DNA of 64,000 nt from Adineta vaga (taxonomy: Eukaryota; Animalia; Rotifera): assembly GCA_021613535.1 (NCBI GenBank), contig CP075494.1, forward strand, positions 14,322,001 to 14,386,000. The letters run 5' to 3'. Positions within the stretch are counted from its first letter, which is position 1. The number at the start of each line of letters is the position of its first letter. Position numbers and translations under genes: made by a program. The notes below the pieces were generated by a model. The model ran no database searches and was not told the DNA's origin. It was given only the letters and a program-made list of their open reading frames with translations. Below, one piece after another: positions 1-64,000 of the stretch.

Positions 1-564
1 CGAAAATAAGAGCGTGAGAGAGAGAGTAATACACTCGTCAGAATGAATAAGAAGAAAGAACGAAAGAAATATTGGTTTGTTATTTGCTATTGAAATATAA
101 CACTGCAACGAATATTATTCATGAATCATTTATGACATCAAGGTATCAATGGATATATCGTTACATTTCAAGGCTACTTGATGATTTAGAAGAGAGAGCG
201 AAAAAGAAAACAAAGGTATTTTCACCAATCATTCTGATAATATATGTATTATTGATGTATTTTGTTTATGGTATGGGATACATAGGGTAGAAATCGAACA
301 TTAAAATTGTCCTGTGCATTAATGACGCATATACCGTAAAACTAGATTTGAGTGTAGAATATTATACGAGTTATTCACTTGTTCGATTTTATGTTATGTT
401 ATCGAACGATATATAAATAGAAAAGAAAACGTTTGATTGAAATCCATTGAATAGAACAGAAACTATTAATAAAATACATTAAAAATATCAATTATTTCAA
501 ATAGTTACAATGAAATTCTATATGAATATTGATGTCTATTTTGTAAAGAAAATATCTAATGTCT

Positions 565-3500
565 TTAGCGAACCACACGTTTAGCTGATGAGGTTGATGA
601 TGAACTAGCCGTTGATGAACCACGTGATGATGCTCTTTGTTGTCGTGGTCCAGTTCCACTTGGTGGTCTTGATCCATCTAAATTTGTACGAGAAACATAA
701 AAAGAAAAGAAGAGAATTGTTAATTATTTACCTAAACCAAGTTGTACTGAGCTAACAGGAATTGGCTGTCGTGTTGTTGATGAACGTGATTGTTGAGAGA
801 TCGAACTACGTGTTGAACTTGAACGTACACTTGAAGGAGTACTTGCGATACTTGATAAATTATCCAAATGAGACTAAAAATTCTCACATATGAAATAATA
901 AATATACAGAAAAGAATAATCTACTTGTTCTTTCAACATATTATAACAATGTTTAGCATCGGGATCACCTGAAACAGTTTGATCAATAATTGCATCAAGT
1001 TTTTTATTAAATTCTTTCAAAAGACGATATTCAAAATCGCTCTCTTCAATCAATGGTTCTGCTTGACGACGTGCAGTTCGAACAGCTCTTTTATTCGTCG
1101 CAGTCTAAAACACAGATTTTTTAAAATCTAGTTTTTCAATTTCATTCACATTGAAAAAGACAATTGACATACACTCTTGTCCGCACGAGCTAGTTTTTCA
1201 TCCATTTCTTTCAAATCATTTTCTAATTTTTTCATTTGTGCTTGTTTATCACCATTAACATCAAAACTTGTACTTTGAACAGTACTTAAATCTCGAAGTG
1301 CACGTTCCGTATGCTAAAAAAATCGAAGAATTAAAGAAAAAGAGAAAAGCTTTGCTAAAAATTTTTACTTTCAAATCATTGATAATATTTTCCACTTGTT
1401 TTCGTTTTGCTCGAACTCGATCTGTTAAATGCCGTGATTGTTCTTCTAATTCTTCCATTCGAGCCATTTCATCACCTAAATTATCAATCAATGATATGAA
1501 TAATAATCTCATTCTTCATGGAAATCTTTACTTGATTCAGGTAGTTTTTTGTACGATTGTTTTGTTTGACCGTTTCCACTATTGATAACACGTAATGTAT
1601 TTTGTAATGCTAATAATTCTTGTTCTGCTTTACGATTCTTCGCATCTAATTCATCACCAGCCCGTTGTAATTCTTCTTTTTCTTGTGCAGCCTAAAAACA
1701 TATGCATAGAATTTCTTTTGTTTTCGTATGTATTTCATTACTTTAATGACATAATATGTTTGGGATGTTTCTTCTTCATTTGCACCTTCAGGTGGTGCCA
1801 TCGAAATGTTGACAATTTCATATCTATAGACAAAAATATACGAATTTGTTTGTTTTTGAAAATACAAAACAAATTAAATCGGCAACCTTTTTTTTAATTT
1901 TTCAATTTTAGAAATTCGATCATGTAATTGTGCTGATACTTCAGCTTTTCGTCCATCTTCATCACGTAATTGTTGACGAAGTGTTGTTTGATGTATTGCA
2001 ACTTCACTTCGACGTTCTTTAATTGCCTATAGAAAACAATCAAGAGAATGTAATCTAACTATTCTTCGAAATCTTATTTACTGTTTGAAGTTGTAATTGA
2101 CGTGTTTCAAGATTCATAACATTATCTGCTTTTGAATTGAGTAACGAACGAAGACGTTTAATTTCAGTACGCATTAAATGTTCGTCAACCAATGAATTCT
2201 AAAGATTTAAATTGATTATTTTAATCTTCGAAAGTTTTATCTCGTACTTCTTTTTCTTCATTTAATTTTCTTAGCAATCGCTGAGCATTATCAGCATGTA
2301 ATTCTAATTCTTCGATTTTCTTTGTTTCATTCTTCTTATCACGATCAATATCACTTATATATTTCATTAAACGTCGTGTTTCTTCTTCGATTTTCTTACG
2401 TTGATCATTCAACATGGAAAAATCATCACGTTTACGTTGTAATTCGACTTCTAATTCACTTATTTTTCGTTCAAGCATTGCTTGTTCTTCCGTACTCTTT
2501 TCACCTTGCATACGATTGATACGACGTTCAAGAGATTGCATTTCAAAATCCTAAAAACAAGACAATAAAAAACAAATCAAAAGTAATTGAGAAATTCATA
2601 CCTGATGATAAAGAACTTCTTGTTGTTTTAAAGCTTCATGATCTAATCTATGTGTTTTAAGTTCTAAATTTGTCAATGTAACAACTGAACCATTAATTTC
2701 TGCTTCTAAATTTTTCTCTTTTGCTTTGTAATCAAATACTTCTTGTGTAATTTTAAACATTCGTTCGGATAACATTTTCAATTCACTATTCAATGCCATT
2801 TCACGTTCTTGTTCATCCAAATATAATTTATCCATTTTATTTGCTTTTTCTTCGGCCGTATATTTTGTATCTAAGATTTCACGTTTTTTATCGATTAATT
2901 CACCTTGACGAACTTTAACATCTTCAAGATATTGTCGACGTTCAGTTAATTGTTTTTTCATTTGTGCTAAAGTTGCATTTGCGGCTTCACGATCTTTTTC
3001 TGTACGTTTAACAACACGTCGTAAACCTGATAACTAAATATCATCGAATTCGTATTGAATAATTCAATACAGATAAACTTACTTCATTTTCATATAAAAG
3101 ACGACCTCTTTCCGCATCATCATATTGTGAACGCAATTTGGCTGCCTGTCGTTCAGCCATAGACATTTGTAATTGACGTTCACTGTTATTTCGTTGTTCA
3201 TTATTGTAAAATTCTCGTTTTTCAATGATTTGTTCTTCAACAGTACGTGCATCAGCTTTAAGTTTAACCAATTGCTGTTGAAAAAGAAGAATAGATTTGT
3301 TTAAAAAATCTCAATTCAACTTACAGCCGCTAATAAATCAATATCACGATCACGTTGATGCCTTAAAAAACATAAATCGACATTCGATTCTTAAAAACGA
3401 ATGATATGGGTTATAGTCTTACATTTGGTCGATAATATCTTCCCATCGTGCCAATAATTCTTGTCGATGTTTATGGGAACGTCGAAAGTTACTGGCAGTT

Positions 3501-4401
3501 TTATCAAGTTCGACCTATTGAAGAAAGAAAATAATTTTTTGAAATAAAATAGTTAAAAATATCTCTTTACTTGAATACTAGTGGTATCCATAATTTCACT
3601 TTCAACTGCACGCTTTTTCTTATTCGATTCTTCAGTCATACGTTCGATTTTCAGCATCAACTCCTATTTTAAATCAAATAAATTTACAGATTGCAATACA
3701 GTTTGATATTCTTACTTTCACTTTTGCTTCATCTTGTCTAGTATATTTCATTAATGCCATAACATCTTCATCCTTTTGTGCGGATTCTTCAAGCCAGGCT
3801 TCTAATGCTTGTTGATCCCATTTGATTTGTGCTTTCATCTCATCCAATGATTGATTGACACGAAAAACTTCATCCTGAAATGAATTGATTATGCCTCTTT
3901 TTTATCAATGAAAATTTGAATTTGATTCTACCGCTAAACCACTTTTACGATCTTTAATCGTTGTGATTTCATTTTCAACTCGTAAAATATCTTGTTTTAA
4001 TCGACCCATTTCACGTTCATTGAGCATTTTCATGTGCTCTTCTGTTTGAACTTCATGTTTACGTGCATTGAACAGTCTCTACAATTGAGAAAAAACAGCA
4101 AAGATTTGTTTTCAAGTAACACTCTATTGATTTCTACTTGTGTTGTTCCTAATTCGTCTTGAACATTCTTTAGATGATCTTCTAACATATGAATCTTAGT
4201 AACGTTTTCATCGAGATCACTTTGTGTTAATTGAACACGACGTTGCTTTGTTTCAATCTAAAATTACGATTTCATTTATAGAGAAATATAAAATATTATT
4301 CATACCTTAGATTCTAATTCTCGATTTTCAGCATTTGGAATACGTGGTGCAAGAGCTGGTCCAAGTCCATTGAATTCTTCTAGTTGATAATTGGTACTCA
4401 T
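565..4401 (-). CDS. CCDC39: Coiled-coil domain-containing protein 39 (axonemal ruler), multi-exon
   Basis: N-terminus [32 protein letters not shown]; long coiled-coil exons (ORFs 1261-3271) such as [15 protein letters not shown] and [14 protein letters not shown]; Ser-rich C-terminus ending ...SAKRVVR-TAA at 565. Confidence 0.85.
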
Positions 4402-4670
4402 TGTGTTTTTAATAGAAAAATTTACAAAAAAAAAAGAAATTCTAATGTCTTGTTTTGATCGTTCGTATCGAAGTGAAACAGGCAAACAATAAGAATGAAG
4501 GCATCATGGAGAAATTCATCGTCATGGTAAAATCTTTCTTCGAGGAGAAAAAGTATCGTATTGGTTGATTTTAACCAATCGTTGGAAATAAATTGAATCA
4601 TACAGAATGAGTTCTCTTCTCTTGCTCATTGTTTTACTCATGGTAACTTGATTGAATTCGATCGATTTCT

Positions 4671-7085
4671 ATGGCTAGTAATCCAGAATTTCGAAGAGTT
4701 GTGAATTATACTGATCTTGAAGTATTACTTGAATGTATGAGATATACATTTCAATTGTCTTGACATTGTCTATATCTTTAAATTCTCTTCTAGGTCCGTT
4801 ATGTCTTGATCGATTCGATCAACCTCGTACGCTTTTGCAATCATATATTTCAACTTCTTGTATTCTGAATATCTATTTAGGTCTGATACCATGTGGCCAT
4901 ACATATTGTACAAAATGTTTAAATGAATTATGTGCAGGGAATGATGCAATTATCTGTCCACAATGTCGAAGACAACATGATGTACCTTCTGCGGGTATCA
5001 ATGTTTTTCCTCGAAATTTATCATATCAACAATTACTTGATATTAGAACAGAACAATTAGTATCAACACGACAATGTCAGGTAATATTCTATAATGAGTG
5101 AAAAAATGCATTTGTTTTGAAAGCTATTAACGATGAATTCTTACTTCATAGGTGTGTGATAAAAAACGTGCCTTTTCCGATTGTCTACATTGTCATAAAG
5201 CTGTTTGTCTTGATTGTAAGCGAATACATCGACAAGAACTAACAACAACAACAGACACACTTCTCATGAATCTATCAGAATCAACGGATCTTTGCAAAGG
5301 TTTTAATTTCAGTCGAAATATTTTGTAAAATCTTATTTGACTTATTCTATTCAGATATGTTGGGTACAGAAGTAACGGCTTTTTTAACCCATTGTGATGA
5401 AGTAAAAAAACAAATTTCAACATATGCAAAAGAAATGATTGATTTAATCAAACAACAAGAGAATCAATTGAGTTATGAATTAGATGACATGATTGCCCAG
5501 CAATTAGAGTAATGAATTGATGGATAAAACTGAATCTTATTGTGTTTTTTTCTTTCTAGAGGATCTAAAAAAACTCTTTTACGATTTGAAAAAAGTAAAG
5601 AAGAAATTGGTAAATTTGTTCGATCATCTAAACAGAAAATTGCTCGGTAAGAAAACGCTATGAGAAATATTCAGGATGATTATTTTGTAAAATTCCAATC
5701 AACAGAAATGAATCTCTTCTGGATGAACAATATATTGAAATTCAAAATAATATCACTAAACATTTAACGACAATACAAAATGTTATAACAAATCTGAAAC
5801 AAAAACGAAAAGATGTAAAGTTTGATCAATCAATTGTTTTCATTTATAACTTTCTTTGTTCAGATTATTTTTACACCAGCTCTTCGTCGACAAGATCGTC
5901 TTGGTGAATTAAGTCTCACTTCAATGGTTTCCCCAACAGATCATCCGACATCTCCATCAATGACTATTGATGATAATAAAAATCCTCAAGAACAACAACA
6001 ACAACAACAGCAGCAGCAACTAGCACCAATATCTGGAGTTCGGGAAGTTGGAAAATGGGGAAATGGACCATTGGAATTTTGGTGTCCATGTGGTTTAGCA
6101 ATTACACGCAATAATGAACATCTGATTGTTGTTGATAGTTGGAATCATCGAATACAGGTTTGTTCTTGCTATTGAATAAAAACAAAATCAGAATATATTT
6201 TCTTTTTCAATATATAGATGCTCACAATCAATGGTCAATTTATTCGTACAACATCTGGTACGAAAGGATCTGGACTTGATGAATTGAATAACCCACGTGA
6301 TGTTTGTATAAATACTACTAATGAATGGCTTATTGTATCGGATTCGGGTAATCATCGATTAGTTGTTTATGATATAAATCAATTTCAAGTTCAACGCATA
6401 ATTGGTGGAAATGAATCTCAATTAAATCTACATTTACCTTTTGGAATTTGTTGTGATGAAAATGATTCGTTGTATGTTTGTGATCGTGGAAATAATCGAA
6501 TTGTTGTTGTACGTTTTAATGATGGAATGTTTCTTCGACAATGGGGACGAAAAGGTGCTCAACACGGTGAATTTAATACACCAGACTTTATATGTTGTCG
6601 ACAAAATATTGTAGCTGTATCAGATTTTAATAATCATCGAATACAAGTATTTACATTAAATGGACAATTTCTTTTTACATTTGGAAAAATAGGAATGGGT
6701 GATGTTGGAGAATTTCGATATCCCAGAGGAATTGCCATTGATGATGAAGGATATTTTATAGTAAAAAGATTCTTTTTTTTCTTCTCTAAGATTTCTTCTC
6801 TACCAAAATATTTGATTTTAGGTCGCTGATTGGATGAACAACCGTTTACAGGTACAAAAAGTAACTGATGGTGTGACGTGTGATATGTTTTACTTGATAT
6901 TTTAGTTATTCACACCCAATGGAGAACTTTCTGCAATTGTTAGTGATAAAAATTCAGATACATCTAAGGATGAATTAACACCTTTCAAAGTTGCATTTGA
7001 TCGACCAATTGGTATAACTGTTTCCAGTCAAGGTGTAGTTTTCGTTACGGAATGGGGTCGATCACATCGAATTATTGTTTATTAA
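4671..7085 (+). CDS. TRIM-NHL type protein (RING, B-box-like, coiled coil, NHL repeats)
   Basis: Spliced RING C-PLCLDRF...PCGHTYCTKC...CPQCR; CQVC...CLHC B-box-like segment; NHL repeats (DSWNHRIQV, DSGNHRL, DRGNNRI, DFNNHRIQVF); stop at 7083-7085. Confidence 0.85.
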
Positions 7086-7777
7086 ATATATGTTTGCACC
7101 AGTGATTTTCTTTCCTTCTTTTGTAGACTTATTTTCTTATATTTATATACATTCATTTATCTTGAACTTTATCCGTCCAAAAATCAATCATTTCAAATCA
7201 ATTTATTAGAAACATTTGCTTTGTAGTATTAGTATATTATAATAAAATCTTTTCGAAGCTTTGTTATAAACAATAGAAAAACAATGAGAATTGATGTACT
7301 TTATCTCATGTTCGACTAGTATCTTTTCGAACTACAACAATTAAAATCCACAAGGAATTATATCATTTGTCTATACAAATGAGTTTTACATCGAAATATG
7401 AAATAATAAAGAATATGTTTGGTAATGCCATTGTCATCTATTTTAAATAATAAGATATGTTTTCGGGGAAAAAAAACGTTTTCAACGACAACCAAAAAAC
7501 TGAATGAAAATCAACGTAAATAAAATGTCTATACTACTAAGAAATGATAAAATAAAAAAACCGAATTAACAAAAAAACGGATGAAACGAATATAACGAAA
7601 AAATCTACAAAACACACTCTCTTTAGGTGAGATCTCTTTGCATTGATAAAATATTCATCGAAAGAAAAAGAAATTCAACATTTTCTTTTTCTTCGTTGTA
7701 CTTTTTAGGAAAAAAAAGAAAAGAACTTGAATCCTTCTCATTTCATTGAGAAGAATTGTTTGAATTGTTCTTTCATT

Positions 7778-9240
<1,463 letters not shown>

Positions 9241-10192
9241 AACCACAAAATGTAAATCGAGTAAAAATATCAGTTGTTCAATATGACCGTACTTAGTCGA
9301 TTTTCTTCTTGCTTATATTTATCGATAGGAAGAGAAGAAGAGAAAATTTTCTATCTTAACACATATGATGATTATTCTTCGATCGAATCGTATGTATAGA
9401 AAATCCAGGCATATATTTACAATGAAACATAATAGAAACGACCGAGTACAAACAAGGTATCTTTGTATATTATTCACTATGTCTTTTCAAACTAAGAAGA
9501 CAATTATTGTGATTCAATGTATGGATATTTTCTTGTAATAAGAAAGTCTTCGTTCGAAATTGATGAGTGAAAAGATTAGATAAATTTATCGTTCGTTTAA
9601 TATATTTATCAAAATCATATTAAAAAACGATTGATTTGTTACTTAAAATACGTCCAATAAAAGCAATTTTTCGCTTTTTAATAACTGTGAAATAAACAGA
9701 AAATCGTTTTCTTTTTTTTTTGTGTCGTCTATCATTCATCTTGATATATAATAGAAAAACGAAACACAATTATCAAGAAACGTCCTTTCTTTTTGTGTCT
9801 ACTATATAGTCATTTACACATAAATAAAGTTACTCATCAGAGTCTATGTTATCAGTTCACATGAACCGAGTTATACTTGTACTTTTGCTGAATGTTAATA
9901 CACGTCAAGAAGAAGAGAAGTTAATCGAATAGTAATTCGAAATCTAAGTATGTGTTGATGGATAGTAGCGCTATTTTACTATTGGATTGAAAGTATTTGT
10001 TGGATCAAACAAGATAGGTAAGTAGGTAAGAAGGGATATGATGATAACTTGATTTTTTGATTATTTATTTCTTGTTTTTTAATACTTGAATATAAGCTTT
10101 GATCATTGAAATCAGTTTCTAGATCTTTTATAGCGCTTCGTGCGCCATCGATACTTTTGAATATACTCACTTGATCAACGAAAAACGACGAT

Positions 10193-12001
10193 ATGAGTTT
10201 AGAACGGGATCGAAGCAATAATAATAGATCATCACGTTATCATGATTATTTAATAAAACTTCGAGGAATATCTTGTTCATCAACAAAAGATGATATTAAA
10301 AAGTTTCTTCATCGTAAGTTATTCAAAACTGATTAAAAAGATGATTTTCAACTTTGTTTTTGTTTTAGCATGTCGAATTGTGAATATTTATTTATTTAAT
10401 AATAAAGATAAATCATCAGGTGAATGTTTAGTTGATCTACAATCAGAAACAGATGTTCGAAATGCATTAGAAAAAACGAATCAATATTTGGAAAGTCGCT
10501 ATATTGAAAGTAATATTATGAGTTAAATCGGGATATCGAATTCAATTTTTTATATGATTTAGTTTTTCGATCGACGAATTATGAATATAATTTCTTTATA
10601 AAAAATAAAGGAACTATTTTATGGCGTGAACCTGTTCTTCGGATGAATGGTCTTCCATATAGTTGTACAATGGGTGATGTACAACTATTTTTCAAAAGTA
10701 TTGAAAACGTAGAACTATTGTCTTTGTTGTTTTAATGAAAAAAATCTTTTAGATATTGAAATTGCTCGAAATGGTATTTATATTACACGTGATATGTCGG
10801 ATAATGCATTGGGTGGTGGATATGTGGCATTTGTTAGTATGGATAATGCCTATAAAGCAATTGATCTTTATAATCAAAAACGTATTGAACACAGGTTCGG
10901 CTCTTCCGAAAAAATATAGAAGGAGAGTTAGGTGAGAAATGAGGTGTGTTGATCACAATGGTGCTGTCGACATCGTTGTCAGGTAGAGACTAACAAATTT
11001 ATATCGTGAAATATGTGTATCTTCGTTATTTGTTTGTCTCATGAATGTTTTTTTTTGATTATCAAAGAATATTTTCTTTTTTATTAAGGTATATTGAATT
11101 GATTCCATCGACGTATGATGAAGCAGAAAAAGCAATTACGAATGATGCATACTTGAATTCTAAACGATTTTCAGGTGAAGATCAAGATGAAACAAAGAAA
11201 ACAAATATAAAACGAAGTCGTAGTAATCGACAATCACGATCAGATAGTCGAGGTAAATCAATGATTCAATTCCTATTTGTTTAATTGAATTTTTATTGAA
11301 TAAAAAAGATCATCATTATCGATCAGTGAAACGTCGTTCAACATCAATTTCTCCTCGATCACGAACTCATCGTAAAATGAATGATTTAGAAAGTCGAATA
11401 GACATTCATTTATTGAATAGGTTCACAAAATCATCATCGACAAAGTCATAGTCGAAGTCCAATTCGTCGTTCATCACCAGTACCGAATGAAAATGGTGAA
11501 TATTTAATTAAAATGCGTGGTATGCCTTATACAGTCGTTGAAAGTGATATTTGTCAGGTAGATTTTTTTCTTTGGAAAATATTTTCCTATAAAATATTAT
11601 TAGTTCTTTCCATCAACTTGTCAACCGGTGCGCATTGATATTATACAAGATCGTCGTTTGAAACGTCCTAATGGTGATGGTCATGTTTATTTTAGTACGA
11701 AAGAAGAAGTTATTGAAGCAATGAAATGTGATAGAAAATATATGGGTAAAAAACAATCGTTGTTTGTTTTTCTATGATTCTGAAAAAGAATATCGTTTAG
11801 GTAATCGTTATATCGAACTTTATAATACTTCAATTCGTCATTCTTCATCGAGCAATCGACGTAGTGATACTCCTCCTCATTCATCTCGTTCTCGTTCTCG
11901 GTCGAAAACAAAAACTGATAATCTAAGTCGATCACGAAGTATGTTTTTCTTTTCCACTAATTACCCATTTGATTTCATTCAATCGTCTAGGTCAATCATA
12001 A
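10193..12001 (+). CDS. hnRNP F/H-type quasi-RRM protein with RS-rich linkers
   Basis: Three qRRMs (IKLRGI...RYIEVF; LRMNGLPY...HRYIEL; IKMRGMPY...NRYIELY) separated and followed by SR dipeptide-rich tracts; the last exon boundary is approximate. Confidence 0.8.
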
Positions 12002-12030
12002 CAATGAATGTATAAATACAGGAATAAAAC

Positions 12031-12243
12031 AAAAAAGAATTTTCTGGATACTATTTTTCTTGAGGAAGTCTTTTCTTTTTCTATTACGTTCATTTCTACT
12101 CAATTCGAGTGTGATATATTGGCTAACCTTTAATTTGTTTATTTATTAAAATTAATTTGGGATCGTTTTATTTTGTTTTTCTGTTTGATTTCACAATAAA
12201 ATAAAATAAAAGAGAAAAAATCTTATCATTTCATATGAAATAT
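12031..12243 (+). repeat. Direct repeat A, copy 1 (~213 bp; 3' flank of the hnRNP gene)
   Basis: Aligns by eye without gaps to 12834-13046 at roughly 90% identity. Confidence 0.95.
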
Positions 12244-12299
12244 GATTTCTTCAGTTGTTACTGGAATTTATTCGAAGGGCTTTGATCTGAGAATAAATC

Positions 12300-12833
12300 T
12301 TTATGAAGATGTGGTCAAGTTTTTTTTATCGGAAGCTTCAAGGAATGATACAACATGGATTAAGATTTTGAAAACAAGAACATATGTTTTGACTATTTTT
12401 TCGTTTGTTTTTGTTCTTTCTGTCATAAAACTTGTACCAATACTTTTAAAAAAACTTTGAAATATATTTAGAGACTATTTGAGGAGCATTGGTGTGGATG
12501 AATTGATGCACAATGCCCTCTATAGTCCACGATAATTTTCTATCAATCGTGTTTTTCTTACCAGAATTTCTGTTCATTTTCTTTCAATCTATCATCTATA
12601 CTAAGAGCTTGCTCTCTATTTACCGTAAAAATATCCATGCAATTGACACTGTTGTCATAGTATTTCGTGATTGAATATGATCGAAACTGAATTCATCATT
12701 TTCCAGATAACTATTAGATATTTCTATCTTTAATTACAATGCATATTTATTGAAGAAAGGAATGATAACATTCACTGTTGCATTAAATACAGGCTAAGAG
12801 ATTAATAAATCCTGTACCTACATAATTCAGAAA
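12300..12833 (-). pseudogene. Internally deleted remnant of the CE1 esterase last exon plus its 3' flank
   Basis: 12300-12790 is the reverse complement of 54644-55135; 12788-12830 matches the intron/exon-3 start (54181-54221 and 15648-15690); about 425 nt of exon 3 is missing. Confidence 0.9.
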
Positions 12834-13046
12834 AAAAAAGAATTTTCTGGGTACTATTTTTCTGAAGGAAGTCTTTTCTTTTTCTACTACATTCATTTCT
12901 ACTGAATTCGAGTGTGATATATTCACTAATTTTTAATTTGTTTATTTATCAAAATTAATTCGAGATCGTTTTATTTTGTTTTTCTATTTGATTTCACAAT
13001 AAAATAAAATAAAAGAGAAAAAATCTTATCATTTCTTATGAAATAT
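12834..13046 (+). repeat. Direct repeat A, copy 2
   Basis: Matches 12031-12243. Confidence 0.95.
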
Positions 13047-13130
13047 ATAAATACTGATAAAAAATAATATCAACCTTCTTTTTTCATTGATTATCACTAT
13101 GACAATTTAATCAAAAAAGAAAACTTTCAC

Positions 13131-13724
13131 ATGGAAAAAGTTGTTTTCGATTACTTACGTTTACTTGATATTGATCCAACTGGTTCATTTCTTCGATTAA
13201 TCAATTTTTCTCATGAAAAATCTCTTGATCTTAAGAACATAACTATTCAACAAGTGAATGACAATGATCAAGTATTAAATTCATATACATTTCATCCACA
13301 AACACGATCTCTATTACGTCATGATGAAATCGTTACTATTTATTCGAATAATTATCGACAAATGAAATTTGATAATGAACCTTATATGTTCATTGCTCAA
13401 GACATTTCACGATGGTCGATCAATGATGACATTCAAACAAAACTTTCTTTCAAGAACATCATTTTTCATTCACAAAATTTAAGCAGAGCAAATCCAAATG
13501 ATATTCCATTCCTTTTCATTCAAAATTCAATTGATTCAACACAAATACCAACTAAAACTAAATTTCATTCAAATCAATATGGAGAATTCCATTTTCCTTA
13601 TTGTTTATCTACTGAGAATGTCGTCAATCCACATACCCGCGGTATTGATCAAAAACTTCGCAAAAAAAGTGTCAACAATTTCGATTCATATCCAAGACGA
13701 TTGACTACTACACCTAAAATATAA
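13131..13724 (+). CDS. Lamin-tail-domain (LTD) containing protein without a rod domain
   Basis: LLDIDPTGSFLRLINFSHEKSLDLKNITIQQ...SYTF...IVTIYS resembles the LTD Ig-like fold consensus; single 197-aa ORF. Confidence 0.6.
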   Translation: MEKVVFDYLRLLDIDPTGSFLRLINFSHEKSLDLKNITIQQVNDNDQVLNSYTFHPQTRSLLRHDEIVTIYSNNYRQMKFDNEPYMFIAQDISRWSINDDIQTKLSFKNIIFHSQNLSRANPNDIPFLFIQNSIDSTQIPTKTKFHSNQYGEFHFPYCLSTENVVNPHTRGIDQKLRKKSVNNFDSYPRRLTTTPKI

Positions 13725-14066
13725 CCTTTCAACGGTGGAAAAATTTTCTTCAAATATCCTTTTCATTTAACATTTGTCATATGATACTACGAGGTCTAAA
13801 ATACACGAATCATGCAAATAGAAACGACGAAAAGAGTTAGAATGCACCATTAGAAGAGAAAAAAGAAGAAGTAATGTCGTCCCTCGTATATATTGCTGGA
13901 TACTTTTGAAGATAATCCTCTGAAAGGATTATATCTCTCATTTAATTTTAATCGTTGTTTCAATAGGATATACGTCATTTATTTTGCTCTTTCTCTTTTT
14001 ATTCATCTATTTTCATAAAAAAGCGATGTCATAATCCAAATAAACACATTCTATTCATTCTTAACT

Positions 14067-14924
14067 ATGGATCATCCAATCTTTCAAAATGAAGATCGTT
14101 TAGCAAAATTTAAAAGTATTATCACAAAACATGATATTAGTTATGATTTTGCATTTCGTCTGCGAGCACTTGAAGGTTTTGAAATCGTTATGATTCTCGA
14201 TGATAGTTCATCCATGTGTACACCAACAATCGATCGAGATCAACGAGATCTTTCACCTTTTAGTCAACTTCCTACACGATGGGATGAATTGAAACATGTC
14301 GTTTCCATTGTTGTTGATCTTGCTGCAACGTTAGATCCTGATGGAATTGATATTTTCTTTCTCAATCGACCAGCTTTATTACATATTACTGATGCATCAC
14401 AATTGAATGAAACATTTTCTAGATTGCCAACTGGTCCGACACCATTAACCCAAGTTTTACGAGATGTTCTCACAATAAAACGTTCACATATACTCGATCG
14501 AAAATTATTAGTTTTAATCGCAACTGATGGTCTACCAACCGACGATCGAGGTCAAAGTGATTTGTTGGCGTTGGAGAAACTTTTACGTAATGAACGACAA
14601 CCATTTATTGATCGAATCTATATTTCATTCATTGCATGTACAAATGATCTTCAATCTGTTGGATATCTGAATCGATTTGATAAGAAAATTCCTTATGTTG
14701 ATGTTCTCGATGATTATGATAGTGAACGTGCAGAAATTATAGCAGTACAAGGAAAAGCATTTCCTTTCTCTTATGGAGATTATGTAGTGAAAATATTAAT
14801 GGGTTCTATAGATCAATGGTTTGATCAATTAGATGAGAAAAAAGTTAAATTAAATCAGACACAACAAAGTAGATTTTCGCGACAAACTACAACAGGTCGG
14901 AAAAAAAGTTGTATAATCTCGTAA
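14067..14924 (+). CDS. Stand-alone VWA-domain protein with polybasic CaaX tail
   Basis: MIDAS-like ILDDSSSM, TRWDEL, DPDGIDIFFLN, GPTPL, IATDGLP; C-terminus GRKKSCIIS; intronless. Confidence 0.8.
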   Translation: MDHPIFQNEDRLAKFKSIITKHDISYDFAFRLRALEGFEIVMILDDSSSMCTPTIDRDQRDLSPFSQLPTRWDELKHVVSIVVDLAATLDPDGIDIFFLNRPALLHITDASQLNETFSRLPTGPTPLTQVLRDVLTIKRSHILDRKLLVLIATDGLPTDDRGQSDLLALEKLLRNERQPFIDRIYISFIACTNDLQSVGYLNRFDKKIPYVDVLDDYDSERAEIIAVQGKAFPFSYGDYVVKILMGSIDQWFDQLDEKKVKLNQTQQSRFSRQTTTGRKKSCIIS

Positions 14925-15168
14925 ATATGAAAAACATTATTTTCAACAGACAGAAACTAACGGGTATGCTTTATTTTTGTATATTCCTTTGACAACAATT
15001 ATTAAACCAAGATTGAATTTGTTTATTTTATCTGTATATTATAAAAAAGAACATTAATTCATATGTCTTCGACGTATTGTACACACCTTCATCTATGAAA
15101 GAGAAAGGAGTGATAAAACGTCGATCGTTACTTGTTAATTACACAGAGCTAATAACTTGTTCTTGTAA

Positions 15169-16350
15169 TTACAAAGTATATTTATTGAAAAAAGGAATGA
15201 TAACATCCACTGTTGCATTAAATACTGTCAAAGAACAATCACTTACTCCCAGGACTCCATTGCATTTTGCCGGTAAAGTTGTACGAGGCCATGCATGTTG
15301 TCCATCAATGATTTTGTATCCTATGACAATGCTACCTGTTTTACAATCCGTGTCCCATGTTTGAATTTCAACTGTTTGTTGAGGATCAATTGCGCTTGAT
15401 AGATAAGAAATTGTTGGTTTACCTTGACAACCATTTCGTGATGCCCATCCTTGTCGGAAAGTGTCAACACTGACTTCTTGGGCACCATGTGCTTGTCCAC
15501 CACTGTAGTTTGCGACACTATCTGCAGTGCCATGGAAATCAAGAATAGGAATAGCACATGTTGTAGGACAATTTCCATTGAATGTAGTCGTATAGAAAGC
15601 TGCTGAAACAGGTGCAAAAGCAGCTATTTTTCCAGCTATCGATGGTGTACAGGCTAAGAGATTGACAAATCCTCCACCTACATAATTCAGAAAAAAGAAA
15701 CATTTTCTTTGTATAACATAATTATGGTGGAAGAAGAAATCTCATTTCTACTGAATATGAAACTTTCTCAAAAATTTTCCTCTCAAAAAAGAAATGAAAA
15801 CTATAACATACCATTACTCTTGCCTGTTGCATAGATTCGAGACGAATCAACGCATAATGTCTCTTCGAGGGTGGAAATCATTGTTTCCACAAAGAGAATC
15901 TATATGATTAATTTGTCTTTGATGAAAATGAAACGAGAAAGAACTTACATCATCGACACCCGAAATAGCGTAAGGTGCGCCTTGCCAAGCAGTCTCTCCA
16001 TCCGTTCCTACTATTCCCATAGGATAGACAGCAATGATTCCAACATTGTTGATAAGCATTTGTTTTTCAGATAACTGAGATAAATCCTCTTGTTTTGCCA
16101 TATCACCATTGTGACCATGAAAGGAGAAGACAATGGCATGTGGTCGATCATTCTGGAAGTTAGCTGGAAGGTGTACGTTGTAGTGACGAACAGGTTGACC
16201 ATTTGCTGCAGGAATCTCCAATGATGTTGTTTGGCCTGGTAAAAAGTCAGGTGGACGAACTTTTCCACAACCGGAACTTGGTACAGATTCTGATGTGACC
16301 ACTGCAAGAGCGAGAATACTCACCCAATAAAGTAGAAATTGTTTTTCCAT
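15169..16350 (-). CDS. Secreted CE1/LpqC-type esterase (feruloyl esterase / PHB depolymerase-like), copy 1; exons 16350-15949, 15899-15812, 15677-15169
   Basis: Signal peptide, SSGCGK, FSFHG, AVYP, RIYATGKSNG|GGF nucleophile elbow, FHGTAD, GQHAWP. Confidence 0.85.
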
Positions 16351-17192
16351 CAATGTCTACGAATAAATGAAATAACGCATTGTAGCATATATTTTCTTTA
16401 TATAAAAATAGAACATAAAAGTACATCAACAAAGCTTATCTCTCTCTCTCACTACAGTTAATATATGTGAAATTTATCATCTGAGATCGAATGTACTTTT
16501 ATATCAGCCCATGCGCTTTCACCTCTTCAGTGTACCAGATACATTACGAAGAAAATGCAAAAACAAAAGAGTGAAAAGAAACATAATCTTTTATTCGTAT
16601 TCCATGAGGTGTGTAGTCGTTATATCGAGAGGGAAAAAAGCAGCAAAGGAGAGAAAAGACAAATATCGAAGAGAAAAAGACATCAAAATTTCTATTGATA
16701 CGAATATTCTTTTATTTTTAATTTTCTAATATAACATATCAGCTTACACTATACATAAGTGAAACTTGATAGAAAACAATGAATTATCATGTTTTCGTTT
16801 AACAACTTTTAATGCCAGATCATCTAAATATTCCATGATTGTAATAATACCACCATAATATCATTCTCAAGATGATCACTACGATATACTGAATAGCGAT
16901 TGTTTTATTTTATTCCCTTCTCACACCTATCCCATATATATATATATATGATAAAAACGATTCTCTCTTCATTGAAGAAACACATATTTACTTAATACAA
17001 TCATAGATTTTCTTAAAACTGCTATTCGTTTGACTGCAAACGACTGTTTACTGATGTTATTCCAATGCTAATCAAACAAGAGTCGATTGAACAAATATCG
17101 AAAAATAAGTTATATTTATGTAAAGATTAACAAGAACAAAAAGAAAATACGTTAACATTCGATTATATACGAATTCAATGAAAGATTTGTTT

Positions 17193-18560
17193 TTATTGTG
17201 TTTCAAATGTAAATTTAATTTGTTGTTCATTATTTGCATTTAATTCAAATATTCCTGTGAGTGATGCACCATCCATTTCGATCGAACTATTTGTTGCATT
17301 ATATTTTAACGTTAAATGATCTTGTGAAGAAAATTTTAATCGATATTCAAACGTTACAGAACGTTGTTTATTATTAATTAAATGTAAATCAATTGTATAA
17401 GTTGAGAGAATTAAATGAAATGAATTTCCACTGGAAATATTTCGTCGAGAATCTAATTGAACATATTCAATAAATTGTAAATCAGGATCTCGACCAAGTT
17501 CAAATTCATTTGTTTGATTTGCACCAATATCTGACCAAGAGATTTCTCCAACTAATCGATCAGATTCTCGTACAAATACTTTACCAGCTGGAAGAAAATG
17601 ATCTTCCACACGAAGACGATAAGCACGTTGAGCATTGCCATGATTATCATTTGAAAAGAAATACTTTTCAATGGAACCATAACGTTCAATATGAATTTTT
17701 GGACGAAACATTGGAAGAATAAAAGTTGATCGAGGATCAAGTATAAATGTTTCATTGATTCGAAATAGATACACACCAACTAATTCTTCCGCTTGAGATA
17801 TTGTTGGAGCAGCAAAATCCATCATTGGTGTTGATTCACTTTGTTGACTATTTGCATCAGCAAATCCGGCATAAACAGGATTTCCTCCTCCAGACGATGA
17901 ACCATCATTCGTTGTCGATTGAATATTAACATCTCCACTGATTAATTCTGCAAAATCAATTATCAACGATGTATCTCCATTATTTCTCACAGCTGCATAT
18001 GCTTGTAAAACCGAATAAGTATCATTATTTTCTAATAATAGATCATAATGTACCTTCCATTTAATATTATTCTGTAAATAACGAATGTAAAGTTGTTCAT
18101 TCGTGTACGAATCTAAGATGAAATCAACAGTATAATTTCGTATGGGTGGAATCGATAAATATCGTATACGATCATTGGTAATGACATAGAATGTATTATC
18201 AACTAGATCTTGTATTAAATTTCGTGTTTCATCAATCATGATTCCTTCGGTATATGTATCATTATTTATATTGCGTTTAATTAAGATATTTTGACCATTT
18301 AATGATGTACGATTGAAAGAAATAATTTGTGCATGAATATGAATACAATCACCAACAAGTCGAAATGAATCCGATCGAATATCATACCATTCTTGTTGAG
18401 AAAAAATCATAGGTAAATCTGTATATGGTGAAATTGATCGAGTTATTTCAGCAATATTATCATATATTTTAATATGAATACCATTGTTTGACTTATTAAT
18501 GTCTGTACTGATAATAATTTTAAGAGGTAAAATTAAAAAAATTAAAGAAATTATATTCAT
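17193..18560 (-). CDS. Secreted DUF4139-domain protein, intronless
   Basis: Signal peptide; IKIYDNIAEI, YLQNNIKWKVHYDL, AELISGDV, LPAGKVFV, LGRDPDL motifs typical of DUF4139 proteins. Confidence 0.7.
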   Translation of the reverse strand: MNIISLIFLILPLKIIISTDINKSNNGIHIKIYDNIAEITRSISPYTDLPMIFSQQEWYDIRSDSFRLVGDCIHIHAQIISFNRTSLNGQNILIKRNINNDTYTEGIMIDETRNLIQDLVDNTFYVITNDRIRYLSIPPIRNYTVDFILDSYTNEQLYIRYLQNNIKWKVHYDLLLENNDTYSVLQAYAAVRNNGDTSLIIDFAELISGDVNIQSTTNDGSSSGGGNPVYAGFADANSQQSESTPMMDFAAPTISQAEELVGVYLFRINETFILDPRSTFILPMFRPKIHIERYGSIEKYFFSNDNHGNAQRAYRLRVEDHFLPAGKVFVRESDRLVGEISWSDIGANQTNEFELGRDPDLQFIEYVQLDSRRNISSGNSFHLILSTYTIDLHLINNKQRSVTFEYRLKFSSQDHLTLKYNATNSSIEMDGASLTGIFELNANNEQQIKFTFETQ

Positions 18561-18932
18561 TATTCTTCTTATTTGTTATGATTCGTTTGTAATTGTTATT
18601 ATATGTATGAGGAAGAAGGAAATAACAAAAAAACGAGACATTTCTCTTTCTACTATTAAGCTACTCCTATTGAATAAATATATACGTCAAGAAGAAATGT
18701 CACAACTTAGGAGAGAGATAAAATCAAGGTTCTTGAGTCGATCTAATGAACAATTGATAAACTTTTGCGTTCATCAATTTTTATAATGATCTTTATCATA
18801 TTTATTGATAAGCACGAAAAACAACTTTAGAATAACATTGACAAGAAATTTCTTTACGTGTCATTTGAAATATAAATGATAAGACGATTGAGACACGTTC
18901 GAAACACATCAATTGTCTAAAGACTTATACTT

Positions 18933-20543
18933 TCATTCATTTGCATGTGTAATCTCTGGATTTGCTTGAATAGTTTGAAGTTCTATTGGTGGTATGACAT
19001 ATCCATTTGTAGTTCGACGTTTGATAACAAAATAGATAAGAGCAAGAAGAGAAAATACACAAATGACAATAATTATGATCAATATCAATAAATTCTTTTT
19101 TGAGAATTGTGGACGATGATCAGTTGTGATTGACAAAATTCTAGAAATATTTTAGAATAAGATGATTGCGAACTAAGATAAGATTATTGATATATATATA
19201 GTTACGGATTTTTTAACTGACTTATTTTTGTTTGTTGAACGATGAAGATGAAAATCTGCAAATACTGGACGATGATCGCTAATTTTAATATCATTCATTG
19301 CTGAATATTGAATTAATCGTATATCTTTGGAAAGATTTGATAGAAGAATACGATCAGTATAGCTTGGACGACGATCTCTATTTATTAGTGAAAACTACAT
19401 TTCATGGAAATCATTGATTTTTCTTGCTTACTCATAATTCCTTTGTGTTTGATAAGTATCTGTATTGACGAAATATTTGTATGTAGGTGGAAATGTAATA
19501 GGAGCTTCATAGAATGTTTTTAAACATTGTGTTGTATCATTATATTGACGCATTCGTGTTAACTAAATAACACAATTGAATGATGATAAAAAAAGGAATG
19601 AATTTCCTACTTCATCATTATTGAGAATACTTTGATAATTCTTGGTTTGAATTGCTTGAAGAATATTGTCAATGCTCATTGTATTGATTGTACGCCAATT
19701 TTGATCACCAAAAACAAACATATAATCATCCTGAACACTGTTCCTTAGATAAGTATGAAGAAATTTAGTTAATAATTTGCAACGTTCGACTATTTTTCCT
19801 TCTCCAGCAGGTAAATGCATATTAGCAAAGATCATATTTGTAATATTATCGATTTGAAGACGAGAAGCAATGATACCTTTGTAACCTAACAATTTATATG
19901 AAATACACAATAGTTTTAAATGAAATACAACTAATTTACCAATGATATTTTCAAAAAATTTGTCCTAAAACATAGAACTTATATTTATCTTTACAAAAAC
20001 GACAGAGGAAAAACTCTACCTGATATACTTTCATTGTAAGTTCTGTGTTAATTTTCAAAAGATTAACACGTTGAGATTGTAGCATAGTAGTTGAGACGAA
20101 CATATAAAGCCATATTGGTTTGATCAAATCTGAACCAACATAATCGGATAGAATCATTGTATAATGATTGCTTTGTAGACATTTTTTAAGAGTTTTATGA
20201 AAAGAATTGGAGCCGAAAATCTTCTTTGCAGCTTCTTGAAAACTATCAAAAAGTAGATTGTTATCTTCGTTTAAAGAATTAGTCATTTTTATCTACCCAA
20301 AGACGATAAGATCAGCTTTGATATTGTTAGAAGTTGATGAAAATGCTAACTGTTCGAATGTTTCACAATCGGGTTCACTACTGCCAACATTCCATGTTAC
20401 AATGCGAAATCTATCAAGAAAAATAGGATGATTACATAATAACATAATTCAGCTATTAGTCACCGGAAAGGTGGAGTGATTTTTGAGTGAATCAATTGAG
20501 AACAGAACAGAAGTAGAATAAGAACTGAAATGATTTTTTCCAT
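18933..20543 (-). CDS. Inositol polyphosphate 5-phosphatase-family protein with signal peptide and C-terminal TM helix
   Basis: IVTWNVG, VFG|FQE, GYKG, NMHLPAG, FGDQNWR, FPPTYKY, PSYTDRIL, SDHRPV; N-terminus MEKIISVLILLLFCSQLIHS; TM LLILIIIIVICVFSLLALIYFVI followed by KRR. Confidence 0.8.
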
Positions 20544-21048
20544 TAAACACAAATTGTGTAGGGCGCTTTCCTCTAGATTCTATTTATTTCAATTGTGCCT
20601 TTTATAAATGTCACAAAGAAAAAAAATCAATTTATATTCAATCTACTCGGCGGACGTTCTCGGTCATGAATGAATGAATGAATAAATAATGACACTGAAT
20701 TTTCATGCAACTGTATGTTATTATCCATGTTTAATTACAGAAACTTTTGATTGTTTCTAATTCTTTTTTTAAAACTAAAAAGTATGTTTGTACACGTCAG
20801 GCATAGAATAAGCCAGAATGATTTTGTTTTTTTGTTATCTATTTATTTGTTATTGTGGTTGTAAAGAGAGAAAGCGATATCGCTCTTTCTCAAAGTAAAA
20901 TAATATGACGATGCTGAAAGACATATGTCATTATCTTACACCCTTTCGGATATCTTGGTGTAATAACTGACAAATTAAGAAAATAAACACATGAGTCTAT
21001 AAAAAGGATGTGAGTCGAGCCACAAACTATTATTTGATAAGAAAACAA

Positions 21049-22787
21049 ATGCATCTTTCAATTGTTTGTTCGATTCTTCTTTTAATATGCTGTTTCTCAA
21101 TTCAAACGGCATCGGGTGCTACATCTTGTAATACTGGTTATTATTTAGATGGAACAAATTGCTATCCATGTACACCAGGTACCTACTGTCCCGATGGTTA
21201 TCGTCAGCTACCATGTAGTCCAGGTACATATTCAAATTCATACGGTTCATCATCTTGTTCAAGTTGTCGCAGTGGATATTATGCAACTAAATCTGGTTCG
21301 ACATCTTGTTCTATTTGTCCTATGGGTTATATGTGTCCAAATACTGATCGAGAACCTGTTGGTTGTGCACGAGGAACTTATCAAGATAGTTATGGTTCAT
21401 CTACCTGTCAACAATGTGCACAAGGTATGCAAGAGATAGATGTTCCATTTGAATTGATTGTTTTTCTTTTCATCTATATGAACAGGTTATTATACAACAG
21501 CAGCAAATTCACAAAAATGTTTCATCTGTCCGAAAGTATGATTTAAAGTTCTTTTTTTTTAGAGAGGAGAATAATACATCGAGATTGTGGGATTTTTACA
21601 TAGGGTTCGGAATGTACACGTGCTGATCAAGCACCTTTAGCTTGTCGACCAGGTGAATTTAAATTTTGAATTAAACAAACGAGAGATTCTATATAATAAC
21701 GTTTATGTAGGTACATATGCATATAGCGATGGTGCTTATTCCTGTTTGGATTGTCCAACTGGATGGTACACGACTCAAACGGGTGCAGTACTATGTACTA
21801 TTTGTCCTGAAGTATGTCTATTGATTATTGTTTTCAAAATGACTGTAATAATGTTATAATTAATGATAGGGAAGTGAATGTACAAGAAACGATCAACCAC
21901 CAGTTATGTGTCGGCCAGGCACTTATTCATCAGCACCAGGATCAACATGTTCTTCATGTCCATCAAATACCTATGCAACTGGTTATGGACAAGTATCTTG
22001 TAATATTTGTCCTTTAGGATATGAATGTGCACAAAGTGATCAAGAACCACGTGCATGTGCTCGTGGATTTTATCGAGATGCAACGATGAGTTCTTGTCAA
22101 CGATGTTCATCTGGTATGTGGACAAAAAATACGACATCAGTTCGTTGTGAAACCTGTCCTGTCGGATATGAATGTCCTACTACAGATTCATCACCAGTTC
22201 CTTGTCGCCCAGGAACTTTTTCATCAAAAATTAATACCGCTTCATGTTCAGAATGTGATACAGGATTCTTTACAGTTGAACCTCAATCAATACAATGTCA
22301 ACGATGTCCTCGAGGTTATTATTGTTCACAGCCAGATTCAAATCCAATACCTTGTCCTCCCGGAACATCCAGTGATTATAAACAATCACAATGTAGCAAA
22401 TGTTCTGCAGGATATTATGCTCCAAACTCGACATCATCGACTTGTCTGATTTGTCCGCAGGGATTCGCATGTGGTCTACCCAGTTTACCACCTGCAGTTT
22501 GTCCAATTGGTACTAGTGCAAGTTATGGAGCATCTTCTTGTCTCAGCTGTGCATCAGGATATTATGCAGTTCAAAATAGTTCATCGACTTGTATACCCTG
22601 CGCACCGGGATACTATTGTGATGATACAAAAGCATGTCCAAAACAATGTGCTATGGGTAGTTATTCATCGTCAGCTCAAACAAATTGTTATCAATGTTCA
22701 TCGACTTGTTCAACAGTACCAGGTGTGTTCGATTGTTCAGAATGTATTACTGCAAAACCAACTGGTTGCAAACAAAGTTATATTTGA
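21049..22787 (+). CDS. Secreted cysteine-rich repeat protein (ephrin-receptor-like / GCC2-GCC3 type CxxG(T/Y)Y...CxxC repeats)
   Basis: Signal peptide MHLSIVCSILLLICCFSIQTASG followed by tandem CxPGxY..S..CxxC units across about 5 exons; no TM segment. Confidence 0.8.
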
Positions 22788-23031
22788 ATTTAATAGAATA
22801 ATTCAATATAGTCTTGATATTATTTTAAAAACTATTTAATGTTATTTGTTTTTCTTTCATGATAATATAAAGAACGATTCATCAACGTAAAATGTAGGTG
22901 TATTCCGCATGTTTGACATATGAATATAAAGATGAGAACCATTAGCAGATGGACGATATGCGCACTCTTATTAATCACTTAGTCCATATAAATAGATCAG
23001 ATTCAATGTTTAAAAACCTATCATATTTAAG

Positions 23032-23859
23032 ATGATATTTTTGTCTAGTTTTCTCTATTTTATAAATTTTCGTACAATTTTTGCTATCCTATGTCCATCC
23101 TGTAATGATATCTATTTCGATACAGCTAATATTTCTACTTCTGTCAATCAATCCTATTGTTCGCTAGTAGATATATCAGCATCATTATGTAAAAGTGAAT
23201 TATTTATTGATCTTATTGAACCTTATTCAGCTGTTATTAAATATATAACTGCTCCAACGAACGCTCTACTAGCTGGTAATGGTGAAACTGATTTAATTAC
23301 AACTATGAATATCCCATTGGATATTGGTTATCCATATGCATCAATTATTTATAATTGTTATGATAAAGATCTTTGTAATAATAATAGTATAGTACAAGAT
23401 CGATATGAACAATTAACGAAATTAAATTATACAAAATTAGAACATGAATTAAGTGAATTTCTTTATAATGATGAAAATATTCTTAAAGAAGATAAAATTG
23501 AATGTTTTAGTGAAGATAAAAAGATTATTACATGTTGTACCAACTGGCAATGTCAAGCAACATTGATTCTAGAACAAGGACGAACTGATTCATTAAGCAC
23601 AACATGTATTCCTGATCGACGACCTGGTGCTCGAAGTGGTCTTATTATTCAATCAAAATTGCTAGGTAAAAATTATAAAAAAACAAGTATCTCATATATT
23701 TGTAATAAAAATCAATGTAATAATCCATCAATAGTTCATCAAATTCGACAAATTCTTTTCGAAGCTAATCTAATCGATTCGAAAGCAAATAATTTGAATT
23801 TTATTTCTATGAGTTTATTTATCATTTGTATCATTATCAATCTTTTTTTACATATGTGA
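23032..23859 (+). CDS. Secreted/GPI-anchored Cys-rich protein with two Ly6/uPAR-like C-x(4)-CN ends
   Basis: Signal peptide; CYDKDLCN and CNKNQCN motifs; hydrophobic C-terminal tail; intronless. Confidence 0.6.
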   Translation: MIFLSSFLYFINFRTIFAILCPSCNDIYFDTANISTSVNQSYCSLVDISASLCKSELFIDLIEPYSAVIKYITAPTNALLAGNGETDLITTMNIPLDIGYPYASIIYNCYDKDLCNNNSIVQDRYEQLTKLNYTKLEHELSEFLYNDENILKEDKIECFSEDKKIITCCTNWQCQATLILEQGRTDSLSTTCIPDRRPGARSGLIIQSKLLGKNYKKTSISYICNKNQCNNPSIVHQIRQILFEANLIDSKANNLNFISMSLFIICIIINLFLHM

Positions 23860-24745
23860 AAATGATTTCTTTATTATTAAACTTTACCTCATATATTCTA
23901 TTGAAACGATAATAAATCAGTTTAGTATTTTATTCCATTCTAACCATCGAAAACAATATTCGATTACGCCCTCATCATTATTCCATTTGTTGTCAAACAA
24001 ATTGTGAATGAATAGTATTTTTTTACATGTATTTAAAAGGGTATGGTATGATTTTTCTTTTTCTTTCCTATACAATTCAATTTATGATCTAACCAAGTAA
24101 AAATATTTGGCTTTACTTTCTGATATATATTTATACATCGATGTCATGTAATTTAGTCGACTATTTATGATCGACAACCCACGTTTATGTCTATTGACAT
24201 TGATCAACACGCTGAATTAATAAAAAAACGCTTGTGTGAGTAGGAAACAAATTATTTTGGTTGATTATCAAGGTTAAAAAGATGAGATTTTAAATAGAAA
24301 ACTTGTTTTTTTTTCTCGTATGGTTGACCTGATCTCTGTTAAACTACTTATGTTTCATAAGAATGAAGACGTAAGAGATTTTTTTCCAATTAGTATCGAG
24401 TCATTTTTCACCTTTAGTTTTTCTTCATATATTATGTGACAGAATGAATCTATAAGTAAGCTATTTTGTCATTCGATCAACATCGAATAGAAAAAAGTGA
24501 TGCGACCTAAAGGAAGGCTATGTCATGTTCATTTCAAGATTATTAAAGAAGAGGAAACGGAAAAAATCTTGTTCTCTTACTTTTTTCTCAACTAATACGA
24601 AAGAGAAAAGAAAAATAGAGGAGTAAAAGTTAGTGTTCTCGCGAGAGAAGAGAAAAAGAAAAGGTGAATGGTTTCTAAACACAGACTATTTCATAATATG
24701 TCGTTTTTTTCTTTTCTTTTTCAAGCATAACAAATCTTAACAACG

Positions 24746-27139
24746 ATGAATCCGACAACTACCAACACGGAGATATCTCAAAAATATAATCTCTATGGTT
24801 GGGGACAATTTCGATGTGGTGGCATTCTGAGTCGACCGATATTTGCCTATGTTATTCTATGTATTTGTACATTTATTCAAAATTTTACTGTTAATGGAGC
24901 TAATAATGCAGTGATTTCTACACTTGAACGTGTTTTCTATTTAAATAGTGTACAATCTGGTTTGTTTCTTGCTCTATATGATTTAGCTACTGTTGTTTCT
25001 TCACCAATTGTTGGTTATCTAGGTGGTTTATATTCTTCACCAATATTCTTCTCATTGAATATGATCATTGTTGCAATTGGAAATGTAATGATAGCTTCAA
25101 GTAATTTTCTAAATCAAGATATGAAATTCAATGTGAGTTATGAAATAGCACACAATTTTTTCACATCGGACAATGTCCTTTTTCAATGTTATAAAAATCC
25201 ATTTCATAATCAATCAATTACAGACACGACATGTTTAACAGCAGATAAATTATCAAATTCGGTTAGAAATGCCAAAGCACTTCTCTACATTGGAAATTTT
25301 GTTACTGGTATTGGAAGTGTTGCTTTATTAACAATCGGTATTGCCTATATCGAACGAATATTTCCACGTGAGAAAGCAGCATATTGTCAAGCAATTTATT
25401 TTGCTGTTGGAACAGTTGGTGGAGCACTTGGAATTGTAGCTACAGGAAGATTTTTATTATTATATACAAAATTCATGTCAAAACAACGTCTTCCATCTTG
25501 GTTAAAACCAAATCATCCATTATGGATTGGATGTTGGTGGTTACCTTATTTAATATATGGATCATTATCTTTTCTTATTGGAATATTTGTATCTGGTCTA
25601 CCGAATTATGAAATACCCGGACAAAAATATATGATTAGCGACACAACATCTACTCAACCACTACAGAATCATAATCGTAAAACGAATGATTTTTTTAATA
25701 AGAATTTCATCCATTGATTTGATTTAGATGTTTCAAATATTCAAGAAGATTCACCAACTAATATTACAACGACGACAACATATTCATCTACAACTACTCC
25801 AGATAAAAGTTCAAAGCAACCTTCAGAAGATCAAACTACTAGAAATGGTGTCATTAATCATGCTTATTCAACGGATACACTATATAATCAAATAACACCT
25901 TCATCTGCAATTGCAGTATCAAATCCACCTGTTCAACAACAAAAACCTTGGAAAAATATGTGTACTGAGATTTCTGCACTTCTTCACAATACACGATATG
26001 TTTTTATTGTAATTGCAAATCTATTCGAAGGAATTTTATTAAAAGGTATTTCTTTTCTATTACGTAATATTTGAAATGATGAATTTTTTTCTCTTTTCTA
26101 AAAGGATTCGTACCATTTATTACAAAATATTTCGAATATCAACATCAATTAGATTCATCGACAGCAACATTAATTACTGGTGCCATTGCTTTACTTTCTG
26201 TTATCATTGGTTGTCCCATCGGTGCCTATTGCATGAATAGATTTTCATGGACACCAAAACGATGTGCACGTGTTTGTACAATTATCTTAACATTGTCATC
26301 GTTTCTCTTCTTATTCCTAACTCTCTCATGTCCTGAATTAAAATTTCAAAATACATCATGCTCATCTGAAAATAATCAATGTTGTCATAATATTTACCGT
26401 CCAGGTAACACAGACACGAACTCTTTTTTTCTTCTCGAATCAATCTTTGTTTTTTTTGTTTAGTATGTGATATAGATGATAATCAAAAAATGTATCTATC
26501 ACCATGTCATTTTGGTTGTACAAATCAAACAATTACTACCAATTCTAATACGACATTATATTCTTCATGTAATTGTGCAGATAATACTATTCTAAGTGAA
26601 ACAGCATGCCGATTTCGACGAATACCATGTAAGAAATCTTAGAATATCCATGAAAATTCAAAAGCTTATTCTTGTTTATTATAGGCCCAGTCATTTTTGC
26701 TTTAACTATGTTAGGTGCTACGTGTGTTGTTTTTTTCACAGCATTTATTCAAGTGCCATTATTACAAGTTCTTCTCTATACTGTTCCCTTGCCTTATCGA
26801 ACTATGGCACTTGCTCTTCGTCAAATAACTGTTCGAGTATTAGGACAAACAACAGGTCCATTATTATTCGGTTTTGTGTTTGATCAAGCATGTTTAGTAT
26901 GGTTAACTGATTGTTATGCTCGACGAACATGTAAAGTATATAATAATCGTCGAATGGGTTTATCAATGGCATTATCCGGATTTGGCACTCGATTTATTTC
27001 GGGTATTAGTTGTGGTATAGTTTATTTCATTTGGAAATTTAAATATCCGAATGAACAAACCATTTCTCCGAATACATTACCTGTAACAACGAATCCTCCT
27101 GCACAGAAAAATGACAATGATGAAATGACTCATTTCTAA
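24746..27139 (+). CDS. Organic anion transporting polypeptide (SLCO/OATP family)
   Basis: ISTLERVFYLNSVQSG, PLWIGCWW, Kazal-like YRPVC...YLSPCHFGC, GPLLFGFVFDQACLVW...CKVYNN. Confidence 0.9.
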
Positions 27140-27242
27140 CAATAACTCATTGTTGCTGTTAACATTTTATTCAAATGACAATCTAAAATATATCAGTAAA
27201 TAAATAATCAATGAAAAAAAATCACAAACGATGTTCTCTCTT

Positions 27243-28142
27243 TTAAGAATGATAAACGTCAGCGATATTTTTTAATTCTACTAATTGTTGTTCAAGTAAT
27301 GCAATATCTCGATCAATTGATGATAATGTGGCATTTTTTGATATCCATGTTTGAATAAGATCAGCAACAGAAATAATTACGGAAATACCGAGAATTTTCC
27401 CACTAATCGTTCCGGCAGTTTTTGCACCAGTGGCTAAAGCACTAGCTAATGATGGTAATTGTCCAATTAATTCACTCCATGTTCCGAGAGTTGAAGCAGC
27501 TTGAATGGCTTGAGATAATTTCAAAAAATTGACACCAGCTTTTGTAACTGAATAACCAAGCGAATAGACAGTAACAAGCCATGCTGTTATATCTTTTATA
27601 TTTGATTCACAAACTTTCATTGCTATAGAATCTTCATTCAATAATGTTGTATATTCTGTTCGAAGACGTTTTTCAATCACATTTTCAGTAATAGCTGTAC
27701 CAAGACTTGTAGCACTACCAGCGAGAAGAACAGGCACGCCAACAGGAGGAAAAACAAAACAAAGAATACCACCAATAATCGATGCAGAATTACCAACTGT
27801 ATTGGAAATTTTACAATTTGTTATATGTTTTGCCATTCGAAGACGAAGTTTTTTTAATCCTTCAATTGTAGTTGCACGTTTTTCAAGAAAAGCTTTTAAT
27901 GGTTCAATTGATGGTGGTTTTATAATCGGTGTTGTCGTCGAATTATTTTCATCAATCATAGATTTTAATTCAACAAGCGTGGGATATGATGTTAATTTAA
28001 CATCATTTTTTTTCTCTTCTTCAATAATATCATTCAATGTTGGATAGAGTGTATTTGATTCAGTATGATCTTCTATTTTATCAGACTTTTTACCTAATGA
28101 TACTAAACCAGCATTTATTAAAGCTTCTATCGTATCACTCAT
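27243..28142 (-). CDS. Apolipoprotein L-like protein
   Basis: HITNCKISNTVGNSASIIGGILCFVFPPVGVPVLLAGSATSLGTAITE Gly/Ala hydrophobic hairpin; C-terminal ISVADLI segment plus leucine-zipper-like helix; intronless. Confidence 0.55.
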   Translation of the reverse strand: MSDTIEALINAGLVSLGKKSDKIEDHTESNTLYPTLNDIIEEEKKNDVKLTSYPTLVELKSMIDENNSTTTPIIKPPSIEPLKAFLEKRATTIEGLKKLRLRMAKHITNCKISNTVGNSASIIGGILCFVFPPVGVPVLLAGSATSLGTAITENVIEKRLRTEYTTLLNEDSIAMKVCESNIKDITAWLVTVYSLGYSVTKAGVNFLKLSQAIQAASTLGTWSELIGQLPSLASALATGAKTAGTISGKILGISVIISVADLIQTWISKNATLSSIDRDIALLEQQLVELKNIADVYHS

Positions 28143-29049
28143 TCTGTCGAGAGAAAAAACAAAAACAGAAACAAACTACTAATCTCGCGCTTCTTCTCGC
28201 AACGTGTTTCTTCTGTCCTTTTCATCTCTTCGAACGTCTTCATAGAAAGAAGAATATTCTAGTTATCAGTGTACGTTTCTTTGCTGTATATGATATGACA
28301 TACTGTAGCTGAGTCAGAAGAAGAGCGACAATCATATGACTCATTGCAAACAATCAAATTCCTATATTGAAAGTTCAATTAGTATGATCTATTAAAAATC
28401 AAATGTTTTCGTGACTTGATTTCAAGAATTTTCGTTAAATCTTTTTCGGTCTATTCAATTGAATAAACACGATCAAGAAAAGTAAATAGACCATGCATAG
28501 AATGAATTTATTCGTTCGTTCGATCGATCGAGCGAACATCTTTCTGTTCTTCACTTTCGTACAAGTTAACTATCAGTATATCATAAACTACTTGTTATTT
28601 TTCTTCACCTTCTATTCGTCAGCTATTATCATCGTCGTTGAAGACAAACTGTTCACATGTCTGAAGCATTTTTGTAAGTAATCAAATTATTCCAAGTTTG
28701 TGATTTGATTAAATAAGATGAAGATCTTGACATTTAAAAATAACATATGATTCAAATCTTGGTTTGAATCATCGCAAAAACAATGATTCGATGAGTCAGC
28801 AAGTGTTTTCATGTGCATAATTTATTACGCATATAAAAATTTCGGTTACATTCTTGTTTTTTCTCCCTGCCTACATTTTCGATGATGATTACTCATCTTT
28901 TGTGTGTTTGATAGAGAACAAAACGAACTACCTGAAAAAATTTCAGTAGGAGTGACGAACAATAAAAGTCGCATATATATATATATATATAAATGAATAT
29001 ACATTCATCTAAATCAGTTATTAACTTATTGCAATTCTAAACTTTGAAT

Positions 29050-30918
29050 ATGTCAGCTGCTGTGATCACACATCGTGTTAATTATTCAGAATATATGGCA
29101 GAGTAAGTACTGGAGAAAAAAGTAATTACACTTCCAGAGAAATGAATCGTTAGAAAAACAAATAGGAGTTGGTTTTTTTCGTATTCTTTTTATGATCGAA
29201 AATGTCATAAAATAATTTGGTTCTTCTATAACACATTTTTCATGATTTCTTTGCATATTGTAGTGTTACCGGTAATCAAAAGACAACAACAAAATCAGTA
29301 AATTCTGGTGTTTCTCAACTGAATAGTAATTTTCTTAATCGACAAAATCAAGGCACTCAACAAACAGGTGTAGCTATGCCACACTATGGTGGTGGTGCAG
29401 AGAAATGTGCTCGATGTTCTAAAAATGTCTATTTAGCTGAGAAAAAAATTGGTGCTGGTCGTGTATGTATTTCCGTTGATTATCAATGATGAAAAATTCT
29501 TCATTTTTTATGTTTCTTCTAGTCATTTCATTCCAGTTGTTTCAGTTGTCAAACATGTAATCGTAAATTAGATGCAACAACATTATCTGAACATAAAGGT
29601 GAAATCTTTTGTAAAACATGTTACACAAGACAATTTGGTGTTCATGGTTTGATTAGTGGTGTAACCATGTCAACTGAACATCCAGTACGTGAAGTTCGTC
29701 ATTCACGTCGATCATCCTATGGCAGTGATCTTGATGCTCCACTTATTACACAAAAACAAACTCGACCACGTGCACATTCTAATGATAATGCACTTCTTGG
29801 TGAGCATGGTGCTACACAACATGATGAAGTATCGAAAATGTTTCCATGGCGTAATGAAGTTTTACCTGAACAACAGCAAGAACATCAACAACAACAACAA
29901 AAAACAGAACATCTACCATCAACGAATGAATTGACAGCTATATTTGATGAAATTGTGAATAGACCATATGCAAGACCAACAAGTCAAATTGGTTTTGAGA
30001 AAGTCATTCAATCGACAACAGATGAGAATCAATCGGTTCATAGTGGTGATGTTGATCGACAAAAATATTATTTTGGAGAGCAAAATGGTACATCAGCACT
30101 TCTTAATATGCCTGTTGTTTCACCACCAAAACGAATGGATTCAATTAATGAACGAGTTGAAATGCCAACATTTCCAACGAAATATAATCCACGAAGTCGA
30201 AGTCCATCACCAACATCAGCAGATACATATCTTCGACGAACAAGTCGTGAGCGTCAAACAGATATATCAGGTATATAAAAGATCTTGTTTTTAATTTTCT
30301 AAATCTAATTTTTTTTCTATTTAAAATAGATAATTTCTCCCGTTTAACATTAAATGATAGTCAAAATGGAATGAATAACAAAAATTTTGCTACCGACAAG
30401 ATAACTATCGAAAATCCACTTCTCAGACAAACATATTCTCATGAAGATAAACACATTTCATCAAATACAATTCGTGAACAAAATCATTCACGTGATTCAT
30501 CACCATCAGCAACTGTCAATAGTAATCGATCACCTTCACCAACAAGTGATTATGCATCATCAAGTGCACATGGAGATGGTGGTTTACGTGATTCCACATC
30601 ACCACCATCAGCATTTGTTCCACAACATGATTATCTCAATGTAAATACAATTAGTTTTTTTTTTCGTTTCAAAATAAAATCTAATCTATGTGATTAATTT
30701 AGACTCGATCATCGAATGCAAGTGTTGTTGATCGTCAATCACCATCATCTCAAAATGAACGAACATCATCAGCTTTACATGATTTTGTTTCAAAAACAAA
30801 TACAATTTCTTCACCAGGACTCAGTGGTAAATATTCGACTATTGGTGCTTTGATCAAACCACATCGACCATTATCACAGTTGAATAATGCAAATAACGAT
30901 GATGATTTCGATAATTAA
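29050..30918 (+). CDS. Single-LIM (CRP/MLP-type) protein with long Ser/Pro-rich disordered tail
   Basis: GGAEKCARCSKNVYLAEK...FHSSCFSCQTCNRKLD...IFCKTCYTRQFG. Confidence 0.8.
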
Positions 30919-31211
30919 TGAACAAATCAAATCGGATCAAAAGACTTTATTATTATTATTATTATTATTTTGTACCTTGTAGTTGCGCATTTTTCCCTTT
31001 TTTAACGTTTTTTTTTAACATTCGTCATTTTTAACATGAACAAAAAACAAAATCGAAACAAATAGTTTGTGTCTTGCTCTGTTTCATTAGTATCAAAACA
31101 ACAAACGTACACAGATACACACACACACGCACAAAGGAAAGAATATAATTCTAAGGTTGTTTCTTTTTTTCCAAACAATATATAAACTATACAGGAGAAA
31201 AACAATGTTTT

Positions 31212-33687
31212 TTATGAGGCAGCTGTTGATGACGGTGGTGGTAGATGATGTCCTTGTTTAAGTAGTAATGCACGTAGAATAGCAGTTAAATCAATTGAAT
31301 TTGATGATGATGTAGAAGTATTTGGTTGAGAACTTTTCGTTTTTTGTTGATGTTCAAGAAGTAATTGATTAAGAACGGCAACTGATGGTGATGAAGTTTT
31401 CTCTTGTACTGGTTTTAGTTGACTATTATTATTAGTATTTGTAGGAATCGATGATTTACGTCGTTGAACATTATCATTTGTAGATTCATGACGAATGAAA
31501 TATGAATGATCATGATAAACAATATATGCAGGAGAATCTGGATCAACAGTGATATATATCGGCATTGAAGGAGCTGAATGACGAGCCTATTCATAGTAAA
31601 ATGGACATGAAATAAGAATTGATAAATCAATTGATAGGACTTACTCGTTTCGAACTTGACATAGGTGTATATTCTGTTTCACGATCGAAATCATCATCAT
31701 CACTTAGACCAGCTAATTGTCGATAATTTTTTCTTGTTTTTGTATTATTATTTTTATCTCGTGTGATGATATTGGATTTTCGGAGTGGATTTTCTCGATG
31801 ATTAGATTCATTTATATCATAATCTTCATCAAAATGAGGAGTGGTTGGTTGACATTCAGACCAACATTCTTTAAAATAATGAAGAAGACGATTTGCTATG
31901 CGACCCATAACTAATGAAGTGAAGAAAAAGAAAACAATTGAAAAGAATTCATTTTGAATTGAATTACTGCTTCGTTTGCCGTTATACTGTTCACAATTGG
32001 CGACCATTAATTCAATATCGTGAATGAATTCAGATGAATTATTAACATAAATTTTATCATGAATCTTTTGTTGAATCGTCGATAGATCAATTGGTTTCTG
32101 AAAATCATAATTATAGATCTTAATTTAGTTGTAAGATTTTCATCTCGAATCACTTACCTCAATAATAGAGAAATAATTCGGTGCTAATTCTTCAGTAACA
32201 GGTTCAAGAAATGGCCAACTGTTCTCATTTGTTCGTAATAATGTTAATACTAAATTTGAATAGGAAAGATTTGATTTGATTTTATCTATGAAATATACCA
32301 ATTGAGTTTTACCTTTTTGATGAACATCATTTGTATCTATTAATTGGCTATTTTCATCGTTTAAAAATGATGATGATGTATTGCTATTTTCATCAAATTC
32401 AGATTCATTCGGACCTCTTGGTAATCCAGCTGCTGTACGACGACGAATTCGATCCGCACGTTCTTTATGCAAATTGAAACAATAGTTCATTGATGGAAAT
32501 TTTAAATGAATCTTTACCTTCTCTTCTTTTCACGCGTTCACTACGTTCTAAACGTTCTTTTTCTTTCGCAATGGTATCTTCTTGTCGTCGTTTAAATTCA
32601 AGAAATTTATCATGTCGTGCTTTTTGTTCTTGAGTTATTTCTTCGAATTCAAGTCGTTGTTGTCGTTTAGCTTCGAGACGCGTTGATGCACGTTTCGGTT
32701 CATATGATGTCCAACGACGATGTCGATCACGATCTTTACGTGAATAGATATCTGGTAAATCAGTATTTAATGCTACTAAACGTTCAAGTAATTGACGATC
32801 TTTTAGACTAGAATTCTTTCTTGAACATAATTTACGAAAATTTTCAATAAAAACATTCCATTCATCTAATGTACGACAAACACATTCCCATGTTGATGTT
32901 CTAAAATGTATTTCATTAGATTTGAATTAATAATTTTCTTCGAAATCTTTTACTCTGTACGTTTATTCCATGAATCACAATAGAGTCGAGTATCACCAAA
33001 ATACCATAATTTATTTCCACGAGAATCTTCACCAAATGGTTCAAAACGTAATGAATCTGCAGGCATATTCTAAAGAAAACATAAGTTCACAATCGAATTA
33101 TCAATGATATATACTGTCGACTTTACCTCTGTTACTTGATCGATATCAGCTTTATTCAATCGTGCATCACAAAGAGCTCGAAGTACTGTAACTTTTTCGA
33201 AAATTGACATTTCTTGCCATTCAGTTGTACTTATTGTATCATCCGAGACGGTCATTAAAGTCGATGGAGTGGAAGAAGTAGCAATAGTCAGATCACATCG
33301 TTTGAGGACATTACTAAGCATACTAAACATATTTGATGAACTGAAATAGGGAGAAGAATTTGTATTTGAATTGTGATTGAATGAAAAAAAAACTTACTTG
33401 ACATGTAAACGTATCAATCCGGAGAGAAGAGAAATGAGAAGTTCTTGAAGAAATGGATGAATTTCCTCGGGATTATCTGATAACAATGCATCTTCCAATT
33501 CTTCTTGATGAAAATCGAATAATTGAAAAGCATCACAAAAAACACGAGCAAAGAGGGAAATATAAGGTATTTGCCAACTGTTTTGTAGAGCTAAAGTAAA
33601 ATTGACATGGAAAAATTTAACAAACTTCTTTTCGAACTTACTCTTCTGTATATTTGATATTTGTGCATCGGGCCATTCTGATGACAT
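31212..33687 (-). CDS. CECR2: CECR2/dikar-like bromodomain chromatin factor
   Basis: SWQIPYISLFARVF N-terminal motif, KVTVLRALCD (WHIM1), LRFEPFGEDSRGNKLWYFGDTRLY, bromodomain SWPFLEPV...APNY...PIDL...NCEQYN. Confidence 0.7.
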
Positions 33688-34609
33688 AACCCTGTTTGTT
33701 GTTTATTTATTTTTCTGAAAAAAAAAACAAAAACAAACTTCTCATGAGTCATTAATAGATCTGATCATTATTAGAAATAAGATTAGGATGATTCATCATT
33801 TTTGAAGTTTTCTCATTTTCTTTTCTTTCATTTCTGACAATTACAATCAAAGTCTTCTGAATATTAAACAAAGCAATGTTTATTTATCAAATTTGAAATC
33901 TTTCATAGAAAAACTTCTTTTCACTAAATTGAATTCTATTTATTCAATATAGATACATCTCAATAAGATATTTTGAACTTTAAAGCATTCTAACTATGAG
34001 AAGATTTGCTTGTTGCAGTTGCACAATACAACATGCAATGCAAAGCAAAGACGTCATTCATTCATTCATTCATTCTCTTCTCTTTTCATAATTTGACCAA
34101 TAGAATGTTAAATAAAAGTAATATTTAAGAAGTTTTCGAAAACTTCATTAATAAACTTCGAAGAATAGATCATACGAAAAATTCATCGAAAAGAATCAAA
34201 TTAATTTTTTTCGAAATGATGGCGCCACATGCATTTACTTATTTCTAGTAAAGAAAACTGAACATCATTTTAAACTTAACAAAACGATATTTATGTTCTG
34301 AATTCTTCTATCGGTGATTAATTCAAAAAATTGATATATCACAACACTGTTTGTAGATTTGATGATAAAGTTACAATTTTGCATGTAGGATGATATAGTT
34401 AGTTCAGTGCGAAGATTGTTATTGTTTCCTCTATTAGAAAAAAATTCAATAAGAGAATTTTTATCCGATCAAACAAATGTCTTTTCATTCTTTCATGTCT
34501 GCCTTTTAACTCCAATAGCAACGTTTTCTTTTTGTTTGCAAACACACATCGAGGAAAGAATTGAGACGAAGTAAGTCATTAAAACGAGAATTCTGAAAAG
34601 AAAAGTGCG

Positions 34610-35167
34610 ATGTTTCAACCATCCGTTTTCTGTGTTAAACTTCAACTTCATTTCGGTGGAGATATTCATGATATCTCAGTACCGACATACAATGGTGCTG
34701 AACCAACTGTCAGCGATCTAATGAATGTCATTGAACGAGATTTTCGTGTACCACGCGCCTTACAAACACTCGTTTTTCATGGTCAAGATTTACATCCATA
34801 TACAAATGAAGCATTAAGTCGTTTCGGTATTAAGAATGGTGTTCCTATTCGATTAGTAGGTCGAATGACTCCACCTGATATAATTCAACAAGTAAATAAT
34901 CAATACAATGCTAATTCATATCAACAATCTTACTATACTCAACAGCAACAACCATATTATGATCAACAGCCGAATCTTGTTACATTTCATACTTCTGAAC
35001 AAAGTTTACCATACTATTCTGAACAGTATCAATATCCACAAAGTGTTTCTGTTAGTACTCAATGTCCACAAACTCCAGCACCAGCATGTTCAAATCAAAA
35101 TCAACCACCACCAACACCGAATCAAGGTCAAACGTCTGAACGTTCAAATGGTGAAGGAAATAAATAA
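34610..35167 (+). CDS. Ubiquitin-like domain protein with Gln/Tyr/Pro-rich tail
   Basis: PTVSDLMNVIERDFRVPRALQTLVFHGQDL...LSRFGIKNGVPIRLVG, a BAG1-type UBL pattern. Confidence 0.7.
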   Translation: MFQPSVFCVKLQLHFGGDIHDISVPTYNGAEPTVSDLMNVIERDFRVPRALQTLVFHGQDLHPYTNEALSRFGIKNGVPIRLVGRMTPPDIIQQVNNQYNANSYQQSYYTQQQQPYYDQQPNLVTFHTSEQSLPYYSEQYQYPQSVSVSTQCPQTPAPACSNQNQPPPTPNQGQTSERSNGEGNK

Positions 35168-35389
35168 TTCTTCTCTTGTTTTATTCCATTGATTAGGTTA
35201 CATTGAAATTGCAAAGAAAACGATTCGAAATCCTTTGTTTTTGAAAAAAAGTTTCTATCTCTCGTATTTTTTTTTCTACTTTATTCAATTGCTTTTTGTT
35301 TTATGAATCATAACGAATACACACAAATAAATAAAAACAAACATCAAATTCGAGAATGATAACGAGACAGACTGATAAATTTTTTTTTA

Positions 35390-36268
35390 TTAAAAAATGA
35401 AAATATAAGCAATCAGAGTTAATATAACAATAACACCTACAGTTAAACCAATTTTCGTCAAAGATGACATTCGATTTAAATAATTTGCATCTTTACGATA
35501 TTGTTGAGATAGTGTTGCAAGATTTGACGCTTTTTTATCAAGATCTAAAGAAAGAAAATATGAATTATTTTTGAATCTATCGTCAAGAAAATCTTCTCAT
35601 TACATTCTATTGTTTCACCACGTGTTATAACATCTTGAATATTTGTAACCATTATATTTTGTACATCGCGTAAATCAGTTCTTAATCGACCCATAGCTTC
35701 ACGTGACGTTCGACTATCTGCATATTGTTTTTTCATTTTCTGAATATAATTATCTACAAATTAAAATTCATTGCATATATCAAAACAAAACAATATGTCA
35801 AACAAACCGAATTCAATGAATGAATATGGTCGAGCAGCTGTTTGAATTTTTTGTCCATATTGGGCAGTGAATTCTTGAGCTAGATCTTCGAGATATGCAT
35901 AAGCATTCTTTCGTGGAAAGTTTTTTTCACATAAAGTTATATAACAAACATCATGATCAATTAAACAACTAAGATTTAGAATCAAATTTCATTTAGAAAT
36001 CGATAAGAAAGAAAATAGACATACTGGAATATATAAGGATCAGTTTCAATGCTTGCTTTGGATGGTGAATTTGGAGACAAACGACGAAGAATGCTTTTAG
36101 CTTGATTTTGATATTCAGTTCCACTACGACCAGACTTAATCAATAGAATTGAAGAGATAAAGTAATGGAAAAATGAAAGATTCTTACTTCATCACGCATA
36201 TCATTGTGAACGGAAGCAGCAAGAGGTAGACCGTCGGCCACACGACCGATCATTGTCATAAGAACCAT
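35390..36268 (-). CDS. SEC22B: Vesicle-trafficking SNARE SEC22b
   Basis: MVLMTMIGRVADGLPLAAS, AARPYSFIEF, DVQNIMVTNIQDV, C-terminal TM. Confidence 0.95.
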
Positions 36269-36732
36269 GTTTCAAAATTTATCGAATTATCCGATTCTCT
36301 TACAGCGTGGTTTTATGTCGTTTGTCTTCTAATGGCTACGTGTGCATGTATGACGTGAAATATCGCTGCGCTGCTATTTCATCTAGAAAATATAACCAAT
36401 ATATAAGCATATTTAGAGATGTCACTAAGATCTCTTTATTCGATATAAGCAAGAGTCTTATATCGATGCTCGCCTTCAATTTTGACGAAAATATCTTTTA
36501 ATTAATCGATTGGGAAACATAATGAAGTGAAAAGTAAAACCGTATGTTAATTTATTTTGTTAATAATATCTTCTTACAGAAAACAAAGAAGTTGAATTAA
36601 CAATTGAAAGAAATATTTTCATCGAGATATTTATATATATATATAATGTAATATTCTCATGACATTACAGAAGAAGAAGAAGAAGAAGAAAGAACACAAG
36701 ACTCTGATATATAAGATCGTTTGTACAAGAAA

Positions 36733-37934
36733 TTAAAAGATACAACCACGTTTTCGAATTGCTAAATGACCATCATGTAAAAGTGCAAGGCTAACACGAT
36801 GTTTGATATTTGTACCTGAACGACGTACGAGTAAATCATTCCGACCAACTGTTAAAACAAGTGCAGGAACTATTTCCAAATCATCAAAAACTAAAAGTAT
36901 AGGTGAATTGCGTGAGAACCAAGCACGTTGATACCATAAACGGCCTTCTTCAATTCGAACGTCAATTGAAGATTTTGTTCCTAAATCATCCTGTTGATTT
37001 TCTGTTGATTTATTTTCCAGAGATGAGTCAATATTTTTCAAACCACGACGAACATCTTTAATATCTTGTTCAATATCTGAATTTGATAAACAACGTTGTA
37101 ATTCAATACCACCAAATAGTGGTAATAACGAATGTGTTCCACTAAAGATTGATAAATCTTTCAAAGATGGTATCATTGTTGTTGTCGCATTTTCCGAAAG
37201 AATTTCATTGGCAGCAGCTCGTCGTAGATTATATGTTGGTCGTTGTTGCTGTTGCATGGAATCATTTGAATGATGATTATGTCCATCGAATAGATTGCTA
37301 TCATTGATATGAGTATTGCTTCCATTGAGTAAAAATTGATCATTATCAGAATTTTGACGATGACGTATATTCACATTTTGATGTTCATATTCTAAATGTC
37401 GACGTTTATCATTGAATGTGGATAATAATTTTGACTTAAAATCGATCTTTTTCATTTGAAATGTTTCATCCGATTGACGTAATTCATGCGCATACATTTT
37501 CTCAATAGTATTTGATCGATAATAACGCCAAAGATTGAGATTATTGATCTATCAAAATGACAAGAATTCAGAAATAAGATAAAAATAAATCGAAAATTTT
37601 CATGATTTTTCTTATCGATACTCTGACCCCCCCAAACTCACCTATTCTTTTAGCGATGATTTTAAAACCCTCTCCACTCTCTTTCTCTCTATCAACTTAC
37701 TTGTTTTTCATATAATCTCAATAATTGATCTAAACGTTTTTTATATTGTTCATAATGATTTTCATTCTCTTCCATTTGTTGTTCATGATTGATCGATTCT
37801 TTTCTTGTTAATATTTGTAATTCTTCTCGTAGATGATTTAAACGTTTTTCAATCATTTTAAAAGATATTGTTCGATTAGATAATTTCGACTTTGTTGAAT
37901 GTGAAGATTGTCGTATGGATTCAATTGAACACAT
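36733..37934 (-). CDS. Sds3/BRMS1-like Sin3-HDAC subunit
   Basis: N-terminal coiled coil; LSNSDIEQDI and DVRIEEGRLWYQRAWFSRN C-terminal region as in SDS3/BRMS1; start codon uncertain. Confidence 0.65.
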
Positions 37935-38650
37935 GATAAGAATGTTTTTTGATAAAAAGATAATAAACAAATCAATAAACTATCATCTGAAATTAGATCA
38001 AACTAGATATTGATTTAAAACGAAAGGAGTTCTCTTGTTGAAATATAGTTAATTATGAAATATCGATTGATTGATAATGAAAACTTTCACTTTCTATTGA
38101 TAACTGTTAATATGAAATAGATTTATTTAATCATTTAAAGAGATCAAAAAGAGAGAGAGAGAGATAGACAAAAAAATAATATAATGTTTACTTTAATGGA
38201 TAATAGATCTAATCCAATCGAAGATAGTAAATTTGATATGCGACATCTATAATTCATGAATTCTTATCTTATTTTGATGAATTGAGAACAATAAATATCA
38301 TTTCGATCGTGAAAAAACAAAAATATATGGATATTTACAAATGATTTGGATATATCAATGGTAAATATCTTGTGCTCTATGAAATGGAGAAGCTATATGA
38401 GAATCATTTCATACAAATGGTAGAAGTAAAAGAGAAATTCATTTAGAAAAACTACGTTTGAATTGAAAAGTTGAGAAAAATAATACTTGAAATACTTGAT
38501 ATTCAATAAACTACACGAGACACATCTTAAAACACTTATAGTGAATTCAACTATTGATTTGCACGTCTTGCTTGTAAAATATCATTTTCTAGTAGATAAC
38601 GTTTTTATTAACTTTAACAAAAAAAACAAAAACAATGCACTGTGTTTCAC

Positions 38651-40032
38651 TTAAGACAACTGAGAAAGAGCATTTTCTACCCAACGGAATGCATTTTCTA
38701 GAATCTGTTTTTGACCGATTAGATAAATCAATGAATATCGTTCATCATCGATTAATTCAGTTGATTGATATCGTTGAAGATTTTCTTCTAATGTCGTTGT
38801 AAATGTTGTCTCTTTAAATTCATTTAAAATATCTTGTAATTTATTTAATACACGTCGTTCATTGTCAACGTTTACTATGGATGAAAGAAGATCATCTAAA
38901 TTAGATATATTATACTGATCTAATTCTTCATTTGTCATTAGAATTAAACGAAGAGTAGCTAATAGATGTGCATCAATAATTGGTTCATCTTCAACAATTT
39001 GAAGTTCATGATCGAGAAAGAAATCTTCATCTACGAAAAACAAAGAAAATAAGATATAAATTCTATGATCATTTCAAACATACTTAAGTTTAATAGAAGT
39101 GTTTTCTTCATTTCCATTTCATATGTATCATTAGGATCCATTTTTAATTGAAGAAAAAAAGAATCAAAAGCATTATTTTCAATTGCAAAACCATAATAGA
39201 GTAACAATTGCCAATTGGCTAATTCATTATATCTTATACATATTTCTTCACCTTTAACAATTTTCTTTTCTGTTGTTACTAAAATAAATCTATCCGTTTG
39301 TTTATCAATACCTTTCGTAACAAGATTAGCTTCTTGAGCAAATGAAACATGATTAGCAAGATCAGCAAGAGGAATTAATGTTGTACCTAATTCAGGGATT
39401 TTAAAAGCACGACTACCAATAACCGTATATGCCCAAAGGAAATCTTCTAATGTAAATGTTTTGGAATTTATCAGATCACATACTTCACTCATGGAATGAT
39501 GCATTGTTTGAGATAAATAGAAAACAGGTGTATATTCTAGATAATCTTCTTTATGAAATAATGGTGTTGAGAATGTTTGAGGTAATAATTGAATATATGG
39601 ATACCAATGAGATTGAATACCTTTGGAACGTTCATGAAGAAGAAATAATGAGAGAATTAATGTTTCTTGATCGATATGATCTTCACTTCGTTCGAGAATA
39701 TCAGTTGTTGGTAAAACAAAAGTTGAACTATTTCGTGCAGATTCAGCTGACATTAGTAAACATATTGGAATTTGTATATTGGGTAGTTTTTCTGAAGATG
39801 TACTATAGAGAGCAAAACCATTATAGAGTTCAACAAAACGAGTTTCCACATTATCATAAAGAACATTATGTGTATGAAGCCAATTTTCAAATAAACCCAA
39901 ACGTTCTTCATTCTAAATCGAGATTATAGTTTTCCTATTTGAATACATAAGAAAAACATTTCATCATACAGTGTTTAGTTTACAACGTTGTTGATTGATA
40001 TTGTCAACTGTTGATTCTGAATGACGTTTCAT
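38651..40032 (-). CDS. SET-domain lysine methyltransferase (SETD3/SETD4/Rubisco LSMT-like)
   Basis: SHWYPYIQLLP, FLWAYTVIGSRAF, LIPLADLANH, GEEICIRY, LLLYYGF, LSMT-type C-terminal domain. Confidence 0.85.
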
Positions 40033-40242
40033 TCTACAAAACATAAATAAATACATATTAGTCTTTCTCTTTATTTGAAACATCAAATAATTCCTAGTTC
40101 ACTTTAAAGATAATATGTAACTGAAAAATATCTCTTATCATTTCTTTTAATATCAAAAAAAAGTCTATATAAACTGTTAGTTATCTTTAACTCTTTACAA
40201 ATTCAACGGTGACTTTTCTTTCTACCGATAGAAATTAAAAGA

Positions 40243-40755
40243 ATGCTTGCCTACGATTTTCAACTGGATGTGTTCCGATCAATGTGTGCAGCTGCTTGGA
40301 TTATGTTTGCTCTAATCTTTAAGAATATTGTATTACTCGTGATTTTAGCTGTTCAACGAAGAAAAAATGCTCTCTATAAAATACCCGAAGATGTGAATAC
40401 ATTTGGTGCTGGACAACAGAGTTTATCCACTGATGATTGGAGTTTAGCTGGACGTATTCAACGTGTATTAGCTAATGATACGGAATATATTCCCTACTTT
40501 TTAGTATTATTCATTTTCATGTTTTGTGGAATGAATGTAACTGGTGTAACTAGTCAACATTATTTAGCACGAGTATTAGTCTACGGACTTTTATTTACTC
40601 TTGGTCGTTATCTACATACAATAGGTTATTTAGTTGGTCATACTTATACACGTATACTTGGATTTCTGATTACTGTTCTTTTTCTTTTTATAATAGCGAT
40701 TGATCATGTGTATTATATCACGAAAGGTTTACATAACTATCCACTTAAACCTTAA
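40243..40755 (+). CDS. MAPEG family protein (microsomal GST / prostaglandin E synthase-like)
   Basis: IPED, RIQRVLANDTEYIPYF, RYLHTIGY; four hydrophobic helices. Confidence 0.8.
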   Translation: MLAYDFQLDVFRSMCAAAWIMFALIFKNIVLLVILAVQRRKNALYKIPEDVNTFGAGQQSLSTDDWSLAGRIQRVLANDTEYIPYFLVLFIFMFCGMNVTGVTSQHYLARVLVYGLLFTLGRYLHTIGYLVGHTYTRILGFLITVLFLFIIAIDHVYYITKGLHNYPLKP

Positions 40756-41356
40756 ATTGATTACTTTTTTTTAAATTTTCATTGAAAACAATCTATGTCT
40801 TGTTGAAATAAACACTGGAAAATAAAACGAAGTCCACTCTAATATCTGTAAGATAATTTTCATGTACTTCGTACGAATAGATAAGAAAAATAATCATTCT
40901 AAAGAATTACATATTACTATTATAACTAATAGATCATCACGCATAAGATCACTGTCACTGTCACTGTCACTCAAGAAACTAAAGAATATCGTTTCACTGA
41001 TTCTTTCTAAAAAAAAGAATTCACAATCAAAGAAAAATGATCGGAGTTATTCTATGGGTTCGCAAATATGTGGTAAAATTCATCTAATTTATTAAAACAA
41101 ATAGTAATTTGCACAATCGAATTGTTTGTTTTTTTATTCTTTGATAAATAGATCGTTAAGAAAGAATATAAAATATATCACCTAACCATGTTGAACAATT
41201 TGATAAGAAGAATGTATAGAATATGATCACGAATAAAGAAAATTACGAGAAAAAGAATATACAAAAAGAAAAAACACAAAGCAATTGATAGAAAGATTAG
41301 ATATTCACTAAATAGAATCATTTTCATCGAATAAAATCACTGATAGTTCAAGAGAA

Positions 41357-43253
41357 TTAAGAGAGTGTTTCCGATTGTTGTAAAACACCTTTGATCATTT
41401 GAATTTGTGCCTAAAAAGAAAGATAACAATATTGAAGGAAATTGATATGATGCAAATCTTACTTTTGTATGTTTTATTTGAAGTTCAGTTAATTCAATAA
41501 GATTTTTTCGAAACATTTGTACTCGACGTGTTTTAAAATCATTCAATTCTATTAACAAATTTCAATAAAATAATTTGAATTTTATTCAGAAAATTATCCG
41601 TACCTTCTTTTGCTTTCTCTGAAATCGTTTCAAATTTCTTTTTAACATTTTGTTGTGCTGTTTCTGCTTGTGGTATTTCTTTATTTTTAGCTCGTGCACG
41701 ATCTAAATTTTTATTCGCCGTATCAAAATCTGCCAAACAACGTGAACGACGATACATTAAATCTAAAGCCGCTTTCGAATCACGCATATAATATCGTAAC
41801 GTATCCGATAGTTTCAAATCAACATCTGATTGAACACGTGATTCTAATTTCTAGAAGAATAAAGAACAAAAAAATCAAATGATAACATGTAAAACAAAAA
41901 TCATTCATACGCGAGCCTTTTCGAAGAAATCAGCCAATAGAAGAAGATATCTAAAGGAAAAAAACTTTCATTTTGCAAATAGATGTTTTTCCTTTTCGAA
42001 TATTTACCTTGATAAATCAGTCTTATCAGCTGTTGCTAATGTATTAAGACCACTGGATATTTTAATATATGTATCAGCGACGGCTAAAAATAAAATTTAT
42101 TTCTATGTCAATTAAATAAGATCGGCTTTTGATTGTTCTACTTTTATGAGTACGTGTTGATTTATCCGCGGCATTTGTTGCATCTTTTACTCTTGTATTA
42201 TAAGCGGTAAGAAATTGTTTATGTCGTTCGAAAACTTCATCGTTTTCCTAAAGAATTAATAGTTTTTTTCAAATCTAATAATAAGTTTTCGACGGCTTAT
42301 TACTTTTTGATTAGCTAAAAGTACTTCATCCGCTGTTTTTGTTAAACTTTTAAAGAAACCACTAATTTGTTCTTTTGGATTTTTACCACGTACACTTAAC
42401 TTTAAAATGAAGATTTCATTTGAATCTTGGAAGAAAATTCTTTTCAAAAATATAACTCACATCTTCTTTATACTCCAAGAATACCCGAAAATTATTATCA
42501 TTTCGGAGAATTGGATGTGCAGCAAGTCGTTGAAGAAAAACCTCATGCATTGAAACAGTTTTCTTAAACATTGCTAAATATTCTCTAAAATATCAAATAC
42601 AACGAATATCAAATATGAATGATTCATTTTTTCAACATACGCTTCCAATTCTTGTTTCATTTTATCATATTCTTCTTTCGTAAGTGTACTTTCACTATCA
42701 CTTAATTTTTGTAATTTAGCACGAGATGAATCGAAATCCGGTCGTGGTGGTGCTGGTGGAATCTAAAATGAAGCCATCGAACACATGCACTAAATTCATA
42801 GAATACTTACAATTAAACCTGCATATTCTTCATTTTCATTAAAACGATCATGTAACCAAATGAATTCTTCATGTTGACGTGAAACATTGAATTCTGATTC
42901 TTGAAATGTTGGTAATTTCGTCTATATATATATATATATATATCAGAATCATAGTTATATGAAATTGTGATATGACAAAGTTCAATTCTTACTTTTGTAT
43001 GAACAGTAAATTTTACTTTATCTTTTTCACTTAAAGCATCAGAAATATCGATTTGTAAATCAGTTTCACTAAGATCTACCGTATCAGCACGTCGCTAAAC
43101 CACAAATTCAGTAAAAACAAAACTAAATAAACATATACGATTAGATTCTTTACTTTGTTGCCAGCTTCTTCCATGCTATTAGTTGGTTCCTACCAATAAA
43201 AACACTAAAATTTCAAGTTCAAATTCATTTCCTATACTTACAAGCATCGCCAT
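41357..43253 (-). CDS. SNX6: Sorting nexin 5/6 (PX-BAR)
   Basis: [80 protein letters not shown]. Confidence 0.9.
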
Positions 43254-43609
43254 CTTTAGTTATTTAATGAAATATAATCTAAAATGAAGAATATACTTCA
43301 ACTTTGGGTTTATATCAAAAAGACTCTGTGGCCATTTTTTTTCCTATTCTCAAATAAACAAAACGATATTTTACAAACGAAGATTTCTTAGATATTCGTC
43401 TTTCACGTGTAAGAAGTCGATGTACACAGACATAAAGAAGAAAAAGGAACAGATACTGATAACAAATCATCCATTTTTTCGTCTCTTTTTTATCTTTTTC
43501 TAAGTCTTAAATCGAAAAAAAATATGTAAAGTTTTTCTTTAACAAATAAAGAAGAAAAAAAAACAAGACTAACTATCAGAAAAGAATGAAAATATTTGTT
43601 TTTCTTCCT

Positions 43610-44053
43610 CTATGGATACTGTCGTTGATCACGTTCGTCATCGGGAATATGATTCATATTCCAACGACGTTGATACGGATCATAGATTTTCCATCGAGGA
43701 TCAACAAGATACAAACGTTTATTATATTTATGATCACACATTTTTTCCAGAATTTTACATCGACGATTCCCAGCCATGACATGCATATCTTCACGTTTAT
43801 TTTGTTCATCAGGTTTTTTGAATGTAAATAATCGTCGTTGCTTTTGAGGATGAACATAACCACCCCAACCGAGACGAAAAAATCGTTCTTGTACATGTGG
43901 TGAACCTTGATGTTCACCGATATCATTGGCATTCAATTGAGGAATAAAATCTTTGTGTTCTTTGTATTTTAACCATGTATGTGTTTTAGTACGATATGGA
44001 ATTAGATTTAATCCAAATGAACCGCGTGATAGAGATAATAAGGATCGATTCAT
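43610..44053 (-). CDS. MRPL35: Mitochondrial ribosomal protein bL35m
   Basis: VQERFFRLGWGGY...HVMAG...KILEKM...YDPYQRR parallels the MRPL35 pattern RFLRL..GLW...LLDKM...DDPY; basic N-terminal presequence. Confidence 0.7.
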   Translation of the reverse strand: MNRSLLSLSRGSFGLNLIPYRTKTHTWLKYKEHKDFIPQLNANDIGEHQGSPHVQERFFRLGWGGYVHPQKQRRLFTFKKPDEQNKREDMHVMAGNRRCKILEKMCDHKYNKRLYLVDPRWKIYDPYQRRWNMNHIPDDERDQRQYP

Positions 44054-44431
44054 CTAGAAGAATAAGAGAAGTGTATCAACAGTATGCAACGAATATGATG
44101 TGCTGATTCCAACGCTTTCTCATAATCATCTTTTCTTATGATGTGAATTCCAATGAAATGGTAAAATTGACACTTTTATATCGAAAAGTCTATATATATT
44201 CTGTGTTACTTATGAATAAAACTGATCAAATGTTTTCTATTAAAACATTTCATTTTCTTTTCTGAGAAAAGTTTTGCATGATTATTTAATATAAATAAAC
44301 AAAACAACAAAAACTAATTTCGTTCTTATAGATCTTTTATTGATGTATTGACAAAACCAAAAATGCATACAGACAAGAAATAATACATCTATTCATATTT
44401 CTCATTGTTGCTCTTGTTATTTTGGATTTGT

Positions 44432-44902
44432 CTATTCTTTTTCTTCAGCACGTAAACGAGCATGTGGATTAGTAACCTTGATTGCTAATTGTTGTGCACG
44501 TTCGATAATTTTCTTACGGTTTGGTGCTGAAACTGTATGAGAGATTTCAGCTGCAAATTTACGATTTTGCATTAATAACATTTCAAGTTCCTTAACATTG
44601 TTAACAAGAAATGCTCGAAAACCATCTGGACGCATGTGGCGTGTACGTTTATCAGAACCGTAACCAATGGATGGCATTAAATAAACACCTTTGAATCGTC
44701 GTCGAACACGATTGTCAATACCACGTGGCTTACGCCAGCTTGGCTAGAATATAACTTAATAGAAATCGATAGATAATGTGAAAAGAGAACTTACCAGAAG
44801 ACGCATGTATCGATCACTTTGATGACGAACGAATTTTTTCGTGCGCTTCTTGATAATTCTTCCTTTGACCAAAGGACGTAATTTAGTCGATGTTGGTGCC
44901 AT
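44432..44902 (-). CDS. RPL32: 60S ribosomal protein L32
   Basis: [40 protein letters not shown]; one intron. Confidence 0.98.
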
Positions 44903-45112
44903 CGTTTAATAAATGATGATCTAAAATAGTTCAATATTAATCATATTGTTATATGTTTTTCTTTTTGTTTCGATCGTATGTAAATAAAGAAATAAGATAG
45001 AAATTTTTCGGCAATATCTGTTTTTATTTAAGCCGTAGAAATCTTTTCTTTGTCATCAAAAACAAATTAATGAAGATAACAAATATCTTTTTCTATTTTT
45101 ATTTCTTTTCGT

Positions 45113-45774
45113 TTATTGTTGATCGGCACCACCACGATTACCATCTGGTAAACGACCTCGACCATAGCCACTTCGCTAAATACATATGAAATATTAGCAT
45201 TTCGAAGTATTAAAATGATTTCAACTTACAAATTCAGGACGAGATGATCCGGCACCAACTTCACCTTGTTTGTCATATCCACTTCGACGATATTCTTGTC
45301 GACTTTGATCAGCAGAGGGTGATGATGGTCGAGCGGTATCGACTAAATTATTCGAAGAAGATAATTTTCATTAAATCGTATCGATTTATTTTACCTCGTT
45401 TAGCTGTTTTAGCTCCTTCGGGACGTGTTGGTCGTTTAAGTGTTGCTGGGACAATTTCAGGTGGTAAATTGAGATATTCACGTAAGAAGCTGGTACCTTC
45501 ATTATTTAAATACCAATAATAATGACGCCAGGCGAATTGTTCTTTGACCAAATTACGTGATTTAAGGGACTAAAAGAAAATAGGAATTATTTAGTTCATT
45601 TTTTATTTTCTCCGAATTTGTTTTGGAACAAACTTGTAATGCTTTGATAACATGAATATTTGGTACTGCAATAACTGGATGTTTATCGAGACCAAAATCT
45701 TTTTCAGCAACAACGACACCTTCTTTCATTAAATACTCATAGATAAGAGTACGATGTTTCTTTGGCATCAACAT
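45113..45774 (-). CDS. RPS10: 40S ribosomal protein S10
   Basis: [43 protein letters not shown]. Confidence 0.98.
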
Positions 45775-46649
45775 TTTCGAGTTATTTCAGTTGAAATCCT
45801 AAGATGATCTAAAATATCGAAACAAAATAGATTCGTTGTAGGCACATTATTTGAAAACTATTATGGTTGTTTATTAATGTTGGAATGGATTGTATTGGAT
45901 AGAATTGAGTAAAGAATGGATTGTTAGATGAACATCGCTACAAAGGTTTATTATTTAAGATGATATGAAAAAGTCAAAATTTTTTATCGGAAGTTATTTA
46001 TCAGAAGAAGAGATTTGAAAATTAAAAATGTTATGTATTTTTTCCATGAGAAACGATATAGTATGGTGGATGTAGCGACATCTATTGAATAATTCGACAT
46101 AATTAAATTCATACCTCTTAGCTGAAGACATTATGTATTCGAATTTTAGTTGAGTTTTAGCCGTGCAGTGCAATATCTGCTATTGATTGCTGTAATATTC
46201 AGCAATTTCTGATCTGATAAGGATAAAACGTTTTTGAAAAATATCACAGAAATTAAAGTTAAAAGTGCGTGACCAGGACTAATTATTTTAAAGATGCACA
46301 AATTCTAATGTTCATTCTAATTCAAATGAATTTATATGCTATTCTTTCGATGATGATAATAATAATCTGATCTTCGCAATGAAAATCTATTTCATCATCA
46401 TCATGATCTATTTAAATAACGATCAGAGATAATTTTTTAAAAAAACGAACTATTTTTATTAATGCAACGTTGAAAAATGAAGCAAGAATTGATAAGAACA
46501 CGAAATGAAATAGTATCACTAAATGTACAAACAGCAGTAGTATGACAAAGAAAAACAAACAATGAAACGTTAAATGAAACAAATTAGATGCAGCAGAAAA
46601 AGAAATGAAGTTCAAAAACAATTTTGAAGTCAACAGTTAAGTGAAATAT

Positions 46650-46733
46650 TCATTCAGTAACACTATGACGCGACATACTCGTCTTTTGACGAAGTGGATC
46701 ACCGTCTTCAATTTGACCATTATCATCACCGCT

Positions 46734-46766
<33 letters not shown>

Positions 46767-47213
46767 TGTATCGATTGTATCTTGAATCATTTGTGATACA
46801 CGTCGATTAAACTCATCTCGATTATTACGGTAGAGTAAAGCAGCTTCTAAGTTAGCTGGACTAAGTGGATTTGGATCAGCAAGAAGTAAACGAATGGAAT
46901 GAAGTACTGCTAAAATATCATAGGATGGTAACCAACCATCTTTAAGTATATCAACACAAATAAATCCATCGTCCCACCAAACATTTGGATGAAAAACTTT
47001 TGTAATAAATTTCACTTGGGGTGGACGAAGTGGATAATCTTCAGAAAAAACTAATTGAAGTTGATATGCACCGTTTTCATAGATACTCTCTTCTGGTCCA
47101 CATATAATGGCATTCCAAATGAGAAAGTTGTCTTCTGATGGACTTGCATCGATTCCATCGACTTTATTCTTAATCAATTGTCGGAAATCTTGTTGTAATC
47201 GACGAATGGCCAT
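46650..47213 (-). CDS. Ubiquitin-conjugating enzyme E2, RAD6/UBE2A-like, with poly-Asp tail
   Basis: MAIRRLQQDF, WNAIICGP, FHPNV...ICVDIL (catalytic Cys), DPNPLSPAN; intronless CDS. Confidence 0.85.
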
Positions 47214-47352
47214 GGATGATGATGATGATGATGATGACGGGTGGTAAAAAAAGGAAGATAACGAAGGATTGTATCTAGAAATGAACACAGAAAATGAAAT
47301 TCATTTGTTTTAATAATCAAATAAACAAAAGTTCGATTTTGTTTTGCTTTTA

Positions 47353-50300
47353 TTAAATTAAATTTGTACTTATAGTTATTTTACTTCGACGAGCTTCATA
47401 ATAAAGTGGATTATATTCCTCATCATCAATATGCATCTAAAATAAATATTAAATCAAGCCAATTAAAAACTTATACATGTAACTTACACTCGATAGACTA
47501 TCGAATAAATTTTGATCTATATGTTTTTCTTCATGTTTAACAATTGAATAGGATGAATTTGGTAATGGGAAAAGAAATTCACTTGAAGCAATTGATCGTA
47601 ATAATAAGCATCGTTCAGAAGCATATGAAAGAATAAAATGTCCAGAAGAGAATTCATTGATCGATGAAGAATCATTTAAACGACAAATTAACATTAATTC
47701 CTATAAAAACAAATCCATAGTATCGATGAGAATAACAAAACATGCACACATACATTTCGTCGGAGATATTCTATTAATGTATCAAATGCAATTTCATTTT
47801 TTTCAATATCATATTTATGGCACGCTGTAGGTAACACGAGAAGTGGCTAAACAAACAAAAAGATTAAGAATCTCGTTTGTTATAAAAAAAAAAACATTTT
47901 TTTTACCATTCCAAATATCATTGATATACAATAATTTGTTTGTTTTATAAAATTCAATGCTTTCAATTGATAGATTGGTAATATGGATGATGTTCGAATT
48001 GATGATGATATTCTTGATGGTTCTGTATAAATAAACTAGAAATAAAATTTCACGGAGAATAAAATAAATGAAGATGATATTACGTACAAATCTCTCATGA
48101 TTTATATGATGATGAGGATCATTCAAGATTTCTTGTAGATCACATCGAATCATAGACCATGATTGATCAATATGATCAGCTAAAAGATAAGATTCATTTT
48201 TGAAAAATAAAGTATTACACAATTGATTTAATGAACAGTTGGAAAATATGTTGACGGTGAAATGTTAAACTAACTATGTTAATTATGCAATCGAACGTTT
48301 CGGTTTCATTCTGTTCGGATCGGGAGAAAAAACATTTCTACAAAATAAAGGAGTTTTCTATTTAAACAGTAGAAAAACTTATTGCGGCTCAAATACTCTT
48401 AAATATTATTTTGTTTCTTGTAGAATTTCCATGATAGTTTCGTCATGTCAGTTACTTTTCATAGGAATGATTCTAATTGTTTTCACAGTTCAAATCAATG
48501 CTGGCTATTGGTTATGTGACTGGGTTAATCGCCGTGGTTGGGTATACTGTCAACGTGGTTACTGTAACAGTTTTGGTAGAAAACGTAGTCATGATATTGA
48601 TTATTCAGAGACAAGTCCGATTCAAAATGAAGATGGAGTTTATTGTACAAACAAAAAGATTTGTTTTTCATGTCATTCTATCAAAGATGATCTATGTTAT
48701 TTAACTCCGATAGAAAATTATTCTCCTCCAAATCATTCAACATCAAATAGAAAACGAGCGACAGAAGCTTGTGAATGAAACCCGAGAAAAAACGTACTCC
48801 TGTAGTTTCTCTCATTCTTATTCAAATAAAATTTCAGAAAAGAATCATCTTAATTTTACTTTTTACATCTGTCGGTAAAAATATCTGCATATGTTCATTG
48901 TCGTGATCATTGTTTAATAACCATGACTTTAAATAAAGACCTATTGAATATTTATCTATTAGTATAAGAAAAAAAAACGAATAACCGAACGAAGAAGAAT
49001 ACGTCGCATACCTTCGTAAATATATTTGATATTTAGTAAATCCGATAATAATATGTTTTGCTTGAATAACTCGATTTGATCATTGTCATTGATACATACC
49101 AATTCGATTTTCTAAATAGACCAATATACAAAAATATGACTCGTTTATATACTATCATGGTTATGTAAACTAAAACAAAGAAGCAAATCCGGTATGAAAT
49201 AAATAACACCCGTCTCTATTTTCTCTCTGATCAAACTACGCAAATTTGTTGGTTGATAATGATTGGTGAATGGCTGCCTTTTTTTCTCTAACTACCTTCT
49301 AACTGACACATGAAGAAGAAATACTAATCTAAGGGTAATAAGTAAAGATATAATTATGTAATGATATTACGCACTTTTTTATTGATTTGATGATTTTGAA
49401 TATATTGATGAATATCTGAAATGGTTGAATCCGTTAATCGATCTGTTAAAATAATAATTTGACAATCATAATCGTTAGAATTCGATGTAACCTATACAAA
49501 AACTAGATTGTTCATAAATGAAATTCAGTCATTGATCTAACTGAACAAAAAACTGATGAATTGGAATCTTTTAGGATTTTTTTTTCGAGATAAAATATCA
49601 CGATTATCCTTCGTGTATTTCTTTTGTTCCTCTAACCACATTTTTTCTCGTACAGGTATGAAACGCACGATTAGACTTTAGACTCTTAACCGCAAAGAAA
49701 AGGATGATATTATCAAACAATCATTGTTTTTATGTTTATTTTTTGAATACAAACGAAATTTCTATATAAAGTGTCTACTACTTCCGATACACGAAAAATT
49801 TGGTTATTCGAATCAAGTAAATGAATAATTAACATTCCATCTTGTTTCAAATAATCTCGCACGAATTTTTTCAATAAAATATCATTCAATACTAATTCCG
49901 ATGAACTACTTATTCGCAATAATTTACGTATAAAACGAATTCGATATGTTAATACTAATGTTTGATATATTGATGAGATAAATGAAATGAAGTTGGATAT
50001 CAATACATATAAAAACCAAAACCAAGCTAATGAAAAAACTTTTTCATTCAACATATTGATTGGTAATACACATTGAACGGTATAATGATGAAGATTTCCA
50101 ATTTCACGTATTCGTAAATCACATAAAGTTACACGTGGAAAATAAGGTGAATCTTTTACAATCGAATGTTGAATTAAAAGTTTATACCAAATATGAAAAC
50201 CATAGAACCAACTAGGTTGACCAAGAATCAACTGGATAAGAATTATTTGAATCAATGAATTGATTAAATAAAACCCTTTAGTAATCAATTGAATTGAACG

Positions 50301-51422
50301 AAGATAATTACCGAAACGTTTTCCACTTGTACAGAATAATAATCGACAAAAATAGTTTGTACGACTAATATTTGGTTTTTCATTTGCTTGACAATAATAT
50401 TCAATTGTATGAACTATTTTTTCAATATGATTTTCATGAATAAGATATTGTAAATCAATACCCGATCGAGTATTCATCGATCGCCAAAGTAAACGTGGAA
50501 AATAAAATCCAAATGCACATAAAATAAGAATAAAAGGTGTCCATTGATAATAACTAATCTCTGCATTTTTTCGCTCAAGTTTCTCATGTGGAATAGTAAT
50601 ATTTGTTGGTATATAATACGTATTTGATATCCAACAATAATTATTTGTATAAGTTAAATAAGCACCAGTGAATTGCGCAGGTACCCAACATGAAATACGA
50701 TTGAAAACAAATGGAGTACCGGTAACAATGAAAGCACAAACGAGTAGAAATCCAACAGTATAACGATGATTGAGACGATCGAAATGTTCATCATCAATTG
50801 ATGTTTGAAATGATTTTATCCATGGAAGTCCATAGATGAAATTAAATAGAGCGATTGACATCGAAATACTTTTTGTATTGTAAAAGGTATTGGCAAATGT
50901 ATCTTAACCTTTAAGCGAAAATTCTTATCGTGATTGCTCTTTTTAAGGAAGATCATTTCATTGTCTTTTATCAAAAGATTAAACTTACACGATGATCAGA
51001 ATTGATTTCACTAAAAGCTAAATGTAAAGCGGAATGCCATGATAAAGATGAATTTATCGTTCGAGTTGATTTCATTGTCCATTTTTGTCCAAGTAATTGT
51101 AATTTACAAAGTGCTACTTGTAGTTCCATTTGATTATTACGTATTGGTGCAAATGGAATAAAAATCTTCAATAAATGTATCAGTTTACGAAGAGAAGAAA
51201 AATCATCCGAAGATCATCTACTTCACTTTGATTTTGACCATTAACAATCAATCCAAACATTGGAATACGTTGTATACCTACATATGTTGTAATAATACTA
51301 AATAATTTATCAAGGCCATGACACATATCTTCAATAGTTTTTTCATTTAAACCGTAATCGATAAGTAATAAACGACCTGGATATATCGTTCGTACAGAAC
51401 GTGTATTTGATAGTTTCGACAT
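47353..51422 (-). CDS. M1AP: Meiosis 1 arrest protein (M1AP)-like; 10 exons: 51422-51222, 51165-50989, 49491-49375, 49111-49012, 48955-48860, 48179-48088, 48035-47907, 47846-47754, 47700-47488, 47436-47353
   Basis: Phase-compatible GT-AG splicing gives one open frame with collinear M1AP-like blocks: GRLLLID, RIPMFGL, IPFAPIRNN, CQIIILTD, YLKSWLLN..NEHMQIFL, IRCDLQE, FGMPLLVLPTAC, LLLRSIASSEFLFP, EEYNPL. Confidence 0.75.
48431..48778 (+). CDS. Small secreted Cys-containing peptide precursor, nested antisense in M1AP intron 5
   Basis: Signal peptide, then GYWLCDWVNRRGWVYCQRGYCNSF-G-RKR, an acidic/Cys segment and a second RKR; TATTTAAA near 48360 and AATAAA near 48826. Confidence 0.7.
   Translation: MIVSSCQLLFIGMILIVFTVQINAGYWLCDWVNRRGWVYCQRGYCNSFGRKRSHDIDYSETSPIQNEDGVYCTNKKICFSCHSIKDDLCYLTPIENYSPPNHSTSNRKRATEACE
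49713..50861 (-). CDS. Innexin (gap junction/hemichannel), intronless, nested in M1AP intron 2
   Basis: DDEHFDRLNHRYT, ISCWVP, NNYCW, SYYQW, FPRVTLCD, VQCVLPINMLNEK, FLWFW-like AWFW. Confidence 0.95.
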   Translation of the reverse strand: MSIALFNFIYGLPWIKSFQTSIDDEHFDRLNHRYTVGFLLVCAFIVTGTPFVFNRISCWVPAQFTGAYLTYTNNYCWISNTYYIPTNITIPHEKLERKNAEISYYQWTPFILILCAFGFYFPRLLWRSMNTRSGIDLQYLIHENHIEKIVHTIEYYCQANEKPNISRTNYFCRLLFCTSGKRFGNYLRSIQLITKGFYLINSLIQIILIQLILGQPSWFYGFHIWYKLLIQHSIVKDSPYFPRVTLCDLRIREIGNLHHYTVQCVLPINMLNEKVFSLAWFWFLYVLISNFISFISSIYQTLVLTYRIRFIRKLLRISSSSELVLNDILLKKFVRDYLKQDGMLIIHLLDSNNQIFRVSEVVDTLYRNFVCIQKINIKTMIV

Positions 51423-51454
51423 GTTTAGATTAGATAGAAGACAAAATGAGACGA

Positions 51455-51678
51455 GAAGAATTTATTTCGTTCAAAATATAGCTCGTTAACCAATGGTCAA
51501 GATCAATCATTCGTTATACAGGTGGCGCATGAAGTCGAAATGATTTACGATGTATATAAAGAACCACTTCTAGAACTAATCGACAACATCATTTTTATTT
51601 TTCTAAAAAGCATGTTTACACAAAGACGACAACAATATCAATTTAGAAATGATAAATTTTAAAACATAAAATGAACGG
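51455..51678 (+). repeat. Direct repeat B, copy 1 (~224 bp; M1AP upstream region / CAP 3' flank)
   Basis: Near-identical to 55353-55576 apart from small indels. Confidence 0.95.
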
Positions 51679-53399
51679 TGAGTATACATGTTCGTCATAT
51701 GGGCATCTCTACGTCTATCTCAGTTACTCCTTCACTCTGACGCTGTTACTCCTTATAGGTGAATACGATACATTGTATGACTATTCAAGTAGATAATGGA
51801 GTCTGCCGATATACAAAATGATTAATAACACGAATTGGTGAAGATCGAACAAATGAACTAGACAGTTGACATCCAATTAAAGTGTGAGAATTTTTGGTGC
51901 CGAACGATTCATTCAATAAAATTTTAAATGTTCTTCTAAATTAAATTTCAATATCAACATTTTCAACTACAATTATCGAACTTTTTAGTGAGAGGATATT
52001 TTTAAAAGGGCATGCTAAAAAGGACATTCTTAAGTGTGTTCGTATAAAATCTATTGTCTAGTAGAGATATGGCTTGAGAGTTTTATTTCAGTATGATAAA
52101 ATGATCTCAATTGTACTAAAACTTCGAAGTTATATTTCACTCAACAATAAATTTTATACAAGGTACAATAAAAAAATGAAAAAAATAGAAGAAAGAGGAT
52201 GTGGGTTTATTTTTGAAGAACATATATGAGACATGTAATAAAGACCATATTTTTAACTGAGCATTACCATAAATAATTAGATAACGTGTGTTTTGCGCCT
52301 TATTTTACCAAATGTACCAGAAATGTGTATGCTATGTTAGGTCTTTTGTCGTCAGAAACATGATATAGACAAAGAAGAAGCTACAGAAAAATTCCGATCT
52401 CTACGGGCCGTTTGATCTTATTAGATTCGATACTATTCCAATGCTGTCAGAGGCCGATAAAGAGTGAGTTTAAAGAACTAATCATATATAAAAATTCCAG
52501 TCACCCTCAATTTTGATAATATAATAACAGAAATAAATTAAAAAATAGTCTTGATGGATGTCGAGCTCAAAATTCAATTGAGAAAATATGTAAAATAGTG
52601 CGGAATTGTTAAACAAACAAATTCATTCCGAAGAAAAATATAAGCGTAGATAATATCAAAAGAGAATGTAGGAGACACTTTACTCTGTTCTGTTTCGATT
52701 CTTCAGTGTTTTCTTAAGACACATTGATATCAGTTTTGTTTGCACTTTTCAATGTACAGCTTCAGAACAATTAGTAAAATAAAGGGCATGTAATTATCTT
52801 TCTGTGTTTCTTTGTTATACTCAGTACTGTATAGCCAATCACATTATATCTGTCTCTCTGACCAGCTCACCAATTAGACATAATGTATCCTTCTTCCTTT
52901 GTTATGGATATATTCTTTCTCTAAAAAGAAGGAAGTCAGTGGATTTTGAAATAAATTAGACGTAGGAGTAGGAAGCACAAATAACAAAGTAAACTGTAAA
53001 CATATGAGGACAAAAGCTTACCTTTTTTTTTAGAAAAGTGCATGAAACTGTTGTATATCCCTTCTGGTCTCAAGAAAAAGCTCTCCTGCTTTTTCTCCCG
53101 ATTTTTATTGAAAATTTTCGAAGTCGAATAGTTGTAGTTAGTATTAAAAAAGTGCACTTGTTATTTTTGTGTCTATCACATTTATTGCCTGTAATTACAG
53201 ACGATATAATACGTACAAATATATAGAACGAAATTAATGATAAATATTTGTTGAATGCTTTAAAATAAATTAGTATCTAATGATTTTTGCGCTGTTAAGT
53301 ATGTGAGAGAGAAAAACCTCATTCATATCTATCTTCCTTTTTCTATTTAAAAAGGATAGGTGTGCTATACTGTTTTGTTTCATTCATTTGTAGGCATTA

Positions 53400-54700
53400 A
53401 TGGGAAGACCGTTTCTTCTTTGTTGGGCGGGTATTCTCGCTCTTGCAGTGCTTGCATCAGAATCTGCACCAAGTTCCGGTTGCGGAAAAGTTCGTCCATA
53501 CGGCTTTCTTCCAGGTCGAACAACATTGATAAAGATTCCTGCAACAAATGGTCAACCAACTCGTCATTACAAGGTACACCTTCCAGCTAATTTTCGGAAC
53601 AATCGACAACATGCACTTGTTTTCTCCTTTCATGGTCATAATGGAGATATGAGCAAACAAGAAGATTTATCACAACTATCTGCAAAAGGATTACGTATCA
53701 AGAGTGTTGAAATTATTGCTGTCTATCCGAGAGGGATATTAGGAACAGATGGAGAAACTGCCTGGCAAGGCGCACCTTATTCTGCACCTGGTGTCGATGA
53801 TGTAAGTCTATCGGTTAATAATCTATCTCAAAAATGAATTAATAATATAGATTTTATTTGTGGACTCAATGATTTCAAAATTAAAAAAGTTATTCTGTGT
53901 TGATTCGAAACGAATCTATGCAACAGGCAAAAGCAATGGTATGTGATCGTCTTCATTTGTATTCTGGAGATCAAATAGTTTGAATCATGTTTATTTCTAT
54001 AGTTCGTATTTTTTCAGTTACCTAATGAAATTTTTGTTCAGATCGAATTAGGAGACTGAGAGCTTTAGATATATGTGCAGCTTCGGGAAAAAATGAAACA
54101 CTTTAGAGCTGATACTTGATAGTATCATCCGATTCGAAAGAGCATTATCTTCAACATAAAAACTATATAATCCGTTTTTTTAATTATGTAGGTGCAGGAT
54201 TTGTCAATCTCTTAGCCTGTACACCATCGATAGCTGGGAAGATAGCTGCTTTTGCAACTGTTTCAGCAGCTTTCTATACGACTACATTCAACGGAAATTG
54301 TCCTACAACACGTGCTATTCCTATTCTTGATTTCCATGGCACTGCAGATAGTGTCGCAAACTACAGTGGTGGACAAGCACATGGTGCTCCTCAAGTCAGT
54401 GTTGACACTTTCCGACAAGGATGGGCATCACGAAATGGTTGTCAAGGTAAACCAACAATTTCTTATCTATCAAGCGCAATTGATCCTCAACAAACAGTTG
54501 AAATTCAAACATGGAACACGAATTGTAAAACAGGTAGCATTGTCATAGGATACAAAATCATTGATGGACAACATGCATGGCCTCGTACAACTTTACCTGC
54601 AAAATGCCATGGAAACGTGGGAATAAGTGATTGTTCTTTGACAGTATTTAATGCAACAGTGAATGTTATCATTCCTTTCTTCAATAAATATGCATTGTAA
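53400..54700 (+). CDS. Secreted CE1/LpqC-type esterase, copy 2; exons 53400-53801, 53851-53938, 54192-54700
   Basis: Same motifs and intron positions as 15169-16350 (GKSNG|AGF, FHGTAD, GQHAWP). Confidence 0.85.
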
Positions 54701-55352
54701 TTAAAGATAGAAATACCTAATAGTTACCTGGAAAATGATGAATTCAGTTTCGATCATATTCAATCATGAAATACTATGACAACAATGTCAATTGCATGGA
54801 TATTTTCACGGTAAATAGAGAACAAGCTCTCAGTATAGTTGATAGATTGGAAGAAAACGAACAGAAGTTTTAATAAGAAAAATATGATTGATAGAAAATT
54901 ATCGTGGACTATAGAGTGGATTGTGCATCAATTCATTCACATCAATGCTCCTCAAATAGTCTCTAAATATATTTCAAAGTTTTTTTAAAAGTATTGGTAC
55001 AAGTTTTATGACAGAAAGAACAAAAACAAGCGAAAAAACAGTCAAAACATATGTTATTGTTTTCAAAATCTTCGTCTATATCGGATCATTGAATGAAGCG
55101 TCCGACAAAAACCACTTGAACACATTTTCATAAATGTTACACCATAATAAGAAAATCATGGATCTGACTCAGAAAATAATCATTCCTAAAACAAAAGATT
55201 AACAATAGAGAGAATGAAATTCTTCAAAAATAGATTCATTATTCAAAAATTACACTAACAAAGAATTTACAACAAATGACAGCCGTCAAGTACTAATAAT
55301 TTCAAGTATTATTCTCTGAGTCTAAGAATCAACGTTATCTCGACCGAACACC

Positions 55353-55576
55353 GAAGAATTAATTTCGTTCAAAATATAGCTCGTTAACCAATGGTCAAGA
55401 TCAATCATTCGTTATACAGGTGGCGCATGAAGTCGAAATGATTTACGATGTATATAAAGAAGCACTTCTAGAACTAATCGACAACATCATTTTTATTTTT
55501 CTAAAAGCATGTTTACAAAGACGACAACAATATCAATTTAGAAATGATAATAAATTTTAAAAGATAAAATGAACGG
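55353..55576 (+). repeat. Direct repeat B, copy 2
   Basis: Matches 51455-51678. Confidence 0.95.
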
Positions 55577-55632
55577 AATGTATAAATTACAGATAAGTCT
55601 ATGTGAACTAGTTCATTACGATAGAGATGTAG

Positions 55633-57111
55633 TTAAACACCTGAAGATTCATTTGGTGTTGTAATTAATTGTTTTCCACCTTTTAAACATGTTTTAAATT
55701 GTTCCGGAATAGGATATTCTTTGTATTCACTATCACCATGTGGAACATTGATCGTCATTTCTGATGATTTTGATGTTATAAATTCCGTATTCAATGAACT
55801 TTTTGATAAATAAACATGACAACCATCGGTTTTTTCAATTTGAACAGTTGGAACATTTTCTAAGACTTGAGCTTTTACTCCACGACAATTAACAAATTCA
55901 ATTAATGAAACAACAGATGTAAATTGTATTCCAACTTTAGTACATTGATCAAGAACAATTGAATTGACTTTACCTTGAATCGTAATTGTAGAATTCGAAC
56001 ATTTGTAAATGTAAACTGTTTGCTTCATATTGACTTCTGTTAGTTTTACATCTGTTCGACCAGATTGATATTCAATAAGCCATTTATTACCTTCGAGAAC
56101 TAGTTTAGGTGGACCTGAAGTTGATTGAGATGACGCATTTGATGTAAAAATCTTGAAGAAATGAGAAATCATGTATTTATAAAAGTTCTAGTGGGAAAAA
56201 AGATTTACTTGAGTTTTATTTGTTCGTTCAATTGGTTGTTCTTTTAATTGAGGATTTTTATGAGTTTTTAGTTCATCAGGTACTTTCTTCAAATGAGATG
56301 TAGCACTTGTACCTAATGAATTAATTGAAGTCATAACTCCATTCTTTGATAGACCATCATCAATTTGCATTTTCGACAATGAATTTCGAGTAGAACCATT
56401 ACCTACATCACGTTGACTGTGTATACCCCATGTTAAACCTGTTGTATGATATTGTTTGACATATGCATGTAATTCTGTTAAGATTTTTATCCATTGTTTA
56501 ACCCATTCGGTGTGAAAAGAATCTTTATCTTTGAAATCTTTTAAAACTCGATTAGAATAAAATTGTGCTGCATCAGACATTTCTTTGATATGAGGAGCAG
56601 GTGTTGGTGAAATGAGAATCCAACCAAATGCAGGAATACCTTCGGATATGGCTGAAAGATGATTAAATAATGTGGACTTACGATTTTGATTTGTAAAACC
56701 TATCAATAAAAACAGCAATTCTTATAAAAAAATACTTTTCAAAAAAACAAAGGTTGTTTATTTACCAACAATAGCTTCAATTTCCATCGATTGAGGTTTG
56801 ATTAAATCGATAATTTGTTGTTCATTTGTTGGTTTTTTCGTTTGAATTGCAAGACGAAGAAATGCTCGTTGAGCATCAAATAAACGTACGAGATGGTCTA
56901 TCATAGTTGATAATTCTCCTCCAATCTTACGTGAAGTTGTTACAAAAGTTGCCAAACTTTCATTGACAATCGTATTGTAATCACGTAAAACAGGTAAATA
57001 ATCTATTTGATCATTGGTACTCTTTGATTTTCCCACCGATGCTTGCAAATCATTTGCAACAGAATCGAGACGATTATTTAAATGATCAAAACGTTTAACA
57101 TGAGAATCCAT
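55633..57111 (-). CDS. CAP1: Adenylyl cyclase-associated protein (CAP/Srv2)
   Basis: FNHLSAISEGIPAFGW, AQFYSNRVLK, HTTGLTW, LKKV...KTHKNP, KWLIEYQ, GKVNSI, SKSSEM, PIPEQF. Confidence 0.9.
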
Positions 57112-58125
57112 AACTAAATAGTTGAAATCTATATACTAAGATTAATGTTCATGAAAGACGAAATCTTTTCAATTACATCATTCCAGAATTATAGACTTCA
57201 GTCAATAACTAATAAAACAGTTCATAAACTTACTTAGTTAATCAAATATGATGTACTTGAAAAGAAAAGATTGTTTTTCTTCTTACAGATCTGAAAACAA
57301 AAGGTGCGTATTTATAAGAGCAAGAGTTAGAATTAGAAATCATGATCTTTCTTTTAAAAAAACAAAAATACATGTCAACTGCTCTTTTTTTTGACGTATG
57401 CAAAGCTTGAATCAACACTACTGTAGATATAAATGAACAGAACGTGATCGATGTCACAGATGTTTCTTTTCACTGGTCGGTTCTATTGACCGAATTTCTT
57501 TTTTTACTCTCTATTTGATAGAAGCAGGAGAGAAAAGACTACAGAAGCAGAAGGAATGAATGAATGAATCACTGAACGAACGGAACAATCATTCATTCGT
57601 TCTTTAACCGACTACTCACATCTCGACGTTACGTCTTAGTTAAATAATTGTTCTTCTGCTTACAAGCCACACACACAAATAGATCGAAAAGAAAAACGAA
57701 CAAGGAATGGTTCAAATTTCACTTCGTAATCATCAATATAAATTTGTGCCTCAGGCAACTAACTATCAAGGCCTACTTTATTCCTTCGATTATTTTAGAT
57801 TACACTAATTGAATAGATTATTCGATGATACTTGAAAGGTAAATATATGAATAAAGATTTGAATGATTTTATTATTCCTATTTTTGATGTTGAAGCCAAT
57901 AAAATTCATCAATCAGTGAGTGTATTCGAAAAAAACGTTTTGAATGTCCAGAACTAATTGTGTTTTGCTGCTAATTAGATTCAATTAGTATTTTTCTCCA
58001 TTATTTCATTGATTATTATTTTTTTGTTGGACAACAAAATTGAATTCTATTTGCTAATTTTAGTGTGTCAGAACTATTCAATTCTTCGATCGATATGTAA
58101 TGTCAACCGAAGAATAACTTCAACA

Positions 58126-60032
58126 ATGCAATTACGACGAGATGGATCAACATTTTTTCTTCTAATTATTCTATTTTTTCTAATTATACTCTTCTATCAA
58201 CATCATTATACAAATAGTCAGTATTTCGAACAATCACAAATCAAACCAATCATTTCAACCAAGGAGAAATTTCGAAGTTTTATCGATAAACATTCATCAG
58301 TAATGATCTTCGAATGAAAAGTTTGTTTATTTGAAAAATGATTCAATTATTTAGATATGGTATCGACAAAAGTGTTTTCGAAACAAAGATTCCAATAGAT
58401 TAGCAATAGAAAATCTTCCAAAATATTTAAATAATGCTCGATCATCAACCAATGAATTATGCCAGTTAGTCTTTCATAAATAAACTCGATTTTGATGATG
58501 AATTTCTGATTTTTATCTAGAGAATTTGTTAAGAAATTTGATGCTTTATTTCGTTTGGAAGAAATTCATGGTTCATTACAAATTTCACCAATTTATCTAA
58601 AAAAAATCAATAAATGGTTACATAATGACGAACAACTTCTTGAACAAATAAAAAAACAAGTAAATACGATTTAAAAAAAAGAAAAATACACTTCTTATCA
58701 TTCATTATTTCTTTGTAGCGTATTATTAAAATCTACAATCAATATACACACGAAGAGATGTTGTATAATTACATGCGAAGTAAACGACCTCAATCAAAAA
58801 GTGAACAATCTGCTCAAAACTAGTAAGTTCAATTAAATTTGTATTATGAATTCAATTTCAAAATAAATATTCATCTTTCTATTCAGTTCAATATCGTTTT
58901 AAAGTAGATTCGATATACATGCTTTCTATTGACATTCCTTATGTTTGATCTTTTAAACTATTCATGTTTCGTTTTTTTTCCATAGTACATTAACATTAAT
59001 GGAAGAAAGTAAAAAGAATTGTGATTTTTGTGGAAAAAATTATCTTAGTTCAACAGCAGAAGATTCATTTGGTCGTCTTGAACATAAACTTTCTTATACA
59101 GCTGCAAATACATTTAAATATGATCGTTGGCATACATTAATTGTTTCACGTAATCATGATACATTACATTTAACTGAAGATGAAATTGCTGATATGTTTG
59201 AATTAGCAAAAGAATGGTTTGAAAAAGTCTATTCAATCGAATCAAAATATACATGTCCAGAAATGATTTGGGATGCTATGCCGAAAAGTGGAGCATCACA
59301 AATGCATACACATCTTCAAGTTAGTTTAGGTTTTGATATTTATTATGGAAATATTGAACGGACAAGACAAGGTGCTCGATTCTATGCACAGATAAATAAT
59401 GGAAGAAATTATTTTAATGATTATCTTCATGTTCATCAAGCATTAGAATTAACAATACCAGTAGGAAATGCTCATATTCTTGTTCATTTGGTTTGTAGAA
59501 ATGTGTTTAGTTTTGTAGGGATATGATTGTTTTTTTGGTTTGTTTTTAGACACCAATTAAAGATTTGGAAATAATGATTTTCGGTGAAAAACTGGGAAAA
59601 GATTATTATAAAGCATTACATCTTATTTTTCGAAGTAAATGTTAAGAAAATCGTTTTTTATCTATAAAAATTCACGATGGTTTTCTAGCTTTTGTCGATG
59701 ATCTTCAGGAATATAGTTTCAGTTTTGGAATGTATTTACCACCATTAGTAAGTTTTTATTTCTGTTCTTGCAATTTTATGTGTTATATTTAGAATGAAAC
59801 ATCGTTGAATGGTCACAATACACCTGTTGTTTGTCGTCTTGTTTTTCGAAATCCAGTTACGAATTTACGAGCAGATATGAATGGACTTGATTTATATACG
59901 GTAAATTCAATGAAATATATTCTTTTCTTCTTATAACTATTTCGTTTTTTTTTAAAGAGTTCTGTTATTGGTAAAGATCGTTATGTACTCTATAGACAAT
60001 TGAAAGAAGGTATATTAAAACGTCTCAAATAA
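58126..60032 (+). CDS. Type II membrane protein with HIT/GalT-type nucleotidyltransferase domain
   Basis: N-terminal signal-anchor FFLLIILFFLIILFY; CDFC, NTFKYD..H, WDAMPKSGASQMHTHLQ (HxHxQ motif); multi-exon. Confidence 0.65.
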
Positions 60033-60370
60033 GAACAAGATGAAAATGTCTCGGTGTATGATAACTGAATAAATTATATTATAACCGTCCATATTTCATT
60101 AATCTCATGTAATAAACAAATCAAAATCGCATCATTTTATCATTTTATATTTTATTATGTGATTACTTTTTTTTTCTTTGTTTTCTTAACTTAACTGTGT
60201 CAGTGATGAGAGTATTTGTTTTTGATTGTTTTTCTTTTTGACTATTTCATAGTTAACATATCGACAACGAAAAGCAAAATAAAAGTTAAAAAATAGAATA
60301 TTTATTTATTTATCAATGTTCTTGTTCATTTTAAATTTATTTTATTTATTGTCATACACAACACTCAGGT

Positions 60371-61166
60371 TTATCTCCATCCTCTCGGACCTTTTACTAA
60401 CATTCTGTCGTCCGGTGCATGTTTAAGTGCTACAGCCAAAGCAATAGCACCAATTAAACCGAGAAGTTCAAGTAATAGGACACCTCCTAATGAACCACCA
60501 ATGATTGGTAAATTCTTATTAAGAAAATTGATGATTGCATCTGAACAACCTATTGATGATGGATTCTCCAGGCATTGATTAGAAAGTGGAAATTTTGGTG
60601 GATAACCATAATCGGATCTATTATGAACACCACAACATTTCATATTCTTTTCCAATTCTTGAAAGGCATGTAATACATCTGTTTGGTTGCTTTGCAAAGC
60701 GGTATCGAATACTTTGGATAGAGCAGTTTTGTAAACATCTGTAACTTTACCTTTGTAAACAAAAGCCATGATAAATGCAACTAATTCTAAGATCATTAAT
60801 AGACCAAGAATGAAAGCATAGAGGTATAAGAAACATCGATTATTCCAAAGTGCACCTATTCAAATTGATAGTAAAAATAATGAAATTCAAGTTTTTTTAA
60901 TATAATCACTTACCCATACAACCAAAAAGTGCGATTAAAAGAGTGAATACACCCCCACCAATCATGACAAAGGCCAGAAAACCAAGAGCTTGTCCACTAA
61001 AATCGCTCAAATCAGCAATTTTATTCAAAACTGATGCAAAGTTATCGTCAACTTTGATGTAAATTCCGAGACCGATCAGTGCAATACCAACAATAACGAA
61101 TAGGACATTAAAAAAGAGTAAAATACCTCTCATAAGTTCCACGCCACACGAAAGTTCTTTAGCCAT
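60371..61166 (-). CDS. Tetraspanin
   Basis: Four TM helices, FGCMG|AL, CCG motif in the large loop, GC before TM4. Confidence 0.92.
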
Positions 61167-62053
61167 CTCGAAGATGTTAACAATATTAAAACGAATATGT
61201 AAGCAAAGCAAAATGTAGTCGTGTGCCTTTCTTATATATATACTAAACGATGAAACACCGTTATGATATGATAAGAATCAGCGAAAAAAAAAGTTATTTG
61301 TTGACTTAGCGTCACCCCTATTCTATGCAAGCTACTCAACTTTAATTTTTAAATAGACGACGAATATAGATAAAACTGATTCATTCATTTTGGTATCAAA
61401 GGACACGAAAAACAATGACGCCATTTATTTCGTTGCTATAATATTCTGTAATCTTTCGAATAGACTCGAACAACAATCTTCTCTTCCCACGATTTCCCAT
61501 ATTTCCATCACTTCCCATTTTGTTTACAATTCAACAAGAATATCATTGATAATCGTTACATCATTAAAATCAACTATTAGATTGTGTCACTTTTTTCGAC
61601 ATGTAAAAGATATTCTGACATAAATTCGATTTTATTTATTAGTTTATAGTAAGAATTTTGAGATCAAAATTCTAAAATAACCAAATAGATTAAGTATTTC
61701 ATTGTAGACTAAAGATTAACTTTTCTTTATATATTATTGAATAGGTTGATTCTTTCGAACTGAAAAACAAATGATGACTTTAAAAAAGTTAACACTTCGA
61801 TTGTTGGCGGCATCTTCTAACGCGATCATATACTATTAGTCATGTAAACACAATTGATATATTTATCTACATCAATTTATTAAATTGAAAGATGATGAAT
61901 CAACAGCAGCAGATTCAAGAATCATAACTTCGCGTGCATTTTATTGAAGAAATTAAAAGGCAAACATTTTCATATCTTATCTCTATTATCATTCTATTTC
62001 GTATAAGATCATTCGTTGTATACAATACAAGTTCATATCATAAAATTTCACGT

Positions 62054-62590
62054 ATGACATTACGAAAATTAAAAATCGAACCATTGACAAAAGAAGCTTT
62101 TGCTTCATTTGGTGATGTTATTGAAACTGATCAACGGCCTTTTCGAATGATTAATAATGGTTCAACTCGTCGTTATCATTCTCTAGCTCAAGTAGAAACA
62201 GCATATCCTGCTGATGGTGATCGGGCTATAATCAGTATTTTTCGTGCTCAAACAACAAAAATGCCATGTGTGATTCGAATGCTTGAACGACATCCATTGG
62301 GTAGTCAAGCTTTTATACCATTACTTGGTCGACCATCTCTTATTGTTGTTGCTCCACCAACGAATCCTTCTATCAATGATGACAAACCACAACTTGATCT
62401 TATACGTGCATTTATTACAAATGGTAAACAAGGAATCAATTATAGTCGAGGAACATGGCATCATCCCGTATTAGCGATTGGAAATGAAGAAGATGATTTA
62501 CTTGTTGTTGATCGTGAAGGTACAGGTAATAATTGTGATGAACATTTCTTTGAAGAACATGAACACATGATTCTCGATTATCAATCTTGA
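62054..62590 (+). CDS. allA: Ureidoglycolate lyase (AllA/DAL3 family), bacterial-type, intronless
   Basis: EPLTKEAFASFGDVIE, INNGSTRRYH, LERHPLGSQAFIP, QGINYSRGTWHHP, VVDR.G.GNNCDE. Confidence 0.93.
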   Translation: MTLRKLKIEPLTKEAFASFGDVIETDQRPFRMINNGSTRRYHSLAQVETAYPADGDRAIISIFRAQTTKMPCVIRMLERHPLGSQAFIPLLGRPSLIVVAPPTNPSINDDKPQLDLIRAFITNGKQGINYSRGTWHHPVLAIGNEEDDLLVVDREGTGNNCDEHFFEEHEHMILDYQS

Positions 62591-62698
62591 ATCTAACATT
62601 GAAAATTTTTCAAGAAACTAAAACTTTGATTTTTATCCGAAAGAAAATAAAGAATAAAACCAATCTAAACTAGCAAAGTTCAAAGATTTATATGGAAA

Positions 62699-64000
62699 TT
62701 ATTGTTGAGCTTTTAATTGTCGACGTCGACGATGTAGAATAAGTTCAGTATATCCATTTGGTTGTTTATCACCCTCAAGTATTAATTCCAATGCAGCTTG
62801 AAAAGCGATATTTTTATCGAAATCATTTGCCATTGATTCATATTCAGAACTATCAGCATTTTGTCGATCGACAATTTCAGCCATTCGTTTCATTGTTTCT
62901 TCTACTTGTTGTTTTGTAATTAATCCATGTCGTAACCAATTAGCCATTAATTGACTGGAAATTCTTAATGTTGCTCGATCTTCCATCATTCCAATATCAT
63001 CAATATCGGGTACTTTCGAACAACCTATACCTTGATCAATCCAACGGACAACATAACCAAGTATACTTTGAGCATTATTATCTAATTCATGTTGGATTTC
63101 TTCATCTGTAAGATTTGTTGTTAATACTGGAATTGTTAATAAATCATCAAGATAATCTTTGGATAATTCAGTTGATGATAATAATTCTGTTTGACGAGCA
63201 AATACATCTATTTGATGATAATGTAAAGCATGAAGTGTAGCAGCAGTTGGTGATGGCACCCATGCACATGTTGCTCCTGTTTGAAGATGATTTATTTTTT
63301 GTTGGATCATCAATGCCATCTTATCTGGTATTGCCCACATTCCTTTTCCAATTTGTGCTCGTTTTGAAAGACCACATTTTAATCCAATCGTCACATTATT
63401 CTTTTCGTAAGCATTTAACCATTTCGTTTCTTTCATTTGTACTTTACGTACGAGAGGACCTGCTTCCATTGATGTGTGAATTTCATCACCAGTCCGATCA
63501 AGAAATCCAGTATTGATAAATACTAAACGATCTTTTACTTCTCGAATACATGCATGAAGATTGACGGTTGTACGACGTTCTTCATCCATAACACCGATTT
63601 TAAGTGTAGAACGAGGTAATTTTAATAGATCTTCAACACGATTAAATAAACATGCAGTAAAGGCAACTTCTTCAGGACCATGTTGTTTTGGTTTAACAAT
63701 ATAAATTGAACGTTTACGAGTATTTCTTATTGCTTCTATTGATTTTTCATTAAGATCATGTAAGGCAATTAAAGTTGTAATAAGAGCATCAAGTATACCT
63801 TCAGGTATTTCTTCGTTATCTTGATTTAAAATAGTATCCGTATACAATAAATGACCAACATGACGAATAAATAGAAGCGATCGACCAGGTAAACGTAATT
63901 CCGTACCAGCTTTTGAGATATAAACTCGATCTGAATTTAATTTTCGACGAATTTTTTCTTTTCCTTTAAGAAATTCTGCTTCTAAATTTCCTTTCATTAA
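62699..64000 (-). CDS. glcB: Malate synthase G, bacterial-type; 5' part lies beyond the window
   Basis: [90 protein letters not shown]. Confidence 0.96.

Follow-up and report, generated by a model that had tools for sequence, protein, structure and literature searches.

A candidate ortholog of the meiosis gene M1AP, with two genes nested in its introns, in Adineta vaga, a bdelloid rotifer

Ten exons on the minus strand form a single reading frame

The window analyzed here is a 64,000-nt stretch of contig CP075494.1 from the bdelloid rotifer Adineta vaga. Between positions 51422 and 47353, its minus strand carries a gene of 10 exons, hereafter M1AP, in which 9/9 introns have GT-AG borders. Exon 1 (51422-51222) begins with the ATG, comprises 67 codons, and opens a vWA-like M1AP_N domain. 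Exon 2 (51165-50989, 59 codons) is collinear with orthologs, and exon 3 (49491-49375, 39 codons) lies outside RNA contig coverage. Exon 4 (49111-49012) is again collinear with orthologs and has its 3′ end within spliced contigs, and exon 5 (48955-48860, 96 nt) is skipped in frame in one run. RNA contigs and ortholog matches both support exons 6 (48179-48088), 7 (48035-47907), and 8 (47846-47754). Exon 9 (47700-47488, 71 codons) encodes a C-terminal block with the highest conservation. The coding part of exon 10 (47436-47353) contains a YNPL motif and the stop codon (47355-47353), and a short 3′ UTR extends the exon to 47332, where RNA contigs place the poly(A) site. The introns measure 51-60 nt, except for three of 1497, 263, and 680 nt.

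The spliced frame is 1302 nt long (433 codons plus TAA), with agreeing phases and zero internal stops. A reading made from the sequence alone had proposed that ten exons join into one uninterrupted frame, and the frame, GT-AG sites, phases, and ortholog collinearity all agree with it. Its coordinates for three exons said to be absent from the open reading frame list were exact, with the minor correction that exon 4 does appear there, as a 40-aa entry. Because every exon, in order, matches full-length proteins and bdelloid syntenic loci, the exon structure is confirmed as more than a product of chance.

The RNA evidence consists of contigs of whole runs, which carry no tissue information. Spliced contigs support six of the nine junctions, and a 17-nt overhang alone additionally supports that between exons 4 and 5. 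The four junctions from exon 6 to exon 10 (E6-7, E7-8, E8-9, and E9-10) were each seen in four runs from three studies. Two junctions had been singled out as joining the halves of the gene. One, between exons 5 and 6 (48860-48179), was found in runs X3 and X12; the other, between exons 2 and 3 (50989-49491), falls in a stretch that the contigs do not cover. The latter junction, which spans a nested innexin gene, and that between exons 3 and 4 are both absent from the assembled contigs because 49093-49575 lies outside all of them. Exon 1 is joined to exon 2 in run X3, and run X1 contains the exon-5-skipping joint 49012-48179. The contigs thus show splicing of the 3′ half of M1AP and of exon 1 to exon 2.

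Two old genes are nested within M1AP introns

Intron 2 contains an intronless innexin gene (49713..50861; PF00876, E=1e-79) on the same strand as M1AP; a loose contig end at 49710 marks a poly(A) site of its own. It is kept in A. ricciae, persists as a relic in R. sordida, and has an ohnolog on chromosome 2 (C2). Intron 5 contains, on the plus strand and thus antisense to M1AP, a gene for a secreted Cys-containing peptide precursor of 115 aa (48431..48778), identified by its open reading frame and an RNA contig (48408-48853). A Pfam search of the precursor gave zero family matches. This gene is conserved in A. ricciae, at locus L047, and on the C2 homoeolog, and has decayed in R. sordida. Both nested genes are old; a recent arrival is ruled out by their occurrence on C2 and in Rotaria. 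An Rfam search of 47000-52000 returned nothing informative.

M1AP has been overlooked because these two genes occupy its introns. The expectation that gene predictors would split it was borne out by the A. ricciae annotation, which breaks the gene into an M1AP_N-innexin fusion and a fusion of the M1AP C-terminal half with UBC. A genuine M1AP_N-innexin fusion was rejected for the A. vaga gene, as the window has no in-frame acceptor by which exon 2 could splice into the innexin.

The M1AP locus lies on chromosome 5 (C5), which is collinear with C2, as published (PMC8494291). The C2 homoeolog retains both nested genes and has lost M1AP, which is single copy. A remnant on C2 was rejected, with no HMM match below E=1.9 and the promoter motif missing. 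Since only ~31% of A. vaga genes retain a homoeolog (PMC8494291), the loss of one copy is unremarkable on its own. Crossover genes such as MSH4 revert to single copy following polyploidy (PMC6541637). The M1AP case is similar in that one homoeolog is missing from an otherwise collinear block but differs in concerning a single gene in a single genome. The nested genes would have been in the M1AP introns before the homoeologous chromosomes split; later, one of the two M1AP copies would have disappeared, with the nested genes persisting on both chromosomes.

M1AP is conserved across Adineta and Rotaria

Full-length public bdelloid orthologs (445-447 aa), which are unnamed or mis-modeled in the databases, match 10/10 exons in order, with 53-82% identity. 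The exons are also collinear with syntenic loci in at least eight other bdelloids (Adineta, Rotaria, and metagenomic bdelloids), and every relative bearing a species name belongs to Adineta or Rotaria. The gene order CAP - M1AP - UBC - S10 - L32 is common to the bdelloid loci. Exon 1 is 82% identical to residues 1-67 of P0022/P0026; exon 3 is 53% identical to residues 134-171 of P0026 and has pN < pS against six relatives. A comparison of dN/dS between species, suggested from the sequence alone, gave 0.19-0.40 among stop-free bdelloid orthologs, with pN < pS for every exon. These values are consistent with purifying selection and indicate that it has acted on M1AP across both genera. Loci L029-L032 were rejected because they are bacterial cysN in antisense reading, P0019 was discarded as a repeat artifact, and one alignment was set aside for misalignment.

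Upstream of exon 1, on the minus strand, are three conserved promoter elements: an E2F-like element, TGCGCCAC (51529-51522), an inverted CCAAT box (51494-51489), and a CHR-like TTTGAA (51475-51470), the CHR definition being that of PMC4176359. Their order is constant in seven bdelloid loci, with spacings of 27-29 and 13-14 nt, and they may function as an E2F/CCAAT/CHR-type promoter. The pattern was rejected as a genome-wide regulon, having three exact matches, two of which are a local duplication. The E2F-like word was not found upstream of a SHOC1-like locus described below.

The family assignment is made through orthologs

Precomputed Pfam matches to PF28287 (M1AP_N) were present on nine full-length bdelloid orthologs, and the family also matches the exon-1 open reading frame of loci L002-L005. 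PF28287 is assigned to the window's gene through these orthologs (exon 1 being 82% identical). Rotaria orthologs, with full-length P0012, P0022, and P0026 in place of the window's protein, were used for the feature and shape comparisons. By features (Atlas), the best three matches were chordate M1AP clusters at 0.95, followed by Asunder, Ku, and INTS14 clusters at 0.92-0.93. By shape, M1AP was the top match, with a TM of 0.46 over residues 1-400 of a low-confidence model (pLDDT 40-44). The M1AP identity first proposed from the sequence thus agrees with the Pfam family of the orthologs and with their nearest relatives by features and shape.

Other searches were less informative. Word, profile, and large protein searches returned bdelloid sequences only, with zero vertebrate ones. 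The local Pfam profiles, which do not include PF28287, left M1AP unassigned on both exons and full-length orthologs, and the Atlas comparison of exon 9 alone gave nothing useful. The C-terminal half is weakly Ku-like (E 0.2 or worse). In the PDB, the best structural matches of a bdelloid ortholog were Ku70/80 and INTS14; these are the expected next-best matches because M1AP chains were absent from the results of both the PDB sequence search and the structure search.

In the 433-aa protein, the N-terminal domain is vWA-like and the C-terminal half is Ku/INTS14-like. The evidence supports a single intact bdelloid ortholog of M1AP. It probably resembles vertebrate M1AP in its N-terminal M1AP_N domain and, over residues 1-400, in predicted shape. 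It differs in length (433-447 aa in bdelloids vs ~530 aa in human), with most of the C-terminal tail apparently missing, in a sequence divergence beyond the reach of word and profile searches, and in belonging to an all-female clade with two genes nested inside it.

A probable role in oocyte crossover formation

To our knowledge, M1AP is a crossover-helper gene so far known from vertebrate sperm production. In A. vaga oocytes, bivalents, crossovers, and gene conversion accompany a non-reductional meiosis (PMC9710870, PMC13564844), and mouse M1ap belongs to the meiotic prophase program of the fetal ovary (PMC4574967). We consider it fairly probable that the bdelloid gene is an M1AP ortholog transcribed in germ cells and acting as a SHOC1-type crossover cofactor in oocyte meiosis. 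Its transcription would start from the conserved E2F/CCAAT/CHR-type promoter, and its splicing would bridge the nested innexin. As in mouse and human, the protein would assist the SHOC1-TEX11-SPO16 complex as a non-catalytic cofactor, stabilizing inter-homolog recombination intermediates and favoring class I crossovers, here in the prophase of the non-reductional oocyte meiosis. A genome search gave one weak match for the SHOC1 family (C4:5.51 Mb), which counts in favor of this role.

Several observations count against this reading. The Atlas margin is small (0.95 vs 0.93 for Asunder and Ku). Genome searches gave TPR noise only for TEX11 and zero matches for SPO16, for which the control was likewise silent. 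The bdelloid proteins stop at 433-447 aa, and their last exon, which contains the YNPL motif, is conserved. The position of this motif presumably corresponds to the start of the human M1AP tail. M1AP binds ZZS proteins, and the last 97 residues of human M1AP (433-530) are required for TEX11 binding (PMC12162868); the bdelloid protein is ~100 aa shorter than the human one. M1ap-null female mice are also fertile, the gene being needed for male fertility only (PMC12162868).

The short C-terminus and the unfound TEX11 and SPO16 would also suit an altered complex, in which a true M1AP ortholog is kept or re-purposed for homologous repair of accidental breaks from desiccation or radiation, in oocytes or soma, rather than for programmed class I crossovers. 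Pairing at meiosis in A. vaga has been proposed to serve mainly accidental-break repair (PMC13564844), meiosis genes may persist for repair (PMC5916493), and CHR/E2F promoters typify cell-cycle genes at large, beyond meiotic ones. We nevertheless regard this alternative as unlikely: a SHOC1-like gene is apparently present, albeit as a weak match, and crossovers arise spontaneously without damage (PMC13564844). It also overlaps the crossover-cofactor reading, since both invoke the same prophase.

M1AP might instead be functionally split, with the innexin poly(A) site at 49710 stopping upstream transcripts in intron 2 and the 3′ half starting near exon 4. All spliced 3′ contigs do start at exon 4 or later, exon 3 is uncovered, and CCAAT- and TATA-like words occur within intron 3 blocks that A. 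steineri shares. However, constraint on exons 1-4 equals that on exons 5-10, also against A. ricciae with identical nesting, splice sites and phases are intact, and exons 1 and 2 are spliced in X3. Moreover, the E4-E5/E4-E6 branch interrupts the contigs, and poly(A) libraries are 3′-biased, which makes the coverage hole uninformative. A split gene thus seems improbable.

We give little credence to a divergent vWA/Ku-barrel protein (INTS13/INTS14/Ku-like) whose likeness to M1AP is superficial and whose work lies in transcription or end joining. The Asunder, Ku, and INTS14 feature clusters and the Ku and INTS14 structures would favor it, and INTS13 (Asunder)/INTS14 and Ku70/Ku80 resemble bdelloid M1AP in having a barrel-like region after a vWA domain. 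Yet the orthologs match PF28287, whereas Ku, Ku_N, PF10221, and PF19435 were unmatched in the Pfam search of the full-length orthologs; INTS13 and INTS14 already have their own genes, on C1 and C6; and the structural matches are those expected when no M1AP chain is retrieved. Retention through rare, unseen males and spermatogenesis, suggested by the male-only requirement in mice (PMC12162868), is barely credible, as ordinary cultures yield spliced M1AP transcripts, M1ap belongs to the mouse female meiotic program (PMC4574967), and crossovers in female meiosis suffice to account for selection.

Implications for bdelloid meiosis

An oocyte crossover cofactor would fit recent evidence for a modified meiosis in bdelloid eggs. 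The sequence-only reading had held that an intact M1AP bears on cryptic meiosis; M1AP is indeed retained intact, but its bearing is weaker because a non-reductional A. vaga meiosis with crossovers has already been published (PMC9710870, PMC13564844). Crossovers and most meiosis genes in bdelloids are already known; M1AP there is new. As in bdelloid meiosis inventories (PMC5916493) and studies of non-reductional meiosis, an intact meiotic gene is found in a male-less clade, but we found no literature joining M1AP with bdelloids or rotifers, nor on invertebrate M1AP. Nested genes and short exons can conceal meiotic genes from such inventories.

According to one study, M1AP conservation reaches no further than fish and the ZZS complex is the older of the two (PMC12162868); a bdelloid M1AP contradicts both that range and that age. 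M1AP could be an old bilaterian ZZS crossover component rather than a vertebrate male-specific add-on, bdelloid oocytes using a shortened form for class I crossovers and also to govern how accidental breaks are repaired between homologs. We hold this to be possible but doubtful; if true, the short conserved last exon would be a minimal TEX11-binding element. Bdelloid M1AP alone is no demonstration of sex or males. It is a gene required in mice by males alone, yet under purifying selection in a male-less clade, and it offers a single-copy handle on which pathway produces bdelloid crossovers and on whether these are programmed events or arise incidentally from repair.

Structure and transcription of the M1AP-like gene

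The sequence-only reading had proposed that ten scattered fragments splice into one M1AP-like meiosis gene, and the fragments do join into a single open frame on the minus strand of C5, one of the six contigs of the 100.8-Mb host assembly. Exons 1 to 10 lie at 51422-51222, 51165-50989, 49491-49375, 49111-49012, 48955-48860, 48179-48088, 48035-47907, 47846-47754, 47700-47488, and 47436-47353. Splice sites and frame were checked for each exon in turn: introns are GT-AG throughout with compatible phases, the two split codons encode Asp and Thr, and the frame comprises 433 codons plus TAA with no internal stop. Six introns measure 51-60 nt, and introns 2, 3, and 5 measure 1497, 263, and 680 nt. 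The gene was analyzed exon by exon or through public full-length orthologues standing in for it.

RNA contigs from four runs in three studies were placed on 47000-51800. Junctions between exons 6-7, 7-8, 8-9, and 9-10 were spliced exactly in all four runs, exons 5-6 (48860-48179, a join the earlier reading had singled out) in two, and exons 1-2 in one; for exons 4-5 the evidence was a 17-nt overhang only. Contig coverage was zero over 49093-49575 in every run, so the exon 2-3 join (50989-49491), the principal check proposed by the earlier reading, and the exon 3-4 join are neither seen nor refuted. The poly(A) tail of the transcript begins at 47332; this tail and the spliced joints indicate that the runs are RNA, a label that is itself a guess, and their contig depth does not rank expression level. 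In one run (X1) the 96-nt exon 5 was skipped in frame by a join from 49012 in exon 4 to 48179 in exon 6, with 30 letters on the shorter side. At one other bdelloid locus (L002), a single exon corresponds to exons 5 and 6, which makes this skip impossible there.

Orthologues and family assignment

Exon 9 as query returned eleven matching fragments (53-67% identity), whose profile led to a 408-aa Rotaria socialis protein and from it to orthologues in R. sordida, R. magnacalcarata, two Silwood Rotaria, A. steineri, and A. ricciae; the public Rotaria and Adineta orthologues are all deposited as "unnamed protein product." Orthologous proteins of 447 and 445 aa are tiled in order by the ten window exons. 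The same exon order and largely shared intron positions recur at syntenic loci (CAP, M1AP-like gene, UBC, S10, L32) of Rotaria and Adineta relatives and metagenomic bdelloids, with identical gene order in A. ricciae, the closest relative found. Between-species dN/dS, a check raised with the original claim, was 0.19-0.40 against six relatives (Nei-Gojobori, exon counts summed; probably too high, the DNA being AT-rich), with no stops and with pN below pS in each exon, consistent with constraint. Exon 1 is interrupted by an intron after codon 16-17 in A. ricciae, A. steineri, and three further loci (L002, L006, and L047); both the window and Rotaria lack this intron, implying parallel loss.

The window gene is very probably an orthologue of M1AP, as the earlier reading proposed. 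Its orthologues have a precomputed match to Pfam PF28287 (M1AP_N). By language-model features the best three clusters are chordate "meiosis 1 arrest protein" (0.95), followed by Asunder/INTS13, Ku, and INTS14 (0.92-0.93). A predicted model of the Rotaria protein, of low confidence (pLDDT 40), has an N-terminal domain of alternating beta/alpha, and its top Atlas shape match is M1AP, residues 1-400 (TM 0.46). Sequence and profile searches from the bdelloid proteins returned no non-bdelloid M1AP sequences. The fifth feature match of the Rotaria protein, a 635-aa streptophyte cluster without a name (0.93), could represent a relative of M1AP or INTS13 in plants. Compared with human M1AP, the bdelloid protein is about 100 aa shorter, and its last exon is short but well conserved; the last 97 residues of human M1AP are required for TEX11 binding (PMC12162868).

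Nested genes and locus history

An intronless innexin (50861-49713) lies within intron 2 on the same minus strand. Intron 5 contains a gene on the plus strand (48431-48778), antisense to the M1AP-like gene, whose product is a 115-aa secreted peptide precursor. In A. ricciae both occupy identical introns. Decayed copies of both are present in R. sordida, with an innexin relic in intron 2 (L037:7800-8190), and one distant metagenomic bdelloid retains the peptide gene; locus comparison found neither in A. steineri, R. socialis, Silwood1, or two metagenomic species. Gene order in the window runs parallel to that of C2:2.96-2.98 Mb, in agreement with the published pairing of chromosomes 2 and 5 in Adineta vaga (PMC8494291); with the gene order and nested genes shared by A. 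ricciae, this makes A. vaga almost certainly the host. This C2 segment carries innexin, peptide gene, and UBC in unchanged order and orientation; M1AP exons and promoter were looked for there and left no trace, and a profile search of the genome found M1AP at the window locus only. On the simplest history, nesting would predate homoeologue divergence, M1AP would then have been lost from one homoeologue, and other lineages would repeatedly have lost the nested genes. Crossover genes typically go back to one copy after polyploidy (PMC6541637); most A. vaga genes likewise end up as single copies.

Gene predictors split the locus, as had been anticipated: the A. ricciae annotation consists of an M1AP_N-innexin fusion and a fusion of the C-terminal half with UBC. 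Several Rotaria and A. steineri gene models omit exon 3 or 4. A real exon 2-innexin fusion was rejected, an in-frame splice being impossible in the window.

The peptide precursor has a signal peptide, a ~24-aa Trp/Cys-rich segment, a Gly plus basic cleavage site (a possible amidation signal), and a Cys-rich tail. Conserved versions occur in A. ricciae, L047, and C2; the precursor matched no Pfam family and could give rise to a neuropeptide or an antimicrobial peptide. Upstream of innexin, a block containing GATAAG (50942-50900), kept in A. ricciae and, without innexin, in Silwood1 Rotaria, is probably the innexin promoter. Intron 3 (49112-49374) spans 195-320 nt in most relatives, with L002 and L047 shorter at about 63 nt; two blocks common to the window and A. 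steineri, including CCAAT- and TATA-like words, are possibly a regulatory element, and an Rfam search covering the intron (47000-52000) gave no match.

Promoter

Seven species have a common layout in the region about 50-110 nt upstream of the start codon ATG: TGCGCCAC, 27-29 nt, an inverted CCAAT box, 13-14 nt, and TTTGAA or TTCGAA (TTTGAG in A. steineri). We take TGCGCCAC to resemble an E2F site. In mammals DREAM/MuvB binds CHR elements, and TTTGAA and TTCGAA rank among the three commonest of these (PMC4176359). Somatic divisions in this animal stop after embryogenesis (PMC9710870); together, the pattern match and the end of somatic division suggest germline or embryonic expression. A direct duplication (51455-51689 and 55353-55587; 99% identity over 154 nt) flanks a 3.7-kb esterase block and includes the entire M1AP promoter, with the second promoter copy 3.9 kb upstream, just past CAP. 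In relatives, CAP adjoins M1AP directly.

Predicted function and significance

Mouse and human M1AP binds SHOC1, TEX11, and SPO16, and its loss leaves fewer recombination intermediates and class I crossovers, not zero (PMC12162868). With the structure, splicing at most junctions, constraint, and family of the bdelloid gene established, its product is, by analogy, fairly likely to be the same non-catalytic cofactor. It would be expressed in the germline, bind SHOC1/TEX11/SPO16-type partners, and act in crossover formation in oocyte prophase. In genome searches for the partners, the SHOC1 family DUF5587 matched weakly (E=1.4e-4) one piece of a multi-exon gene at C4:5.509-5.513 Mb, TEX11 gave TPR noise only, and SPO16 gave no match, the control being equally silent.

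Oocytes of A. vaga join homologues into bivalents during a meiosis that is non-reductional (PMC9710870), and they undergo spontaneous crossovers and gene conversions (PMC13564844). Retention of the orthologue chiefly for repair of accidental breaks seems rather unlikely. Innexin has its own poly(A) site (49710), which might functionally split the M1AP-like gene; this is improbable. The coding span of only about 1.9-2.2 kb in relatives without nested genes shows that both halves belong to one gene. The top PDB matches of the Rotaria model are Ku70/80, INTS14, and vWA domains, and the C-terminal half taken alone is weakly Ku-like; INTS14 and INTS13 are encoded by separate genes (on C6 and C1, respectively), and a look-alike from the Ku/Integrator superfamily is very unlikely. 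Retention for unseen males is scarcely credible.

A literature search for M1AP together with bdelloid or rotifer found no paper. Automatic annotations list M1AP-like proteins for other invertebrates as well, so the rotifer copy is probably not the sole invertebrate one. A 2025 paper described M1AP as conserved only down to fish and female knockout mice as fertile (PMC12162868); the presence of an orthologue under constraint in a protostome clade consisting of females contradicts that range and is notable against that fertility. Bdelloids are known to retain most meiosis genes (PMC5916493). Since these genes and meiotic recombination were already known in bdelloids, the contribution of M1AP is a component specific to one pathway, and a target for knockout, and not a new phenomenon.
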